Source of the DNA: Elsinoe ampelina
Lineage: Eukaryota
Assembly: GCA_010093995.1 (NCBI GenBank)
Contig: ML992504.1
Location: forward strand, 1,102,322 to 1,166,321
Direction: 5' to 3'
DNA length: 64,000 bases
The translations under genes were made by a program, and so were the position numbers. Every line of letters begins with the position of its first letter. Positions within the stretch are counted from its first letter, which is position 1. The notes under the pieces were generated by a model. That model worked only from the letters and a program-made list of their open reading frames with translations, was not told the origin of the DNA and did no database searches. Shown here one piece after another: positions 1-64,000 of this stretch.

Positions 1-266
1 AAGTGTTTATCTTAATATAGCTAGTCTAGAATTTAGTATAGGCGGCTTAGTAATCCTTTTAATAATAACATGCTTAATTTGCTATAGCTTTAAGTGCTTT
101 TATAGAAGCGCCGGGCTTATAACCTGTTATAACTAGCAAATCGGATCGAGAGACGTGTGTTTTATTCAGAGAGTTACAATAACCGATTTATCTACTGTGC
201 GTGCGCTGACTTATCAGTACTAGTTCTTCAGTACCAGAGAAGCTGTACCAGCCTTCCATTACAACA
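1..266 (-). mobile_element. 5' end of a RIP-mutated Ty1/copia LTR retrotransposon: LTR 125-266 and PBS 113-124; the internal domain runs off the left edge
   Basis: Inverted LTR termini TGTT(A/G)TAA (125-132) and TTACAACA (259-266). The adjacent GGGCTTATAACC is the reverse complement of GGTTAT(G>A)AGCCC, the motif typical of fungal copia PBS. Bases 1-120 are TpA-rich. Confidence 0.7.
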
Positions 267-446
267 CCCCTTACCCAGATATTAGGCCTCACGAGTTGGT
301 GCTGACGATTTGACCATGCAAATTCTGGTACAGCCAACTGGTCCAGAATAGAAGGTCACTTGGGAGGCTTTTGATCAACAACAAAACACACCGCTGTCCT
401 CAACATCCTCCCTCCCTTGCTATACTCACCTCCGCCCACAGCAAGC

Positions 447-1088
447 ATGTCCTCCGAAGCCGAGGCTCGCGCCCAAGTGTCCGACATAACAGGTCAAATG
501 GAAGACACAGCCTCCCAACAGACCTCAGCCGAAGTAATCACGGGCTCATGCCTCTGCAAGAAAGTGACCTACACAGTGACCGGTGCTCCCTTGTTCAACA
601 CAATCTGTACGCCCTCCCGCCGTGCCCCCCCTACCCCGCTAACCGCGCCACCCAACAGGCCACTGCTACAACTGCCGCAAAGCAGGCGGCGGCTCGATCC
701 AAAGCAGCAGCGTCTACATGACCACGGTAACAACCCCAGATCCCCCTCGCTGTCCCTTCCCACACAACTAACCCCTCCCCCTCCCCAGCAAATCCAAGTC
801 TCCGGCGCCGAGCACCTGACCACCTACGCCGACACAGCCGTCGACAGCGGGACGCACTTCATCCGACGCTTCTGCAGCTCATGCGGCAGCCCGGTACTGG
901 GACAAAGCCCGATGGCGGAACAATTCACTGCCGTCAACGCGGGGTCGTTGGACGAAGGGTTTGTGAATGAGTGGAAGCCGAGCGTGGAGCAGTATTTGCA
1001 GACCAAGGCGGGGTTTATGCCGCGGTTGGTGGGCGAGGGGGAGGGGGCGAGGTTTGTGAGGAGTATGGTTGGGGAGAAGGTGGAGTGA
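447..1088 (+). CDS. GFA/CENP-V (Mss4-like) zinc-binding protein; introns 607-658 and 727-788
   Basis: The spliced product contains GSCLC, ICHCYNCRK and RRFCSSCGS motifs. Both introns are GT..AG with CTAAC branch sites. Confidence 0.85.
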   Translation: MSSEAEARAQVSDITGQMEDTASQQTSAEVITGSCLCKKVTYTVTGAPLFNTICTPSRRAPPTPLTAPPNRPLLQLPQSRRRLDPKQQRLHDHGNNPRSPSLSLPTQLTPPPPQQIQVSGAEHLTTYADTAVDSGTHFIRRFCSSCGSPVLGQSPMAEQFTAVNAGSLDEGFVNEWKPSVEQYLQTKAGFMPRLVGEGEGARFVRSMVGEKVE

Positions 1089-1843
1089 GTGTTTGCATTG
1101 GTGGGAGCAGAGGTAGGGAGACAGGCAGGGTGTGTATGGAGGGGGAGGGACATGGGGTTTAGCGAGGAGTTGTGGATGGCGGGGGAGTATACCAGTGGTA
1201 GTTTGTGGTGGTGTGCATACTGCAGAACTGTACAGTGGCAAACATGCGGTATCCACAATCATGCAATATTGCGGCGTCAAGCACATTGTTCTGCATATCA
1301 CCACCCCCCATCCCACCTCTATCGCCAACGAATAAACCTCCAGTACAAGCAATAGTGATCTCCCTCGCACCCCGCATCCGGTTTGGCGCCATAAGCACAG
1401 CGTCAAGTCCGCGTCTCTGATTGGTGGAGACCCTTTCACGCTCCCTGATCCGTCCCCCCGCCTCGTCCAACCAGAACCACAGCACACTGTCCTTTGATTC
1501 TAGCCATCACGGATGCTGCAGAGTGACCGCCACAGTGACTGTCGGCCGGACACGCTCGCGAACGAATGGAGCCAGTGACTTGTGCCTGGGCTTGCATATT
1601 CGCTTGTACCGCCCCCCGGCAAAGGTGGACGCAAAGATAGGTCGTCGTCGGTTCTTTTGCATTCTGTCTTTCTTCCCGTCTGTCTCGACGATTTCGTCCT
1701 GCCGTCGCGATAAAGCTGATCAAGCGACGAATCTCGATGAGCGAGGACAGCTGAGACGACTGCACGCTGGTCGAATTTTTCGACTGTCGACTTTGGCTGC
1801 TGATCACGAACTCCGACGCCTGCGGGTGGCGCATCGAATACCC

Positions 1844-3044
1844 ATGGGTAACAGGATACTCGTCGCCCGGCAATGGCGATTCCCAAAGGTCGTCATTGCT
1901 TTTTTCGGCGTCGAGCTGTGTCTTACTGTCGCTGCTCTGGCGCTGTTCGGTATCGCGGACCCGAATCTCTACCGGACGAAATTATGGCTGGATGGGGCTC
2001 TGAATGGCTTTAATAGTCATCCTGAGCAGGTGTTGTATGCGTATGCGAACCATGAGAAGCCGGTGATACCGCTTGTTTGGAGCCAATTGTACGACATTGA
2101 ACGTTTCAGATGGCGAGAGTATGCTGATGAGGACAACAGGATCACGACTTTCAATCTGGTTATATCGATCCTCTCGACCTTTCTCTTACTGGTCAAGTCG
2201 GTCATGTTCGTCATGAAAACTTGGGTGCCGCTGCTATCGCTCCTCATGCACATGATCTTGACTGCGCTGTACGCTTTCAGCACGTATGCTCAGCTGAGCT
2301 CGGACAAGTCGGATCCGTTTGGCCGCATTCAGAATGGTCCGCCATGGTATATCACCAAGAGCTGCGATGTTGTGCACGACAAGCATAACTATGGCTACTG
2401 TCGGCAAGCCAAGGCGAGTTTGGGGGTTACGGTTGCTATGGTGTATGTGAGACCAGCTTCTGAATGTCTCCATGCTGATATTCGCAGTGGGATTCTCTTC
2501 ATCCAGATCATCCTAGCAAGCTTGTCCATCGTTCCCAGCACAATGGAGAAGCAGCTCCGCGGCCACCACGATGACGAAGACTCCGACGACGAACACCAAC
2601 ACGGCGAAGTCGTCATGTACGCCCCTGAAAAACCCGTCGAGAACCCATTCTACTCCCCTCAAACACCCTCCCAAGCCCACCCCTACTCGCCCCTCCCCCA
2701 GAAACAACCCATCCACTACCAACAGGAAACCGACTACGAAATGGCCAACCTCGCCACCAAAGCCCACCTCGAATCCCAGCGCCAATCCCAACAATTCCCC
2801 TCCACCTACACCTCCCCACCCCATCTCTCCACCAACCCCCAACCCACACCACAACCCCTCCAATCCCACGCCCCCTCCCGCCCAACCTCCCACGTCCCTC
2901 ACTCCTTCACCACCAACCTCCTGCACCAATACATCCAACGCTCCCCCGCCCGCGCCATCACGACCTCAGAACCCACGCCCCCTTTCTCCCGCGAAGACGC
3001 CACCTCCCGCCCCGCCTCAACGATCTTCGACCCCCCTCCCACAG

Positions 3045-3075
<31 letters not shown>

Positions 3076-3640
3076 CCCAACCCCACGAACAGCAGCCTTC
3101 AACCGCCTCGTAGGCCGCAGCGCAACGAACGCCGAAAAAGCGCCACCCCGTCCCAAACCCAGCAAGCGCGGCCTCTCCTTCTCCTCCACCAACGGCAAGG
3201 GGGAGAACCTCGAGAAGCAGCAGCAGCAGCACCCCAAAGAGACGAGGAAACAGCGCAAAGAACGCGCGGCCAGGGAAAAAGAGGCCGAGAGGAAGAGGCA
3301 GGTCGAGCGCTACTTTGCGCTGCAGAAGGCCGGGCCGCCGGGGACGAGGTGGGAGGGGGCGTGGGAGGGGTTGGCTTCGCCACAGGTGACGACGGCGGGG
3401 GATCAGGGGCGGGTACAAGGGCAAGGGGGAGGGGGGGATGAGGGGAGGGGGTATTTTGTGGGACGGGGACGGGGACAGGGACAGGGACGGGGACAGGGAC
3501 GGGGACAGGGGTATGCGCAGGGAGGGTACGGGCAGGAGCGAGTGACGGCGCAAGAGTATATCACTGGTAGGCCGGAGGGAGAGGTGAGGGGGTGTGGTCA
3601 GCGAGGGGGGCTGCCGTTTAGGGAGCGGTATGGGTCTTGA
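1844..3640 (+). CDS. Fungal multi-pass membrane protein (MARVEL-like N-terminus) with a low-complexity Pro/Gln- then Gly-rich tail; in-frame introns 2089-2139 and 2443-2487
   Basis: About 4 hydrophobic segments and PWYITKSC..GYCRQAK. The two GT..CAG introns are 3n in length and are read through in the ORF track. Start taken at ATG 1844. Confidence 0.7.
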
Positions 3641-4524
3641 TTTTCATGTCGGCAGCGGGTAGGATGTGTACAGTGAGGGTGGAGGGTTGCGTGATGATAC
3701 CTCGTTTCGCTTTGCTCGATTTCCCTGCTTCACATTGGAGAGGTACTACCAGAGACAGGACGAGGTGATCGCGGCTCGTCCTGACGGATCGATGGGCTGG
3801 TAGGGCAGAGGCGGAAGGTATTACCACAGTTGTTAGGTCACGAAGCACAGAGGGCCGGATGGTCAAAGGTCATAATGAAATCTCATTGCTTGAACTACCA
3901 CACTGGCTATGCAAATCCCCCTGGCTGACGCCATTATCCCTAACGCCACGCACGCCTGGTAGTCATTTCCCCATTCCCCATAACGCCGGTGATGCCCAAA
4001 AGACAGGAAAAAGCGCTCAAAAATTCAATCTGGTAGTATTGACCTCGCTTGCTATGCCGCTGTCATGCTATTGTGCGAAGTCGTGGTCGTAAAGGTCGTT
4101 ATCTGATAGGTATTGTCGTATTCTGGTAGTCATCAGGTGTCGTATCTGTTAGGATGTGGAGGTCGTAGATTTCAGGAATTTGCTTGCGGAAAAGCTTGGT
4201 AGGAGAGAGCCGCTCGATTCTGGTAGGTTTGACAGGTGAGAGGTCGTAGAATTGTGTAGGTGGCGGGTCAGATGTCTGGAGTTGGCGTAGATGTGCCAAA
4301 TGTGGTAGTTTAGGTGGCACGAAAGGTCGAGGGAAAAGGGTACACAGGGTTCAGTAGGTGTCGATGGTAGTAGGTGTCGATGGAAGTAGGTGTGGTAGTT
4401 TGATAGGTGAGACGGTTGCGGGTTGTGGTAGGATCTTAGGTGCGGGTATGGCCTTTCTGATCGTGAGCGGCTTGACTGCCAGCTCTTTGAATTCGATCGT
4501 GGTAGGACCCAACTTGTTCTGATC

Positions 4525-6399
4525 CTAAAAGACATCGTCGGGCCAGTCCCAGGCATCGTGACGCTCCAGGTTCTTCTCTGTGAGCTCAGCTGGCGTAGGT
4601 GTGGTAGTATTAGGGACGGCGGTGGTAGGATCGGGAGTGGCGGTGATTGGATTAGGAGCGGTGGTGGTAGGTTTTGTGGTAGTAGGAGAGACGGAACTAC
4701 CAGCAGGGACGACAGCAGCATCAGCCATCTCTCGATGGTCAGCACGCGGTGTGGTAGGATTTTCCACTTCTGCTGGTAGGCTGCCGACGTCGTTGGTGGT
4801 AGTTTGAGCGGCAGGGAGCGGCGAATCGGTATCCATCTCCTCATCTTCCTGAATCATATCCAGACGACGACTAGTCTCGCCGCTATGGCGGCCACGGAGC
4901 TCGAATGCAGGGGTGAGGAGGTGCTCAGCTGGGGCTGGCTTGGTGATCTTGCGAGGGGTGGCTTTTTTGGTGGCCGTGGCGGTCGTCTTCTTGGCCGAGA
5001 CGGCTTTAGCTTTGGCTGTACCGTTGGTTTTGTCTGAGGATTTGCGTCTCTTCTTAAGGCGAGCAGGTCCGTCGGAATCGTCAGAGTCGTCATCATTTCC
5101 GTCTGGTCTGAAGGTCTTGTCTCCATCGTCGTTGCTCTTGCGCTTCTTCGGTTTAGATGCTTTAGCTCTAGCTTTGACTGAATTGTTCAGCGTAGCCAGC
5201 TTGGTCTTCAAGTCGATAGGTTGGGAGGGCGTGTCAGGTTCTGCTCCAGTGGAGGCGTGGGTTTGAGTCGGCGTAGTGTCATCATGCTCAGCAGTGACGT
5301 AGTGAGATGGAGGGTGAGGTTTGTTCTGGGTGGGTGTTGCGTCTTCTGAGTTGAGCGAGGCGAGATCGGTGAAGCTGTCAATGCGCTCCGTGCGATTCTG
5401 CTCGTCTGCCATGATGACGTCTCGTGGTGAATCTTCTGGTAGCAAGGACGCGTTCTGATTCATGTAGAAATCGGTTCGGAGAGAGTTGCTAAGAAGATTT
5501 GGTCTTGAGGTGGCGGGGACAATGGATGAATTGTTTTGCATGTAGAAGCCTTTATTTGGGCTGCTGTCGGTGATTTGGATATCGTCCATATGATCGCTGA
5601 TGTCACTGAAGCTCCGATCAAACTCAAGGTCTTGGTCGTCACTGATGAGGTGTGATCTGTGCTCGTGAGGCTCTTGAGGCTCTCCGGCTGATGACGGTGT
5701 CGGTGGAAGAGGCTTTTGCAGCTCAACTTCCGAGAAAGATGATTGTGAGAGGGTCCGATGATTGACGGATTGCTGAGATGTGTTGATATCTGGGAAGAGA
5801 ACGCCTTCTGAGTGAAGAGTTGGCAGTCCTGGAGTGAAGCTCTTGCGGGAATTCAAGGCAAATTTTGGCTTGTACTTCTCGTAAGGTGATGGGAAGATGG
5901 GCATGGGCGAGCTCTTCTGAATAGAGGTATCGAGTGCTTTACGTGCCTTTTCGAGACGGATTTCAAGGTCACTGACTCTTTTGCTGAGCCGTCTCTGCTC
6001 TCTGAGGTCCTTCTTTGAGGCTGATTGGCGGAGGATGTGAGGATTGTGTGATTCGGAGGCAAGTGAGGTGGTTGACTGCATCCGATTGTGCTCGATGTTC
6101 TGGATGATGATATCATCCTTGGTAGTCGTGTATGTCTTTGCAATACTACGCAAGACATTGAGCGGGTTCATTCCCGCCAGCATGCGCCCGGCCTTTGCCA
6201 AGCTGTGAGGTTCGGGGGTAACCTCGTTGTTAGGCAGGAGCGCCCCCCCGACGGACGCATCCTCCTTAAATCTGGACTTTCGTCCAGGTGTGGTTGGAGC
6301 CACCGGCTCCGTCTTGCCACGGAGGGCAGCAAAGCTGCGCCTCACGCGCATTCGTCTGGTGGTGGGCTCCGAAGAGCCCACAGGCTGAGCCTCCTCCAT
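4525..6399 (-). CDS. Hypothetical, probably nuclear protein (coiled coil SKRVSDLEIRLEKARK, basic NLS-like tracts, C-terminal WDWPDDVF)
   Basis: 624-aa uninterrupted ORF with a coiled-coil segment and KKRK/KKRRK motifs. Confidence 0.75.
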   Translation of the reverse strand: MEEAQPVGSSEPTTRRMRVRRSFAALRGKTEPVAPTTPGRKSRFKEDASVGGALLPNNEVTPEPHSLAKAGRMLAGMNPLNVLRSIAKTYTTTKDDIIIQNIEHNRMQSTTSLASESHNPHILRQSASKKDLREQRRLSKRVSDLEIRLEKARKALDTSIQKSSPMPIFPSPYEKYKPKFALNSRKSFTPGLPTLHSEGVLFPDINTSQQSVNHRTLSQSSFSEVELQKPLPPTPSSAGEPQEPHEHRSHLISDDQDLEFDRSFSDISDHMDDIQITDSSPNKGFYMQNNSSIVPATSRPNLLSNSLRTDFYMNQNASLLPEDSPRDVIMADEQNRTERIDSFTDLASLNSEDATPTQNKPHPPSHYVTAEHDDTTPTQTHASTGAEPDTPSQPIDLKTKLATLNNSVKARAKASKPKKRKSNDDGDKTFRPDGNDDDSDDSDGPARLKKRRKSSDKTNGTAKAKAVSAKKTTATATKKATPRKITKPAPAEHLLTPAFELRGRHSGETSRRLDMIQEDEEMDTDSPLPAAQTTTNDVGSLPAEVENPTTPRADHREMADAAVVPAGSSVSPTTTKPTTTAPNPITATPDPTTAVPNTTTPTPAELTEKNLERHDAWDWPDDVF

Positions 6400-7472
6400 G
6401 GCGGAGGAGGGAGGAGGGAGGAGAGGGGCAGGAGAAGCGGAGCGCTTCTCAGAGCGAGATGCTCTGGTAGTCTTTGACTTAATGTTTTGCTAAAACATTG
6501 TGCAAGAAGTTATATGATATGGGAGAGTAAGTGAGAGGGAACGTCGGTGAGGTTGAAGTTGGCCAAACGCGCAACGCGCTGCGGGAGCGGTCCCCACTTT
6601 TTCCCTTGGCGCTTAAGCTGATTCCCCGCGAAGTCACGTGTGGTAGTATCTTTCATCCAAACTACCAGGTATTTTCTACCATGCTAAGAGATCGAATCTG
6701 CTGTAACAATTTTCTGGTAGTAATTGGATTGCGTTACTACCCGGAACCATGGCACATTACACAATCCTGAAGGCACCGCATTGTGTGATCTGCTTCTGTG
6801 AGAAATCCTGTGGCAGAATTCTGGTAGTACCTGATCGGTACAACTACCAGACGTAGCAAGGCTCTTGAGAGATTCATAGCTAGATCATGGTACCACAAGA
6901 GCCTGTATTTCTCATTCCAATGAGAGGATCTGGTAGGATGACGATCAGACCTCCGACCATGCGCCATGCTTACCCGCTCGTCAATCTGGGCTGTTAAGTT
7001 TACCTGGTAGGACCTTTTGGCCTGCCAGCCTCTTCCATTTCTCTTTATTCGCAACCTGATCAACACACCTAGTAGTTCCTCTGCTATTAGAACTACCAGA
7101 CTTGCGTCACCAACAGGCAAAGGACAATGTACATCTGAGATTTGATGTGATTCGATTCATCTACGTTACATGATCGCCCCTCCCTGTCTGTGGGAAGGTT
7201 CGCGATGTGATCTAGTTAAAGCAGACTAGGTATCTTACTGCGCCAAAAGCAAAGAAAAGAAGCGCTCATCAATGATGCCCATTGATCATCAAAAGAGCAG
7301 GTATCCTCCCATCGTATCATCTCATTGCAATGCTCTCGCGTGAACAGCAAGTAGCCGACCCCGGGTATAGGTATGCATAGCTGGATGGGCGTTGACAAGG
7401 CGTGAAAAACAGTCTCAATAAGGCGTGGGCCTTGTGGTGTAGAGTGGTGGGTGGTGTGGAAGGAGGGCATGC

Positions 7473-9231
7473 TTAGTGAGGAGGCCCGTTGGTCAGAGCC
7501 TTGGTGATGCGGCGACCATCAGCACGCTTGTAGCTCATACGCAGCTTGGCCATCATGGCGTCCTCGGAAGCCTCGTCATGGTCGACAGCAGCAGGTCCAG
7601 CTTGTCCGACAGAAGGGCGAGCACCCCCGCGCATGGGAGCGCTGATGTGCTGAGTGTCGAAGACTTCGCTATAGCTGCGTTTGCCGCTCCCGTTAGGTTG
7701 CTCGTGCTGGCTGTAGCTGCGGAAAGACTTCGGGGCTTCTGAATAGGCTGGAGAGGGACCGGCGCTGTTGGGAGAAGAGGGTTCGAGCAGGCGACCGGGA
7801 ATCTGGTGGTGGTTGGTGTTGAGAGCGGGCAGCATCTTGTGGTTCGCAGTTGCTGGTCTTGAAGGTTCGTGCGCATAACCAGAATGTCTTGCATGCTCCG
7901 GGAGGTACTGTGGAGGCGGAACGTAGGCAGGTTGCACTGGGGGCTGGACTTGGCGTGGCTGAGCTGGCTGATAGCCATATGCGGGCGCTGGCGGAGGGGG
8001 AGCCGGAGCTGACCTGTACTCTGGAGGGGTGGGTGGACGCTCTGATATGCTCGAGCGCATGTGATACTGCTGGTCGTATGTAGGGTGTTGCGGTGCCTGG
8101 ACCGGAGGCTGAACGTGACCTGGATACGCATAGTACGCAGTCTGTGGGTTCTGTGGGATAGACTGGGCAGCGTAGTGAGCAGGTGGTTGCTGGACATGGT
8201 GCATGGGTTGTGGTGCGTAAGTTGGAGGTGCCTGCTGGTACTGTGGGTAGTACTGCTGCTGTGGTGGGTAGTGTGGTTGGGCATAGACGCCGGGAGCGGG
8301 AGGTGCCTGGGCGTGTTGATGGTATGAGTGCGCCATATCTTGATCCGATGGACGGCGACTATTGGAAGGTGCTAATGACCTCTGGCTGTTGACGCTGGCC
8401 GACCTCGGCCTCTGCATGTGCTCCCCACTAGATGCAGTGTACATGTCCCCAGCACCGTCACCGTACTCGTCGATTTCCTTGCCGTTCTTGTCATGCTTGC
8501 GCATACGGACATCGCGGCGAATCCTGACTCGGCAGCCCTGCTCAGCGACTAAGCGGCTCAGATCGGTGCTGGTTGCGAGTCCTGGAAACTTCTTGGCCGA
8601 GTAGACCTGGAATGGATGCGACTTGACCTCGAGACGGTGAGTGACATGACCGCCCATACCCAAAGCCTTCTCATCGTCGTCGCTGGCCTTGTCCTGGTCC
8701 TTCTCCTCCTTGAGTTCCTCATACAAGTTGAAGCTGAGACGGTACTTTCCTTCATGGCGGACAGAAAGATCTGGGAACAAGAAGTAGCCTGCAGCGGTAG
8801 GGCGGTCGAGGTATACGAGGCCAGCGACTGGAGTGCCAGTGAGAACAGTGAGACGGTTAGGGTCCTGCTGGACGCGGCCATGGGCAATGACTCTGGCTTG
8901 CTCGAGGGTAGCGAAGAGAAAGTAGTTTGCATTCATTTGGAAGGTGATGTCCTTTTCGGCGTCCGGACCCTCGAAGATGCGAAGCTCTACGATAGGTGGA
9001 GGGTCAACTGGGCGGCGATCGGCGGACGCTGCATGGCTGTGAGTTTCAACGATTATACTTGGAGGCGGTAAACTTACACTTGGCTCCGGAGCCGCATGCT
9101 CGAGCTCGCTCAGGTTGTTGCATGACCGTGAGCTTGTAGGTGATCTTCTTGCCTTCCTTGGTCATGCGGACACAGGAGGCATTGGTCTCATTTGCGACAG
9201 GAATAACCTTGTCCATGGAAGTGGTCGACAT
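7473..9231 (-). CDS. veA: Velvet regulator VeA; intron 9029-9077
   Basis: The spliced N-terminus [32 protein letters not shown], together with [16 protein letters not shown] and [29 protein letters not shown], forms a velvet domain. C-terminal MSYKRADG. Confidence 0.96.
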
Positions 9232-11042
9232 GTTGGGCCAGATATGTCCAGTCCCGAGGTGAGGTCGGAGATCCCGCGGCGGCGATAAACCAGAAAACCC
9301 AAGTGAGAAGACCAGCGAGTGTAGATTTGAATTCCGAGGAGTCGCAGTCTATAAATCGAGGTCCAGACCAGACAGAGTGACAACAGCAGCGGCTTCTTGA
9401 TTTTGAAGAACCAGATACGGTAGGTGCAGTCCTTTCTTACCTTGTGAGAAACCACGTTGATCCTCCACCACGATGCGACTCGCCCTGCGAAATGAATCGA
9501 GAGTGTCGAACTTGGACAAGCGAACGACAGACGGTAATATCGCCGACGAGCTTGCAAGTGAAATTTTCCCAAGTGATGGTGTTGTGTGTGGGAGGACGGG
9601 GAGAATTGGCGTGTGGTGTGCGCGAGGAAAAGGCTGGCGTTATGGGGAGAATGGTGTGTCTGGCAGCAATCTATGCAGCTAGATGCAATCAACCAACTCG
9701 GCGGAGCCAGACCGTGAAACCAAAAACTCACAAAAAGCACGGTCACTGCACGCGATTGGGCAGTCGAGGGCTTAGCGAGGTCTTTGTGGGTGCACACACA
9801 GCGTCGACTGTGCATGTGTTTCCCTGCAGGTGTAGCAAAGACTAGTCTTGACAAGACAAGGGCCAACACGGCTAAACAATCCCAAGGACCCAAATGGTCC
9901 CAAGAGAGAACGTGCGCCGCCCGACCACGCTAGCTCGAGGTAGTTGCTGCCGGAGGTTTGGTCCGTCGACTGTTCAGCCTGTTCCCTTGTCTATTGGTTT
10001 TCGTGTCACTTCGCGTGAGATTCATGCCGTTGCAGTGAGACGTCGATGTTAAATCTTGCTTGCCTGAAGCCGTGAGCTAAATCTATGACGGATATGACCA
10101 TACGCATGCGACAAGCAGCTTCCATACATCAGCACACACCGAGAGACTAGTGTCGCAATTCGGGTCGGCTCAGAATGTGTCTGTGTGGAGTGCGGGTGAA
10201 AACTACCAGGTGAGGTTGAGCGGGTACCACGTCATCATCACGTGCAAGCCGACTTCACCTCCTGATCAGTCCCGGACGTCACTTTTGATGCCCACGATTA
10301 CACGCTGTTTGATACATATTCATCTCTCACGATGAGTCCGTCGAATGTATACGCTGCATCGCCAACATGCTGTAGAACCATCAGATGTTCTGTCAGCGAT
10401 TGGAGGTCGATGCGCACAGGTCAGGACCCTAATGCCACACAGGTATGCGATCGGAGTGTTGCTCGTAGATGCAACTTGGGAAGTAGGTCCATCAAGAGGA
10501 GACTATACGCTACCTCGACTTAGAAGTGGTGAGCTGGTCCGTGGTGATGACCCGGGTGTCGCAGAGGCGGAGACTGGATGGACGTCGTTAGTGCCACATG
10601 AACGAATTGGTCAGATGTAGTTCTTTATTGAATCAAACGGGATTCTGCTGCTTTGCGTGCGAATATGAAGCTGCCAATCCGTGTGCGTGTGAGGAAGTTG
10701 TGAGAGTTCCATGCATGTGACCCCTGAAGTGAAAGTATCCGACACTCAGGTGCGACGAGATGCGTTCACTCAGATTACTCAAATCTTGCTGGTGGTGTTG
10801 CTGACTGTCATTGTTGACACCTGGCGATGTGTGACAAGCTGTGTAGGGCGTCATCTTCTTCGAGTGAGCAGAGGGATACGGCCACGAAAAAATGACATGT
10901 CCGAAGAATGATCTAGTGAATCGACAACAGCAAGCAACCCCCCCAAAATCAACGTGGGTAATGCCCTGCCAAGGCACTACGCTCGCATGAGCAAAAGAGT
11001 GAGAGTCGGGATCACCATTTCCGCCACTTTGCCACAAACCAC

Positions 11043-11064
11043 AAAAAAAAAAGTATTATCAAAA
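11043..11064 (-). terminator. Pol III oligo-T terminator downstream of the tRNA-Gln gene
   Basis: T4 (11061-11064) and T10 (11043-11052) on the minus strand, 23-44 nt past the final tRNA exon. Confidence 0.65.
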
Positions 11065-11086
11065 GATCAACGCCCTGACGAGCTGA

Positions 11087-11238
11087 AGGTCTGTAAATAT
11101 CAGTATTAAGTCTCAATAAGGAGCAGAGTAAGCTCACCTTACGCGGGGTCGAACCGCGGTCTCCGGAAGGTAGTATCGCTGTCTTTGAGTCACCAGCGAG
11201 CTCAGAATCCGACGTGCTAGCCGTTACACCATAAAACC
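11087..11238 (-). tRNA. tRNA-Gln(CTG) with a canonical 33-nt intron (11169-11201) and a putative 47-nt spliceosomal intron (11091-11137) in the acceptor stem
   Basis: Spliced sequence GGTTTTATGGTGTAACGGCTAGCACGTCGGATTCTGA/TTCCGGAGACCGCGGTTCGACCCCGCGTAAG/ACCT. D stem GTGT/GCAC, anticodon stem TCGGA/TCCGG (anticodon 11205-11203), T arm CGCGG-TTCGACC-CCGCG, acceptor stem GGTTTTA/TAAGACC, discriminator T. Confidence 0.88.
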
Positions 11239-12785
11239 TATTTGATGGTGGCGGGGAGCACGTCAATACATATATTATTATCCATCCGCCGGAAGCACTC
11301 CAAGCAATCCTTGCCGGAGGACTCTTCGTCGTCCGGAAGTCCGGCTCAACGCCAAGCACAGTGGGGCAATCCCAGAGAGCCCTCGTCGATTTGCAACCCT
11401 CCCGTATGCTCACTGTCATATGCTCACTGCCATTCAAGAGGGCAAGGTCTTCAGGTCGAAAGGATTGGAGACGACGGAGCACGACGCGAGCAGTCCAGGA
11501 GAGTGGTGCCACGCCTAGGCTTTGCAGGACGGTCTGGTCCCTCGAGACTGATATGGAACGCCCCTTGTAACGTGGCCACAATTGCAATACACGAACAGAT
11601 ATTGTGGCAAACCAGGCTTAAGAGATGAGAAAAATTGGTACCAGAATATGAACAGAACGGTAAGACGACAAGAAAGGTGAAAGAGACAGTATCAATACGG
11701 CCGATCAGTGTGAATGGTAATCGACCGTGAGATACAAGCTGGTTCGTCCAGGGTCGGAATACCTCATGCCACCAGTCTTTACCGGAGGTTCTTCAAGTCG
11801 ATGGCGACACTAGTTGCGGCATGATTGATGCTCTTTACACAGTGATGAGCATCACAATATATCCTCTGGCGAACACGCAGCCAGCCATCGATGACAGGCG
11901 TTGTTCTGCTTGCCTCTGAAGACTGATGGAGAGACCGAAGTGTGTAGAGGGATGAGTAAGTCCTCACCTCCTCCGCCAGACAAACGCGCTGTGTCGAAGA
12001 GCGGCGAGGGGATGCAAAAGGATGTAAGCAGACGAAGTGATTCAGTCGTTCCGGAGATCTGAGTTCCTAATGTGTTGACTGCTGTTGCCACATGGCTATC
12101 AGTTTCTCAAGAAGTAGAAAGACTTGCCTGCTTTGAACATACCTACCAGGCTTCCGCGGACGACGTGCGATGCGAAACGGACAGCCATCTTGCAGTAGAT
12201 CATTGTGCACCAATGGCCATTGGGTTACATGCACGATTGTCAAGTTCTGTGGGACTATACCATGGGAGACAGTGCCGAGCATGATGCGAAAGTTGGTGAA
12301 TGCGACGGGACAAATTATCCAGAATGCTATTTGCACCTGCAGCAAGAATATTCTGAAGCAGTCCGAAGCGGACATACGATTGGTCGAAATTTGTGAGATG
12401 GTGTGGTAGTTTATGCATGTCAGCCAAAGCTGAGGTTAGTTCGCCCAAAGGAAGCATTCAGGGTCTGTACCTGTGGGGCAAGGAAGGCCTGGCATACGGT
12501 ATGTCCGGAGGGTCGAAGACACAAATCTGTGAGAGTTATCCAGTAATTCACAACATGTGGCAAAGGAACGAGCAAGCATGTGCCGTGCCAAGCGCCGCCG
12601 CGGCGGGACGGGATGCGATACTTCGACGATGTGGATAAACAAAGGCACGACCAGTCTATAACTTTTCATCTATGACCCAAATATGAAACATGCCATCCTG
12701 TCCCGTCTTCTATACATGTTCGCATTGCGGAAAAAGTCTCTCTACATCATATACACGCCACTGTACATTGCACATTATCCTGACC

Positions 12786-14147
12786 CTAGGGGGTGACCAT
12801 CCCCTTTTTAGGCATATCAGCGGCCTTGAAGCTCGGTTTGAACTTCTTTTGGATATCTTCTTCCGAGAACTTCCTCGTTTTCGTCCTGAGCATGTCGGCA
12901 ATCTCCTTTTTGGTCATCTTCACCTGGTCCCCAATAGGTACTAAGCAGTTGGCAAGGTGGTCGTAGTCCTTTTGCAACAACTTGACTGTCATCATGAGGT
13001 AGTCGATGTTGTGGAAGACCAAGGCTCGACCCTCGCTGTACGCCTGCTTTGATTGCAGGAAGTGGACTGGGTGGTCCCTCCAGTGGCGCCGGGGGTTGAG
13101 GTGGTGAGCTGTGTGATAGCCATCATTGAAGCAGAAGCGGTTGCTTGGAACATCCAGCAAAGTGATGCTCGAGCGGAAGTCAGAGTCGGGTTCAACCTCG
13201 TCGACGAGGGCGTGCTGACCCCAATTGCCAACCATTAGTCCCAGCCGGAGTAGGGTGTATGGTATGATGAGCGTAAAGGTGGCGGCTTTGGCATGGATAT
13301 GGAAGAACATGAAGTAAAGGAAGGCGTAGCTCAACATCTCGGAGGTGAATGCGCGGACAGCGAGGCCAGTCTTCTTCTTGCGGATAAAGTACATTGGCAG
13401 ATCATACCAGACCAAGAAGAGAAATCGTCCGAGATACTGGAGGAAGTTGAACAGATCGTCACGCTGGTAGCGAATGGTCGAAGACAGGTCGTCCGGACCT
13501 GTGCATGTCAGTCAAAGTCGGTTAAGCCTGGGAGTCTTCTTACCATTGCCTTCCACATGATGATGCTTGACATGGTGGTAGTAGTAAGAGTCCCAGGTAT
13601 GGCCCATCAGGGGCTCCAAGACGTAAGGGAATGATACATCCAGCCAATACCAGTCTCTGCTCAGGACGCCACCATTGTGGATGTGGTTATGCAACATTAG
13701 TGTAAATGCACCCGCACACCAGAAAGTAAAGGCGGCATGGAGAAGGCCATGTATGTAGCTGAAGTTGAAATACAGATATATGGCGCTGGTCAGGTTTACT
13801 GATAGGTATAGCAATATATGTGTCAAGAAGACGACGTCTGTGGGGTGGCGGACTATCCGTTTGGCAACATCAGTGTAGGGCCGCACCAGGTATTTGTTCA
13901 GCCAGACGGGAACGTCTTTCTCGTCCCAGGTGGTGAAGACTGTGGGCTGGAATTGCGGACTGCTGTGATCGTTCAGGGCTTGGAGGTAGGCAAGGGCAGC
14001 GGCATCGTCGAGGTCCACTCCTTGCGAAGCTTTCTTGTCATCGTCCGCGGGATTGGCATTGGTGCTGGCCTTGGACTTGTCTCGGAAAAGGTTCTCGAGG
14101 ATGACAACATCAGACTCGGTCAAATACGGATCAATTCTCGAGGGCAT
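12786..14147 (-). CDS. Fatty-acid-desaturase-like membrane di-iron protein; intron 13499-13543
   Basis: His boxes LMLHNHIH, YYHHVKHHH, GNWGQH and GYHTAHH, with hydrophobic segments. Confidence 0.85.
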
Positions 14148-15075
14148 TGTTATTGAAGCGGTCTGGAGACGTATCAAAATTTCTCAAGTCAGCCTGCAGC
14201 ACGGTTGACAGGGCCCAATCGCGTCTCGGAACAACGTTTAGAGTTCCAGCTGCCATGTGCGAGTAACTTGCGGGCCCATGTCGAGTCAGCATCTTTCCAG
14301 AAGCTCACGCTGGGAATTATTGAATAAGATTACAGCAAAAGCATGATACCTAGGAGTACCATCCAAGAAGTCCGGACATAACGAAACACGATCGGCGGCA
14401 GGACAGATTGGGTGAAACACTTGACCAAGATGTGAGGCGGTGCCAAAAGGGTTCGAGCCCGAAGAGTCCTAAGGGCGGTTGCGGCGGGGAACGAGATGCA
14501 GATCTTTCGGCGAAATGTCGACCACGAGAGTGAGAGTGAGCATGAGATCCAGCCCGCGAACACGCATATGTCGTTGTACAAGAACCGAATCTGTGCATTT
14601 GAAATCAAGTGCCATCCTGTCTCAATTCATGACCGCACGAGTGGACAAAAGAAAGCAGAACGAGCTGCTGCGACTCATTGGCGTACGCAATCCATCCGAG
14701 TCTGCGACTTGGCGACAGCAATGCTGGCCCGTCTTTTGTCTTGTCATCAGAGGGACCAAGGGGACTGCCCGTGGAGCGTGGAGGTGATCAGATCTCCAAG
14801 CGCGGCGCATCCACACACCCACCTCATCAGTCCGTACTCTCCGCACCCGCCGCCGTCGTATTCGTACCTATTGTCTTTTGTACTGCTTTAGCGCTATTCT
14901 TCCTTCTCACACTTTACTCTGGCTGCATCACCTTCATTTCTGTACAGTGTAGACGCGACAGGCAACATTCGTCGACTTTCAAGCAGCCCTTACCGTCACT
15001 TGCACCGGCAGGGTTTCCCCATCTTGGCATACCCACACTACCACTTCGTCCTCTCTCGGTGCGCCCGGCGCGATC

Positions 15076-17663
15076 ATGCGCTTAACGGGAAACAATGTCT
15101 TTACCGCCCTCACGGTAATACTCAGCACATTCTCAGCCCTCACCGACGCAACCTCGACAACAAGGAACCCCGTAAAGGCCCTGTACACGATCCAGAATGC
15201 GACCATTCACACGGCGAGTAAGCGGATTACCGCTCTCTCCAACTTCGACCTCTCCTTCATCCTGAACCAAGACGACCATGTGAAACTATCGCTAGAGCCG
15301 AATCACGATATCCTGCCCGACAATGGACTTTTCATGACACACTTGGGCGAAGATGGAGGGATTACAAGATCAGAGGAGATTGAGCGGTTAAAACACAAGG
15401 TCTTCAAGGGCACAGCATGGACGAGAGCTTCAGGTCAAGAGCAATGGATACCTGCCGGCTGGGCAAGAATCTTTGTCAAGGAAGATGGTCCGAGACCTCT
15501 CTTCGACGGCTCATTCTCAGTCGACCACAACAACCACCATATCCATCTGGCCAAGAACTATCTCCGCACGAGACATCTCAGCGATCCGGAGGTGGAGAAC
15601 ACCAAGGATGAATATATGGTGCTATACCGTGACTCTGATATCGCCAGTCACGAGGAGGAAGTGCTGGACACAAACTTCCGCAGATCACTCAACCTCGGTC
15701 CTGTCGAAGGCTTTGGTACTTGTATTGCCGATAACCTGAGCTTCAACAGCCAGCCAGAACATCCTGTGCACCAGGAGATTCTCCGACGTTCGGCACGCAG
15801 CATTGGTGGCATATCTATGGGCTCGCTCTTTGGCAAACGTCAGGACTCTACCCCAGCCGGTGGCAACTCCGCAGGTGTCAATCTTGTATCGACTATTGGC
15901 CAGACCGCCGGATGTCCGACTACTCGCAGAGTCGCTCTTGTCGGTGTTGCCGTTGATTGTTCATATCGTGCCTCGTTCGACACGGAAGAGGCTATGAGAC
16001 AGAATCTCATATCTGTTGTCAACCAAGCTTCCAATCTCTACGAGCGGACTTTCAACATTTCTCTCGGTCTGCAGAACATTACTACCTCGGCTCCAGAATG
16101 TCCTGGTTCACCACCTGCGAGTACACCATGGAATAGAGGTTGCAGTGATGACTTTGACATACAAGATCGACTCAACACATTCTCTTCATGGCGAGGTGCC
16201 CAGTCCGACAATAATGCTTACTGGACTCTCTTCTCCACGTGCCCGACATCGTCTGCCGTCGGTCTCGCTTGGCTTGGTCAAGCTTGTGTCAACGATGCTC
16301 AGACTGCCAACTCATCAGTCACCGGCAATGGCGCTACAGGGGGCGGATCTGAGACTGTAGCCGGAGCCAACGTCGTCGTGCGGACCCGCGGTGCTACCGA
16401 ATGGCAGGTCTTTGCCCACGAGACTGGCCATACCTTTGGTGCTGTCCACGATTGCAATTCTGCTCTATGCAACAACCAACAGTCCGTCCGCGCCAGTCAG
16501 TGTTGTCCTCTCAGCGGCGACCAATGTGATGCTGGCAGTCGATACATGATGAACCCCTCAACCTCCCAAGGCATCACCGACTTCTCTCCCTGCTCCGTCG
16601 GCAATATCTGCTCCGCCCTTGGCCGCAACTCAGTCCGCTCTTCCTGCCTCAGCGACAACCGCGGCGTCACCACCATCACCGGCCAACAGTGCGGCAACGG
16701 GATTGTCGAACCCGGGGAAGACTGCGACTGCGGCGGCGAGCAAGGCTGCGGCGACAATGCCTGCTGCGAACCCACCACATGCCGCTTCCGCTCCAACGCC
16801 GTCTGCGATGACTCGAACGAAGACTGCTGCAACCAATGCCAATTCGCCTCGGCGGGCTCCGTATGCCGCGCCAGCTCCGGTGTCTGCGACCCCCAAGAAA
16901 CCTGCACAGGCAACAGCTCCACCTGCCCAACTGACGTGCGCGCCCCCAACGGCCAAGAATGCGGCTCCGGTCTCCGCTGCGCAAGCGGCCAATGTACCTC
17001 GCGTGACCAACAATGCCGCACCGTAATGGGCAGTCTGACGCAGAACAACGACACCCGCAGCTGCGACAGCTCTGGATGCCAGCTCAGTTGCGCTTCCCCC
17101 GAGTTCGGTCGCGGTGTCTGCTATGGACTGCAGCAGAACTTCCTCGACGGGACAACCTGTGGCGGAGGCGGGACATGTCAGAACGTAAGCCCCCCCCCAT
17201 TTCCCCCAAATTCCCCCTTTCCTGCCTGTATTAATTCTCCCAGGGTCGCTGCCGCGGCACCTCCGCCGGCGGCACCATCCGCTCCTGGATCGACGACAAC
17301 CGCAACATTGTCATCGGCGTCGCCGTCGGCGTCGGCTCCCTGATCCTCCTCGTGCTCCTCTCCTGCATCTGGTCCTGCTGCCGCCGCCGCCGCCGCCGCA
17401 ACAAGGGCGTAAAACCAGTCCCGTCGCCGCCGCCGGGTGGGTGGCAGGGATGGAGGGGTGGGCCGCAGGGTCCGCAGGGACAGGGGCCGCCGGCGGAGTA
17501 TTACGCTGGGGGACAGAGTCATGGGAGGAGTGGGAGGCCGGTGCCACCACCGCCGCCGCCCCCAGTGTATGCGGGTAGGGGCGCGGAGATGAGTATGAGT
17601 GGTGGGAATGGGGGTGGGGTGGGGAGTCCGCCGGTGAGGAGGGGGACGGTGAGGTATGCTTAG
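15076..17663 (+). CDS. ADAM-family metalloprotease/disintegrin, type I membrane protein; intron 17185-17243
   Basis: Signal peptide, HETGHTFGAVHD zinc motif, Met-turn YMMNP, disintegrin CGNGIVEPGEDCDCG and a Cys-rich domain. After splicing there is a TM segment IVIGVAVGVGSLILLVLLSCIW followed by an Arg stop-transfer run. Confidence 0.93.
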
Positions 17664-18226
17664 TCAAGCTTCGGGTGTAGATATTTTTTTTATATCAAGG
17701 GGTTTGGGGTGCATAGAGTGTGTTTTCATGAGGTTATGAATATTTGATGATCTAGGAGATTGGAAGACCAGTCGGTCGTTTCTGGGATCGGATGGAGTGG
17801 ATGGGTTGGACAGGTACAGGGCGGGCAAAAGGGAAGGGCTGTATATAGTTCATGTGATGCGATATGACTGCTCACTACCATGTTCTCTTGCGGATGGTGA
17901 CCTTGCCAGCTAGTGTTGAATGTTGGTGCCATGGAGATGGACGGCGCGAGGAAGGCATATCGGCGTACGGGACGTGACATGTATACACCAAATGCTGATT
18001 CTGTCTTCCTCGAGTCTGCCTTCAGACATAGCCGTACCAGTGTACGCTCGATGGACACGATGCCTGCTACTCATGCTCATGTATGGTACACAGCCAGGCA
18101 GTCTGCTGATGCTTGACATTCGTGCTTCTCGAGTATGGTATCCATTCAGCCCAGCCCAGGTCTCCTTGTTCCTTTGAACGCCTCGCACGACCCAGAACCC
18201 AGTATCCTCTCCCATGTCGTCCCCGT

Positions 18227-19342
18227 TCATAACCCCATCAACATCCTCACCACCGCGCCGGCCCCTCCCTCTCCTTCCTCCGGCTTTTTCTCCCCAGCCG
18301 GCGCCTTATCCTTCGCCACCGGACTCCCATGCGCAAAGAACAAAATCTTAATCGCGATCGCCAGTCCCGCATGCAACGCCACCACCGCAATGAGCAAAAT
18401 CTTCGAAGTCTTGACATCCGAAACCGACAAGACCGGATACCTGCACCCGTCAGCCCCTGCTCCCCTCCCGTTCTCCTGTCCCGGACAATACTCACAGATT
18501 CCTCACCAAAAACACCACACTCACCGCAAACCCGACCCCAACAAACACAAAATTCAACACCGTCAACGGACTCCAACTCACCAACGCAACCGGTATCCAG
18601 ATCAAATTCGCATACCCATACAGCGCCCAACACTCGAGCACATTGGCGCTCTCACTCCCGAACCACCTCAAAACGCCCCACAGCCCCAGCGGCAACACAA
18701 ACGTATACCCATACACCAACCCAGCGGCGCCCGACAGCAGCGCGAAATCATACGTGTAGTGCTCACGGCCCGTGCTGGCGAGGTAGCTGCTGATGGTGCC
18801 GGTCAGGAAAAGGATCACCACCACCGTGGTCGCGATCCAGAACGGGCCGTACAGGTCCGGGTTGCCGTCCAGCACGTCCAGGAAGTTGGAGCGCGGGAAC
18901 ACGGCCGCCCAGCATCGTCGGAGCACTTCCGCCGTGTCGACGTCGAAGAATTGCGCGTAGAAGGTGAGGGTCCAGAGGTAGGATTTGCCTCCTGTCGTGG
19001 GGGAGGGGCGGGGGTTGGACGAGGGCAGGAAGGAGGTGGATGAGGGGGGCAGTTTGCCGCGTTGGGAGGTGGAGGGGGTGGTGAAGGTTGAGGTGTGGAA
19101 TTCGAGGGGGTCGTCGTTGGTGAGGTCGGTGTGGCCTAGGTCGGAGCCCTGGGGAGGTTAGGAGGGAGGGAGGGAGGGAGGAGGGAAGGGGGAGAGGGGA
19201 GGGAGGGAGGAGGGAAGGGGGAGAGGGGAGGGAGATGGGAAGGAGAGGGGAGGGAGAGGGGAAGGAGAGGGCAGAGGGAGGGGAATGGAGGACATACTTC
19301 TGCGTCGACGTCGACGACGACGTCGTAGCCGCGATTCGACAT
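18227..19342 (-). CDS. Yip1-domain protein (Yip5/YIPF1-like); introns 19149-19297 and 18441-18495
   Basis: GYDVVVDVD, FYAQFFDVDT and NPDLYGPFWIATT motifs, with five TM segments. Confidence 0.9.
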
Positions 19343-19733
19343 TGGAGCGGTGAATGTGGGAGATGGTTAATGAGAGGGAGTGGGAAAGTGATGGCCGCGA
19401 GGTGACAGCTTGCGGGAGTCGGGAGCTTGGGCCAATCGGAGGGCGAGGGGAGGCTGCGCGGTATTCTTATGCTCAAGGGGGGTGGTCACATCGATCAAAG
19501 ACTAACATGTGGAAAATGTTATGTCGATGCTTGATTTTGAATTCTGTGATCATAATTCATGCCTAGCAAGGTATTCTTGACCGTATTTCGGTCAAAATGA
19601 AGCTGGCCCGACCACGACACCTACCAGCTCGGTGCGGAGTGCTCCCTTCCCCAGCATGGACTATTCACCCATCCTCATCTATCCTGAATTCTCTCAGGAC
19701 ACCCATCCATCCCCATGACCACGATCACGCTGC

Positions 19734-22700
19734 CTATTTGAAAAGGCTCCTCAACCCATCCATCCTCTCCTTGATCCCGCCCTTTCCACCCTCACCAAAA
19801 GCCTCCTGCGCCAACATCATCTTCTGCTCCTGCAACTTGATAATCCTCCCTTCAAAACTATCCGCCATGACAAATTTGACAATCTCCACCTTCCTGGTCT
19901 GACCCAGTCTGTGCACACGATCGACCGCCTGATTCTCGACACCAGGATTGAATTGTGGCTCCATCATGTAGACCTTGTTGGCAGCGGTGAAGTTTAGACC
20001 TTGTCCTCCGGCGCGGATACTGACGAGCATGACAGTGTAAGTAGGATTCTCGCGGAATTGGGTGATGACTTTGGCGCGCTTGGTGGCGTGCATGCTTCCG
20101 TCGAGGCGGAGGTAAGGGATGCCAGCGTCGCTGAGGGCGAGACCAATGAGGTCCATGTACTGGGTCCAGCCGGAGAAGACGACGGAACGGATGGGCGGCT
20201 CGCCCTCTGGCAGTTGCTGGGAGTCCTCGATGTTCTGCTGGAGACGGGCGATCAGAGCCTTGACCTTGGTGTGAGGGCCAGAGTAGCGGGTCAAGTCACG
20301 GCCTTTCTTGTGGTTGTTGATCATCTCCCGCTTGCGCTCCTCTTCAGCTTCGATACCTCTGCGAGTGATGGGTGAGAACACAGCACGGATGTACGCGCCG
20401 CAGTTGGGGCAGTCACAGTAATTGTCGCTGGTCAGTGTCGGCCTGCAAGCTTCTTCATATGCGTCGATGCACTTTGGACAGTAGAGGTGATAGTCGGGAG
20501 TCATGTAGCCGAGCGTGACATCGTGCTCGGTTTCTTCAGCAGCGGTATTGGAGCCAGCATCCTGTTCGCCCTCGCCAGAATTGTCCCCAGATTCGCCATC
20601 CTGCTTGTCATCGCTGGCTTCCTCTTCTTCGTCAGACTCATCCTCATCCGCAGCTTGCACCACATCCTCACGGCCGATCTCGTTGCTGCATCCGGAACAC
20701 ATGTTGACGTTCGACTCCCTCATCATGTTCAGGGTGCTGTAGATCTGTTGCTCGGTGAGGGCAGGCTTCTCCATCTCGTCTTCGTCTCCAAGGTCGATGG
20801 CATCTTCCATGGTACGACCTTCCAGAATCTTCATGTCTTCATCGCTGAGGAGCTCACGGCCGTGGCAGCAGATCAGACGAAGACGGGTGATGAAGGTCAG
20901 CATATGAGCCGTACCTTTGCCACGCAAACGATTGTCGCGGAGGATAGTATCCACCTTGGTGCCAGAGTCTCTCATGAATGCTTCGTACAGTGCACGCTCC
21001 GAGCTTGAAAAGTCGAGGTAGATGGTCTTCTTGTCAGGATCCTCCATGTTGAGCTTCTTCTTTGAACGACGAAGCATGACACTGCCCACCAGAGCCTTGA
21101 GATTGGGAAGTGCCAATTCGTTTCCGGACTTGAAGGTGGACAAGAAGTACTGCTCCCAAGCACCTTTCTCATGGAATGGTGCAAGCTTGATGAACTTGAT
21201 CAGAGCACCAAGATCATCCAACTTGTTCTGAACCGGAGTACCAGTGACAGCCCAGCGGCGCGGACTGGAAATGGCGGAACATCCCTTGAACCAGCCGGTC
21301 TGCATGTTCTTGATCGAATGCGCTTCGTCAAGGACGACCCTATACCAGTTGAGCTTCGCCAATGCATCCATCTTGCGGTTGCTGCGCGTCAACTCTCCAG
21401 CGACTGTGCCGTAAGATGTAACCACGATGTCATACTTGGCCAGCTCGTCCGCATCTTGAGTGCGAGCGTAGCCATGGTACTTGTAGTATTTGATCTTCTT
21501 GGTGTCGAGATGCATCTTGATCTGCTCGTCCCAATTGCTGAGAACACCGGTAGGACAGACCACGAGCGTGGCGCCAGTGTTACGCTCCACGGTATCATGC
21601 TTCTTGAGAGCCCTTGACAAGTCAGTCTCCCCGAACTGGCGAGCATCCGACAAGGTCGAGGCCACACGTGAGAGGACACTCAATGTCTTTCCCAGACCCA
21701 TGTCGTCCGAAAAGAGCCCACCAAGGCACTGGGGAAGCTGCTTGACCTCATGACCTGAGATGGTGTTGTACCATCCTTCCTTGTCTCTCTGGTAATCTGG
21801 CTTCCATAGTCCAATATGAGGGTCATCAATTTCGTTGCTGTAAGGAGTCTCCATCCTTGTCATCCACCAAAGAGCCTGCTTCTGATGATCAAGAAGTGAA
21901 GTCTTGACCAGAGTACCATCAGTATCGAGCATTTGGAGACCTTCAGAGCTGGGCAAATTGTCGATAATGTTCTTGACATCATTGGCGACTTCTTCGGCAG
22001 TACGGGACACAAAGGTTCCTGCACCCACACTTGATGAGACGATAGCACCGTTTGTCGCCACCCTCTTCGGACCAAAGTCCTTCGGCTTGTGTGGATTAAA
22101 GTATTCTTTGTGCTCTTTACTGCTCGTCGGATCTCTGAGATAGTACTGCTTCTGGCTGAGGATCCTACCAATATGATCGACAACTGACCTGGCGCAGAAG
22201 ATGACAATGTTGCAGTTGATGAGCTCAGAGGTCGGGTCACCTGGCTTCTGTGATGGGTCCTTTCTCTTCCTTGGAGGTAAGGACAAAGTCATACGGATCT
22301 TGGTCTGACCTGGAGCATTGAGCAGTGGTGCCAAAGTCTCTGCAATCCTGTAGTCGAGGTTGCCAAAGTATACTGTCTGCCTGTCGCGAAGCTCGATGGT
22401 CTTGAGCTGACCGGGACTGCGTTGTGCGGTGATCCTGCCATATCCCCAAGTATCCTTTGTGTTCAGAATCTTGGTACTGACGTGAGGCACACGGTGTGCA
22501 GTGATATGTGCTTCGATCTGACCAATACAGACCTCCCTGCGAGGGTCCTCGTCGGAGCGTATGATTGGCCTGACTTCGGTAATCGCAAGATCATCTTCTT
22601 GCGTCAGGTCGATCGCGGCACCGGGTCCAGCAGCTTCTTGTGCCTTCTGACGCATCTCTCGGACGGATTCGCCAATAATGCCACCTTTGCCGCCACCGGT

Positions 22701-23171
22701 GAACTTGGACTTTTTCTTTTCACGTTCGTCGTTGTCGTCCTGCTCGGTATCGACACGTCGTTTGAGAGGGGCTGCTTCGCGCTTCTGTACACCATGGTGG
22801 CGTTCCATCAAGCTACCAAAGTTGTTCGTGGCTGTTTCCGGCTCATCCGCGTCCGCAGGTGCTTGAATGTCCTTGTAATGCGGGTCGTTGGCGTTGCGTA
22901 TATGAGCTGCTTTGGGGTTGAGGAGCTGGGCGGGATTGAATCTGGTAGGAGTGATAGGAGACGATAATTGCGCCGTAGCATCACGTGCACCTTTTGCGGA
23001 CGTAGGCGTGGTTGGCTGCTTAGGTGAGTTGGGCTTCGCCGACTGGGATTGCCCGGACTTCTGCGGCGGAGGCGTCACAGCTTTGTGGGAAGATGGGGAG
23101 GTCTTTCCATTGGTGCTGGTAGTACCTGTGGACTGATTTGCCGAGCCTGCGAGAGCATCTTGATCAGCCAT
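19734..23171 (-). CDS. SNF2-family ATPase with RING finger (RAD5/RAD16/HLTF-like)
   Basis: GGLFSDDMGLGKT, VVLDEAH, WAVTGTP, a RING-like Cys cluster, LRLDGSM and QAVDRVHRLGQ. The likely start is MADQD at 23171. Confidence 0.92.
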   Translation of the reverse strand: MADQDALAGSANQSTGTTSTNGKTSPSSHKAVTPPPQKSGQSQSAKPNSPKQPTTPTSAKGARDATAQLSSPITPTRFNPAQLLNPKAAHIRNANDPHYKDIQAPADADEPETATNNFGSLMERHHGVQKREAAPLKRRVDTEQDDNDEREKKKSKFTGGGKGGIIGESVREMRQKAQEAAGPGAAIDLTQEDDLAITEVRPIIRSDEDPRREVCIGQIEAHITAHRVPHVSTKILNTKDTWGYGRITAQRSPGQLKTIELRDRQTVYFGNLDYRIAETLAPLLNAPGQTKIRMTLSLPPRKRKDPSQKPGDPTSELINCNIVIFCARSVVDHIGRILSQKQYYLRDPTSSKEHKEYFNPHKPKDFGPKRVATNGAIVSSSVGAGTFVSRTAEEVANDVKNIIDNLPSSEGLQMLDTDGTLVKTSLLDHQKQALWWMTRMETPYSNEIDDPHIGLWKPDYQRDKEGWYNTISGHEVKQLPQCLGGLFSDDMGLGKTLSVLSRVASTLSDARQFGETDLSRALKKHDTVERNTGATLVVCPTGVLSNWDEQIKMHLDTKKIKYYKYHGYARTQDADELAKYDIVVTSYGTVAGELTRSNRKMDALAKLNWYRVVLDEAHSIKNMQTGWFKGCSAISSPRRWAVTGTPVQNKLDDLGALIKFIKLAPFHEKGAWEQYFLSTFKSGNELALPNLKALVGSVMLRRSKKKLNMEDPDKKTIYLDFSSSERALYEAFMRDSGTKVDTILRDNRLRGKGTAHMLTFITRLRLICCHGRELLSDEDMKILEGRTMEDAIDLGDEDEMEKPALTEQQIYSTLNMMRESNVNMCSGCSNEIGREDVVQAADEDESDEEEEASDDKQDGESGDNSGEGEQDAGSNTAAEETEHDVTLGYMTPDYHLYCPKCIDAYEEACRPTLTSDNYCDCPNCGAYIRAVFSPITRRGIEAEEERKREMINNHKKGRDLTRYSGPHTKVKALIARLQQNIEDSQQLPEGEPPIRSVVFSGWTQYMDLIGLALSDAGIPYLRLDGSMHATKRAKVITQFRENPTYTVMLVSIRAGGQGLNFTAANKVYMMEPQFNPGVENQAVDRVHRLGQTRKVEIVKFVMADSFEGRIIKLQEQKMMLAQEAFGEGGKGGIKERMDGLRSLFK

Positions 23172-24054
23172 GGCTGCGAGATCGATCAAGGTGAGACAGG
23201 AAAGGCATGCAAGAGGAAGAAATGATATGAGATGAGGATCGATATATATTGTCGAAGGATGCAAGGCGAGTGTGAAGGATGAGGATGAGGAAGAGGAAGA
23301 GGTCGAAGGGAGAGTTGTGAAGTCAGAGAGGTGATCTATATAGCAGATCGATATTCGCCACAGCTGAAGGCACGTGCAACGTGACAATAGGCGGCAGCGC
23401 AATACCGAGCTAATAGAAGTGAGGTTGAATAGTGAATTGAATGAGAACGAAATTCATGAAACAATTGAAGAACTGTCGCATGTGAAAAGACTGTACGTAC
23501 TTCTCGACTTCTTCGCGGCATTCTTTGCGAAAGCTTTGGGGTTGAGTAACAATGCGGGATTCATGGCTGTCAATCTGTCGTGACCGCACAAGGCTGTCGA
23601 TGTCACGATATTTGCGTGCTCCCTTCTCCCATGCTTGAAATCGCCACGTGCCGTGTCCGTACCTAGAAATCCTGCGAGCGCGTCGCTGTGTGGTAGCGCC
23701 ACCGAAGCGAACAGCAAGTCCGGATACGACAAATCTCAAGCCATGATGTTGTTAGCCGACGATATAGGGAATCCAGTGGCGGGAAAGTGGTCAAAGAGAC
23801 GTCAAGCTTTTGTAGTGAAATGCACAAAGCGAAGCTGATATCGGCCGAAGATTCAAGGTTCATGACGCATTCCCCAAGCTGTGGATGATCGACACTAGCT
23901 CGAGCCTTACCCGAAGAGCCGCACCACCAAAAAAGACTGTCGATCCTCAACACAATCCCCTCGTGCGTTTTTGGTGAGTGGAGCACTCGTCGATCGCGCT
24001 GATCACGCTCTTGGCGGCAATCTTTACCTCTTTAAGCTTGACAACGTCAACAAT

Positions 24055-26320
24055 TCAAGGTGTAATAACTTTATAAATCTATAACCAATTAATGCCGGAG
24101 TAATAGCGGATTGTAGTTAAAGCTAAGCGCTTTTAATTGGTATAGAAATAAGAATAATTTATCATTACTAGAGGGAGTGCTAGTGAAACTTCTTAAAGCA
24201 CTAGTCTTAGAGATAGAGCAGTTTATTACACCTTAAGCACTCCTTACAAGTCTAGTGTACTTTCTCTTTTAAGCCTTAAGCTTTAAGCTAGCGGCAATAA
24301 TAGCAGTGTTAGAGAGTTAATACGTTAGTAACTTAATAGAGGTAAGGCTAAGTAAGGCGCTCTAGCGGTAGCTTAGTGTTCTTTGTTATATAACTATAGT
24401 AGCATAACTATTAATTGTTACTAGTAACTTACGCTCTAGCTCTTATTTATAACTATATAATATTTAGAGGCTACTTAGCCTCTATTAATCTAATGCCCTT
24501 ATCTAGTAAAGACTAAGCTAATTAATAGTAGAAGAGTCTATAGATAGTGCAGCAACTATACTCTAAACTATCTCTATAGATTTAAGCGCTAATCTAGAAG
24601 GCGTTAATAATAGAATACTCTAGTAGCTAGAAGAAGAGTAGTAGCTAATTTTGTAAGGCCTTTAGTTAAAGCAAATAAGTAGCTCTATATTAATTAGCAA
24701 TATTCACTAAGCCTATAAAATAGTTATAGCTAACTACTACTACTAGTAGCTAAAGTAACCTCTTAGCTACCTTACTCTATATCTTCTATATACGCTCTTT
24801 AAACTACTTATCTTAGTAGTAGACTATTAGCTAGTAGTAGATAGCTTCTAGTAGTTTATGTAGTTTATAAAGTGTAGTAAGAAATCGAACAAGGAGACAA
24901 TCTTACTAGAGAATAGAGTAAACTAACTCCTCTATCTAAAGGAGTAAAGTAGTTATTTAAGCGCTTATTTATAAAGATAAAATTGCACTTAATCGGCCCT
25001 ATTTAAGGCGTAACTTCTTCTTATCGATTTAACTATATACCTTCGGATAGAACTTAGAGGTTAGCCTTACTATACTAGTAGCGCTAACACCTAGTTATTA
25101 AAGTATAATAAAGAGTAGTATATTACTAAAGAGATTGTTATAGAATAGAGCAAACTAATAGGGTATCCTCGGCAATTAGTGTATAAGGTGAATTATAGCG
25201 TATAAAGTTTATAATAGTTCTATACTACTTACCTCTAGCGGCCTTATCGATAGTAGGCTATAATAAGACAATAATCTACTTATAAAGAGAAAGGCGTAGG
25301 TATATCTACGCTTATAAAGAGCAAGTATCTTATAGCCTTTAGTAATTAGCTTATTCTTTATTAGGTAAGTGTAGTACGATTAACTACTAAACTTTACTAT
25401 TAACTTATTAATTGTAACCTCTAAGGCTAGAGTAATATACTATTACTAGCGCTCTAAGAGATACTCCGCTAGCTTCTTTACCTTATTAAAGACGAATTAC
25501 CGCTATATTAAAGATAAAGGGAGAAGCTTGTTAGAGACGTAGAAGAAGCGCTTTAATTACTAGAAGCGCTAAAGTAAGAAATATTAAGTAATAAGATACT
25601 ATAGCCTCTAATTATTATAACTCTAATACTTAGTAATAAGCAACTGTCGGTATAGTCTAAAATAGATAATTTAAGCTAACTAGATTATTAGCTCTCTCTT
25701 TAATATCTTCTTTTAAGGTTATAGTCTCTTTACTATAGAAGTTAATTTACTAGCGCCTCTCGAAGAGGTATAGCTATTAGCACAATTAGTAAGGTACTTA
25801 AATAACTCGTCTATAAAGAACAACTAGAATAGGCAAATTAGCTAGTTACCCTTGTTAATCTTATCTAACTCTAGTAGTAGCTTAATTACTTAATCTTAAT
25901 AGTTAAGTTTTACTAGCTTAAAGAGAGAATTATTCCCTAGTAAATTGTTACTTATTACTAGCGCTAGTATAGGACTAGCCTCCTCCTTCTCTTCCTTCTC
26001 CTTCTCCTCCTTAACTACTAGCGCTAGTACCTTTATAGCTATAGGTGCTCTAGCTATCTTAGCCTCCTTATATGCTATAAAGTATATATTATCCTTAACA
26101 TTAGAACTAGTAAAGTCCTCTATTACTACACGCTAAAAAGAGACTCTAGCAACTACTAGAGGTAAATTATAAGAGCTAGAGGGAGGAGCTAGAGAGAGAG
26201 GTAATTATAAGAAGTAACTCTTATTAGCTATTAGCAAGCTATTACACCTTTATAAGAGCGATATTAGCTTATTATACTAAGTTCTTTAGCTTCATTTACG
26301 AGGTTCTACTAGTCACTATA
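24055..26320 (-). mobile_element. RIP-inactivated piggyBac-family DNA transposon
   Basis: Reversing RIP transitions on the minus strand gives VTIDESMVKFGGRS..KNKPITEGYKILALC (~25420-25320), FCDNLFSNVPLF..LGVGATGTVR (~25145-25065) and YNHFMGSVDIADQYRA..NWLPLFFWLLE.SIVNAF (24728-24597), i.e. all three DDD catalytic motifs. Extreme TpA excess. Confidence 0.85.
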
Positions 26321-26521
26321 GAATGCTGCAGATCCCTTCTTTTTTGGTGTTGATTACTAACAAATCGAAGGCGGCTGAGGCCGACGCTAAAAGTCACTGA
26401 AAATTTTCACCGCATTGGGGGATGGAAGCATTGGAGCATGCCCGAACAGCACACCCTCAAATGGCAGAGTGCAAATCGTATCTATTCATACAAGTGACGT
26501 GAAATTGACGCCACTGCTTAT

Positions 26522-28891
26522 CTAACACCATGTGAAAACAGGGTTCCTGCTTTTGACCGTCTCTAGCCTTTCTACAATGACCTTGCGCCGATTGTGTTCC
26601 TGATCCTCTGCCGCAGCATACCCGAGATCGCCTTCCAAGTCGTCTTGACCGTCTCCCAAGATCGTGCCGCGTCGTGAACCAATACCAAGTGAGAATCTAC
26701 GCCGTCTCTCTCCAAGCCCATCAAACAAACGCCGCGTGTCATCCATGCTAATTCTTGTCTTGGACCGCATATAGTCAGGTCGCTTGTTCCGCTCTTTGCT
26801 CGTATCGAAAGAGAATTCGTTGATGCTGCTTGGCGATAGTGGCCCGTCATCCACTTCGGTGCTTTGTCTGTGGTAACTGTTCTGCCTCGAGATGTTGAAA
26901 GGATTTGCTGGGATAGTCGGCAGATTGCTTGTCGAAAGACTGAGTAAATCTGGCTGTTTCGACGATTCAGATTCGAGAGCCGACGAAATGTCCATCTCTT
27001 CATGCTCGACAACATTCCGCTTTTTGATTGGCGTACTATACTTCTGCCGTATCTCGATGGAAGTAGGCCGCATCGGAGTAGCGACTGGTATTTCCACAAT
27101 GTCGTCCCACACGCAAACTCGTTGACGCCTGGTAAGCTCAAGCGGACCGTGGTCAGGCGTTTTCAGAGTCTCGACAACGTTCCAAGCTTGACCTTTCATG
27201 ACAGCAATCTGCCTAGCAAACATTTTCTCCGAGAAATCAGAATCCTTTTCGAAGCACCCGCGCAGAGCGATTTGAGTCTCACTCCACCACTGCTTGCAAG
27301 TAAGCAAAGGCAAGAAGTGCTGCTTTGTCGCCTCTGAGAACGGCCGACCGATTAGAGACACTGGTAGAAAGAGCCAACCGAAGGGGAAGCTGCGCCACTA
27401 TTTCTGATCAGCATAGTCTCAGCGACGCGAATATTCATATTATCTTACAGCATCAGGGTGCTTCCAGGGCCACGACAGACTATTGTCAATGGCCCCGATG
27501 TTGATAGTCCTTCTATCGCCTCTCCGTTTGCGTTCTGATGAGCCATCCATGGTCATACTCTCATGCCGCTGGTAGGGTTCTGCACTGCCATTCGCATTCC
27601 CATCAGCCTGACCTTGACTGCGAGATCTATCTCGTTTCGGTGGTTCCACAACAATGCTTGCTTCCTGCTTCTCCTCATCTATCTTACACATCCAATTATC
27701 CAGACCACGATCAGTGTTCCGCATGATATAGTCGAGGATGACCAGCTTCTCCAGCTGTTCGCGGAAGCTTTGCTGCAGGCCTTCAGACCAGAACACTTTT
27801 CGTCTCGATTCTTCTCTTGCATCTGGTCCATCCTCATCCGCATCATTGTCCGGATCAAGTCCAATGTTCGACTGGGAACGTGGTCGACAGTCCTCTGCCC
27901 ATCGCCGCTTTTTACGTTTCGTGGCCGAGTCACGTCTTGCATCGGCGCTGTTTTGATCCGGCCATGGATGCTCCTTCAAGAACATATTCGCATCCCTGTA
28001 GCCTTTCAGGAAAACCTGAAAGCTGCCAGGCTTCTCCGGCAGTGGCTTCTTACTCCGATGGAAGGCTCGTCTTTCCCAAAAGTCGTAGAAGAATGATTTT
28101 GATGACAGAGAGACGACGTCTGTGTATGGCACAATGTTCGTTCGTAGTCGACTGTCGAGAATGTATGCTGCTGCCTCTGAGACATAGCTCAAGTTTGGAA
28201 TGAGGCATGCCCTTCCAAATGCAAAGGGGAACAAATTCCTGTGTATCCATTTGGTCCACTTTGGATTCTTCGAAGCGTATGGTTCCTCATCTTTCGGTTT
28301 GAACACTCCAACCACTGTCCCATCAGGCGTTCGTGCAAAGTAGCTACCTGAGCTACCTTGGCTGATCAACTTTGGATGTACACCCCGATGTATAGCCACT
28401 CTGACCTTTTCCACAATGTCGTCAAACTCCAGCTTCGATATCCGCTCGTCGATCGGAGGTTCGGGATATGCTGACAATGCATCCTCTGTAGCAGGTCGTA
28501 TCCAGTCAGGGGCTTGGAATACAGAATGGTGTATCTCGAGATGCTCCTCCTCGGTCGTCTTCCCTGCAGTCTTCCGAATCTTGAATTTGCCGGCAATCTC
28601 TTCTGCCCACCTTTCTAACCTTGCATTGATAGCTTTGATATCCACTCCTGAGTTGGTCCTAGGTCGCCTTCGGTGCAAAGGGGATCTTGGAGAATTCGGG
28701 GTATAGTTCCCGAATGCCTGCATTCGATCTCGGCGACCTGGTTGAATTGGTGCATATTGTCCTCCTGGAGTCGAGAGCACATTCTGTTGAGCCTGAACAT
28801 ACTCCTCGTCCGAATCGACATACTGGTTATCCTCCTCTTCCTCTTCTGCCTGTGCAAGCCGGGCGTACCCGGACTTTGCAGGCCTAGGCAT
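26522..28891 (-). CDS. LSB6: Type II phosphatidylinositol 4-kinase; intron 27398-27448
   Basis: [79 protein letters not shown] and C-terminal PVFTWC. Confidence 0.93.
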
Positions 28892-29964
28892 GTGAATCAA
28901 GGTGAATATCTAGACCTCTGCCATCCTCTGGTACGGACAACGGCCGAATAGGCAAGCTTCTATCGTACGCAATGGAATTTGACCTATCGATGTTGTGTTG
29001 ATATGATTTGAAGGCGTCCGTTGCCGGTAAGTGAACGGCTAGCTCCGCAAACGATCTCTGGATCTCGATTCGTGGGCAGCCGGGCAGCTTATACGAGAGA
29101 GTGTTATTTAGCTACTGGTAGTTCTGATGTCGTTCCTGTATAGTCCTGGAAATCGGTATCGACTGCGGTGTCTGCAAGTTGTCACGTGTATTAGCAAACT
29201 CTCAGACGCTCGCGAAGCCCTGAATATCATCAAGGATTCGTCTCCGGATCTTCAGCAAGCTTGCCGGCACGGACGCTAGCGGGCCGTCCCCGCAGAACCG
29301 AGATGGCATGTCAAACCGCTGCTCTTTTTTCGCGTCTCCAATGTCCCTCACTAAACTGAGCTCTAATGCGTTGTTCGTTATGGTCAATATGGAAAGATCT
29401 TCTCACACAGTAGATCCTGCGATATCATGTGCTAATAGTGTCAAGTATAGTCCGAGATATCACACGAGACGTGCCTCTTTTGACTCTGACCACTCGACTA
29501 CCTTCACCTGGATCGAGATGAACACCAATTGGCGGAAATGAAGCATTCTACGAGTCCGTAACGTCTAACAGGTCAGCACTACAAACTTCACTTGGCCATC
29601 GGCTAAATGAACGCACCACGACGTGGCTCTCATGAACGGTAATGATAGCACTCTCTACCCGTCGAACATTTTCTTCATCTAATCATCACCCCTTACCGGT
29701 CAGATCCACGTCCCCAGTCGTTTATGTACCACGCCGCATCCCACCATGTCTTGGATGAATTACTAACAGCCCCTCTGCATGCCACGACTTTAATACAGTT
29801 CTGCTTATAATCTTGTTTTGCTTACATTGCATTCCACACACACTCGTTAATCATTGACCCTTAGTCGCTCTTTACATTTCTTACGATCACTATCATTATT
29901 ATATCGCAGTAATCAACGACCACGACTTCACGACACCTAATAGTAATATCTGCCAATCTTTCCA

Positions 29965-31418
29965 ATGCTTGGACGACCTGCTGCTTTCGACAACATCAAG
30001 CCTCTCAATGGCTGGTCAATGCAGCATGCTGGACAGCTGACGCCTCCAATCTACCTCGAAGACAGACCATTCCACCTTTCGCCATTGCCCGGCTATGACA
30101 TTTCACGACCAACTTCTGCGGCATCTGCCATCTCTAGCGATATCCAACCTTACGTACCTCAGAGAATACCCAGCGGACCACTCGTCCAACTTCCAGCTTT
30201 ATCGACGCTGGCATCTCTTGCCGCGGCCAGTGTACCAGTACACGCTAGGTAAGTCAAATTCGAAAAAGGTTGTTGGGCATGAGCTTGCTTGTCCATTACA
30301 CGATTGCCCATCTGGGTCACCGTACTGCCAAGACCTGCAATCACTCACGCCAACCTCAACTTATCGCAGGACTAATTTATTCTTTTCGACAGACATCCTC
30401 ATGTTCCAACAATGAATTTTGCCACCGCCGCTCCGGCTACGGCTGGAGGTAATCAGAATGGTCCAGTATGTCTATACCTCGCTGTCGTTCAGCATCTCAC
30501 CTCCGAAGCTCCGCAAGCTTATCGTTATCGTTATCGATAATGGCGATAAGCCCCAGAGCTGCCGTCCGCTCTCACAACAATGCTAACAGCTAACAGCCGG
30601 TCTGTCAAAACTGCGGAACTTCAACAACACCCCTCTGGCGTCGCGATGAAGCCGGCAGTGTGCTCTGCAATGCTTGTGGCCTCTTCCTCAAGCTTCATGG
30701 CCGCCCAAGACCTATCAGCCTCAAGACCGACGTTATCAAGAGCCGAAACCGGGTGAAGACCTCATCTGGTCCAAAGAAGAAGGTGATTATGGATACTGCT
30801 TGCGACTTCAGGACAAGTACTGATAGGTGTCAGCCCTCAATTGAGAACGGACCTGGTCTGCCCGCTTCGTACCCTATCGATTCCACTGGACGTCGCGTTG
30901 TGTCTGGCAGCACTGATCGTTCTGCCTCTCCACCCAATGTTGGCGAACCAATTGGTCTTGGAACGAACATTGCACCTCAGCACATCTTCGACCATGTCAG
31001 CCTCGCCGAGTCCGCCTTCAATTCGCCTGCGCTGCCTGGCTTCAACCTTCGCCAACCTTCTCCGTCCATGTCCATGAATGGCAACCTCGATGGTGCCAAT
31101 GGTGCCTATACGGATCTGACCGGCGGCGGTGCTCACCTCAAAACCCGTGTTTCCGAACTGGAAGTGATCAATGACCTGTTCCGTGGAAGAGTGGCAGAGC
31201 TGGAGTCCTCGGAGCAGGAAGCCAGAAGAGCAGAAAGTATGGCACGCGAGGAGACAGCAAGGATGAAGCGTGATCTCGACGCGGCATTGGCTCGCGAGGA
31301 AGGCCTGAAGAGAAGGATTCAAGAGCTGGAAGTTGAGGCACACATGAACGGTGAAGGCTCTCGCAAGCGCACTCGTCGAAGCGACGCATCCGAGCTCAGC
31401 GATGCCCCACAAGAGTAA
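29965..31418 (+). CDS. areB: AreB/Asd4-type GATA zinc-finger factor with C-terminal leucine zipper; introns 30249-30392, 30466-30596 and 30783-30833
   Basis: [50 protein letters not shown] and the zipper [23 protein letters not shown]. The N-terminal exons are less certain. Confidence 0.88.
30518..30550. promoter_or_regulatory. Cluster of five GATA sites within areB intron 2
   Basis: CTTATCGTTATCGTTATCGATAATGGCGATAAG. Confidence 0.5.
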
Positions 31419-31689
31419 AGGACTGGATATGAAAAGATACTGCGCAGATGCAGGCTATGCTATTAGGCGTCAAGAAGCGCACGGTTTACGATTACTACAT
31501 ATAATTACGCTATATCCTCATTGCTGGACTAGCCCACGATAGAATTTTAATAGACTTCGCCGACGAACGTGGCATGTTCAGATACCGGCCAAATACTTTG
31601 CTCCATATGCAGCTGCGCCATGATTCTGTGTCCTCGCTATGCAAGCTCCGACCAGATAGTATACAAACATGTTCCCTCTCAAGTCTCCT

Positions 31690-33068
31690 CTACACCCTCA
31701 ACCCCAACACCTGCGCCAGCCCCTGCGTCACCCTCGTCTGCACCAACCCCACCAACCTCCCCAACGAGCTCCCCTGCCCACCCCTCCCCAGCCAAACAGA
31801 CATCAACCCCACCAGCACCGCCAACGCCACCGCCCCCGCCGGCCTCCGATACACATACGCCGTCCTCCTCAACTTCCTAATCGCCTCCTTCCGCCTCTCC
31901 ACCCTCTCAATCTCCCTCGCATGACACGCCAACCACGCCTCCCCCTCACCCAACGTCTGCCTCCTGGTCACCTCCACCGACTGCGCCGTCTTCAACACCG
32001 AAAACGTACTAATCCCCCTCCAAACACGCCCAGGCAGTTTCTCGGGGGGAAACATCTCCCTCAACCCTTCCGTACGACGGATCAACGCCTCCAGATCCAG
32101 GGGATTGGGCAGCTTACTCAGCGTCATGTACAGCACATCCGGGTCGTCGGGGTCCAACTCGAGGAGTTCGTCCCGACGAAGCGTCACGATGGCCGCGAAC
32201 ATGTAGATCAGCTGCAACGAGGGTTGCGCGAGGAGGTAGTCGAAGAGGCGCGCGATGGTGGTGTAGTCGTCGATGTCGTGGGCGAACATGGTGAGGACGG
32301 CGGCGAGGGCGAAGAATGGCTGGCAGGCGGCGATGTGTTTGCATATCACGGGGTCGGAGGTGTGGAGGAGGGGGATGAGGAGGGTGAGTTGGTTGTTGGT
32401 GCCGTTGAGGGTGGGGAGGAGGAAGTCTCGGATTTTGAGAAGGGAGAGGCGCGGGAGGGCGGTCTGGGCGGAGGGTAGGCCGAGGACGAGGAGGAGGACT
32501 TGGGCGATGTCGTGGTAGCCTTGGAAGTAGGAGAGGGTGGGGTGGAGGCGCAGGGTGGAGATTATGAGGGTGGTCAGGGCGGTGCGGCGGGTTGCGAGGA
32601 TGGACTCGGGCTCGTTGCGCGGGTAGTAGACAAATGCTCGGTTGACGTCGAGGGCGACTTGGGATTCTTCTTTGTGTGGTGGGAGGGATTTCCAGTCGTC
32701 GCTGAGTACAGGGACGGTATCTGAGCCGAGCAAGATGGGCCCTGGGGAGTGAGTGGAGGTGGAGAATTGAGGAGGGGGACAAGCTTACACACTTGTCGTC
32801 TGATTTCATCCTCGATGAATCCGCCTGACGTTGCAGAGAGATCGGCTAGAGTCTGAAGGTCTCGTTCGCCACATGCTTTGATGATTTGGGCGACTTTTGC
32901 TCGTTCTTTCTCCGTAAGAGGCTCCGCCCTCCATGAGTCCGAAAGTGGTTGACTGCTGTCACTCTTCTTGGACGCTCCTAGATCACTAGTGGAGATGCTA
33001 GCGTTAAGATCGTGTGACGGATCGACAGAATGACTATTCGATTTGCCACGAGCCTGTCGGCTGCCCAT
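31690..33068 (-). CDS. GYP8: TBC-domain Rab GTPase-activating protein (Gyp8/TBC1D20-like); intron 32742-32788
   Basis: IRRQVWPILLG, EESQVALDVNRAF, LSYFQGYHDIAQV and LTMFAHDI, with a C-terminal TM segment. Confidence 0.88.
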
Positions 33069-33693
33069 GGCTGCGCTTTTGTTTGAGTTTCAAGAGTCAA
33101 CAACGCTATCTTCTTGATAGACACATGACTCTGACACGGTTGATCTATCCCCTCAAGTCTTTGCTATGAGCGACTGGACTGAGTAGCGAGCAGTCAGTAG
33201 TGGGCGGCGAGATGCAAAACGTCGAGAGATGCAAGTTCCAAGCAATGGAGACAGCGACCTGCGCTGATGTCCTTGACATGTGGTTGAAACAGCCAATCAG
33301 ATTCTCCCTCTTGACGATTCGTCTCGGGCTTCCACACCACGACTTCGTGGGGCGAATTTGCTTTGGGCCATCAGCAGCATCAGCAGCTTCATCCTCATAT
33401 TACCAAGAGTTCTTCAATTCCAACGCAGACACTTGACCAGGGAGAAACAGCGAGGGCTCACAAAAATTTTGAGGAGAACATCGAGCCTTATTCGGGCGCC
33501 TTTAACACCCAATTTGATATTGTCTGGCATTTTGCACATTCGACTGGATTGGAAGGCATTCTCATGGACAAACGCCAGCGATTCTACTCAACCAATATCA
33601 CTCGCCGTGCATAGCAGAGCGTCAAAGCTTCAGGAAGCCTACCCTAGCATGAGATGAGTATGGAGCGGCTTCATTGGCACAAGCAACTCAGAC

Positions 33694-36600
33694 ATGGCCT
33701 CTTCAACGCCAACTGTCGGAGTCCTCACAAGGACACTGACTCCCAGTCCGGCACCAAGCAGAATCCTGGCTTTGAAGACAGGTCATGCCGGAGACCATGA
33801 CTCTCACGACACATTGATATGGATTCACGACCATGCATTCGACATTTGCATTATTGAACCAGGCGGCTTTGTTCGTCGAGAAGGAAGGGAAGAGCCTGCT
33901 GGCAGGATCCTTGCGGCAGAAATCATGGTCGCCCCCCAACCATCTTTAGAGGTATCTCGCGACGATATCAAAGAAGTCTTCGGTCGAAGTATGCTAGTGA
34001 TGACCCTGGACACTGGCTGTCTGGTCATGTATGGATTCATAAAGCACGGATCACGTGTTCGGGCAGAGATCATTTGCCACGAACCTATTATTCGAAGGAC
34101 CAATCCTCTTGAGAGAATAGGCACGCTGCTTGTAATCGATCCGAGCAGTAGATTTGTGGCTGCATCAAGTCCCGAAGGGGAACTCATGTTGTGGAGAACC
34201 ACACGACCTCAAGCAGACCATCACAGCGGAACACCTGAGGAGACCGATACACCCAGTTGTAGTCTCAAAAGTATTGGGCCAGTCATAAGACCAGACGGCC
34301 ATGTCGTCCATATGGCGTTCACGCCTCCCGCCACACAAGGCGGGACAGGTAGCGACCTACTGCTGATCCTGACCATGAAGTCCAAAGTCTACCTTCGACA
34401 GATACGCTTAGGACCTTCCTTCTCAGACGTTGAGATGTCCGAGCCGCGGAGAATACATACGAGTGGACGACTGCCTGATTTGATGGTACCAGTAGATGTG
34501 CATGGCCACGTCATCCTTGCCTTCGGCACCGTATTGGTCCTCTACGATGTTTCCAATCCTTCAGGAGAGATCATCGAGCGGAAGCTGACACTTCCGGATA
34601 ATGTACAAGCATCCGAAATGGTATACACAGGGTGGACAAAGGACGACAAAGCTTTCCGACAGAACAATCTAATCATCTACTATCTCAGCAGTAGCGACGG
34701 ATCGGTTGCAATGCTCTCTCTGGACCTAGCTTCTTCGAAAGAGACTGGTCGCTGCGACATCGTCCTCTCCAGCATATCGCATGTGCCTCACCGGCTTGAT
34801 TGTGGTATTTGTGCTTTCACTGAACCAGCTCATGGCGATCCTGCGCTTGCTCTACCTGGAAGTCTTGCCGACGGAGGCTATTATAGCATCCAGATACTGG
34901 TAGATACAGAAAGCTCGGATGGACGCCAACACTCTACGTTGATACTGGAAAGATATCAAGTTCTGTCGAATTGGACTCCCAATGTAGACATCGTCTCGTC
35001 CGCGTTGCCACGATCTCATGACTCCAGTCCGCGAGTAGGTGAGAGCTTATTTGTCACATCCGGCATGCACGATAATGGAAGGCTGGTAGAGCTGCGTCCA
35101 GGGGTGGAATGTAACATGCTGTTCTCTCTGGATTTCGAGACGAGCACGAACGTTCGAGATCTATGGATCGTCAGACCAGCGGACCACGACGGGTTATCCG
35201 CATTCCTGGTGTCAGATGCAACACCTACCGATCAGGTACACACTACTGCTCTGGTCCATGACAGCGGTGAACTCTACAGTATCGATAACATCAATGATGC
35301 CAGCTCTGGTTTTGTAGATATATCACAACCTACCATCCACATGTCTAACTGGGCTACCACTCGTGGAACGTTACACGTTACCACCAGAGCAGTCTTTGCC
35401 TTCAAAGGAGTCACAAAAAGGGAACTGTTCGCATGTCCCAGCGACGACGTGATCCGGAAAGCAGAGGTTATATATTCCGGCTCGTCTGCCTTCCTGGCTA
35501 TACTCACCACTGCTCTGATGGCAGCACAGCCTGTTTACCAAGTTCATTTCCTTACTGTCTCGGAGGACCTTACAGTAGACATAGCTACGCATGAGTTACA
35601 TGATCTGCCTCCTGCCGCCATAACCGTTGGCCAGTCCGGAAACACCTTTTTCCTCCTAGTGGTCTCGGACGACGGAGAGATACGATGGATGTCTCGTGAT
35701 AACCTGCAAACGCTGGCAACTTATCAATTGGAGTCACCGGCTGTGTGTGAGAAGGTGAGCGTGCTGAATGCAGAAGGCAATGATCAGGCTTTCCTTGTCT
35801 GCGCCATGAGGGACGGTAGTCTATCCATACTATCTCTCGGGTACAAAGAGGAAGGTCCGACGATTGAAGCACATCAGACCATATCGCTTGGACTCACACC
35901 AGTCAATATCATCTCCTACAAATCCAGTCGCAACACTCCTGCTAACGCTGTAATTGCTCTCTGCGGCTCACGAGTGTATCTCGTCAAGCATGACGAACAT
36001 CACCCGCGACGGCGATTCTCCGCCAGTCCAGTATGGATAACGGACAAGGATGAACCTGACTTCCAGCTGAAAGGAGTATCGGCCATATCACAGGTCGATC
36101 AGAATCTTCTTCTGGATGACACGAATGTCAATGGCTGTTTGGCCATCTTGACTGGTTCAACGCTTGTGATTGCCTCGTTGAACGAGGCAAGTGGGATGGC
36201 AATACCGAGATCACTCGATACTAGATCCTCGCCCACCCGACTACTATACTCACGGAGACTCGGACACTTTGCGCTGGGCGGAAACAGCAAGAATACCCAC
36301 ACTGGCGAATCTGAAGCATCGATCGAGTTTACGCGGTCTAATCGAAAGTCAGTCATTAAGACAGAGGATGGGAAGCAAGATACTTGCTCCACATTGCAAA
36401 TTTCTGGAGAAAGATTCTACTGCATGACCGAGTGGGTACATGAAAGTAAAGACGGGAAGAAATTTGCCTTCCTCCTCGTAGGGACAGGGGTTGAGGGCAG
36501 GGATAGCGACACCAATGCCCCCAAGACCGGCGGACGAGTCCATCTGCTACAGCCCAAACTCTCCCACAGCAGAATCTCAGCCATCAACACCGTCACCTCC

Positions 36601-37905
36601 ACCAAATTCGATGCCCCCGTGCGCTCGATTTCCCTCTACGGGGCCAACGGCTACATCTGCAGCCACGGCACCGCCATCTCTTACTATACCTATTCCACCC
36701 TCAACAAGAAATGGGTCCTCGTGTGCGCCTACCGCCTTCACTCCCCAGCAGTACACATCACCACCTCGCCCCCCTACATCCACCTCACCACCTCAACAGA
36801 CAGCCTCATGACCCTGCACCTCCTCGGCCCAGCTACAGAAGCAGACGACTCCAACCTCACTCCCCCATCCTTCCGCCTCCGCCTCTTCACCACAGACCAC
36901 CTCTCCGCCCTAGGCCAACACCACCTCACCCTCCCCTCCCCCCTACCAAACGACCCCAGTACCCTCGCGCTCCTCACGACGAAGACCTCTTCTCTCCGCG
37001 GCCTCACGATCCCCACCTCCCCTTCCACCACCACTACCACGTCCTCCTCTCCCTCCGCCCCCCAAGGCTCCCTCCCCGCCTCCCATCCCCCCTCGGTTCC
37101 CGCCTCTACCTCCCCCCCGCACGGGCCAGGACAAGCCAAATCCCCCTCGCAAACCCTCTTCTCCGCCTCCCTCCCTTGTTCGATAGTGCGTCTGGTGAAG
37201 CACAATACCTCCCTCTCACCCCTCCCCCGGGACGAAAGGAACTGTATCATAGGCCTCACTACCCTCGGGGCATTGGTGGGGATCAAGCTCCTTGGCCCGC
37301 AGGAATGGAGTGTGTTGAAGTATGTGGAGGTGCTTTGCGAGCGGGGCAGGGCGAGGGGATTTGGTGCGCGAGGGCGGATGGCGGGGGGTACAGGAGGAGG
37401 GACAGGAGGAGGGGAAGGGAAAGGGAAGGGGGAGGGGTTGGTGCTGGGTTTCAGGGGATTGGAGAGGTATGATTCCGAGGGAGAAGGGGCGTTTGAGATT
37501 AGGACAGGGGTGGGATGGGGGGAGGTTGAGGGGATGAGGGAGGAGATGGAGCGGGGTGTCGGAGATGGTGATGGTGGGGAGGGGAGGAGGGGAGGGAGGG
37601 ATGGAGGTGGAGACCGAGGGGTGGAGGCGGGGAGGAAGGAAGGGTGGGAGGTCCTGGGGAGATTGGAGAGGAGTGAGAGGTGGAAGGAAGGGGATATGCA
37701 TGTTGATGGGGACCTGGTGGGGGGATTGCTGAAGGATGGCTGGGTGGAGGGAAGGGAGTTGCTGATGAGGATGCTGGAGGAGGAACGGGGGAGGGATGAT
37801 AGAGTGGGGGCGTTTGTGAGGGAGCACTACGATGAGGAGATGGCACTTGTGGATCACGCTCTCGAGACGATCAGGACGAGCTTGATGGCTTGGGGATTCT
37901 GGTAG
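33694..37905 (+). CDS. Mms1/DDB1/RSE1-like triple beta-propeller protein
   Basis: 1403-aa ORF with GVLTRTLTPSP, LVIDPSSRFVAASS, LSNWTPNVD, LFVTSG..GRLVELRPG and C-terminal MHVDGD, which resemble the fungal MMS1_N/CPSF-A family. Confidence 0.7.
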   Translation: MASSTPTVGVLTRTLTPSPAPSRILALKTGHAGDHDSHDTLIWIHDHAFDICIIEPGGFVRREGREEPAGRILAAEIMVAPQPSLEVSRDDIKEVFGRSMLVMTLDTGCLVMYGFIKHGSRVRAEIICHEPIIRRTNPLERIGTLLVIDPSSRFVAASSPEGELMLWRTTRPQADHHSGTPEETDTPSCSLKSIGPVIRPDGHVVHMAFTPPATQGGTGSDLLLILTMKSKVYLRQIRLGPSFSDVEMSEPRRIHTSGRLPDLMVPVDVHGHVILAFGTVLVLYDVSNPSGEIIERKLTLPDNVQASEMVYTGWTKDDKAFRQNNLIIYYLSSSDGSVAMLSLDLASSKETGRCDIVLSSISHVPHRLDCGICAFTEPAHGDPALALPGSLADGGYYSIQILVDTESSDGRQHSTLILERYQVLSNWTPNVDIVSSALPRSHDSSPRVGESLFVTSGMHDNGRLVELRPGVECNMLFSLDFETSTNVRDLWIVRPADHDGLSAFLVSDATPTDQVHTTALVHDSGELYSIDNINDASSGFVDISQPTIHMSNWATTRGTLHVTTRAVFAFKGVTKRELFACPSDDVIRKAEVIYSGSSAFLAILTTALMAAQPVYQVHFLTVSEDLTVDIATHELHDLPPAAITVGQSGNTFFLLVVSDDGEIRWMSRDNLQTLATYQLESPAVCEKVSVLNAEGNDQAFLVCAMRDGSLSILSLGYKEEGPTIEAHQTISLGLTPVNIISYKSSRNTPANAVIALCGSRVYLVKHDEHHPRRRFSASPVWITDKDEPDFQLKGVSAISQVDQNLLLDDTNVNGCLAILTGSTLVIASLNEASGMAIPRSLDTRSSPTRLLYSRRLGHFALGGNSKNTHTGESEASIEFTRSNRKSVIKTEDGKQDTCSTLQISGERFYCMTEWVHESKDGKKFAFLLVGTGVEGRDSDTNAPKTGGRVHLLQPKLSHSRISAINTVTSTKFDAPVRSISLYGANGYICSHGTAISYYTYSTLNKKWVLVCAYRLHSPAVHITTSPPYIHLTTSTDSLMTLHLLGPATEADDSNLTPPSFRLRLFTTDHLSALGQHHLTLPSPLPNDPSTLALLTTKTSSLRGLTIPTSPSTTTTTSSSPSAPQGSLPASHPPSVPASTSPPHGPGQAKSPSQTLFSASLPCSIVRLVKHNTSLSPLPRDERNCIIGLTTLGALVGIKLLGPQEWSVLKYVEVLCERGRARGFGARGRMAGGTGGGTGGGEGKGKGEGLVLGFRGLERYDSEGEGAFEIRTGVGWGEVEGMREEMERGVGDGDGGEGRRGGRDGGGDRGVEAGRKEGWEVLGRLERSERWKEGDMHVDGDLVGGLLKDGWVEGRELLMRMLEEERGRDDRVGAFVREHYDEEMALVDHALETIRTSLMAWGFW

Positions 37906-37970
37906 CTGGGAATCATTCACCCTTCCTTCAAGCTGCAATGACACGGCTTTCCCCTGCTCCTCTCGTCACG

Positions 37971-39459
37971 CTAAACCTCCCCCTCCCAATCCCTCCCCTT
38001 CGCCCTCCCACAAACCTCCACCAACCACCTCCCCGCCCTCTCCCAATCATCTTCCGTCAAATAAACCTGCCCACTCAACCTCACCCAAAACCTCCCTCGA
38101 TGCCAAAAGATAGCGACAAAAGTCCTGAACTCATCGACGAGCACCTTCTCCATCCACCTCGCGATCTCAAGGACCTTACCAAATTGCACCTCCCCGCTCA
38201 ACAAGTCGGCATAGTGGAGCGGCAGTCGCACATTGGAGAAGGCGCACCCGCCTAACGTACCTTCGGCGTTCTCCATGACTTCTGTCCCCAAGGCAAGGCT
38301 GACGATCTCACCTGCTCGCTGTGCAAGATGGTGGTTGTACCCGAACACGGCGTCTTCGCCTTGCTTGCCGCGCCAGGTGAGGCGGAAACGCCACTCCAGC
38401 GCTGCTGGGATGCAGAGGTAGGGACTGTTGTCGAGGGTACCGGTGAAGGTGAAATTGGCTTCATATGCATTGAGGGTTTCGCCGGCTGCCTTTGGTAAGG
38501 GATCGTTGATGCCCTCGGCCGCTGCGGGCACGAAGCCGTGGCTGGTGGGTAGGGAGGAGCGCATGAGGTGTTGGTTGCGTTCGGGGACGTACATGATGGC
38601 GCAGGGCCGGGGGACGTAGAGCCATTTGTGGAGATTGGAGACGAAGAAGTCTGGGTCTAAAGAGGTGAGGTTGATGGGGATGTGGCCTACGCAGTGAGCG
38701 CCGTCGATGACGGAAAGGATGTTTTCAGCCCGGCAGGTGGTGACGAGTTGAGGAAAGGGGCACAGGATGCCGGGAACCGAGGAGATGGTGTCAAAGACGG
38801 CGAGACGAGGGTTCTTGCCTTGAGAGCGGATGGTGGCAATGGCTGTGTGGAAGAGGGCGAGGACATGGTCATCGGACAGAGGATGCGTGAGCTCAATGCG
38901 GTGAAGCGTGAGCGGTGTAGTCTCGGTAAGGTACAGCAAGGTCTTCTCAATGGCAGAGTAGATGGTGGAAAAGTAGATTGCCACGTCATTGGGTGAGAAG
39001 ACAAGGTTCCGCAAGATGGTGTTCAACCCGGTCGTGGCGTTTGGAGTGTAGACGACGGAAGATTTTGGACACTGCAGGTAAGAAGCGATGGCCGTTCGTG
39101 ACTTGGAAAGCAGTGGTGGATACTCATATCGGATGTGAATATCCGGTCGGGCCTGAGATGCATCCTGGTAGGTTCGTTGTACGTCACGAACAGTCTTCGG
39201 GATGGCGCCAAAGGAACCTCGGAATGATCAGCAGGTATCGAGATTGGGTGTGACAGCATGGCAAAAGATGAGCACCCGTCATGACGTTGGGCAGAGATGT
39301 GGTTGTACACAATTTCTGAGAGTGACGGGTGAGCTGGCAAGGTAGTACAAACATACCATGGTTAAGGTTTAGATAGTCGTCGTCGAATGGGAAATGCTTC
39401 CGGGCATCTACACCGCATTCAATTGCCTGGTCAGGCTCATTCGAGTGCCGGAGAACCAT
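37971..39459 (-). CDS. Class V PLP-dependent enzyme, Egt2-like hercynylcysteine sulfoxide lyase; intron 39218-39356
   Basis: YLNLNHG/SFG, PNATTGLNTILRNL, IDGAH and DPDFFVSNLHKWLYVPR (PLP lysine). Confidence 0.85.
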
Positions 39460-39867
39460 AATGGATCGGAGCTGCAAGGAGCAAACATGGGAAAATGGTT
39501 CTGGAAGAGAAAATGAGCAAGGGATCCGCGGTGGTGGTATATGTACCACTCCGCCGGGATATAGGGCGCGGATTGACGGCATGACTCCTCCCGGGGAAGC
39601 TTCAGAGTCAACCCCGACCTGACCCAAGCAATCAATCGTGCATGACCCAGCAAATAAGCTGCAAAATACACAGCATGAAGTCACTGCATGTACCGCGTAA
39701 AAGGAACGTCGGCTAACATGCTCATGGGGTTCGTTGGTGCTCGCGATAACCACCGATGATCCATACCGCCTCACAGGGTTGGGTGCTCTCTTGGAGGACT
39801 ATAAGATGGATGCCCAAGGTCAGACAGACGTTGGTCCATGTCCGTATCATAGACTTCGTTTCAAGCC

Positions 39868-40179
39868 ATGTCGAGTCCAGCCCCATCATCCTCATCATTC
39901 GCCTCATCGTCATCATCCTCCGCAGCAGCCAATGCTAGAACATCTGGCCCTGCTCCATCCGCGGCGACCTATACCTCTACCACCATTCCCACGTCCTCCA
40001 GAGCCGCCGATAAGGCACCTGTAATTGGCAGAACCGTGTCGAGCACTGCATACACGCAGCCATCCACAGCCTGTCCTCCGAAGCAACGACCAGTCACAGT
40101 CTGGTACTACTCGTCAAGATACACATTACCGGCCTCCGAGTTGATGAAGCAGCATCTGGATTCGTCCAAGCGCAAGTGA
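39868..40179 (+). CDS. Possible small Ser/Thr-rich hypothetical protein
   Basis: 103-aa ORF with a good start context (GCCATG); no recognisable domain. Confidence 0.3.
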   Translation: MSSPAPSSSSFASSSSSSAAANARTSGPAPSAATYTSTTIPTSSRAADKAPVIGRTVSSTAYTQPSTACPPKQRPVTVWYYSSRYTLPASELMKQHLDSSKRK

Positions 40180-40357
40180 TGTGCGCGTGTCGATCGTGGG
40201 TGTTGTTCAGTCTCCGTGCTTCTCAAGATTCGCTAATCATGCCAGATGAAGTCTGCTGCGGCATTGAGAGCCACGAGGTGATGGGTCGTTGTCCATGTTG
40301 GTAGTGGGAGCATCCGCTCGTTCTCGTTGTGTATAGCGTTCATACTTGTCATCGTCG

Positions 40358-40862
40358 TCAATATACCCTCCTCGCACCCTTGACCAAATTCTCCACCACC
40401 ACCTTCATCTCATCCCTATCTTTCGCTGCACGCTTTCGATCCTCCTCCACGTCCCTAAGCTCTTTATCCAAGCGCTCAATCCTCTCGTTCTGCTCACTAG
40501 CGCTGTTGCCAATACCGGGCAGAACACCAATCAGATACTCAATCTGCTGTTCCTTGAGGACGAGGTCGCGTGCCAATTCTCTGAGACTGGCCTGAAATAC
40601 TGCTGGGTCATCGGGGACAATGTCGTTCGCTGCATCTTGCATAACTGGTTGTGTGCCATCTTCATTCTTTTGGGTCGTGGGTGCTTGATCGGGCTGGCCG
40701 GGGATAGATGCGAAGCTGTGGTGAGAGTTAATGTAGCGCAGTGAAGCGAACATCTGCGTGGCCAGCTGTGACCAATCAGCTCTGCCAATGTTATATCTCG
40801 TGAGCCCAATGATTGCATACATCATCCAGACAGTCCTGGAGCTGGGTTAGACGGTCCGCCAT
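40358..40862 (-). CDS. MED21: Mediator subunit Med21/Srb7; intron 40766-40820
   Basis: MADRLTQLQDCLDD/LATQMFASLRYI and ELARDLVLKEQQIEYLIGVLPGIG. Confidence 0.95.
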
Positions 40863-41331
40863 ATTCACAATTCCACGAATTGTCAAGAGATATTCGTAAG
40901 GTAACCTTTAAAATAGTCAAGCATGTAACGAACGAGACCCTAACCCTAGTAAATCCGGGTATAATTTCACAAGGGCTTGAACTCGAGGCAGTACAGAAGG
41001 TAGAGGAAGATGTTGAGACAATTGCAATGGGCGTAATGGATTCAAAAATTGCTGTAGCTACCTATGAGAGCTGCACAGCCTCCACTACCAAGCAATCAAA
41101 TCAACATCCACCTGGCTGCAGCACAATCTGCACTATATCGAAAAGAATTCTCATAAAGGATCGTGTATGTTTGGGCCGCCGTCGAAGAAATTAAAGTCTG
41201 CTTGATAGCAATGGTGTGTTGAATGAACTCAGGTCGTGTAAGGCAGCGTTCACTGGTAAGAGTAAGCTGAGCTACCGAAGAAGAAATAGGGTGGACTTAC
41301 TGCACAACTGCTAGAGAACACGAGGAGCTGG

Positions 41332-41490
41332 CTATGGCTTGGTTGTGCATGGGCGGCAGCACTTGCGGCGGCATCTCTGGCATTCGAAGATGTACCAGTG
41401 CGGGCCGGAATGACACATCTGGCACCTCCAGACTAGCAGTGTTGTGTCGCTCTTCTTCATGAGCCACTGGTGGGGGCAGCGAGGAGGCAT
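41332..41490 (-). CDS. 52-aa Cys/His-rich zinc-finger-like microprotein (absent from the ORF track)
   Basis: MPPRCPHQWLMKKSDTTLLVWRCQMCHSGPHWYIFECQRCRRKCCRPCTTKP*: CxH plus three CxxC pairs, with start context CAACATG. Confidence 0.7.
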   Translation of the reverse strand: MPPRCPHQWLMKKSDTTLLVWRCQMCHSGPHWYIFECQRCRRKCCRPCTTKP

Positions 41491-43199
41491 GTTGACTTGG
41501 GGCGGGGTGCAAGTGATGTCTTGAGGATGGGACTAGTGTCCGTGGATGGTGCGTCGTGATGAGGAAGTATCAAAATCGGGTAGAGGAATGGTCGGGAGAT
41601 GAGATGCTTGATACTTCTCTGCCTGCGAACACTATCGAGACGGATAGCTTCCTGACTTTTATAAGAGCGCTGCGATCACACATTGTAAGGAAGCAACGAA
41701 AGAGTATTGATCCAGGATCTCATTGTGCTGGACAAACGGAGCTCGAAGAACCAGATGTGGTAGGTCGTGACACGCTCTTGGGGAGGAACAACGAGAGCTT
41801 AGCGGAATGCTGGTCATGTGCATGGTCCAAGGAACGACACCCAGCTCATGTTGGAAAGAAGCTCAACCTCATTGAGACGCCTGTCTCTCATACTTACCCT
41901 TTGTAAACGGCCAAAAAGTTTTCAAAGCAGTCCAGTAGTCAATATCCATGCCTTTGTGCTCCATTGACGATGTCTGTGATCAATTTAGGTCTGCTGTGGA
42001 GAAGACGTACGAGTCTGCACCTCGAGGTATGGAAGCAATGCCGCATTGATCGCCAGTGAATTCCGTAGCACGCACATCCATGTGGACGGTGCGCCAGCTG
42101 GCAAGGGATCACCGTAGACCTCGGTCGACGCAGAGTCATGTAAAGGGTTGTGCGTATATTGCACGATCTCACTCACTCAAACATCGCAAGGTTGCAGGCT
42201 GAGAAGGCGGCCAATAGTTCCATCGCTTGACGTCCATGGACCATTGGCGAGACCGTCATGGCCAGGTAATCCATTCCTGATGGGGATATCTGCAGAGAAC
42301 GCCGTCGATAGTCGATGTAGTAGCTTGATTCAACCAGGGTGAGTGCCTATGTAGGGCTGGTCGAGCCACTGATTTGGACTGGCGTCCGGTCGATGTCTGG
42401 TAGACTAAGTGACAGTGGGGCTACAGGGGACGCTGCTTAATGGCAAAGCAGAAATGCTTTACCAATATCCCGGGTTTCGGTAGTCGCAGGCTCCACGAGC
42501 GCAGAGCCGCGCGGGGATCTTACAGTGTACGACCACATCCAATGACCTATGGTTCGCCTCACAATGCTGTTGGTAGAGATCTCAGGCAGGACCTGCGAGA
42601 TGAGCGTTCTTCGAAGATGTGTGGAATGCAACAGCCCCTAGTTGGTAGCCCAATCTCCTCGTTGTTCAATCACACCACCAACCAAATCGAGATCTTTGTA
42701 TCCAATCATTTTCGCAAAGCCTGTCGTGCTGCAGGCTAGACAACTGGCGTACCAGAATCAATTTTTGGATGCGTTGTCCGTGTCGCGCAGACAGAAAGGA
42801 TTGTCGGCAAGAGAGGTGTGAGAATATCGAACTCTCAGAGTCGTTCATATGCACATAGCCCAAAGGGCGATAAACAAGCGAAAAGCAGATCCCGTCCCAT
42901 CCCAGTGGATTTCTCAAGGCGGCGTCCAGGTTGTGCAGCTCGGCGATCAGACACTTTCGCTTCGTGATCAGAGAAATACGAACATTCGATAGTGCAGCCG
43001 TGTTGATGCAAGGGAGACATTTACAGAAGCAAGCTGGGACGAAGTTGGATTCGGCGTCCAGAAACGGTGTTCCTCCAGGCTCTTGGCCACAAGAGAGAGC
43101 GCTGACTAAGCAGCGCACCAACGTGCGATTTGGTCATGCCCGCAGCCACCAAAATTTCACGTTGACGACACCCACAGAGAACATCGAAGGTCAGCCATA

Positions 43200-43779
<580 letters not shown>

Positions 43780-45099
43780 ACGAAACGATGGTACAGGGGA
43801 TGTGGCGTTGGGAGAGGTCATTATGCGGATGTTTCACATAGGACTTTTCCAGAATCGACTCGAGGATCTTCGATACAAGTGCTGCGATCGACACTGCATG
43901 GTAGAGACGAGTGGAGGAAGTTCGCGAAATGATAACCGCTTTCAAATATGGGAACATTCCATGCCAACCACAAATACAGCTTGTCTACGTACGCCGGGCA
44001 CGCCTGCCCAAATATGTCGCTGTTCTTGGTAGTCTGATCTCGTACTTTGTTCATCTCTTAGCAGAGCCGGTGGCGACAGATCCCATGCATCCCACCAAGC
44101 CTGGGCCGCTTTTATCATGCTCAAACGCTCGGCCGTTTTCTCCTTGGTGATTGCATCAAAGCAGATTCATCTGCTCGACATCGCAGTGATATACATGCCC
44201 GTACAAGTTTTCTGTCCCGCTATATTGATAGTAGTTGGGGGTTTAGCAGCATGATTCCACCCAGGCACAAGCACGCATGTTATGACCATGCAGTTTCCCT
44301 CGAGCGCACACTTCCCTCAAAGCTTCAGTCCTCGATCTGATCACTGATACCCCCGCCTAGATCATGTGGTATCCAGCGTGAAAATTTGTAGATCCACACA
44401 GTTCGACACCACACCGCTTGAGCTGCAAATTACATTGGACCAGCCTCATGACGGCGAGAAAAGGCATGCGGCACGCGAGCAGCAGAGCGGGGCTGCAAAA
44501 GAGCCTGTGCTTCTCCAATCATGCAAGCACCGAGCACCTACAGAGCAAAAGTCCACATCTGCAGACAATCACAGGATAAAGCAAATCAGTGAATAGTACA
44601 GAAAAAAATCGCCTCTTCCAGTCTACACCATGAAACAAAATAAAAATACCTGCTCAACCATGCATGCATGTCGTGTATCAGAATCACCCGTCCAAAAATT
44701 CCTCTGGGCAAAAAGCGCTCCACCTGCACGTCTCACGGGCCACGGCGCGTCGAGAGACGCCAGCCAGCGGACCCAAAGTCCTGCACGACCTGCACGACCG
44801 ACCAACTCCTCTCCCATAAAATTGGCGCTCAGCTTTCTCTCATGCAAATGGCCTACGCAGGTTGGAGTCGAGGCTAGTCTGCTGTGGTGTTTTACTGTCT
44901 TTATCACTACTTCAATTTCTTCAAACTGCATTGCATTTGCGGGAATATACTATTACGGCTGGTGAGCTCGCTGTCTCGAGGTCGAGTCCGGTGCTTTTGA
45001 CGGGAGGAAAGGACAGCATAGTTACGGGTCAATTTGGGACTTTCTCGTGTCTTCACGTGCAGGATTGGACGTCCTGCACATTCAAAGAGTCTTGGAATC

Positions 45100-46685
45100 A
45101 TGGATACACAGGATATACAGTCGTCGCCGCCCAGGAAGCCCTCGTTGCTACCCGCGTTTGAGCCGCTTTCGTCCTCGCCTGGTGGACTACCGCGTCAAGG
45201 GAAGAGAAAGTATGAAGAGCTGGTCAGGGACGACAGGAAATACTATCCCACGCCTATACCGACTTCGTCGACCGGAATTCTTGCATCGTCGTCGCCTCAG
45301 AGATCACGGACGCGTCCTGGCTTACAGCGAACCGTGTCATCCCTCACTGAACGCGCTCCTCTAGGTGCCGTACCCTCGATCGATGTCCCTGCCAATGGAG
45401 AGCCGATACACATGGGCCGCTCGTCCAACTCTTCAGACTACCAATTCCCATCGAATCGACTGATATCTCGCGTCCACGTCCGTGCAACATACCATTCTGC
45501 GTCCGAGGAATATCCGGAGGGGAAGATCGTGGTGGGCTGTCTAGGTTGGAATGGTTGCAAGGTACACTACCAAGGATCAGTGACGGACCTCGCGAAGGGA
45601 GAAACATTCGTGTCGTCAAAGCCTCTGTCCCAAATCATGGTCGACGTGCAGGACACTCGTGTCATACTGAGATGGCCAAGAGGATTGTCCGCCAATTCGA
45701 TACCCACGTCTCCACCATCACACTACCTGGAGTCTCCGTCAAAGAGAAGAAGTTTGGCACACGATGCCCTAGCTTCAAGCCCACCGTCGATATGTCATAA
45801 GATCAGATCGCCAGTGTCAATCAGCCCGAACCGTAACGTCATTCACTCCTTCGCCGAGACGTTCCACGCCAGTCAGGAAGCCGTTGATGACCCTGTCAAG
45901 GTATACGAAGACAACGAGTCCGCTGACGACTTCCCAAGAGATGCAACGCCAACCCCTCTAGCCAAGTCCGCCCCGTTCGAGGATGATGGTGCCGCTGATC
46001 TGAATCCGGCCATGTCGTCGACGCATTCAAGCAGCTTGTCGGAACCAGAAGAGCTGTCAGAGCATGACGAGGAGAACGACCCAATCGTCCATTCCTTCGG
46101 ACCTTTCGGAGAAAATCTGTTGTCGAAGTTCTCCTCATTCAAATCGGTCGCCTCTCCGGACCCTGCAGTTCGGAAACCTAACACCATCACTGATAACGCT
46201 CTGGGTATCAAGATGCCGTCCCAGCCATCATCACCTATCTTTCAACCTTTCCGCACCTTTCAAGAATCTCCCATCAGGAATCATGTCGTCAACCAGCTTG
46301 CTTTCTCGCGTGTGCACTCAATCCCTCTCACCACCATCTTCACCAATGTGCCCTCCGAAATGAAGATTCCGCAGGCCGATGACACTAATGCCACCTCCAA
46401 GCATGCCCCAATGACAACCTACGAGCTCAGGGCGATGCTCGCAAAGATTCCCTGCGTTGGTACCATCAGCAGAGAAGGCAAGGACGCAGCTGGAAAACCT
46501 CTTGAGGATGAATTCTACTACCTGCCAGACATGGATGATGATTCTGGAAGGCGAGATGCAGTCAGCATCGGAAAGCCTCCATTGAGGAACGTGAGAAAAC
46601 AACACAAAGTATGTTCGTTCTCACAGCGCCCTGATCCAGTACTGACATGGCATAGCAATACTTTTGGAAGAAGCCGAAGTACTAG
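45100..46685 (+). CDS. Tos4/Plm2-like FHA-domain transcription factor; intron 46609-46655
   Basis: YPTPIPTSSTGI, FHA motif MGRSSNSSD..ISRVHV, GKDAAGKPLEDEFYY, and spliced end PLRNVRKQHKQYFWKKPK. Confidence 0.85.
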
Positions 46686-47302
46686 TCGGGACTGTCATGG
46701 CGTTTCAGTGATACGCTGCAGGTGCTGTTGGAGTCGGAGACACAAGATAAGCACAAAGGTGCTAGAGGGGAGATGTGTAGAAATTGCGACGACATTGCGT
46801 CCAGGACAAGCACGGCACTCCCAGAAGCCATTGGAATTTGTTGTATTAGGCGATCGATACCAGCACCAGCGTCATGTATTAGAACAGACAAATGCAAGAA
46901 GTAAACATGTCGATGTAGGAGATGCGCAATGTAGTGTGTGAAATGTAAAGTCAGTCAACAATCAAAGGTCGTGGGGTCGCGGGGTAGGCGCGTTACGTCA
47001 TTTCCAGACTATCCAACCACGTTAATTCTGATTTGGTCAACCGCAGCCGCCAAGCTTGATCGGTTGGAGTTCCGGTCTGTCCCCGCAACAACCTCGAAGT
47101 CAAGGGCTGGACCTTGGAAATGGACTAGCTCTTTCGCCTGCTATACCGCCCGTCCGGACCACGACGGCCAACTCGGTTTCCGGCTACTGCGAATCGCCTT
47201 CCGAGTAGCTTAGCGACTCTGCCGGCAAGCCCTGCTCCGCTAAGCGGTCCGCGCATCTCTCTGGGCGCGATACCGAGGGAGTCATGCGACACGCACTGGC
47301 AG

Positions 47303-48990
47303 ATGGGTGACAAGTCACAGACCGCGGCCTTCGAAAAGGCTAACGGCACCACCCATATAGACATGCCTCCACCCGGCGACACGAAATCTGCCAGTCCAGA
47401 TGTCAAACGAGAGGCTAAGAATGGCACACCCATCAAGATGGACGAGTCGGAGAAGAACAAGGACTCGAGCAAGAAGCCTGCAAAGAGACGCAAGGTCAAC
47501 CACGCATGCGTATACTGCAGACGCAGTCACATGTCAATTGCTCTGTTCATAGTTCAAATCCGAACATACTGACAAATACCAGGACATGCGACCTTCAACG
47601 ACCTTGCGCCAGGTGTGTCAAGCGCGACATTGGCCATCTATGCCACGATGAACCTCGAGAACCAGGAAAGAGACAGAAGTCAGAACCGGAGCTTGCGCCT
47701 GCTGAGCAGAAACAGCCTGACCCAACCCCTTTCAGCAACTTTGAACAAGACCACGGAGGACTCAGCATTGCTCCAGCTGGCGTCATGGCTCCAAACATGG
47801 GACAGACAACTCTCTCACATCCAAAGCCTCTGTCGCCAACAGCATTACAGCAGCCGCAACCTCAAATTCAGAATCAGGACTTCACCGGCGGCTTCAGCTC
47901 TTATGACTTTGGTGGGCAGAATCAATTCTCGGATCTTAGCAATCTACATCCTTACACTACCTTTGGCACAACCGAGGTCAACAACGAATACAACTTACTT
48001 GGCGACTTTCTTAGCTCGAGTCTACTGGACGACGGCATGTATAATCAGGACGACACGCAAACACTCTTCAATGATCCTTTACTGACCGCAAATGCAATGA
48101 GGGAGTTCGCAGCGCTCACCCAAAATCAGAATCAAAATCAGAATCAAGCGCAGTCGTCAACCCATGCACAAACTGGCAACGAGATTTCGAGGCCCAACAG
48201 CACATTTCCTGTCGATCCCAAGGCACGCGAGAAGTTCTTCCTTACCGCTGCCGATCCAGCCGGCAATGACTCCCCAGAGGAGCGCATGAACAGACTACTC
48301 AAGGCAAAATACGACGCAGGCATGCTCAAGCCCTTCAACTACGTAAAAGGGTACGCTCGGCTGAACAGCTATATGGAGAAGAATATGCGACCACTCTCGC
48401 GACAAAAGATTCTTCGACAGCTCAATCAATTCCGACCAAAATTCCGAGAAGCCATGCACAAATTGACGGATATACAACTTGTCAAGGTCGAGATGTGGTT
48501 TGAGAGATGCTTGATGGAGTACGATCGGGTCTTTGCCAGTATGGCTATACCGGCGTGTTGTTGGCGGAGAACGGGAGAGATATATCGTGGAAACAGAGAG
48601 ATGGCCGAGCTCATTCATGTGCCCATGGAGAAGCTCAGAGACGTAAGGCTAGATGTCTTGTCTGAGACGCGGTACACTGACTCGATTGACAGGCCAAGAT
48701 AGCTCTACATGAGATCATGGTAGAAGACTCTCTGGTCAGCTACTGGGAAAAGTTTGGCGCCATTGCCTTTGATCAATCACAAAAGGCAATACTAACGACT
48801 TGTTCTCTTAAAAACCCAGATCCGACGTCGAAAGATCCATTTCTGCGCTGCTGTTTCTCCTTTACCATTCGTCGAGATACCCATAACATGTAAGCTTGTT
48901 CGCAGCTAAGGCGTGAAATTTGCTGACCCGTCCAGTCCTGCGATGATTGTAGGGAACTTTCTGCCAATTCAGCCGGAGTCCAAGGAGTAA
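47303..48990 (+). CDS. acuM: Zn2Cys6 gluconeogenesis regulator, AcuM/Rds2-like; introns 47533-47582, ~48643-48692 and ~48890-48935
   Basis: KRRKVNHACVYCRRSHMTCDLQRPCARCVKRDIGHLCHD, LKPFNYVKGYARL, IPACCWRRTGEI and SYWEKFGAIAFD. Confidence 0.85.
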
Positions 48991-49191
48991 ATATGGTGGG
49001 TGGTCAAAAAAGTTATTGCTTGTACAGATCATGACCGAAGTGTTGATATGACACTTAAAATACCATGCGACGTCTTAGCTGGTGGAGTCACCAGCCGAGC
49101 GCCTTCTACATTTGTCAACGTCACCTTTCAAATCGTGCTCCTACTTGATCCGATCGGGACAGCTCACATCGACAAAAACATTTAGCGCAAA

Positions 49192-52145
49192 ATGGTCCCA
49201 CCCGGACGGCACGATCATGGGAAGACTACGAATCACAAGGACGACCTGCTGAGTATGCATCTGGTCATCCACGCACCTTTGCTTGCTGACTCAAGACAGC
49301 TCTCGCAGACAAACTGCATCAGAGACTGGCTGAAGGTGCCATTGACCAGCCATTATGCGCAAAGATTCGGCATGCACTTGGGAATTTCAATCCTCGACAG
49401 GTCCGCAGTAATATCAATACAGCTGAGTTCGACAAGCAGGGTACCACTCTATGGAATACCGCCACAAGACTCCAGCACAACGACACATCTGACACCGCAA
49501 ATGCGACCAAGGTCCTTCCTCTGCTTCGGTCTTTCGCACTCCTCTTGCTACACACAGCTCATCAAGCCTCTTCGAGAAAGTCGACGACCAGACCCGAAGC
49601 AACCATACGCATATTGCGAACCTCTCTGAAAGCTGCAAAGTCCTGCATCGATAGTAGCGAGCTCGATCTTGCGTCCGAGATACTGCAGCGAGCAGCCGAC
49701 TATGTCGACTTTCTCACCGGAGGTGATCGGCGCAACGAGGAGGAAAGCCATAATCCAATCGACACTGCAGCAGCGGATCTATCTGCTGAATACTGGACAA
49801 TCCGTGCAGCTTTGTCATGGAAGCAAAATCGGCTCGACACTGCCGCTGTCTATCTCGGAAAGGTCAACACTAGAATCAACAAGAATGGCGAAGTGGCAGA
49901 GAAGGTGGCAGATCTCGCTTATGAGATTGGGAAAGACCTGATGAAGGACAAGAAGCATGAGGAGGCAAGTCGATGGCTGGATAAAGCTACAGAGGCGATC
50001 GACACGATTGAGCATGACCAACTATCACAAGAGGCTTTGGAGCTGCGGAGCGCCATCCTGGCTGACCTCGTGCGGAACTTGTTGGCACTCAAAAATGCCG
50101 CATCTTTGAACAGGGCTACGGATGTCCTATCATATCTCGACTCGGACACTTCTTCTGGCTCGAGGCTGGGCATACATCTGCTCAAATTCCAGACCCTGGA
50201 AGCTCGACAATCGAAGGATCCGAATGAGTACAACACTGTGCTACGAAGCATGATACAGACTACAATACTGTCGCAACAGAGCTTCAAGACCATCATGCAT
50301 CATATACAGAAGCTGCATTCCCTCAGCCCTACGATGGCGCAGCAGTCGTTGGAGACACTAATATCGACACGACTGTTTGAACATGGAGAAATGGACATGA
50401 TCGAGAAGGCGACTGTGATGAGGACTTGGAGTGCGGTGCAAGCAGCTTCGGATGGAAGCGCTGCGGAATCACTCAACAAGGTGCTCAATGACATTAGCAG
50501 CTCGATTAGTCAAGTGTTCAGTGAGGAGGCCACGCATGCGGCTCAAACGTTATTATGGAAAGCTATCGAGACAGTATCGGAGGCCAACCAATCCGAAGTC
50601 GCCGAACGATGGTGCAGATTATCGGCTCACAAACTCTTTACCAAAGCGGGCGAATCGAACAAATCGATACTAACCAGGAAGACGATGATCAATGCTCTGA
50701 GCAACAACAAGCCGTCCTATGCTCGGGAGATCTTCTTCCAGATGCCCAAGTCTGGGCAGGAAACACCCGCTTCGCAGTACCTCCTCTACCGCGTGGCACT
50801 TCGAGAAGGCGACAACGAAATCATGCAGGATTGCCTGTCGAAGCTTGTGCAAGCCAAAGACAAAGATACGCTTTACTTGTACGCCTGCGTGCAGGAAGCT
50901 CAAAACCAGGGGAGTAGAGAGCAAGCAATCTCTGCTTTACAACACGTTCTTGAGAAGTTTGGGTGTGATGTACCTTCCGGCGTACACCTGCCGGCCTTGT
51001 TACGGTGCACGATACAAATGATGCTGTTGGAGGCAGAGCAAGATACAGGGAAAGCCGTAGCGGCAGTGAGTCAATGCTGTCAGATGTTCATGGCAGCTGC
51101 AACACACTTCAAGAAGACCGAAGCAGAAGCAACGAGTGGAGAATCCACGGATCTGGAACTAGACTGGTTCGCGAAGAGCAGCTACAACCTTGTATTGAAG
51201 CACTTTGACGACCTGGGACCTGACCTTGTATTGCAGCTGCTCGACGCTTGTGTATCCTTCACGAACCTATCAGCCCAAGCAGCAGATGCAGAAACCAGCA
51301 ACAAGCTTATGAAGCGGGCACTTCTTTGCCACTACCTTTCAGCATCCATTACCGTTGTTCTAGCAAGGTCCGACGACAACATCTCGTCGTCAGAGCAATA
51401 CTATCTATCGGTCCTCAAGCATTGCTCCGCTTTTGTCTCGAAGCTTTCTGATACGACGGGCGTCATTTCAAACCAGGACACCAAGCAGTCTCAACTACTT
51501 CAATACGAAATCGAAGCCTTGCTCAAATTGCACCAATGGTCAGACTTGGACCTGGTCCTTCAGCGATGCATCGATAATCCTTCGACGAATAACATTGATA
51601 CCTTTGCCGATCTGATCATCTCTGTGCACGGTGTCATGATCGAGGAGAAGGCTGACCCGAAGCATCAGCAGATGATACCCAAGGTGATGCAGTCAATCAT
51701 CAATCAATCCTGGCAGAAAGAAAAGCACAATATTTCCAAGCTAGCGAAGTGGCTACGGTGCGTGTTCCGAATGACCATTACCTCTTCGCCGGATACCGCG
51801 CTGAGAATCGTGGAACAAGCGACGTCGATAGCGGACAAGACACCGTTGATGGTGAGTCACTCCTTCATTTGCATCTTCCAACTATCACACCTTGCCATAG
51901 ACTGTGGCACTAACAGAACGTAGGAAAGCCAGCGCTACCCGCCCGAAGAATTGGAATGGCTAGCTAGCACTGCCTTCAACACGGCTGTTGATCGTTTCTG
52001 TGCTTCGGACGAAGATGGGTGCAGGGTGTGGGCAGAGGCGGCATTGAACCTGGCGCAGAAGGCGAGCGGCGTGGGGGCAGGTGGATTGTACACTCAAATG
52101 CAAGGGCTGTGGGGGAGGCTGAGGAGGGAGGGAGGGATGGTGTAG
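49192..52145 (+). CDS. SPO22: Meiotic ZMM TPR protein SPO22/ZIP4; introns ~49253-49299 and ~51852-51923
   Basis: FDKQGTTLWN, TPR-like helices, THAAQTLLWK, LDWFAKSSYNL, LAKWLRCVF and YPPEELEWLASTAFNTAVD. Confidence 0.85.
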
Positions 52146-52736
52146 ACTAAGAGGTGGAGTGGAAATGTAGGATAGCAAGCGTGTGAGGCTGGCAGGGGGT
52201 AGAGGTGAAGAGATAGTGATACTACCAGATCGTGGGCCGCTGATGTCGAATCGAGCATGTTTTCCTTTCGGCATTGGTGTGCAACTGACACCCGGAGTAC
52301 CACCATCGACGGGACCGCATTCAGATCCCGATGCAATTTTCTGCAACACGAGCAACACGACGTGTATTTCTCGAAAGGTCATAACCATGTCATTGATTCC
52401 CACCAGAAAAACCTGTATACTCCCGACCACCCCCTGTGAGCCGACAATAGCCGTCCGCCAAGCTCATACATCCCTCCCGTCTGTCTCGTCCCAATCCCCC
52501 ATCCCCAACCCGATCCTCGATCATCGATCTCCTCGAGCTCCACCAGTATCTCCTCCCTGCATACCATACCCCTTCCGCCCGCTTCCGCCTCTTCCGCCTC
52601 TTCCGCCCCTTCCGCCCCTTCCGCCCCCTTCCGCCCCTCCAGCCCCTCCAGCCCCTGCCATGCCCTCATCCCCTATCCAGCCCGCCTCGTCCCACCGTCC
52701 CACCGCATTATCCCAAAAGTGTGACACAGAGCAGTC

Positions 52737-53435
52737 CTACAATATCGACCTCGCCCTCCAAACCATCTCGACCTCTTCCTCGCTGACGTCAGACCGTTTC
52801 CTGGGCGCCAGCACCGAAGCGACGTCGGCTTGGGCGGCTTCGAGGCTGATGCCGAAGGTGGCGGCTAGGTAGGCGGCGTAGCGGGCGCGGTAGGAGGTTG
52901 TGATTTGGTCTTTGCTCTGGGGGTCTTGAGGGAGGGGTTAGTGTGGTGTTCTGGTAGAGGGGAGGGCGGGAGGGGGGAAAGGTGGGGGTGGGATGGTGGG
53001 ATGGTGGGTTTGGGATGGTGGGTTTGGGATGGTGGGTTTGGGATGGTGGGTTTGGGATGGTGGGTTTGGGATGGTGGGTTTGGGATGGTAGGGCGATGAG
53101 ACTCGAGTGAAGGGGTAGTGAAGGGGGGCAGAGCAGAGGGAAAGAAGGAGGAGTGAGAGGGGCGTACGTGGTTTCGTGCTCGTGCTTGTCATGGTGCCAT
53201 TAAGGGCGATTTCTGGGATGGCAGGGAGGGTTGAGCATGAGGTGGAGGAGCGAGAGAGTGGTGGTTTGGAGGTCGTTCGTGAGCGAGGGGAAGGTATCGA
53301 TTTGGTGGTCGGTGAGGCGAGCATGATTGGCTGTGTGATAGTTGTGGTTGTTGCTGGTAACTGCTGGTAGTTGTGATGGTAGGTCTGGTAGGATCTACGC
53401 GAATGGGATGAAGAGGACGAGGCAGATGGTTGCAA
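52737..53435 (-). CDS. Hypothetical small protein; repeat-filled intron 52925-53167
   Basis: A GTACGC donor, CACTAAC branch and AAG acceptor join in phase to ...YRARYAAYLAATFGISLEAAQADVASVLAPRKRSDVSEEEVEMVWRARSIL*. The start codon is uncertain. Confidence 0.5.
52995..53088. repeat. 14-bp minisatellite (TGGGTTTGGGATGG)n, about 6 copies
   Basis: Direct reading of the tandem units. Confidence 0.9.
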
Positions 53436-54627
53436 TGGCGAAGATTAGAGATTGAAAGCGCATGGGAGGAGGAGGGAAGCGCTGAAGAGAATCGAAGAAA
53501 TGCTGTAGATGAAGACAAAGTAGACGAGTACGAGATGACCCATTTAATACGAAAGAGAAGCAGGGAAGGGGGAATGTGCGTGATATGTACCGCTTTACCG
53601 TGTTTGCGTGTTTCGATGGCCGTGGATATGCGGGATATCGATCTGGAGCTGTCTGAGGCTTTGAAGCGGTGAATGCAAGGTGTGACATGGCATCACGCAC
53701 GCAGGGGAGCAGCTGCATTTGAAAATACCGCAGTGACATTGAAGCTTCATAGTCGATGAAACATCAAGATCCGCATGATAATGTTGGAACGTTCTTTGTT
53801 GATGACCGGACGACGTGAGATCGGTACCAGCAGAAGATGATGACGGGAATGGACAGCTGCCCTGGGTGAGGGAAATGTTTTGAGCGATTTTGGGACAAAA
53901 AAGCCAAAAACGTCCTGGGCCAGCGTGACCTGCATGCGATGCTCGAGCACGGCAGGACGGATATGCAGCCAGCTGATGAGGCTTGAGGTACTTGTCGACA
54001 GGTACACCTGTCGGATCACGAGCTTGATGACAGCTGTAGGTGCATCATCTAGGCGAATCATTGCGGAAAATCGCGCAAGGGCAAACACAAAAGATGGTTC
54101 GGACGGACGTGGCTGTGTCTGGCTAAAATACGATCGTGATTGTTTTGTCCAACTTCATCTTCTGCAATATACATCCGACATTGCACGAATTGGAAGAATC
54201 CCATCTTCACATGTTCATGTCCTTGTGCTACCCACGATCGAAGATGCAGGCGCGACGGGACGGCTAATCAGAGACCCCATCACAGATCAGGTAGGGTCCC
54301 TGGGTCGTACATGGCTGACGGCGGTGCGGAGACATCGCTGGCGCTGAGGCATCAATCCGCCTGACTCTGGCCTTTTTTTTTCCCTCATTCCCATCACAAA
54401 GAACAGGGTCCGCCCGTCGACCATGTCGCCTTCCGTCAATCCTGTACTCTACCTCTCGTCCTACCACCCTCTAGGTCATGTTCGTCGACATTGAACACGG
54501 CGTATCTTTGTATTCTGCTTCCGATCAGGCAACCGATTCGCCCTATCACAAGTCGCACAATGCACGTCGTCCCTGCACCACCAGTCAAGCAACTCTAGTT
54601 TCTGTTGGACCACAACCTCCGTCGAGC

Positions 54628-55818
54628 ATGGGTGATCGATGGTACTTTGCCGGGCTCAACGCCAGTGCGGTGATTAGAACTGGTGATCTGCAGGGTGGAC
54701 GAGCAGATATTCGAAGCCTCACACCAATCCCCGACCTGACCCCGAAATTGGACGAAGAAGTGGATGTCCTCTTTGCCTGTTGGAGTCAAGTCGTCTGTAA
54801 GTAGGGTCCCGCCCATACAGAGTGGCGCATCCACTATTGAGAATGATCTCCCTTCTCATGCGCCATAGTCAGGTCTGAGGATCGGCTTTTACTCCGCGGA
54901 TTCAGGGCAGGAAGTGTGGATGATATCACTGCTTCAAACATCACATCATTGATTGGTGACCACAATGGTATCTCGGGTGCTCTCGATAAGGATGGTAATG
55001 TGTACCTCGCCGACACCCACGCTCTACGTGATGTGGATGCACCCCTGACCCTTCCGCTTGTGTCTCACGAGGACAGCCCACGGTTGGCCAAGGTCTCTGT
55101 GGCTGGCAATTTCCGCGTGGCCGTCGCAATCAGACCAGCACCTGGTGCGACCACAACCCATGTTGAGGAATTTCGCGACCTCGCCAGCTTCCGAAGGTGG
55201 TACAACGACCCCGCCAACCCACAGAACTACCCAGCAAAGCACCACCAGATTGGAGGACGTATCAAGCAGCTCATCTCGAATAGCAAAGTCTTCGTCTGCC
55301 TCACAGAAGCTGGACAGGTCCTCACATGGGGAGACCCTCGACATCATGGCCTGGGAAGGACAACTAGCCAACCTGGAGATGTCCCAGCTGCGCAACCAGG
55401 ACTACTCACCACACTCGACGGTATCAAGATCAGCAAGATCAGTGGTGGAGGACAGATGTTCGCTGCGCTGTCCGAGGACAAGGCCGTCTATATCTGGAGC
55501 GGGGCGGAGCAACGAAGCCAGAGTGGTCTCACCGTCTGTCGGGAGGCTCCAGAGGATCAAATGGCCCTTGTCGACATTCTTGATGAGGAGGATGAGCCGT
55601 ACGACTTTGAAGATGTCGCCGTTGGTCATGGACACATCCTTCTCCGAACCACCGACGGCAAAGTGTATGCAGCTGGGGATAACACGAATGGACAACTAGG
55701 AATCGGGAGCGAGGACACATACAGACCTGACTTTGTCAAGATTGTGTCTGGTGGATGCTCCTCTATCAGAGCTGCCTCGAAGTCCTCAGTCATCAAGGCC
55801 ACGATGCCTCCGAATTGA
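54628..55818 (+). CDS. RCC1/BLIP-II repeat protein; intron ~54798-54868
   Basis: LTEAGQVLTWGD..HGLGR and VAVGHGHILLRTTDGKVYAAGDNTNGQLG are RCC1 repeats. Confidence 0.85.
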
Positions 55819-56297
55819 GCGCCGACACAACACGGCTGAGCGCCGACACAACACGGCATGCCCCATCACGACTTGCACGCTACAACGACGGAATCACGCA
55901 TTGATGGAAGCCTCACGCAAGGATGAATTAGCTTCACGGCCACACTGTATGAGCTAGAACAACATGTATAAATACTTTTCGGACACTACACTGCTTCCTT
56001 ACCATTGTCTCAAGAACAACCGAGGTTAAGCGTGCCTGACGATCGACCACCAGTGCCCCAGATCGACACACCTTTTCTGCTTCAAGCTTCCACGGTCCGC
56101 CTAGGTCCCATAAAAATTGTGGATAGCATGACGTCAACCTTTTGTTTCTTCACATGTCAAATGGGTGGCCGATTGTGTCCGTTGAGAGCCGGCAGCTCCA
56201 GGTTTGCATGGAACGGTAGTTGTGCAGCTATTCTCGTTTCTTCCATCTCAAGCAGCCCTACCACCCTGCAGTTGACCAGTCATAGGTTGTACTAATC

Positions 56298-57873
56298 ATG
56301 AACACCTACAATCCCATTCTGCTGGCCTTTCAGATCTGGCAATGGTTCATAGCAAAACTTCTGGCCCCAAACCCGCCCGTACCAGGCAAGAAGCTTCATA
56401 GGCCTCGCATCGCTGTCATCGGAGCTGGACTCACTGGTGTAGCTTCAGCTTCTCATTGTGTGGGTCACGGCTTCGAGACTGTTATCTTCGAGGCTGGTCC
56501 CAGGGAAAATCTTGGTGGAATATGGAGTGTAAGTGTCGAACTTTCCGACTGCCAAAGCAAGACGGCTGACCAGTCTCCAGCGAGTAAACAACACCTCAGG
56601 CCTTCAGATCCACTCAGTCATGTACCGCTTCTTCCCCACCGTGTTCTGGGACAAAGGCTACCCAAACCGAAAACAGATTGTTGAGCAAGTGACCAAGGTC
56701 TGGAAACAGTATGATCTAGAGCGGCGGACGGTATTCAACACGCGAGTCGAACAAGTCAAGTCCGCTGGTCACGGTCAATGGTACGTCAACGACAAGTCGC
56801 ATGGAAAGTTCGACGGCATTATCGCTGCGATTGGCTCTTGCGGCGACCCGAAGATGCCTCACCTACCACAGCAAGATACATTCCAAGGCGACATCTACCA
56901 CTCATCCGACCTCGACGGCAAGAACGTCCAAGGCAAGCGAGTCCTCATCGTCGGCGGCGGCGCCAGCGCCATCGAAGCCATGGAATTCGTCGCTCAATCC
57001 TCCTGCAAACACGCCACCATCCTCTCCCGGTCCGAGAAGTGGATCATCCCGCGCAACGCCATCGTCGACATGCTGCTCGCGCTTAACATCTTCGGCCAAG
57101 AAACCATCTTCTCCTGGATCCCCGAAGGCCTCCTCCGCCTCTTCTTCTACCGCGACCTCTCCCACATCGCCCCGCCCTCCGGCAGCAAAGGCCCAGGCCT
57201 CTTCACCGAAACCCCCATGGTCAACAACAAAATCCTCTCCCAACTCCGCGACGGCACCGCCACCTGGCTCCGCGGGGACATCATCCGCGTCGAACCCGAC
57301 GGCATCCGCTTCAACCGGCGCGCACAAGGCGTCCCCAAAAACGGTCCGGGGCACGAGACGCTCGAAAAAGCCGACGTGATCATAATGGCAACAGGGTACT
57401 CGCGACCATCCCTGGATTTCCTCCCCAAAGACTGCTTCGACGAGCCATACATGCCGCCGAACTGGTACCTGCAGACGTTTCCGCCGCGTCACATGACGGT
57501 TTGCGCGAACAACTGCACGTACATCAACGCGATCGGGACGGTGGGGAATTTCCACATCGGGATTTACACGAGGATTTTGTTGATGTTTCTCGTGGATCCC
57601 CTGACGAGGCCGACGAGGTATTGGATGGAGAAGTGGATTGATATGACGAGGTTGGTCAAGTCGACGAGTCCGACGGGGGCGTTTGAGTTTTTCACTTATA
57701 GTGAACTGATTTGGTGGTTTGTGTTTTGTGTGGTTATCAATCCGTTTAGGTGGAAGTGGGGGGTGTGGGTGTTGACGGGGTTTGGGATGGGACTGCCGCT
57801 GAAGGTGGTGGAGCAGGAGGATAAGTTGAGGAATGGGATTGGGAGGGATGATAAGGAGACTGCGGTGTTCTGA
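56298..57873 (+). CDS. Flavin-containing monooxygenase (FMO-like); intron 56529-56580
   Basis: FAD motif IAVIGAGLTG, FQGDIYHSS, NADPH motif VLIVGGGASA, and ATGY. Confidence 0.9.
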
Positions 57874-58162
57874 TCAAGGAGGAAGTAGAGAGGGTATGAT
57901 ATTTGCAGACCAGCATTGATCAACAAGGTTCCACGCCCCCCTTGGAAAGAATCTTACCTACCGCGGATCTCACACCGTGTTAGACAAGTCGCCACTACCA
58001 GACCATATTGGACATGCTTCCGTATCGATATGATTAGGCAACTATCTTCGAGGTGATGCCACGTGGATTCTTGAACAGCTTCCAACAATCATGACTCACA
58101 CATGATTGGTATAGAAACTACCCAACGTCGCGTAGTACTGAGTATCAGACTCATCGACCATC

Positions 58163-58501
58163 ATGCGACGACTACAAATCCTCATCGTCGTGTCCTCAGT
58201 CCTAATCGGGATATACACTCTCCTCTGGGCCGTGCAGGTTTACCGCCACGGTAGCTGCATCGTCTTCCGTGCAACTTGTGGAACCTTTGCCGATTGGATG
58301 TTCCCCGGCCTGTATAATGGAGACACAGCTCATCGTACGAGACACTGCGTTCCAGGGGAAGGCTGGAAATTTGAGTACAATTTGACTAGCGACGAGTTGG
58401 CTGAGATGGAGAGTCAGATTTCTCCTAAAATGGTCCTTCCGGATGACGTGTTTTGGGATCCGTCACGGGCAAGGTGGATGCGAGGCGAGGATGTTATGTG
58501 A
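58163..58501 (+). CDS. Possible small membrane-anchored orphan protein (112 aa)
   Basis: N-terminal hydrophobic helix and ATCATG start context; lies next to the copia LTR. Confidence 0.4.
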   Translation: MRRLQILIVVSSVLIGIYTLLWAVQVYRHGSCIVFRATCGTFADWMFPGLYNGDTAHRTRHCVPGEGWKFEYNLTSDELAEMESQISPKMVLPDDVFWDPSRARWMRGEDVM

Positions 58502-58600
58502 TGGACCAAACTCGTTCCTATAGAAGACCTTTGTGTTGTAGGGTCTATGTAGCAAAGGTGGGATGAGGGGGGCTAGACTGGCAGGGATCCCGCTTCGAAC

Positions 58601-61390
58601 TGTCAACCGAGGTATAAGCTAGAGCGCCAAGAAGGACCCTGATTCAGTTCATCCCCTGGTGGAACTGAACACTTATCTACCACTCTACTAATTTATAATC
58701 AAATTAGATAGTTATTGTCTTAATCTGTTACTATTAAGGAGTTCTTTTAATTTAGCTATCTTTTAGTACACTAGGTTAAGTATTTATATAGTTATAATCT
58801 ACCTTATTTTAGTAGTTTAGGTAGTAATTAATCCTTTTTTCTCCCCTATATAAGTTAATAGTTATAAGCCTGGTATAACTACCCCTATATAAGTATATTA
58901 CTTAGTTGCTTTCCTACTCTATTTATTAGTTAATTCTCTACTATTTTACTTTTTAAATATTAGAATCTATTAAGAACTACCTTAACTATAACTATAGGAT
59001 TTAGGTATTAATAAAGGGATAAATAACTATAGATACTAATACCTTAATAGCTAGAATACCTATTATTCTTACTATATTAGCTAAATAGGCTAGCTAGCTA
59101 TATATTATTAAGATAAGAGCGTTAAATACTAAGATATAGAACCTTATTAATCCTTAGAAGGCTAGTAAGCTAGAAGGGCTCTCTAAGCCTTAGAGGCTAG
59201 AGGTAGTAAATACTAACTTCTTAGTACTCTTCTAGATATATAAGAAGAAATAAGTATAATATAATAAATAGTATAAGGCCTTAGCTAATTTAGCTAGCCT
59301 TATTTAGTTATTAATTGTACTATAAGTTCTTACTATTATCTAACTAGAAGGGGATTCTTATCTATAGGCTATCCTTAGGGTATTAAAGAATAGATTTGCT
59401 CTATCTAATATAGCTATTTAGCTTAAGGTTAAAGTACTCTAGAGAAAGTAGCTATTTAGCTCTTCCTTATAGAATATAGACTATTAGCTTTAGTAATAGA
59501 AAGAGGTTATAGATAAGGCTAGGAACTATAATCTACTAGAAGCTTAAGGCTTAAGGCTATAGAGAGACTTCTTACTCTCTATCTTAAAGGCTAAACTAGT
59601 ATTTACTAATAAGTACCTTATTAATCTAGATTTACTAACTCTACTAACTATACTTAAACTAATTACTAAGTTTAGATAGTTTTATAAACTCTATAAGCTA
59701 TATAGTACTATAAAGGCTAGTAAGGGAGCTACGGCCTTCCCTATAGCTACTAAGGATGTTCTTTATAAGAAACCTAGTCTCTCTAGGGAGCCTAAATATA
59801 TATACTAAGGCTAGTATAAGTAGATTAAGTACTATTACTTAAATAAGTATCTAAGGCTAGAAGGATAGATACTAAACTAGTAGACTATAAAGGAGGTTAA
59901 ACAAAGGCTAAATAATAAGACTCTTAAAGAGAGAATTAAGGCTTCTATTACTAAGGAAGTATAACATTAGAAGAAGTTAACTCTACTAGTATTAATTAAC
60001 ACAGCTATTACTATTAGATTACACTTAGCATTTATCTTAGCTACTACTAACATCTCAAACTTATAGATACTAGATTCTAGAGTAACTAATTATATCTATA
60101 ATTATACTATAAAGGACAGATATAAGATTACTAGAATTATAGAACCTTATAAGAAGCTATTCTATAGTAATACCTTACTTAGTATTAAGAGTTANNNNNN
60201 NNNNNNNNNNNNNNNNNNNNNNNNNNNNNNNNNNNNNNNNNNNNNNNNNNNNNNNNNNNNNNNNNNNNNNNNNNNNNNNNNNNNNNNNNNNNNNNNNNNN
60301 NNNNNNNNNNNNNNNNNNNNNNNNNNNNNNNNNNNNNNNNNNNNNNNNNNNNNNNNNNNNNNNNNNNNNNNNNNNNNNNNNNNNNNNNNNNNNNNNNNNN
60401 NNNNNNNNNNNNNNNNNNNNNNNNNNNNNNNNNNNNNNNNNNNNNNNNNNNNNNNNNNNNNNNNNNNNNNNNNNNNNNNNNNNNNNNNNNNNNNNNNNNN
60501 NNNNNNNNNNNNNNNNNNNNNNNNNNNNNNNNNNNNNNNNNNNNNNNNNNNNNNNNNNNNNNNNNNNNNNNNNNNNNNNNNNNNNNNNNNNNNNNNNNNN
60601 NNNNNNNNNNNNNNNNNNNNNNNNNNNNNNNNNNNNNNNNNNNNNNNNNNNNNNNNNNNNNNNNNNNNNNNNNNNNNNNNNNNNNNNNNNNNNNNNNNNN
60701 NNNNNNNNNNNNNNNNNNNNNNNNNNNNNNNNNNNNNNNNNNNNNNNNNNNNNNNNNNNNNNNNNNNNNNNNNNNNNNNNNNNNNNNNNNNNNNNNNNNN
60801 NNNNNNNNNNNNNNNNNNNNNNNNNNNNNNNNNNNNNNNNNNNNNNNNNNNNNNNNNNNNNNNNNNNNNNNNNNCTATACTTAAGCTTAGAATAGTTATA
60901 ATAAAAGGATAGAAGCTATGCTATTAAGAAGAGTAAGAGTAATTACTATCTTTGCTAATCTACTAAGAGAATTATACTCTAAACTATATAGATTAGTAGC
61001 TTATCTAATTAATAGAACACCTCTTAAGAAGCTAGACTAGAAGACTCTTTTTAAGCTAGTTTATAGATACTCTCTATTAGTTACTTATCTTAGGCTACTT
61101 AGATATAAAGCTTATACTTTAGATAAGCTTATTATAAGTAGTAATAAGCTTACACTAAGGGCTTATATTAGCTATCTAGTTAGCTATAACTTAAGTAATA
61201 TCTTTAGGATCTTTATATTAGCCTCTAAGAAGGTTATTAGAACAAGAGATATTAGATTTAATAAAACTTAGTTCTATAAGCTAGAGAAATAACCTTAGCT
61301 AAAACTAATTAGATTACTTAATCTACTAAGGCTCCTATAGAAGGTTAATAAATCTAAAAGGGTATATAAAGTAGAGGGAATAACTAAACT
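58601..61390 (+). mobile_element. RIP-mutated Ty1/copia retrotransposon: 5' LTR 58601-58860, PBS 58861-58870, gag, protease, integrase (assembly gap inside)
   Basis: LTR termini TGTCAAC and GTT(G>A)A(C>T)A, followed by GTTAT(G>A)AGCC. De-RIPped WILDSGxTDHICN (~60064-60102) and AYLINRTP..WKTPFE..HLRPLGCKAY..KLAPRAHIGYLVGYD..RTRDIRFDE (~61000-61265). Protease followed by integrase is the copia order. Confidence 0.85.
60195..60874. other. Assembly gap (N run)
   Basis: Run of n characters. Confidence 1.
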
Positions 61391-61392
61391 AA

Positions 61393-61512
61393 ATCTAGTT
61401 TAGAATCTAGTTTAGTATCTAGTTTAGTATCTAGTTTAGAATCTAGTTTAGTATCTAGTTTAGTATCTAGTTTAGTATTTAGTTTAGAATCTAGTTTAGA
61501 ATCTAGTTTAGT
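61393..61512. repeat. 12-bp tandem repeat ATCTAGTTTAG(A/T), about 10 copies
   Basis: Direct reading; the unit is RIP-degenerate. Confidence 0.9.
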
Positions 61513-64000
61513 AGCCGAACTAGATACTATCTTAGACTCTAAGTTAGAGTAATCTAGATTAAGGGCTAAGCCTATCTTAGTAGCTAGATAAGGGTTACTC
61601 TATTATAGTGTAACTATTAGGGCGGGGTTAGCCCCTTTAGGTTTAGTACCGCACTAGAGTTTAGGTCGGCCTCTAGCTAGCGTAGTGCTACTAAGGGCTT
61701 AGTAGTACTAGTACTAGCTCCGCACCGTAGCTATAATAGCACTATACTAGCACTAGGTATAGGTTAGGTCGTATATATTCTAGACGTAGTATAGTACTAG
61801 GTTAAGTCGGTAAATAAGTAGTGTAGTACTATTAAGTCCTTAGCGTACTCTTACTAGTACTATACTAGAGTTACTATTCTTATAGTAAATTCTTATAGTA
61901 ACTACTATATCCTATAACTCTTGTTACTTTTCCGCTCTAAACGCTTAAAGTTATAGTAGGTAAAGGATACTAGAGAGAAGCAAAAGTTATTAATTATTAA
62001 CCCTTATATACAATTATAACCTAATAGTAATTTATAGAAGATTAACCTAATTAACATTATCTATATAACCCCTACGAGCCTATTTTATATACTTAGCTAG
62101 TAAGCTATATACTACCTAGAACTAATACCTTATTATCTTATTATCTACTTTATCCGGAGGATATTCTATCCTTAGTAAGTTTACCCTTATATAAATTATA
62201 AATCTTAACTAGTAAACCGGAGTACTAAAGCTATTAGGCAGAGTCTAAGACTAGAATAATTAGTTCTAGGTAGTTTAGTCTTCCTACTAACTTATAGTAC
62301 AGTTGCGGATTGCCTTAATACTATTAGATTACTAGTTAATAGTAAGTGTAAGGCCGTCTAGGGCCTTAATCTCTACCTAAAGGTTGTTAATAAATTTATA
62401 GTAAGTGATATTAGCCTAATAAATAATAGAGAGGCGAGTAGTAGACATAGTAGTAGATTTGCTTAAATTCTAGCAACTATTAGTATAAGTTATACTATAG
62501 CGATGTAAAGGCATACTAGATAGTTATTTAAATATTCCTAAGGAGAGAAAGAAGTAACTTAGCTAATAATCTACTTATATCTCTTAGTATAACAATAGCT
62601 ATTATTTAACAATAGCTATTGTTAGTATTGTCGTTTTTTTATAATAGACAATAGCTATTATCTATATTGTCGTTCTTATAATAGGTAACGCTAGATATAT
62701 ATACCTTTTAGTTACTATTTCTTCTTCTTCCTCTTAAACCTCTCTTTCTCGTCGTTCGATACCTCCTTCTATAATGCCTCCTTCTTACGCTTAACTCTAC
62801 CCCGACCTAGTAGATCTAATCCCCTTTTAGCCTTATAAGATAACTCCTAGTAACTACGCTAGGCCCTTATACCTACGTTAGTATAAAGCCTATATCCGCT
62901 ATATAACTCTTATATATCTTAACTTTAATAACAACTACAAAATCTAAGCCGAATATATCTATAATAACTATAGAGGTTCGGTACTTCGCTATAAAGCCTA
63001 CCGCACTTACGATACCTCTTACAACTTTATAGGTGTTTCTAATCTAATCTTTCTCTATAATCTAACGAATATTAGTATAATATCTTATAGACTAATAACA
63101 TCTTTAACCTAATTAACACATAGCGCGCTATTAATTGTCTTATTCTCGACAGAAGAGCAAATCCACTCTTACTCTTTACTATATACTATAATATTAAATA
63201 TAAGTAGGAGAAGTTAGATTATATCGACGATAGTGACAATAGTGTTTCTTCCGACAACTAATCTAATTAAGGTAGTATAGTCGAAGCGTCGGCAGGCTAA
63301 TAGCTTTAGATAGTTGTTAATAATATAGACTTACACTTTATAAAGACTTAATTACGTTACCTCTTTCCGTAAGTAACTAAAATTAACTATAATAACGGCG
63401 TATATAAGCTCTTAAAGTAGGAGTGTTTATATTACCTCTAGCTACACTAGTAGTTATATTACTACTCTAGGTAGCACTATTAGTACTAGCGGTAGAAGTA
63501 CCTCCCTCGTTATTCTCTTTACTATCGGTGTTATTCTAGAAAGTAACTTAACTATTATCGGGCTTAAACCTAGTAAGAAAGTCGGGAGTATAATAAGGTA
63601 GATATTAGTAATAGTATAGAGAGTAGCGTTAGTAATAAGTTAGCTAAGGTTGTAGGTACTATAGCGGGGGTAGTTATCGAGGTCAATAATAAGAGAAGTA
63701 GCGTAGAGATTAGTTATAGCTTTAGCCTTTACATTATAGTCGATCTATATAATTTCCTTATTAACGTTTTTATAAGCGGATCTAGCATAACTAACGTAGA
63801 TACAAATATAGTTATATTAAAGATACTAGCGAGTAAGGGAACGAGCTTCCTTAGGGTAGCTAACAAAGGAAGACTATTAGCATTAGTAGGTAGAATTATA
63901 TATAGTAATAGGGAAGGTACGCGTAGAAGTGCTTTAGAGTAGATATTAGTATAGATACTATAAGAGCGTTATTACTCGGAGGCTATTAACTAGATATGCT
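61513..64000. mobile_element. Further RIP-degenerate, probably nested, transposon-derived sequence; family not resolved
   Basis: AT-rich with strong TpA excess and CpA/TpG depletion, no ORFs of 60 aa or more, and local AACAATAGCTATT repeats at ~62590-62660. Confidence 0.6.

Follow-up and report, generated by a model that had tools for sequence, protein, structure and literature searches.

In the textbook view, spliceosomal introns occur in Pol II transcripts and in a few snRNA and rRNA genes, and introns of the endonuclease type occur in tRNAs. The intron types seem wholly unrelated, and the spliceosomal ones are assigned to mRNAs and other Pol II transcripts in the part of the text available (PMC12530127). 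The closest known parallel to the locus described here, a tRNA-Gln(CUG) gene of the grapevine fungus Elsinoe ampelina, is the U6 snRNA gene of Schizosaccharomyces pombe, which carries an mRNA-type intron (Tani and Ohshima 1989, 1991, in PMC5855946, as far as its available text goes). As appears to be the case in the tRNA gene, a spliceosomal GT-AG intron there sits in a small structural RNA gene that is normally transcribed by Pol III and interrupts a functional helix or region, and, as we propose for the tRNA, the RNA is functional only once the spliceosome has removed the intron. The two cases also differ: U6 belongs to the spliceosome, which gives its intron an obvious route by reverse splicing that a tRNA does not have, whereas the tRNA gene contains a second, tRNA-type intron and its known RNA crosses T runs.

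Spliceosomal introns have been listed for U6, U2, U5, U1 and rRNA genes, including the U1, U2 and U5 snRNA genes of Rhodotorula hasegawae and ascomycete rRNA genes, and tRNA is not in this list in the available part of the source (PMC5855946). The introns of R. hasegawae and of the ascomycete rRNA genes resemble the one discussed here in being spliceosomal and in lying in non-coding RNA genes of fungi, and they are thought to be lineage-specific gains.

Introns at unusual positions have been found in tRNA genes of Cyanidioschyzon merolae, nucleomorphs and archaea, including positions in the acceptor stem (PMC4090602, PMC3978253; parts available). Like the tRNA-Gln gene, these genes are split outside position 37/38, sometimes by two or three introns, and are missed by tRNA finders; their introns need a bulge-helix-bulge (BHB) motif and the tRNA endonuclease, whereas the insert in the tRNA-Gln gene has no BHB and carries signals of the spliceosomal kind. 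In the available portions of both reviews of disrupted tRNAs only BHB-dependent introns are treated (PMC4090602, PMC3978253), and the word stem 'spliceosom' is absent from the former. The sequence-only reading of this locus knew of no established case in tRNAs, and a full-text literature search, with most subscription journals outside it, agrees in having found no spliceosomal intron described in any tRNA gene. A spliceosome-type intron appears to be new for tRNAs and follows a known pattern in structural RNA genes.

A tRNA-Gln(CUG) gene in three exons

The window, that is the whole 64-kb stretch of DNA analysed, contains on its minus strand from 11238 to 11087 a complete tRNA-Gln(CUG) that is split by two introns of 33 and 47 nucleotides, as seen by reading the sequence and with ARAGORN (Table 1). 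The coordinates and letters given before for the tRNA, the 33-nucleotide intron and the 47-nucleotide insert agree with the sequence. ARAGORN places the 33-nucleotide intron in the anticodon loop at position 37/38, as is characteristic of the endonuclease type. The T arm in exon 2 (CGCGG/TTCGACC/CCGCG) is the only T-arm-like motif that a motif scan found in the 64-kb window, and the TAAG that closes this exon represents positions 66-69 of the acceptor 3' strand.

Without the 47 nucleotides all stems pair (7, 4, 5 and 5 bp; three of the stems contain a single G-U), and the conserved tRNA letters are kept: T8, A14, the GG in the D loop, T33, the TTCGA of the T loop and an anticodon loop of seven nucleotides. 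The cloverleaf of a nuclear tRNA-Gln is obtained only once 11091-11137 has been removed, and the eukaryote-type G1-C72 pair and U73 are both restored by the splice.

A B box (GGTTCGACCCC) and an A-box-like element (TGGTGTAACGG) are located within the gene and the T4 and T10 runs downstream of it; the known RNA contig crosses these T runs. Judged from its letters, the TATA-like block upstream could serve either polymerase. A T-run scan found no run of four or more T between 11232 and 11065, hence none in either intron, confirming that the insert is free of such runs as had been noticed earlier; one T4 run (11236-11233) lies within the acceptor 5' strand itself.

Table 1. Features of the tRNA-Gln(CUG) locus (positions in the window)
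Feature	Position	Strand	Basis
Exon 1, tRNA positions 1-37: acceptor 5' strand GGTTTTA, D arm, anticodon stem, CTG	11202..11238	-	Sequence, ARAGORN cloverleaf, Rfam tRNA alignment
Canonical tRNA-type intron, 33 nt, one base 3' of the anticodon	11169..11201	-	ARAGORN placement after tctga
Exon 2, tRNA positions 38-69: anticodon stem 3' strand, 4-nt variable loop, T arm, TAAG	11138..11168	-	Sequence, Rfam, ARAGORN
U2-type GT-AG intron, 47 nt, between tRNA positions 69 and 70	11091..11137	-	Sequence signals, X3 contig joint, no BHB
Exon 3: A70, C71, C72 and discriminator U73	11087..11090	-	Sequence, ARAGORN, deletion scan
T4 (11064-11061) and T10 (11052-11043), candidate Pol III terminators	11043..11064	-	T-run scan
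AT-rich TATA-like block, about 28-43 nt upstream of tRNA position 1	11266..11281	-	Read directly
Downstream part of the 877-nt X3 contig, no convincing ORF	10311..11090	-	X3 contig, ORF scan

Excision of the insert in RNA

Contigs of four runs (X1, X3, X4 and X5) were aligned over 7400-14300. X1 is a DNA run, perhaps the assembly's own source and hence not independent; X3 comes from a sample and study other than those of X1, is labelled 'RNA?' and was taken as RNA solely on the ground that its contigs skip four GT-AG introns. X1 covers the whole of 7400-14300 without a joint and keeps all four introns. One X3 contig joins 11138 directly to 11090 and thereby skips 47 nucleotides with CT..AC ends on the plus strand. 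This junction contig has 877 letters, none of them mismatched, with letters 1-97 corresponding to 11234-11138 and letters 98-877 to 11090-10311 and no letter between the two parts; the joint has two letters of register ambiguity (AG/AG), and its shorter side is 97 letters long. The junction of G69 to A70 that was expected of a spliced product is present in this one RNA contig, and the insert is kept in the DNA run X1. Further stretches skipped by X3 contigs are 9029-9077 (49 nucleotides, velvet gene), 12082-12142 (61 nucleotides) and 13497-13541 (45 nucleotides, desaturase gene), and all four X3 joints read CT..AC on the plus strand, equivalent to GT..AG in minus-strand orientation.

The 33-nucleotide tRNA-type intron is retained in the junction contig, in which 11138-11234 runs without a joint. 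In RNA the insert is excised at its GT-AG borders with the tRNA-type intron still in place, a result that comes from one contig of one run and one study; contigs give neither RNA ends nor levels, and one contig need not correspond to a single molecule. No X3 contig covers 11235-11334 or 12251-12712, and the start of the junction contig, at 11234, falls four bases into the tRNA. Contigs cannot show where an RNA begins, and neither point counts as evidence here. X4 and X5 have no contig over the tRNA locus, which carries no weight either way. At 82% likeness X1 gave three records, all from the tRNA locus; short tRNA paralogues would probably escape placement, so that this has no bearing on other copies.

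An assembly error, or an X3 strain whose DNA lacks the insert, would also produce such a joint, and the uncertain independence of X1 together with the separate origin of X3 gives this explanation some room. Since the X3 contigs differ from the window by one letter in total over seven records, a strain without the insert in its DNA is unlikely. In addition, X3 skips three other GT-AG introns in or near neighbouring genes and so behaves like RNA from this strain or a nearly identical one, and a deletion with exact GT..AG borders would be improbable, so that we consider artefact or polymorphism highly unlikely. The 47-nucleotide insert is a real feature with RNA support for its excision, within what is presumably a functional tRNA gene.

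Intron class of the insert

On the minus strand the insert has the donor GTGAGC, the branch site CTGAT (with the A at 11100, nine nucleotides before the 3' end) and the acceptor CAG, and it corresponds in all points to a U2-type intron (donor GTRNGY, branch CTRAY, YAG and a length in the local range). The RNA-supported introns located up to 3 kb away are 49, 61 and 45 nucleotides long, with the signals GTAAGT...CAG, GTATGT...CTGAT...CAG and GTAAGA...CTGAC...CAG, respectively, and thus CTGAY branch sites in two of the three. The resemblance of the insert to the introns of the neighbourhood in U2-type signals and in size, suggested from the sequence before, is borne out by these three introns. 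Judging from its signals and GT-AG borders, the insert would be removed by the spliceosome.

Since Cyanidioschyzon and nucleomorphs have non-canonical tRNA introns (PMC4090602, PMC3978253; parts available), and since the joint has two letters of register ambiguity, we also considered that the 47 nucleotides might be a BHB-type intron cut by the tRNA splicing endonuclease without any spliceosome. A BHB motif is absent at the borders of the insert: in six combinations of register and offset the central helix reached at most two of four pairs, and no register gives a 3-4-3 bulge-helix-bulge. The minimum-free-energy folds of the locus contain no BHB either. With its position at 69/70 and without a BHB the insert does not have the features of an endonuclease-type intron, and it carries the full set of donor, branch site and acceptor like the local mRNA-type introns. 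This makes endonuclease cleavage highly improbable. The earlier proposal that this pre-tRNA needs two splicing machineries agrees with the exact 47-nucleotide excision in RNA, with the U2-type signals and with the missing BHB; the spliceosome as the agent is what we infer from these.

Of two donor-like sites with a spacing of five bases, GTAAGG (11142) and GTGAGC (11137), only the second is used in the RNA contig. The donor used at 11137 is the one that restores the tRNA.

Folding of the locus gave some additional observations. Inside the insert, TGAGACT (11108-11114) nearly repeats the acceptor 3' strand, and when the unspliced RNA is folded at minimum free energy this sequence is paired to GGTTTTA, the acceptor 5' strand. 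A local fold has AAGGU, at the donor, base-paired to ACCUU in the last exon, so that the two splice sites come close together. The fold z-scores were unremarkable (0.86 and -1.54).

Restoration of the acceptor stem and detection by tRNA finders

We compared the excision with other deletions in a scan of 2730 in-silico variants (start -4 to +25, length 30-120). An acceptor stem with six Watson-Crick pairs and one G-U followed by T73 was reached by the 47-nucleotide deletion only, and all remaining variants gave five Watson-Crick pairs or fewer. The 47-nucleotide deletion comprises three equivalent registers with one product, and one of the three registers has GT..AG ends. It was correct, then, that excision completes GGTTTTA with TAAGACC and adds U73, and this outcome is unique among the 2730 deletions. 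The description of the top of the unspliced stem as broken was overstated: the stem is weak, and the unspliced continuation TAAGGTG pairs with GGTTTTA at six of seven positions (three Watson-Crick pairs, three G-U and a G1.G72 mismatch). The 5' strand GGTTTTA is rich in G and U and pairs loosely with many strings. An intron-like string (GTRNG..CTRAY..YAG, 35-120 nucleotides) followed by ACC occurs at 6 of 128,000 window positions, two of them at the tRNA locus, and the chance of finding such a string with ACC at one fixed position is about 4 in 128,000.

On the native window ARAGORN found no gene with the intron mode on or off, and after removal of 11091-11137 by script it called a tRNA-Gln(ctg) with a 33-nucleotide intron. 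The large gain expected of a tRNA finder upon removal of the insert was obtained in that ARAGORN went from no gene to tRNA-Gln(ctg); it was not exclusive to this deletion, as 99 of 2091 other deletion variants were called as well. The ARAGORN call was rejected as a test of specificity, the program being lenient in this respect. In gathering mode Rfam listed no tRNA or other match for the whole window. In local or E-value mode the Rfam tRNA model matched the unspliced stretch 11134-11238 with 33.7 bits (gathering score 29), the sole tRNA-like Rfam match in the 64 kb at E-values up to 5. This score is reached by the unspliced gene because TAAGGTG still pairs at six of seven positions. The expectation that tRNA finders would miss the gene holds for ARAGORN and for Rfam in gathering mode on the window, and fails for the local or E-value mode of Rfam.

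The pairing of the native strand and the Rfam score above the gathering score are what might be expected if the tRNA worked unspliced, with TAAGGTG as 3' strand and A73 (ending TAAGGTGA-CCA), and if GT-AG excision happened only in an overlapping long RNA. Such a tRNA would have three consecutive G-U pairs, the G1.G72 mismatch and A73, features that can be compared with at least 119 metagenomic loci with a tRNA-Gln(CTG)-like 5' half, which were found by a degenerate pattern of D arm plus anticodon and served as controls. The 3' part is uninterrupted in 97 of the 119 matches listed, and in the other 22 the locus is truncated at a contig end, the T loop is odd or the match is imperfect. Among the matches listed, G1-C72 is present in 83 of the 97 and T73 in 82. 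Taken together with the rejection of the native form by ARAGORN, and with the coincidence of about 3 in 100,000 that would be needed to place ACC-T exactly behind a spliced CAG, this renders a working unspliced tRNA very improbable. None of the 119 matches listed is a relative, and the 28 letters of the window are shared by none of them; a metagenome scan with the 21-nucleotide T arm plus TAAG gave no match.

Proposed transcription and maturation of the tRNA

The reading we favour, with somewhat more confidence than doubt, is that this nuclear tRNA-Gln(CUG) gene is live and contains two introns of unrelated kinds, one of the endonuclease type at 37/38 and a U2-type spliceosomal one after G69. 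In this model the locus would be transcribed past the tRNA and the spliceosome would join G69 to A70, using the donor AAG/GUGAGC (the slash marking the splice site), the branch site CUGAU and the acceptor CAG/. A 7-bp acceptor stem with G1-C72 and U73 would form only after this splice, and RNase P and RNase Z could then release the tRNA, to be followed by CCA addition and by removal of the 33-nucleotide intron by the tRNA endonuclease and a ligase. Spliceosomal splicing ahead of removal of the tRNA-type intron is an order that fits, because the junction RNA still holds the 33-nucleotide intron. The tRNA-Gln(CUG) released by end-processing would presumably be charged and used.

The junction contig is continuous through T4, T10, T4, T4 and T6 down to 10311. 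This run-on through five T runs is easier to reconcile with Pol II transcription and a tRNA cut from a longer RNA than with a Pol III precursor, which would be short. That T10 and T6 are passed suggests Pol II as the polymerase of at least a part of the molecules. From the sequence a Pol III read-through to the T4 and T10 runs had been pictured; the lack of T runs of four or more in the insert is in accord with this picture, and the contig crosses T4 and T10, unlike a short Pol III precursor. RNAs with a tRNA or tRNA-like fold that derive from Pol II transcripts are the MALAT1 mascRNA, the tRNA-Sec of Trypanosoma brucei and the tRNAs of plant tRNA-snoRNA dicistrons. In these, RNase P and RNase Z free the tRNA fold, as the long junction RNA would require, and, unlike in the pathway proposed for the tRNA-Gln, no spliceosomal splice is known to be needed for the fold.

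The tRNA locus is flanked by genes on the same strand, a fatty-acid desaturase gene upstream and a gene for a velvet (VeA-like) regulator downstream, the protein of which is 100% identical to an Elsinoe ampelina entry, 80% to E. fawcettii and 72% to E. australis. The window therefore belongs to this Dothideomycete or to a nearly identical strain. Between 12700 and 10100 the longest ATG frames have 101 aa (spliced) and 135 aa (unspliced), with no Pfam family for those tested. For a 134-aa frame at 10633-11037 there was no Pfam family and no homologue among proteins of 73-235 aa. For the downstream part of the junction contig Rfam, run on the whole window at E-values up to 5, reported neither a snoRNA nor another RNA. 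Upstream of the tRNA, spliced RNA with no convincing ORF is seen at 11335-12198 on the minus strand; X3 and X4 both have contigs that skip its 61-nucleotide intron (12082-12142), and in X3 the stretches 11335-11594 and 11605-12001 are covered. Transcription of the minus strand seems to extend over the entire interval from the desaturase gene to the velvet gene.

A transcript of this kind might also mean that the intron is real and the tRNA dead: a long non-coding Pol II transcript, or the upstream part of the velvet transcript, would then run over a former tRNA-Gln gene into which an intron was recently gained at AAG/A. The length of the junction contig (877 letters), its retained tRNA-type intron, its passage through five T runs, the lack of a family or homologue for the ORFs of the transcript and the second spliced RNA with no convincing ORF on the same strand (intron 12082-12142, X3 and X4) are all in line with such a history. 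The proto-splice site rule is MAG/R, which AAG/A resembles, and intron gain is active in Dothideomycetes, where introner-like elements are present in many near-identical copies per genome. Since splicing of any inserted intron would restore the old tRNA letters, restoration alone is no proof of function. Against a dead gene, the exons are undecayed, with none of the 21 stem pairs and none of the conserved letters in the loops lost, and of the two donor-like sites GTAAGG (11142) and GTGAGC (11137) the contig uses the one that restores the tRNA. A search for a second copy of the insert, as expected of a multiplying intron, found none in the 64-kb window (best other match 13 nucleotides), a stretch too short to judge. 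In addition, the species must have many tRNA genes that are missed by finders, to judge from the available part of a survey (PMC8826637). On balance a dead tRNA under a real intron is the main alternative and appears to us less likely than a live one.

If the tRNA is indeed live, its acceptor stem is made only by a spliceosomal splice, two splicing systems act on one molecule and the supply of a tRNA is tied to the activity of the spliceosome. The few structural RNAs known to have acquired spliceosomal introns would then include tRNA, a point of relevance to the spread of introns, for instance by reverse splicing into abundant RNAs, and present tRNA finders would need a spliceosomal-intron mode.

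tRNA gene sets of Elsinoe ampelina and other fungi

In a survey of 459 fungal genomes with tRNAscan-SE 2.0 (score of at least 50), Elsinoe ampelina has 25 tRNA genes and 22 anticodons, with survey medians of 144 and 44, and is one of 11 species below the 30 anticodons required for translation, according to the available part of the publication (PMC8826637). Myriangium duriaei, which belongs to the same order, has 74 genes and 45 anticodons. Other small sets in this survey (genes/anticodons) are those of Cenococcum geophilum (16/16), Sporobolomyces linderae (24/18), Teratosphaeria nubilosa (25/19), Meliniomyces bicolor (26/22), Mixia osmundae (35/29) and Erythrobasidium hasegawianum (38/19). 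Reduced sets, tRNA import or super-wobble were offered speculatively by the authors in that part of the text (PMC8826637). The supplementary table gives totals only, so that Gln-CUG may or may not be among the missing anticodons.

With 22 anticodons, Elsinoe ampelina should either have functional tRNA genes that finders miss or import tRNAs, as far as the available survey data go (PMC8826637). A tRNA gene interrupted by a GT-AG intron is just the type that such a tRNAscan-SE survey would miss, and a spliceosome-type intron in tRNA-Gln could help to explain the seemingly too small number of tRNA genes in this species. More speculatively, and with clearly more doubt than conviction, many nuclear tRNA genes of Elsinoe ampelina might have been invaded by spliceosomal introns, so that much of the tRNA supply would depend on the spliceosome, perhaps with Pol II transcription and release by RNase P and RNase Z, and this would be the origin of the 25 genes and 22 anticodons. 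Widespread invasion may also have occurred in other 'minimalist' fungi, e.g. Erythrobasidium hasegawianum. The latter is, we assume, the current name of R. hasegawae, and its small tRNA set is a lead only. The published puzzle of fungi with fewer than 30 anticodons (PMC8826637, available part) becomes testable in this way.

Other observations in the window

In the desaturase gene (12655-13588), 20 of 446 and 31 of 854 letters deviate from the window in the contigs of X4 and X5, and in the velvet-gene contigs of these runs only 2 letters do. The divergence over the desaturase gene suggests a second, related desaturase gene or mixed strains in X4 and X5. The stretch 60195-60874 is a run of 680 N, masked or withheld sequence. 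At 40695-40764 on the plus strand there is a weak C/D-box snoRNA-like match to snoZ163, which with 24.8 bits (E 0.4) does not reach the gathering score of 39.
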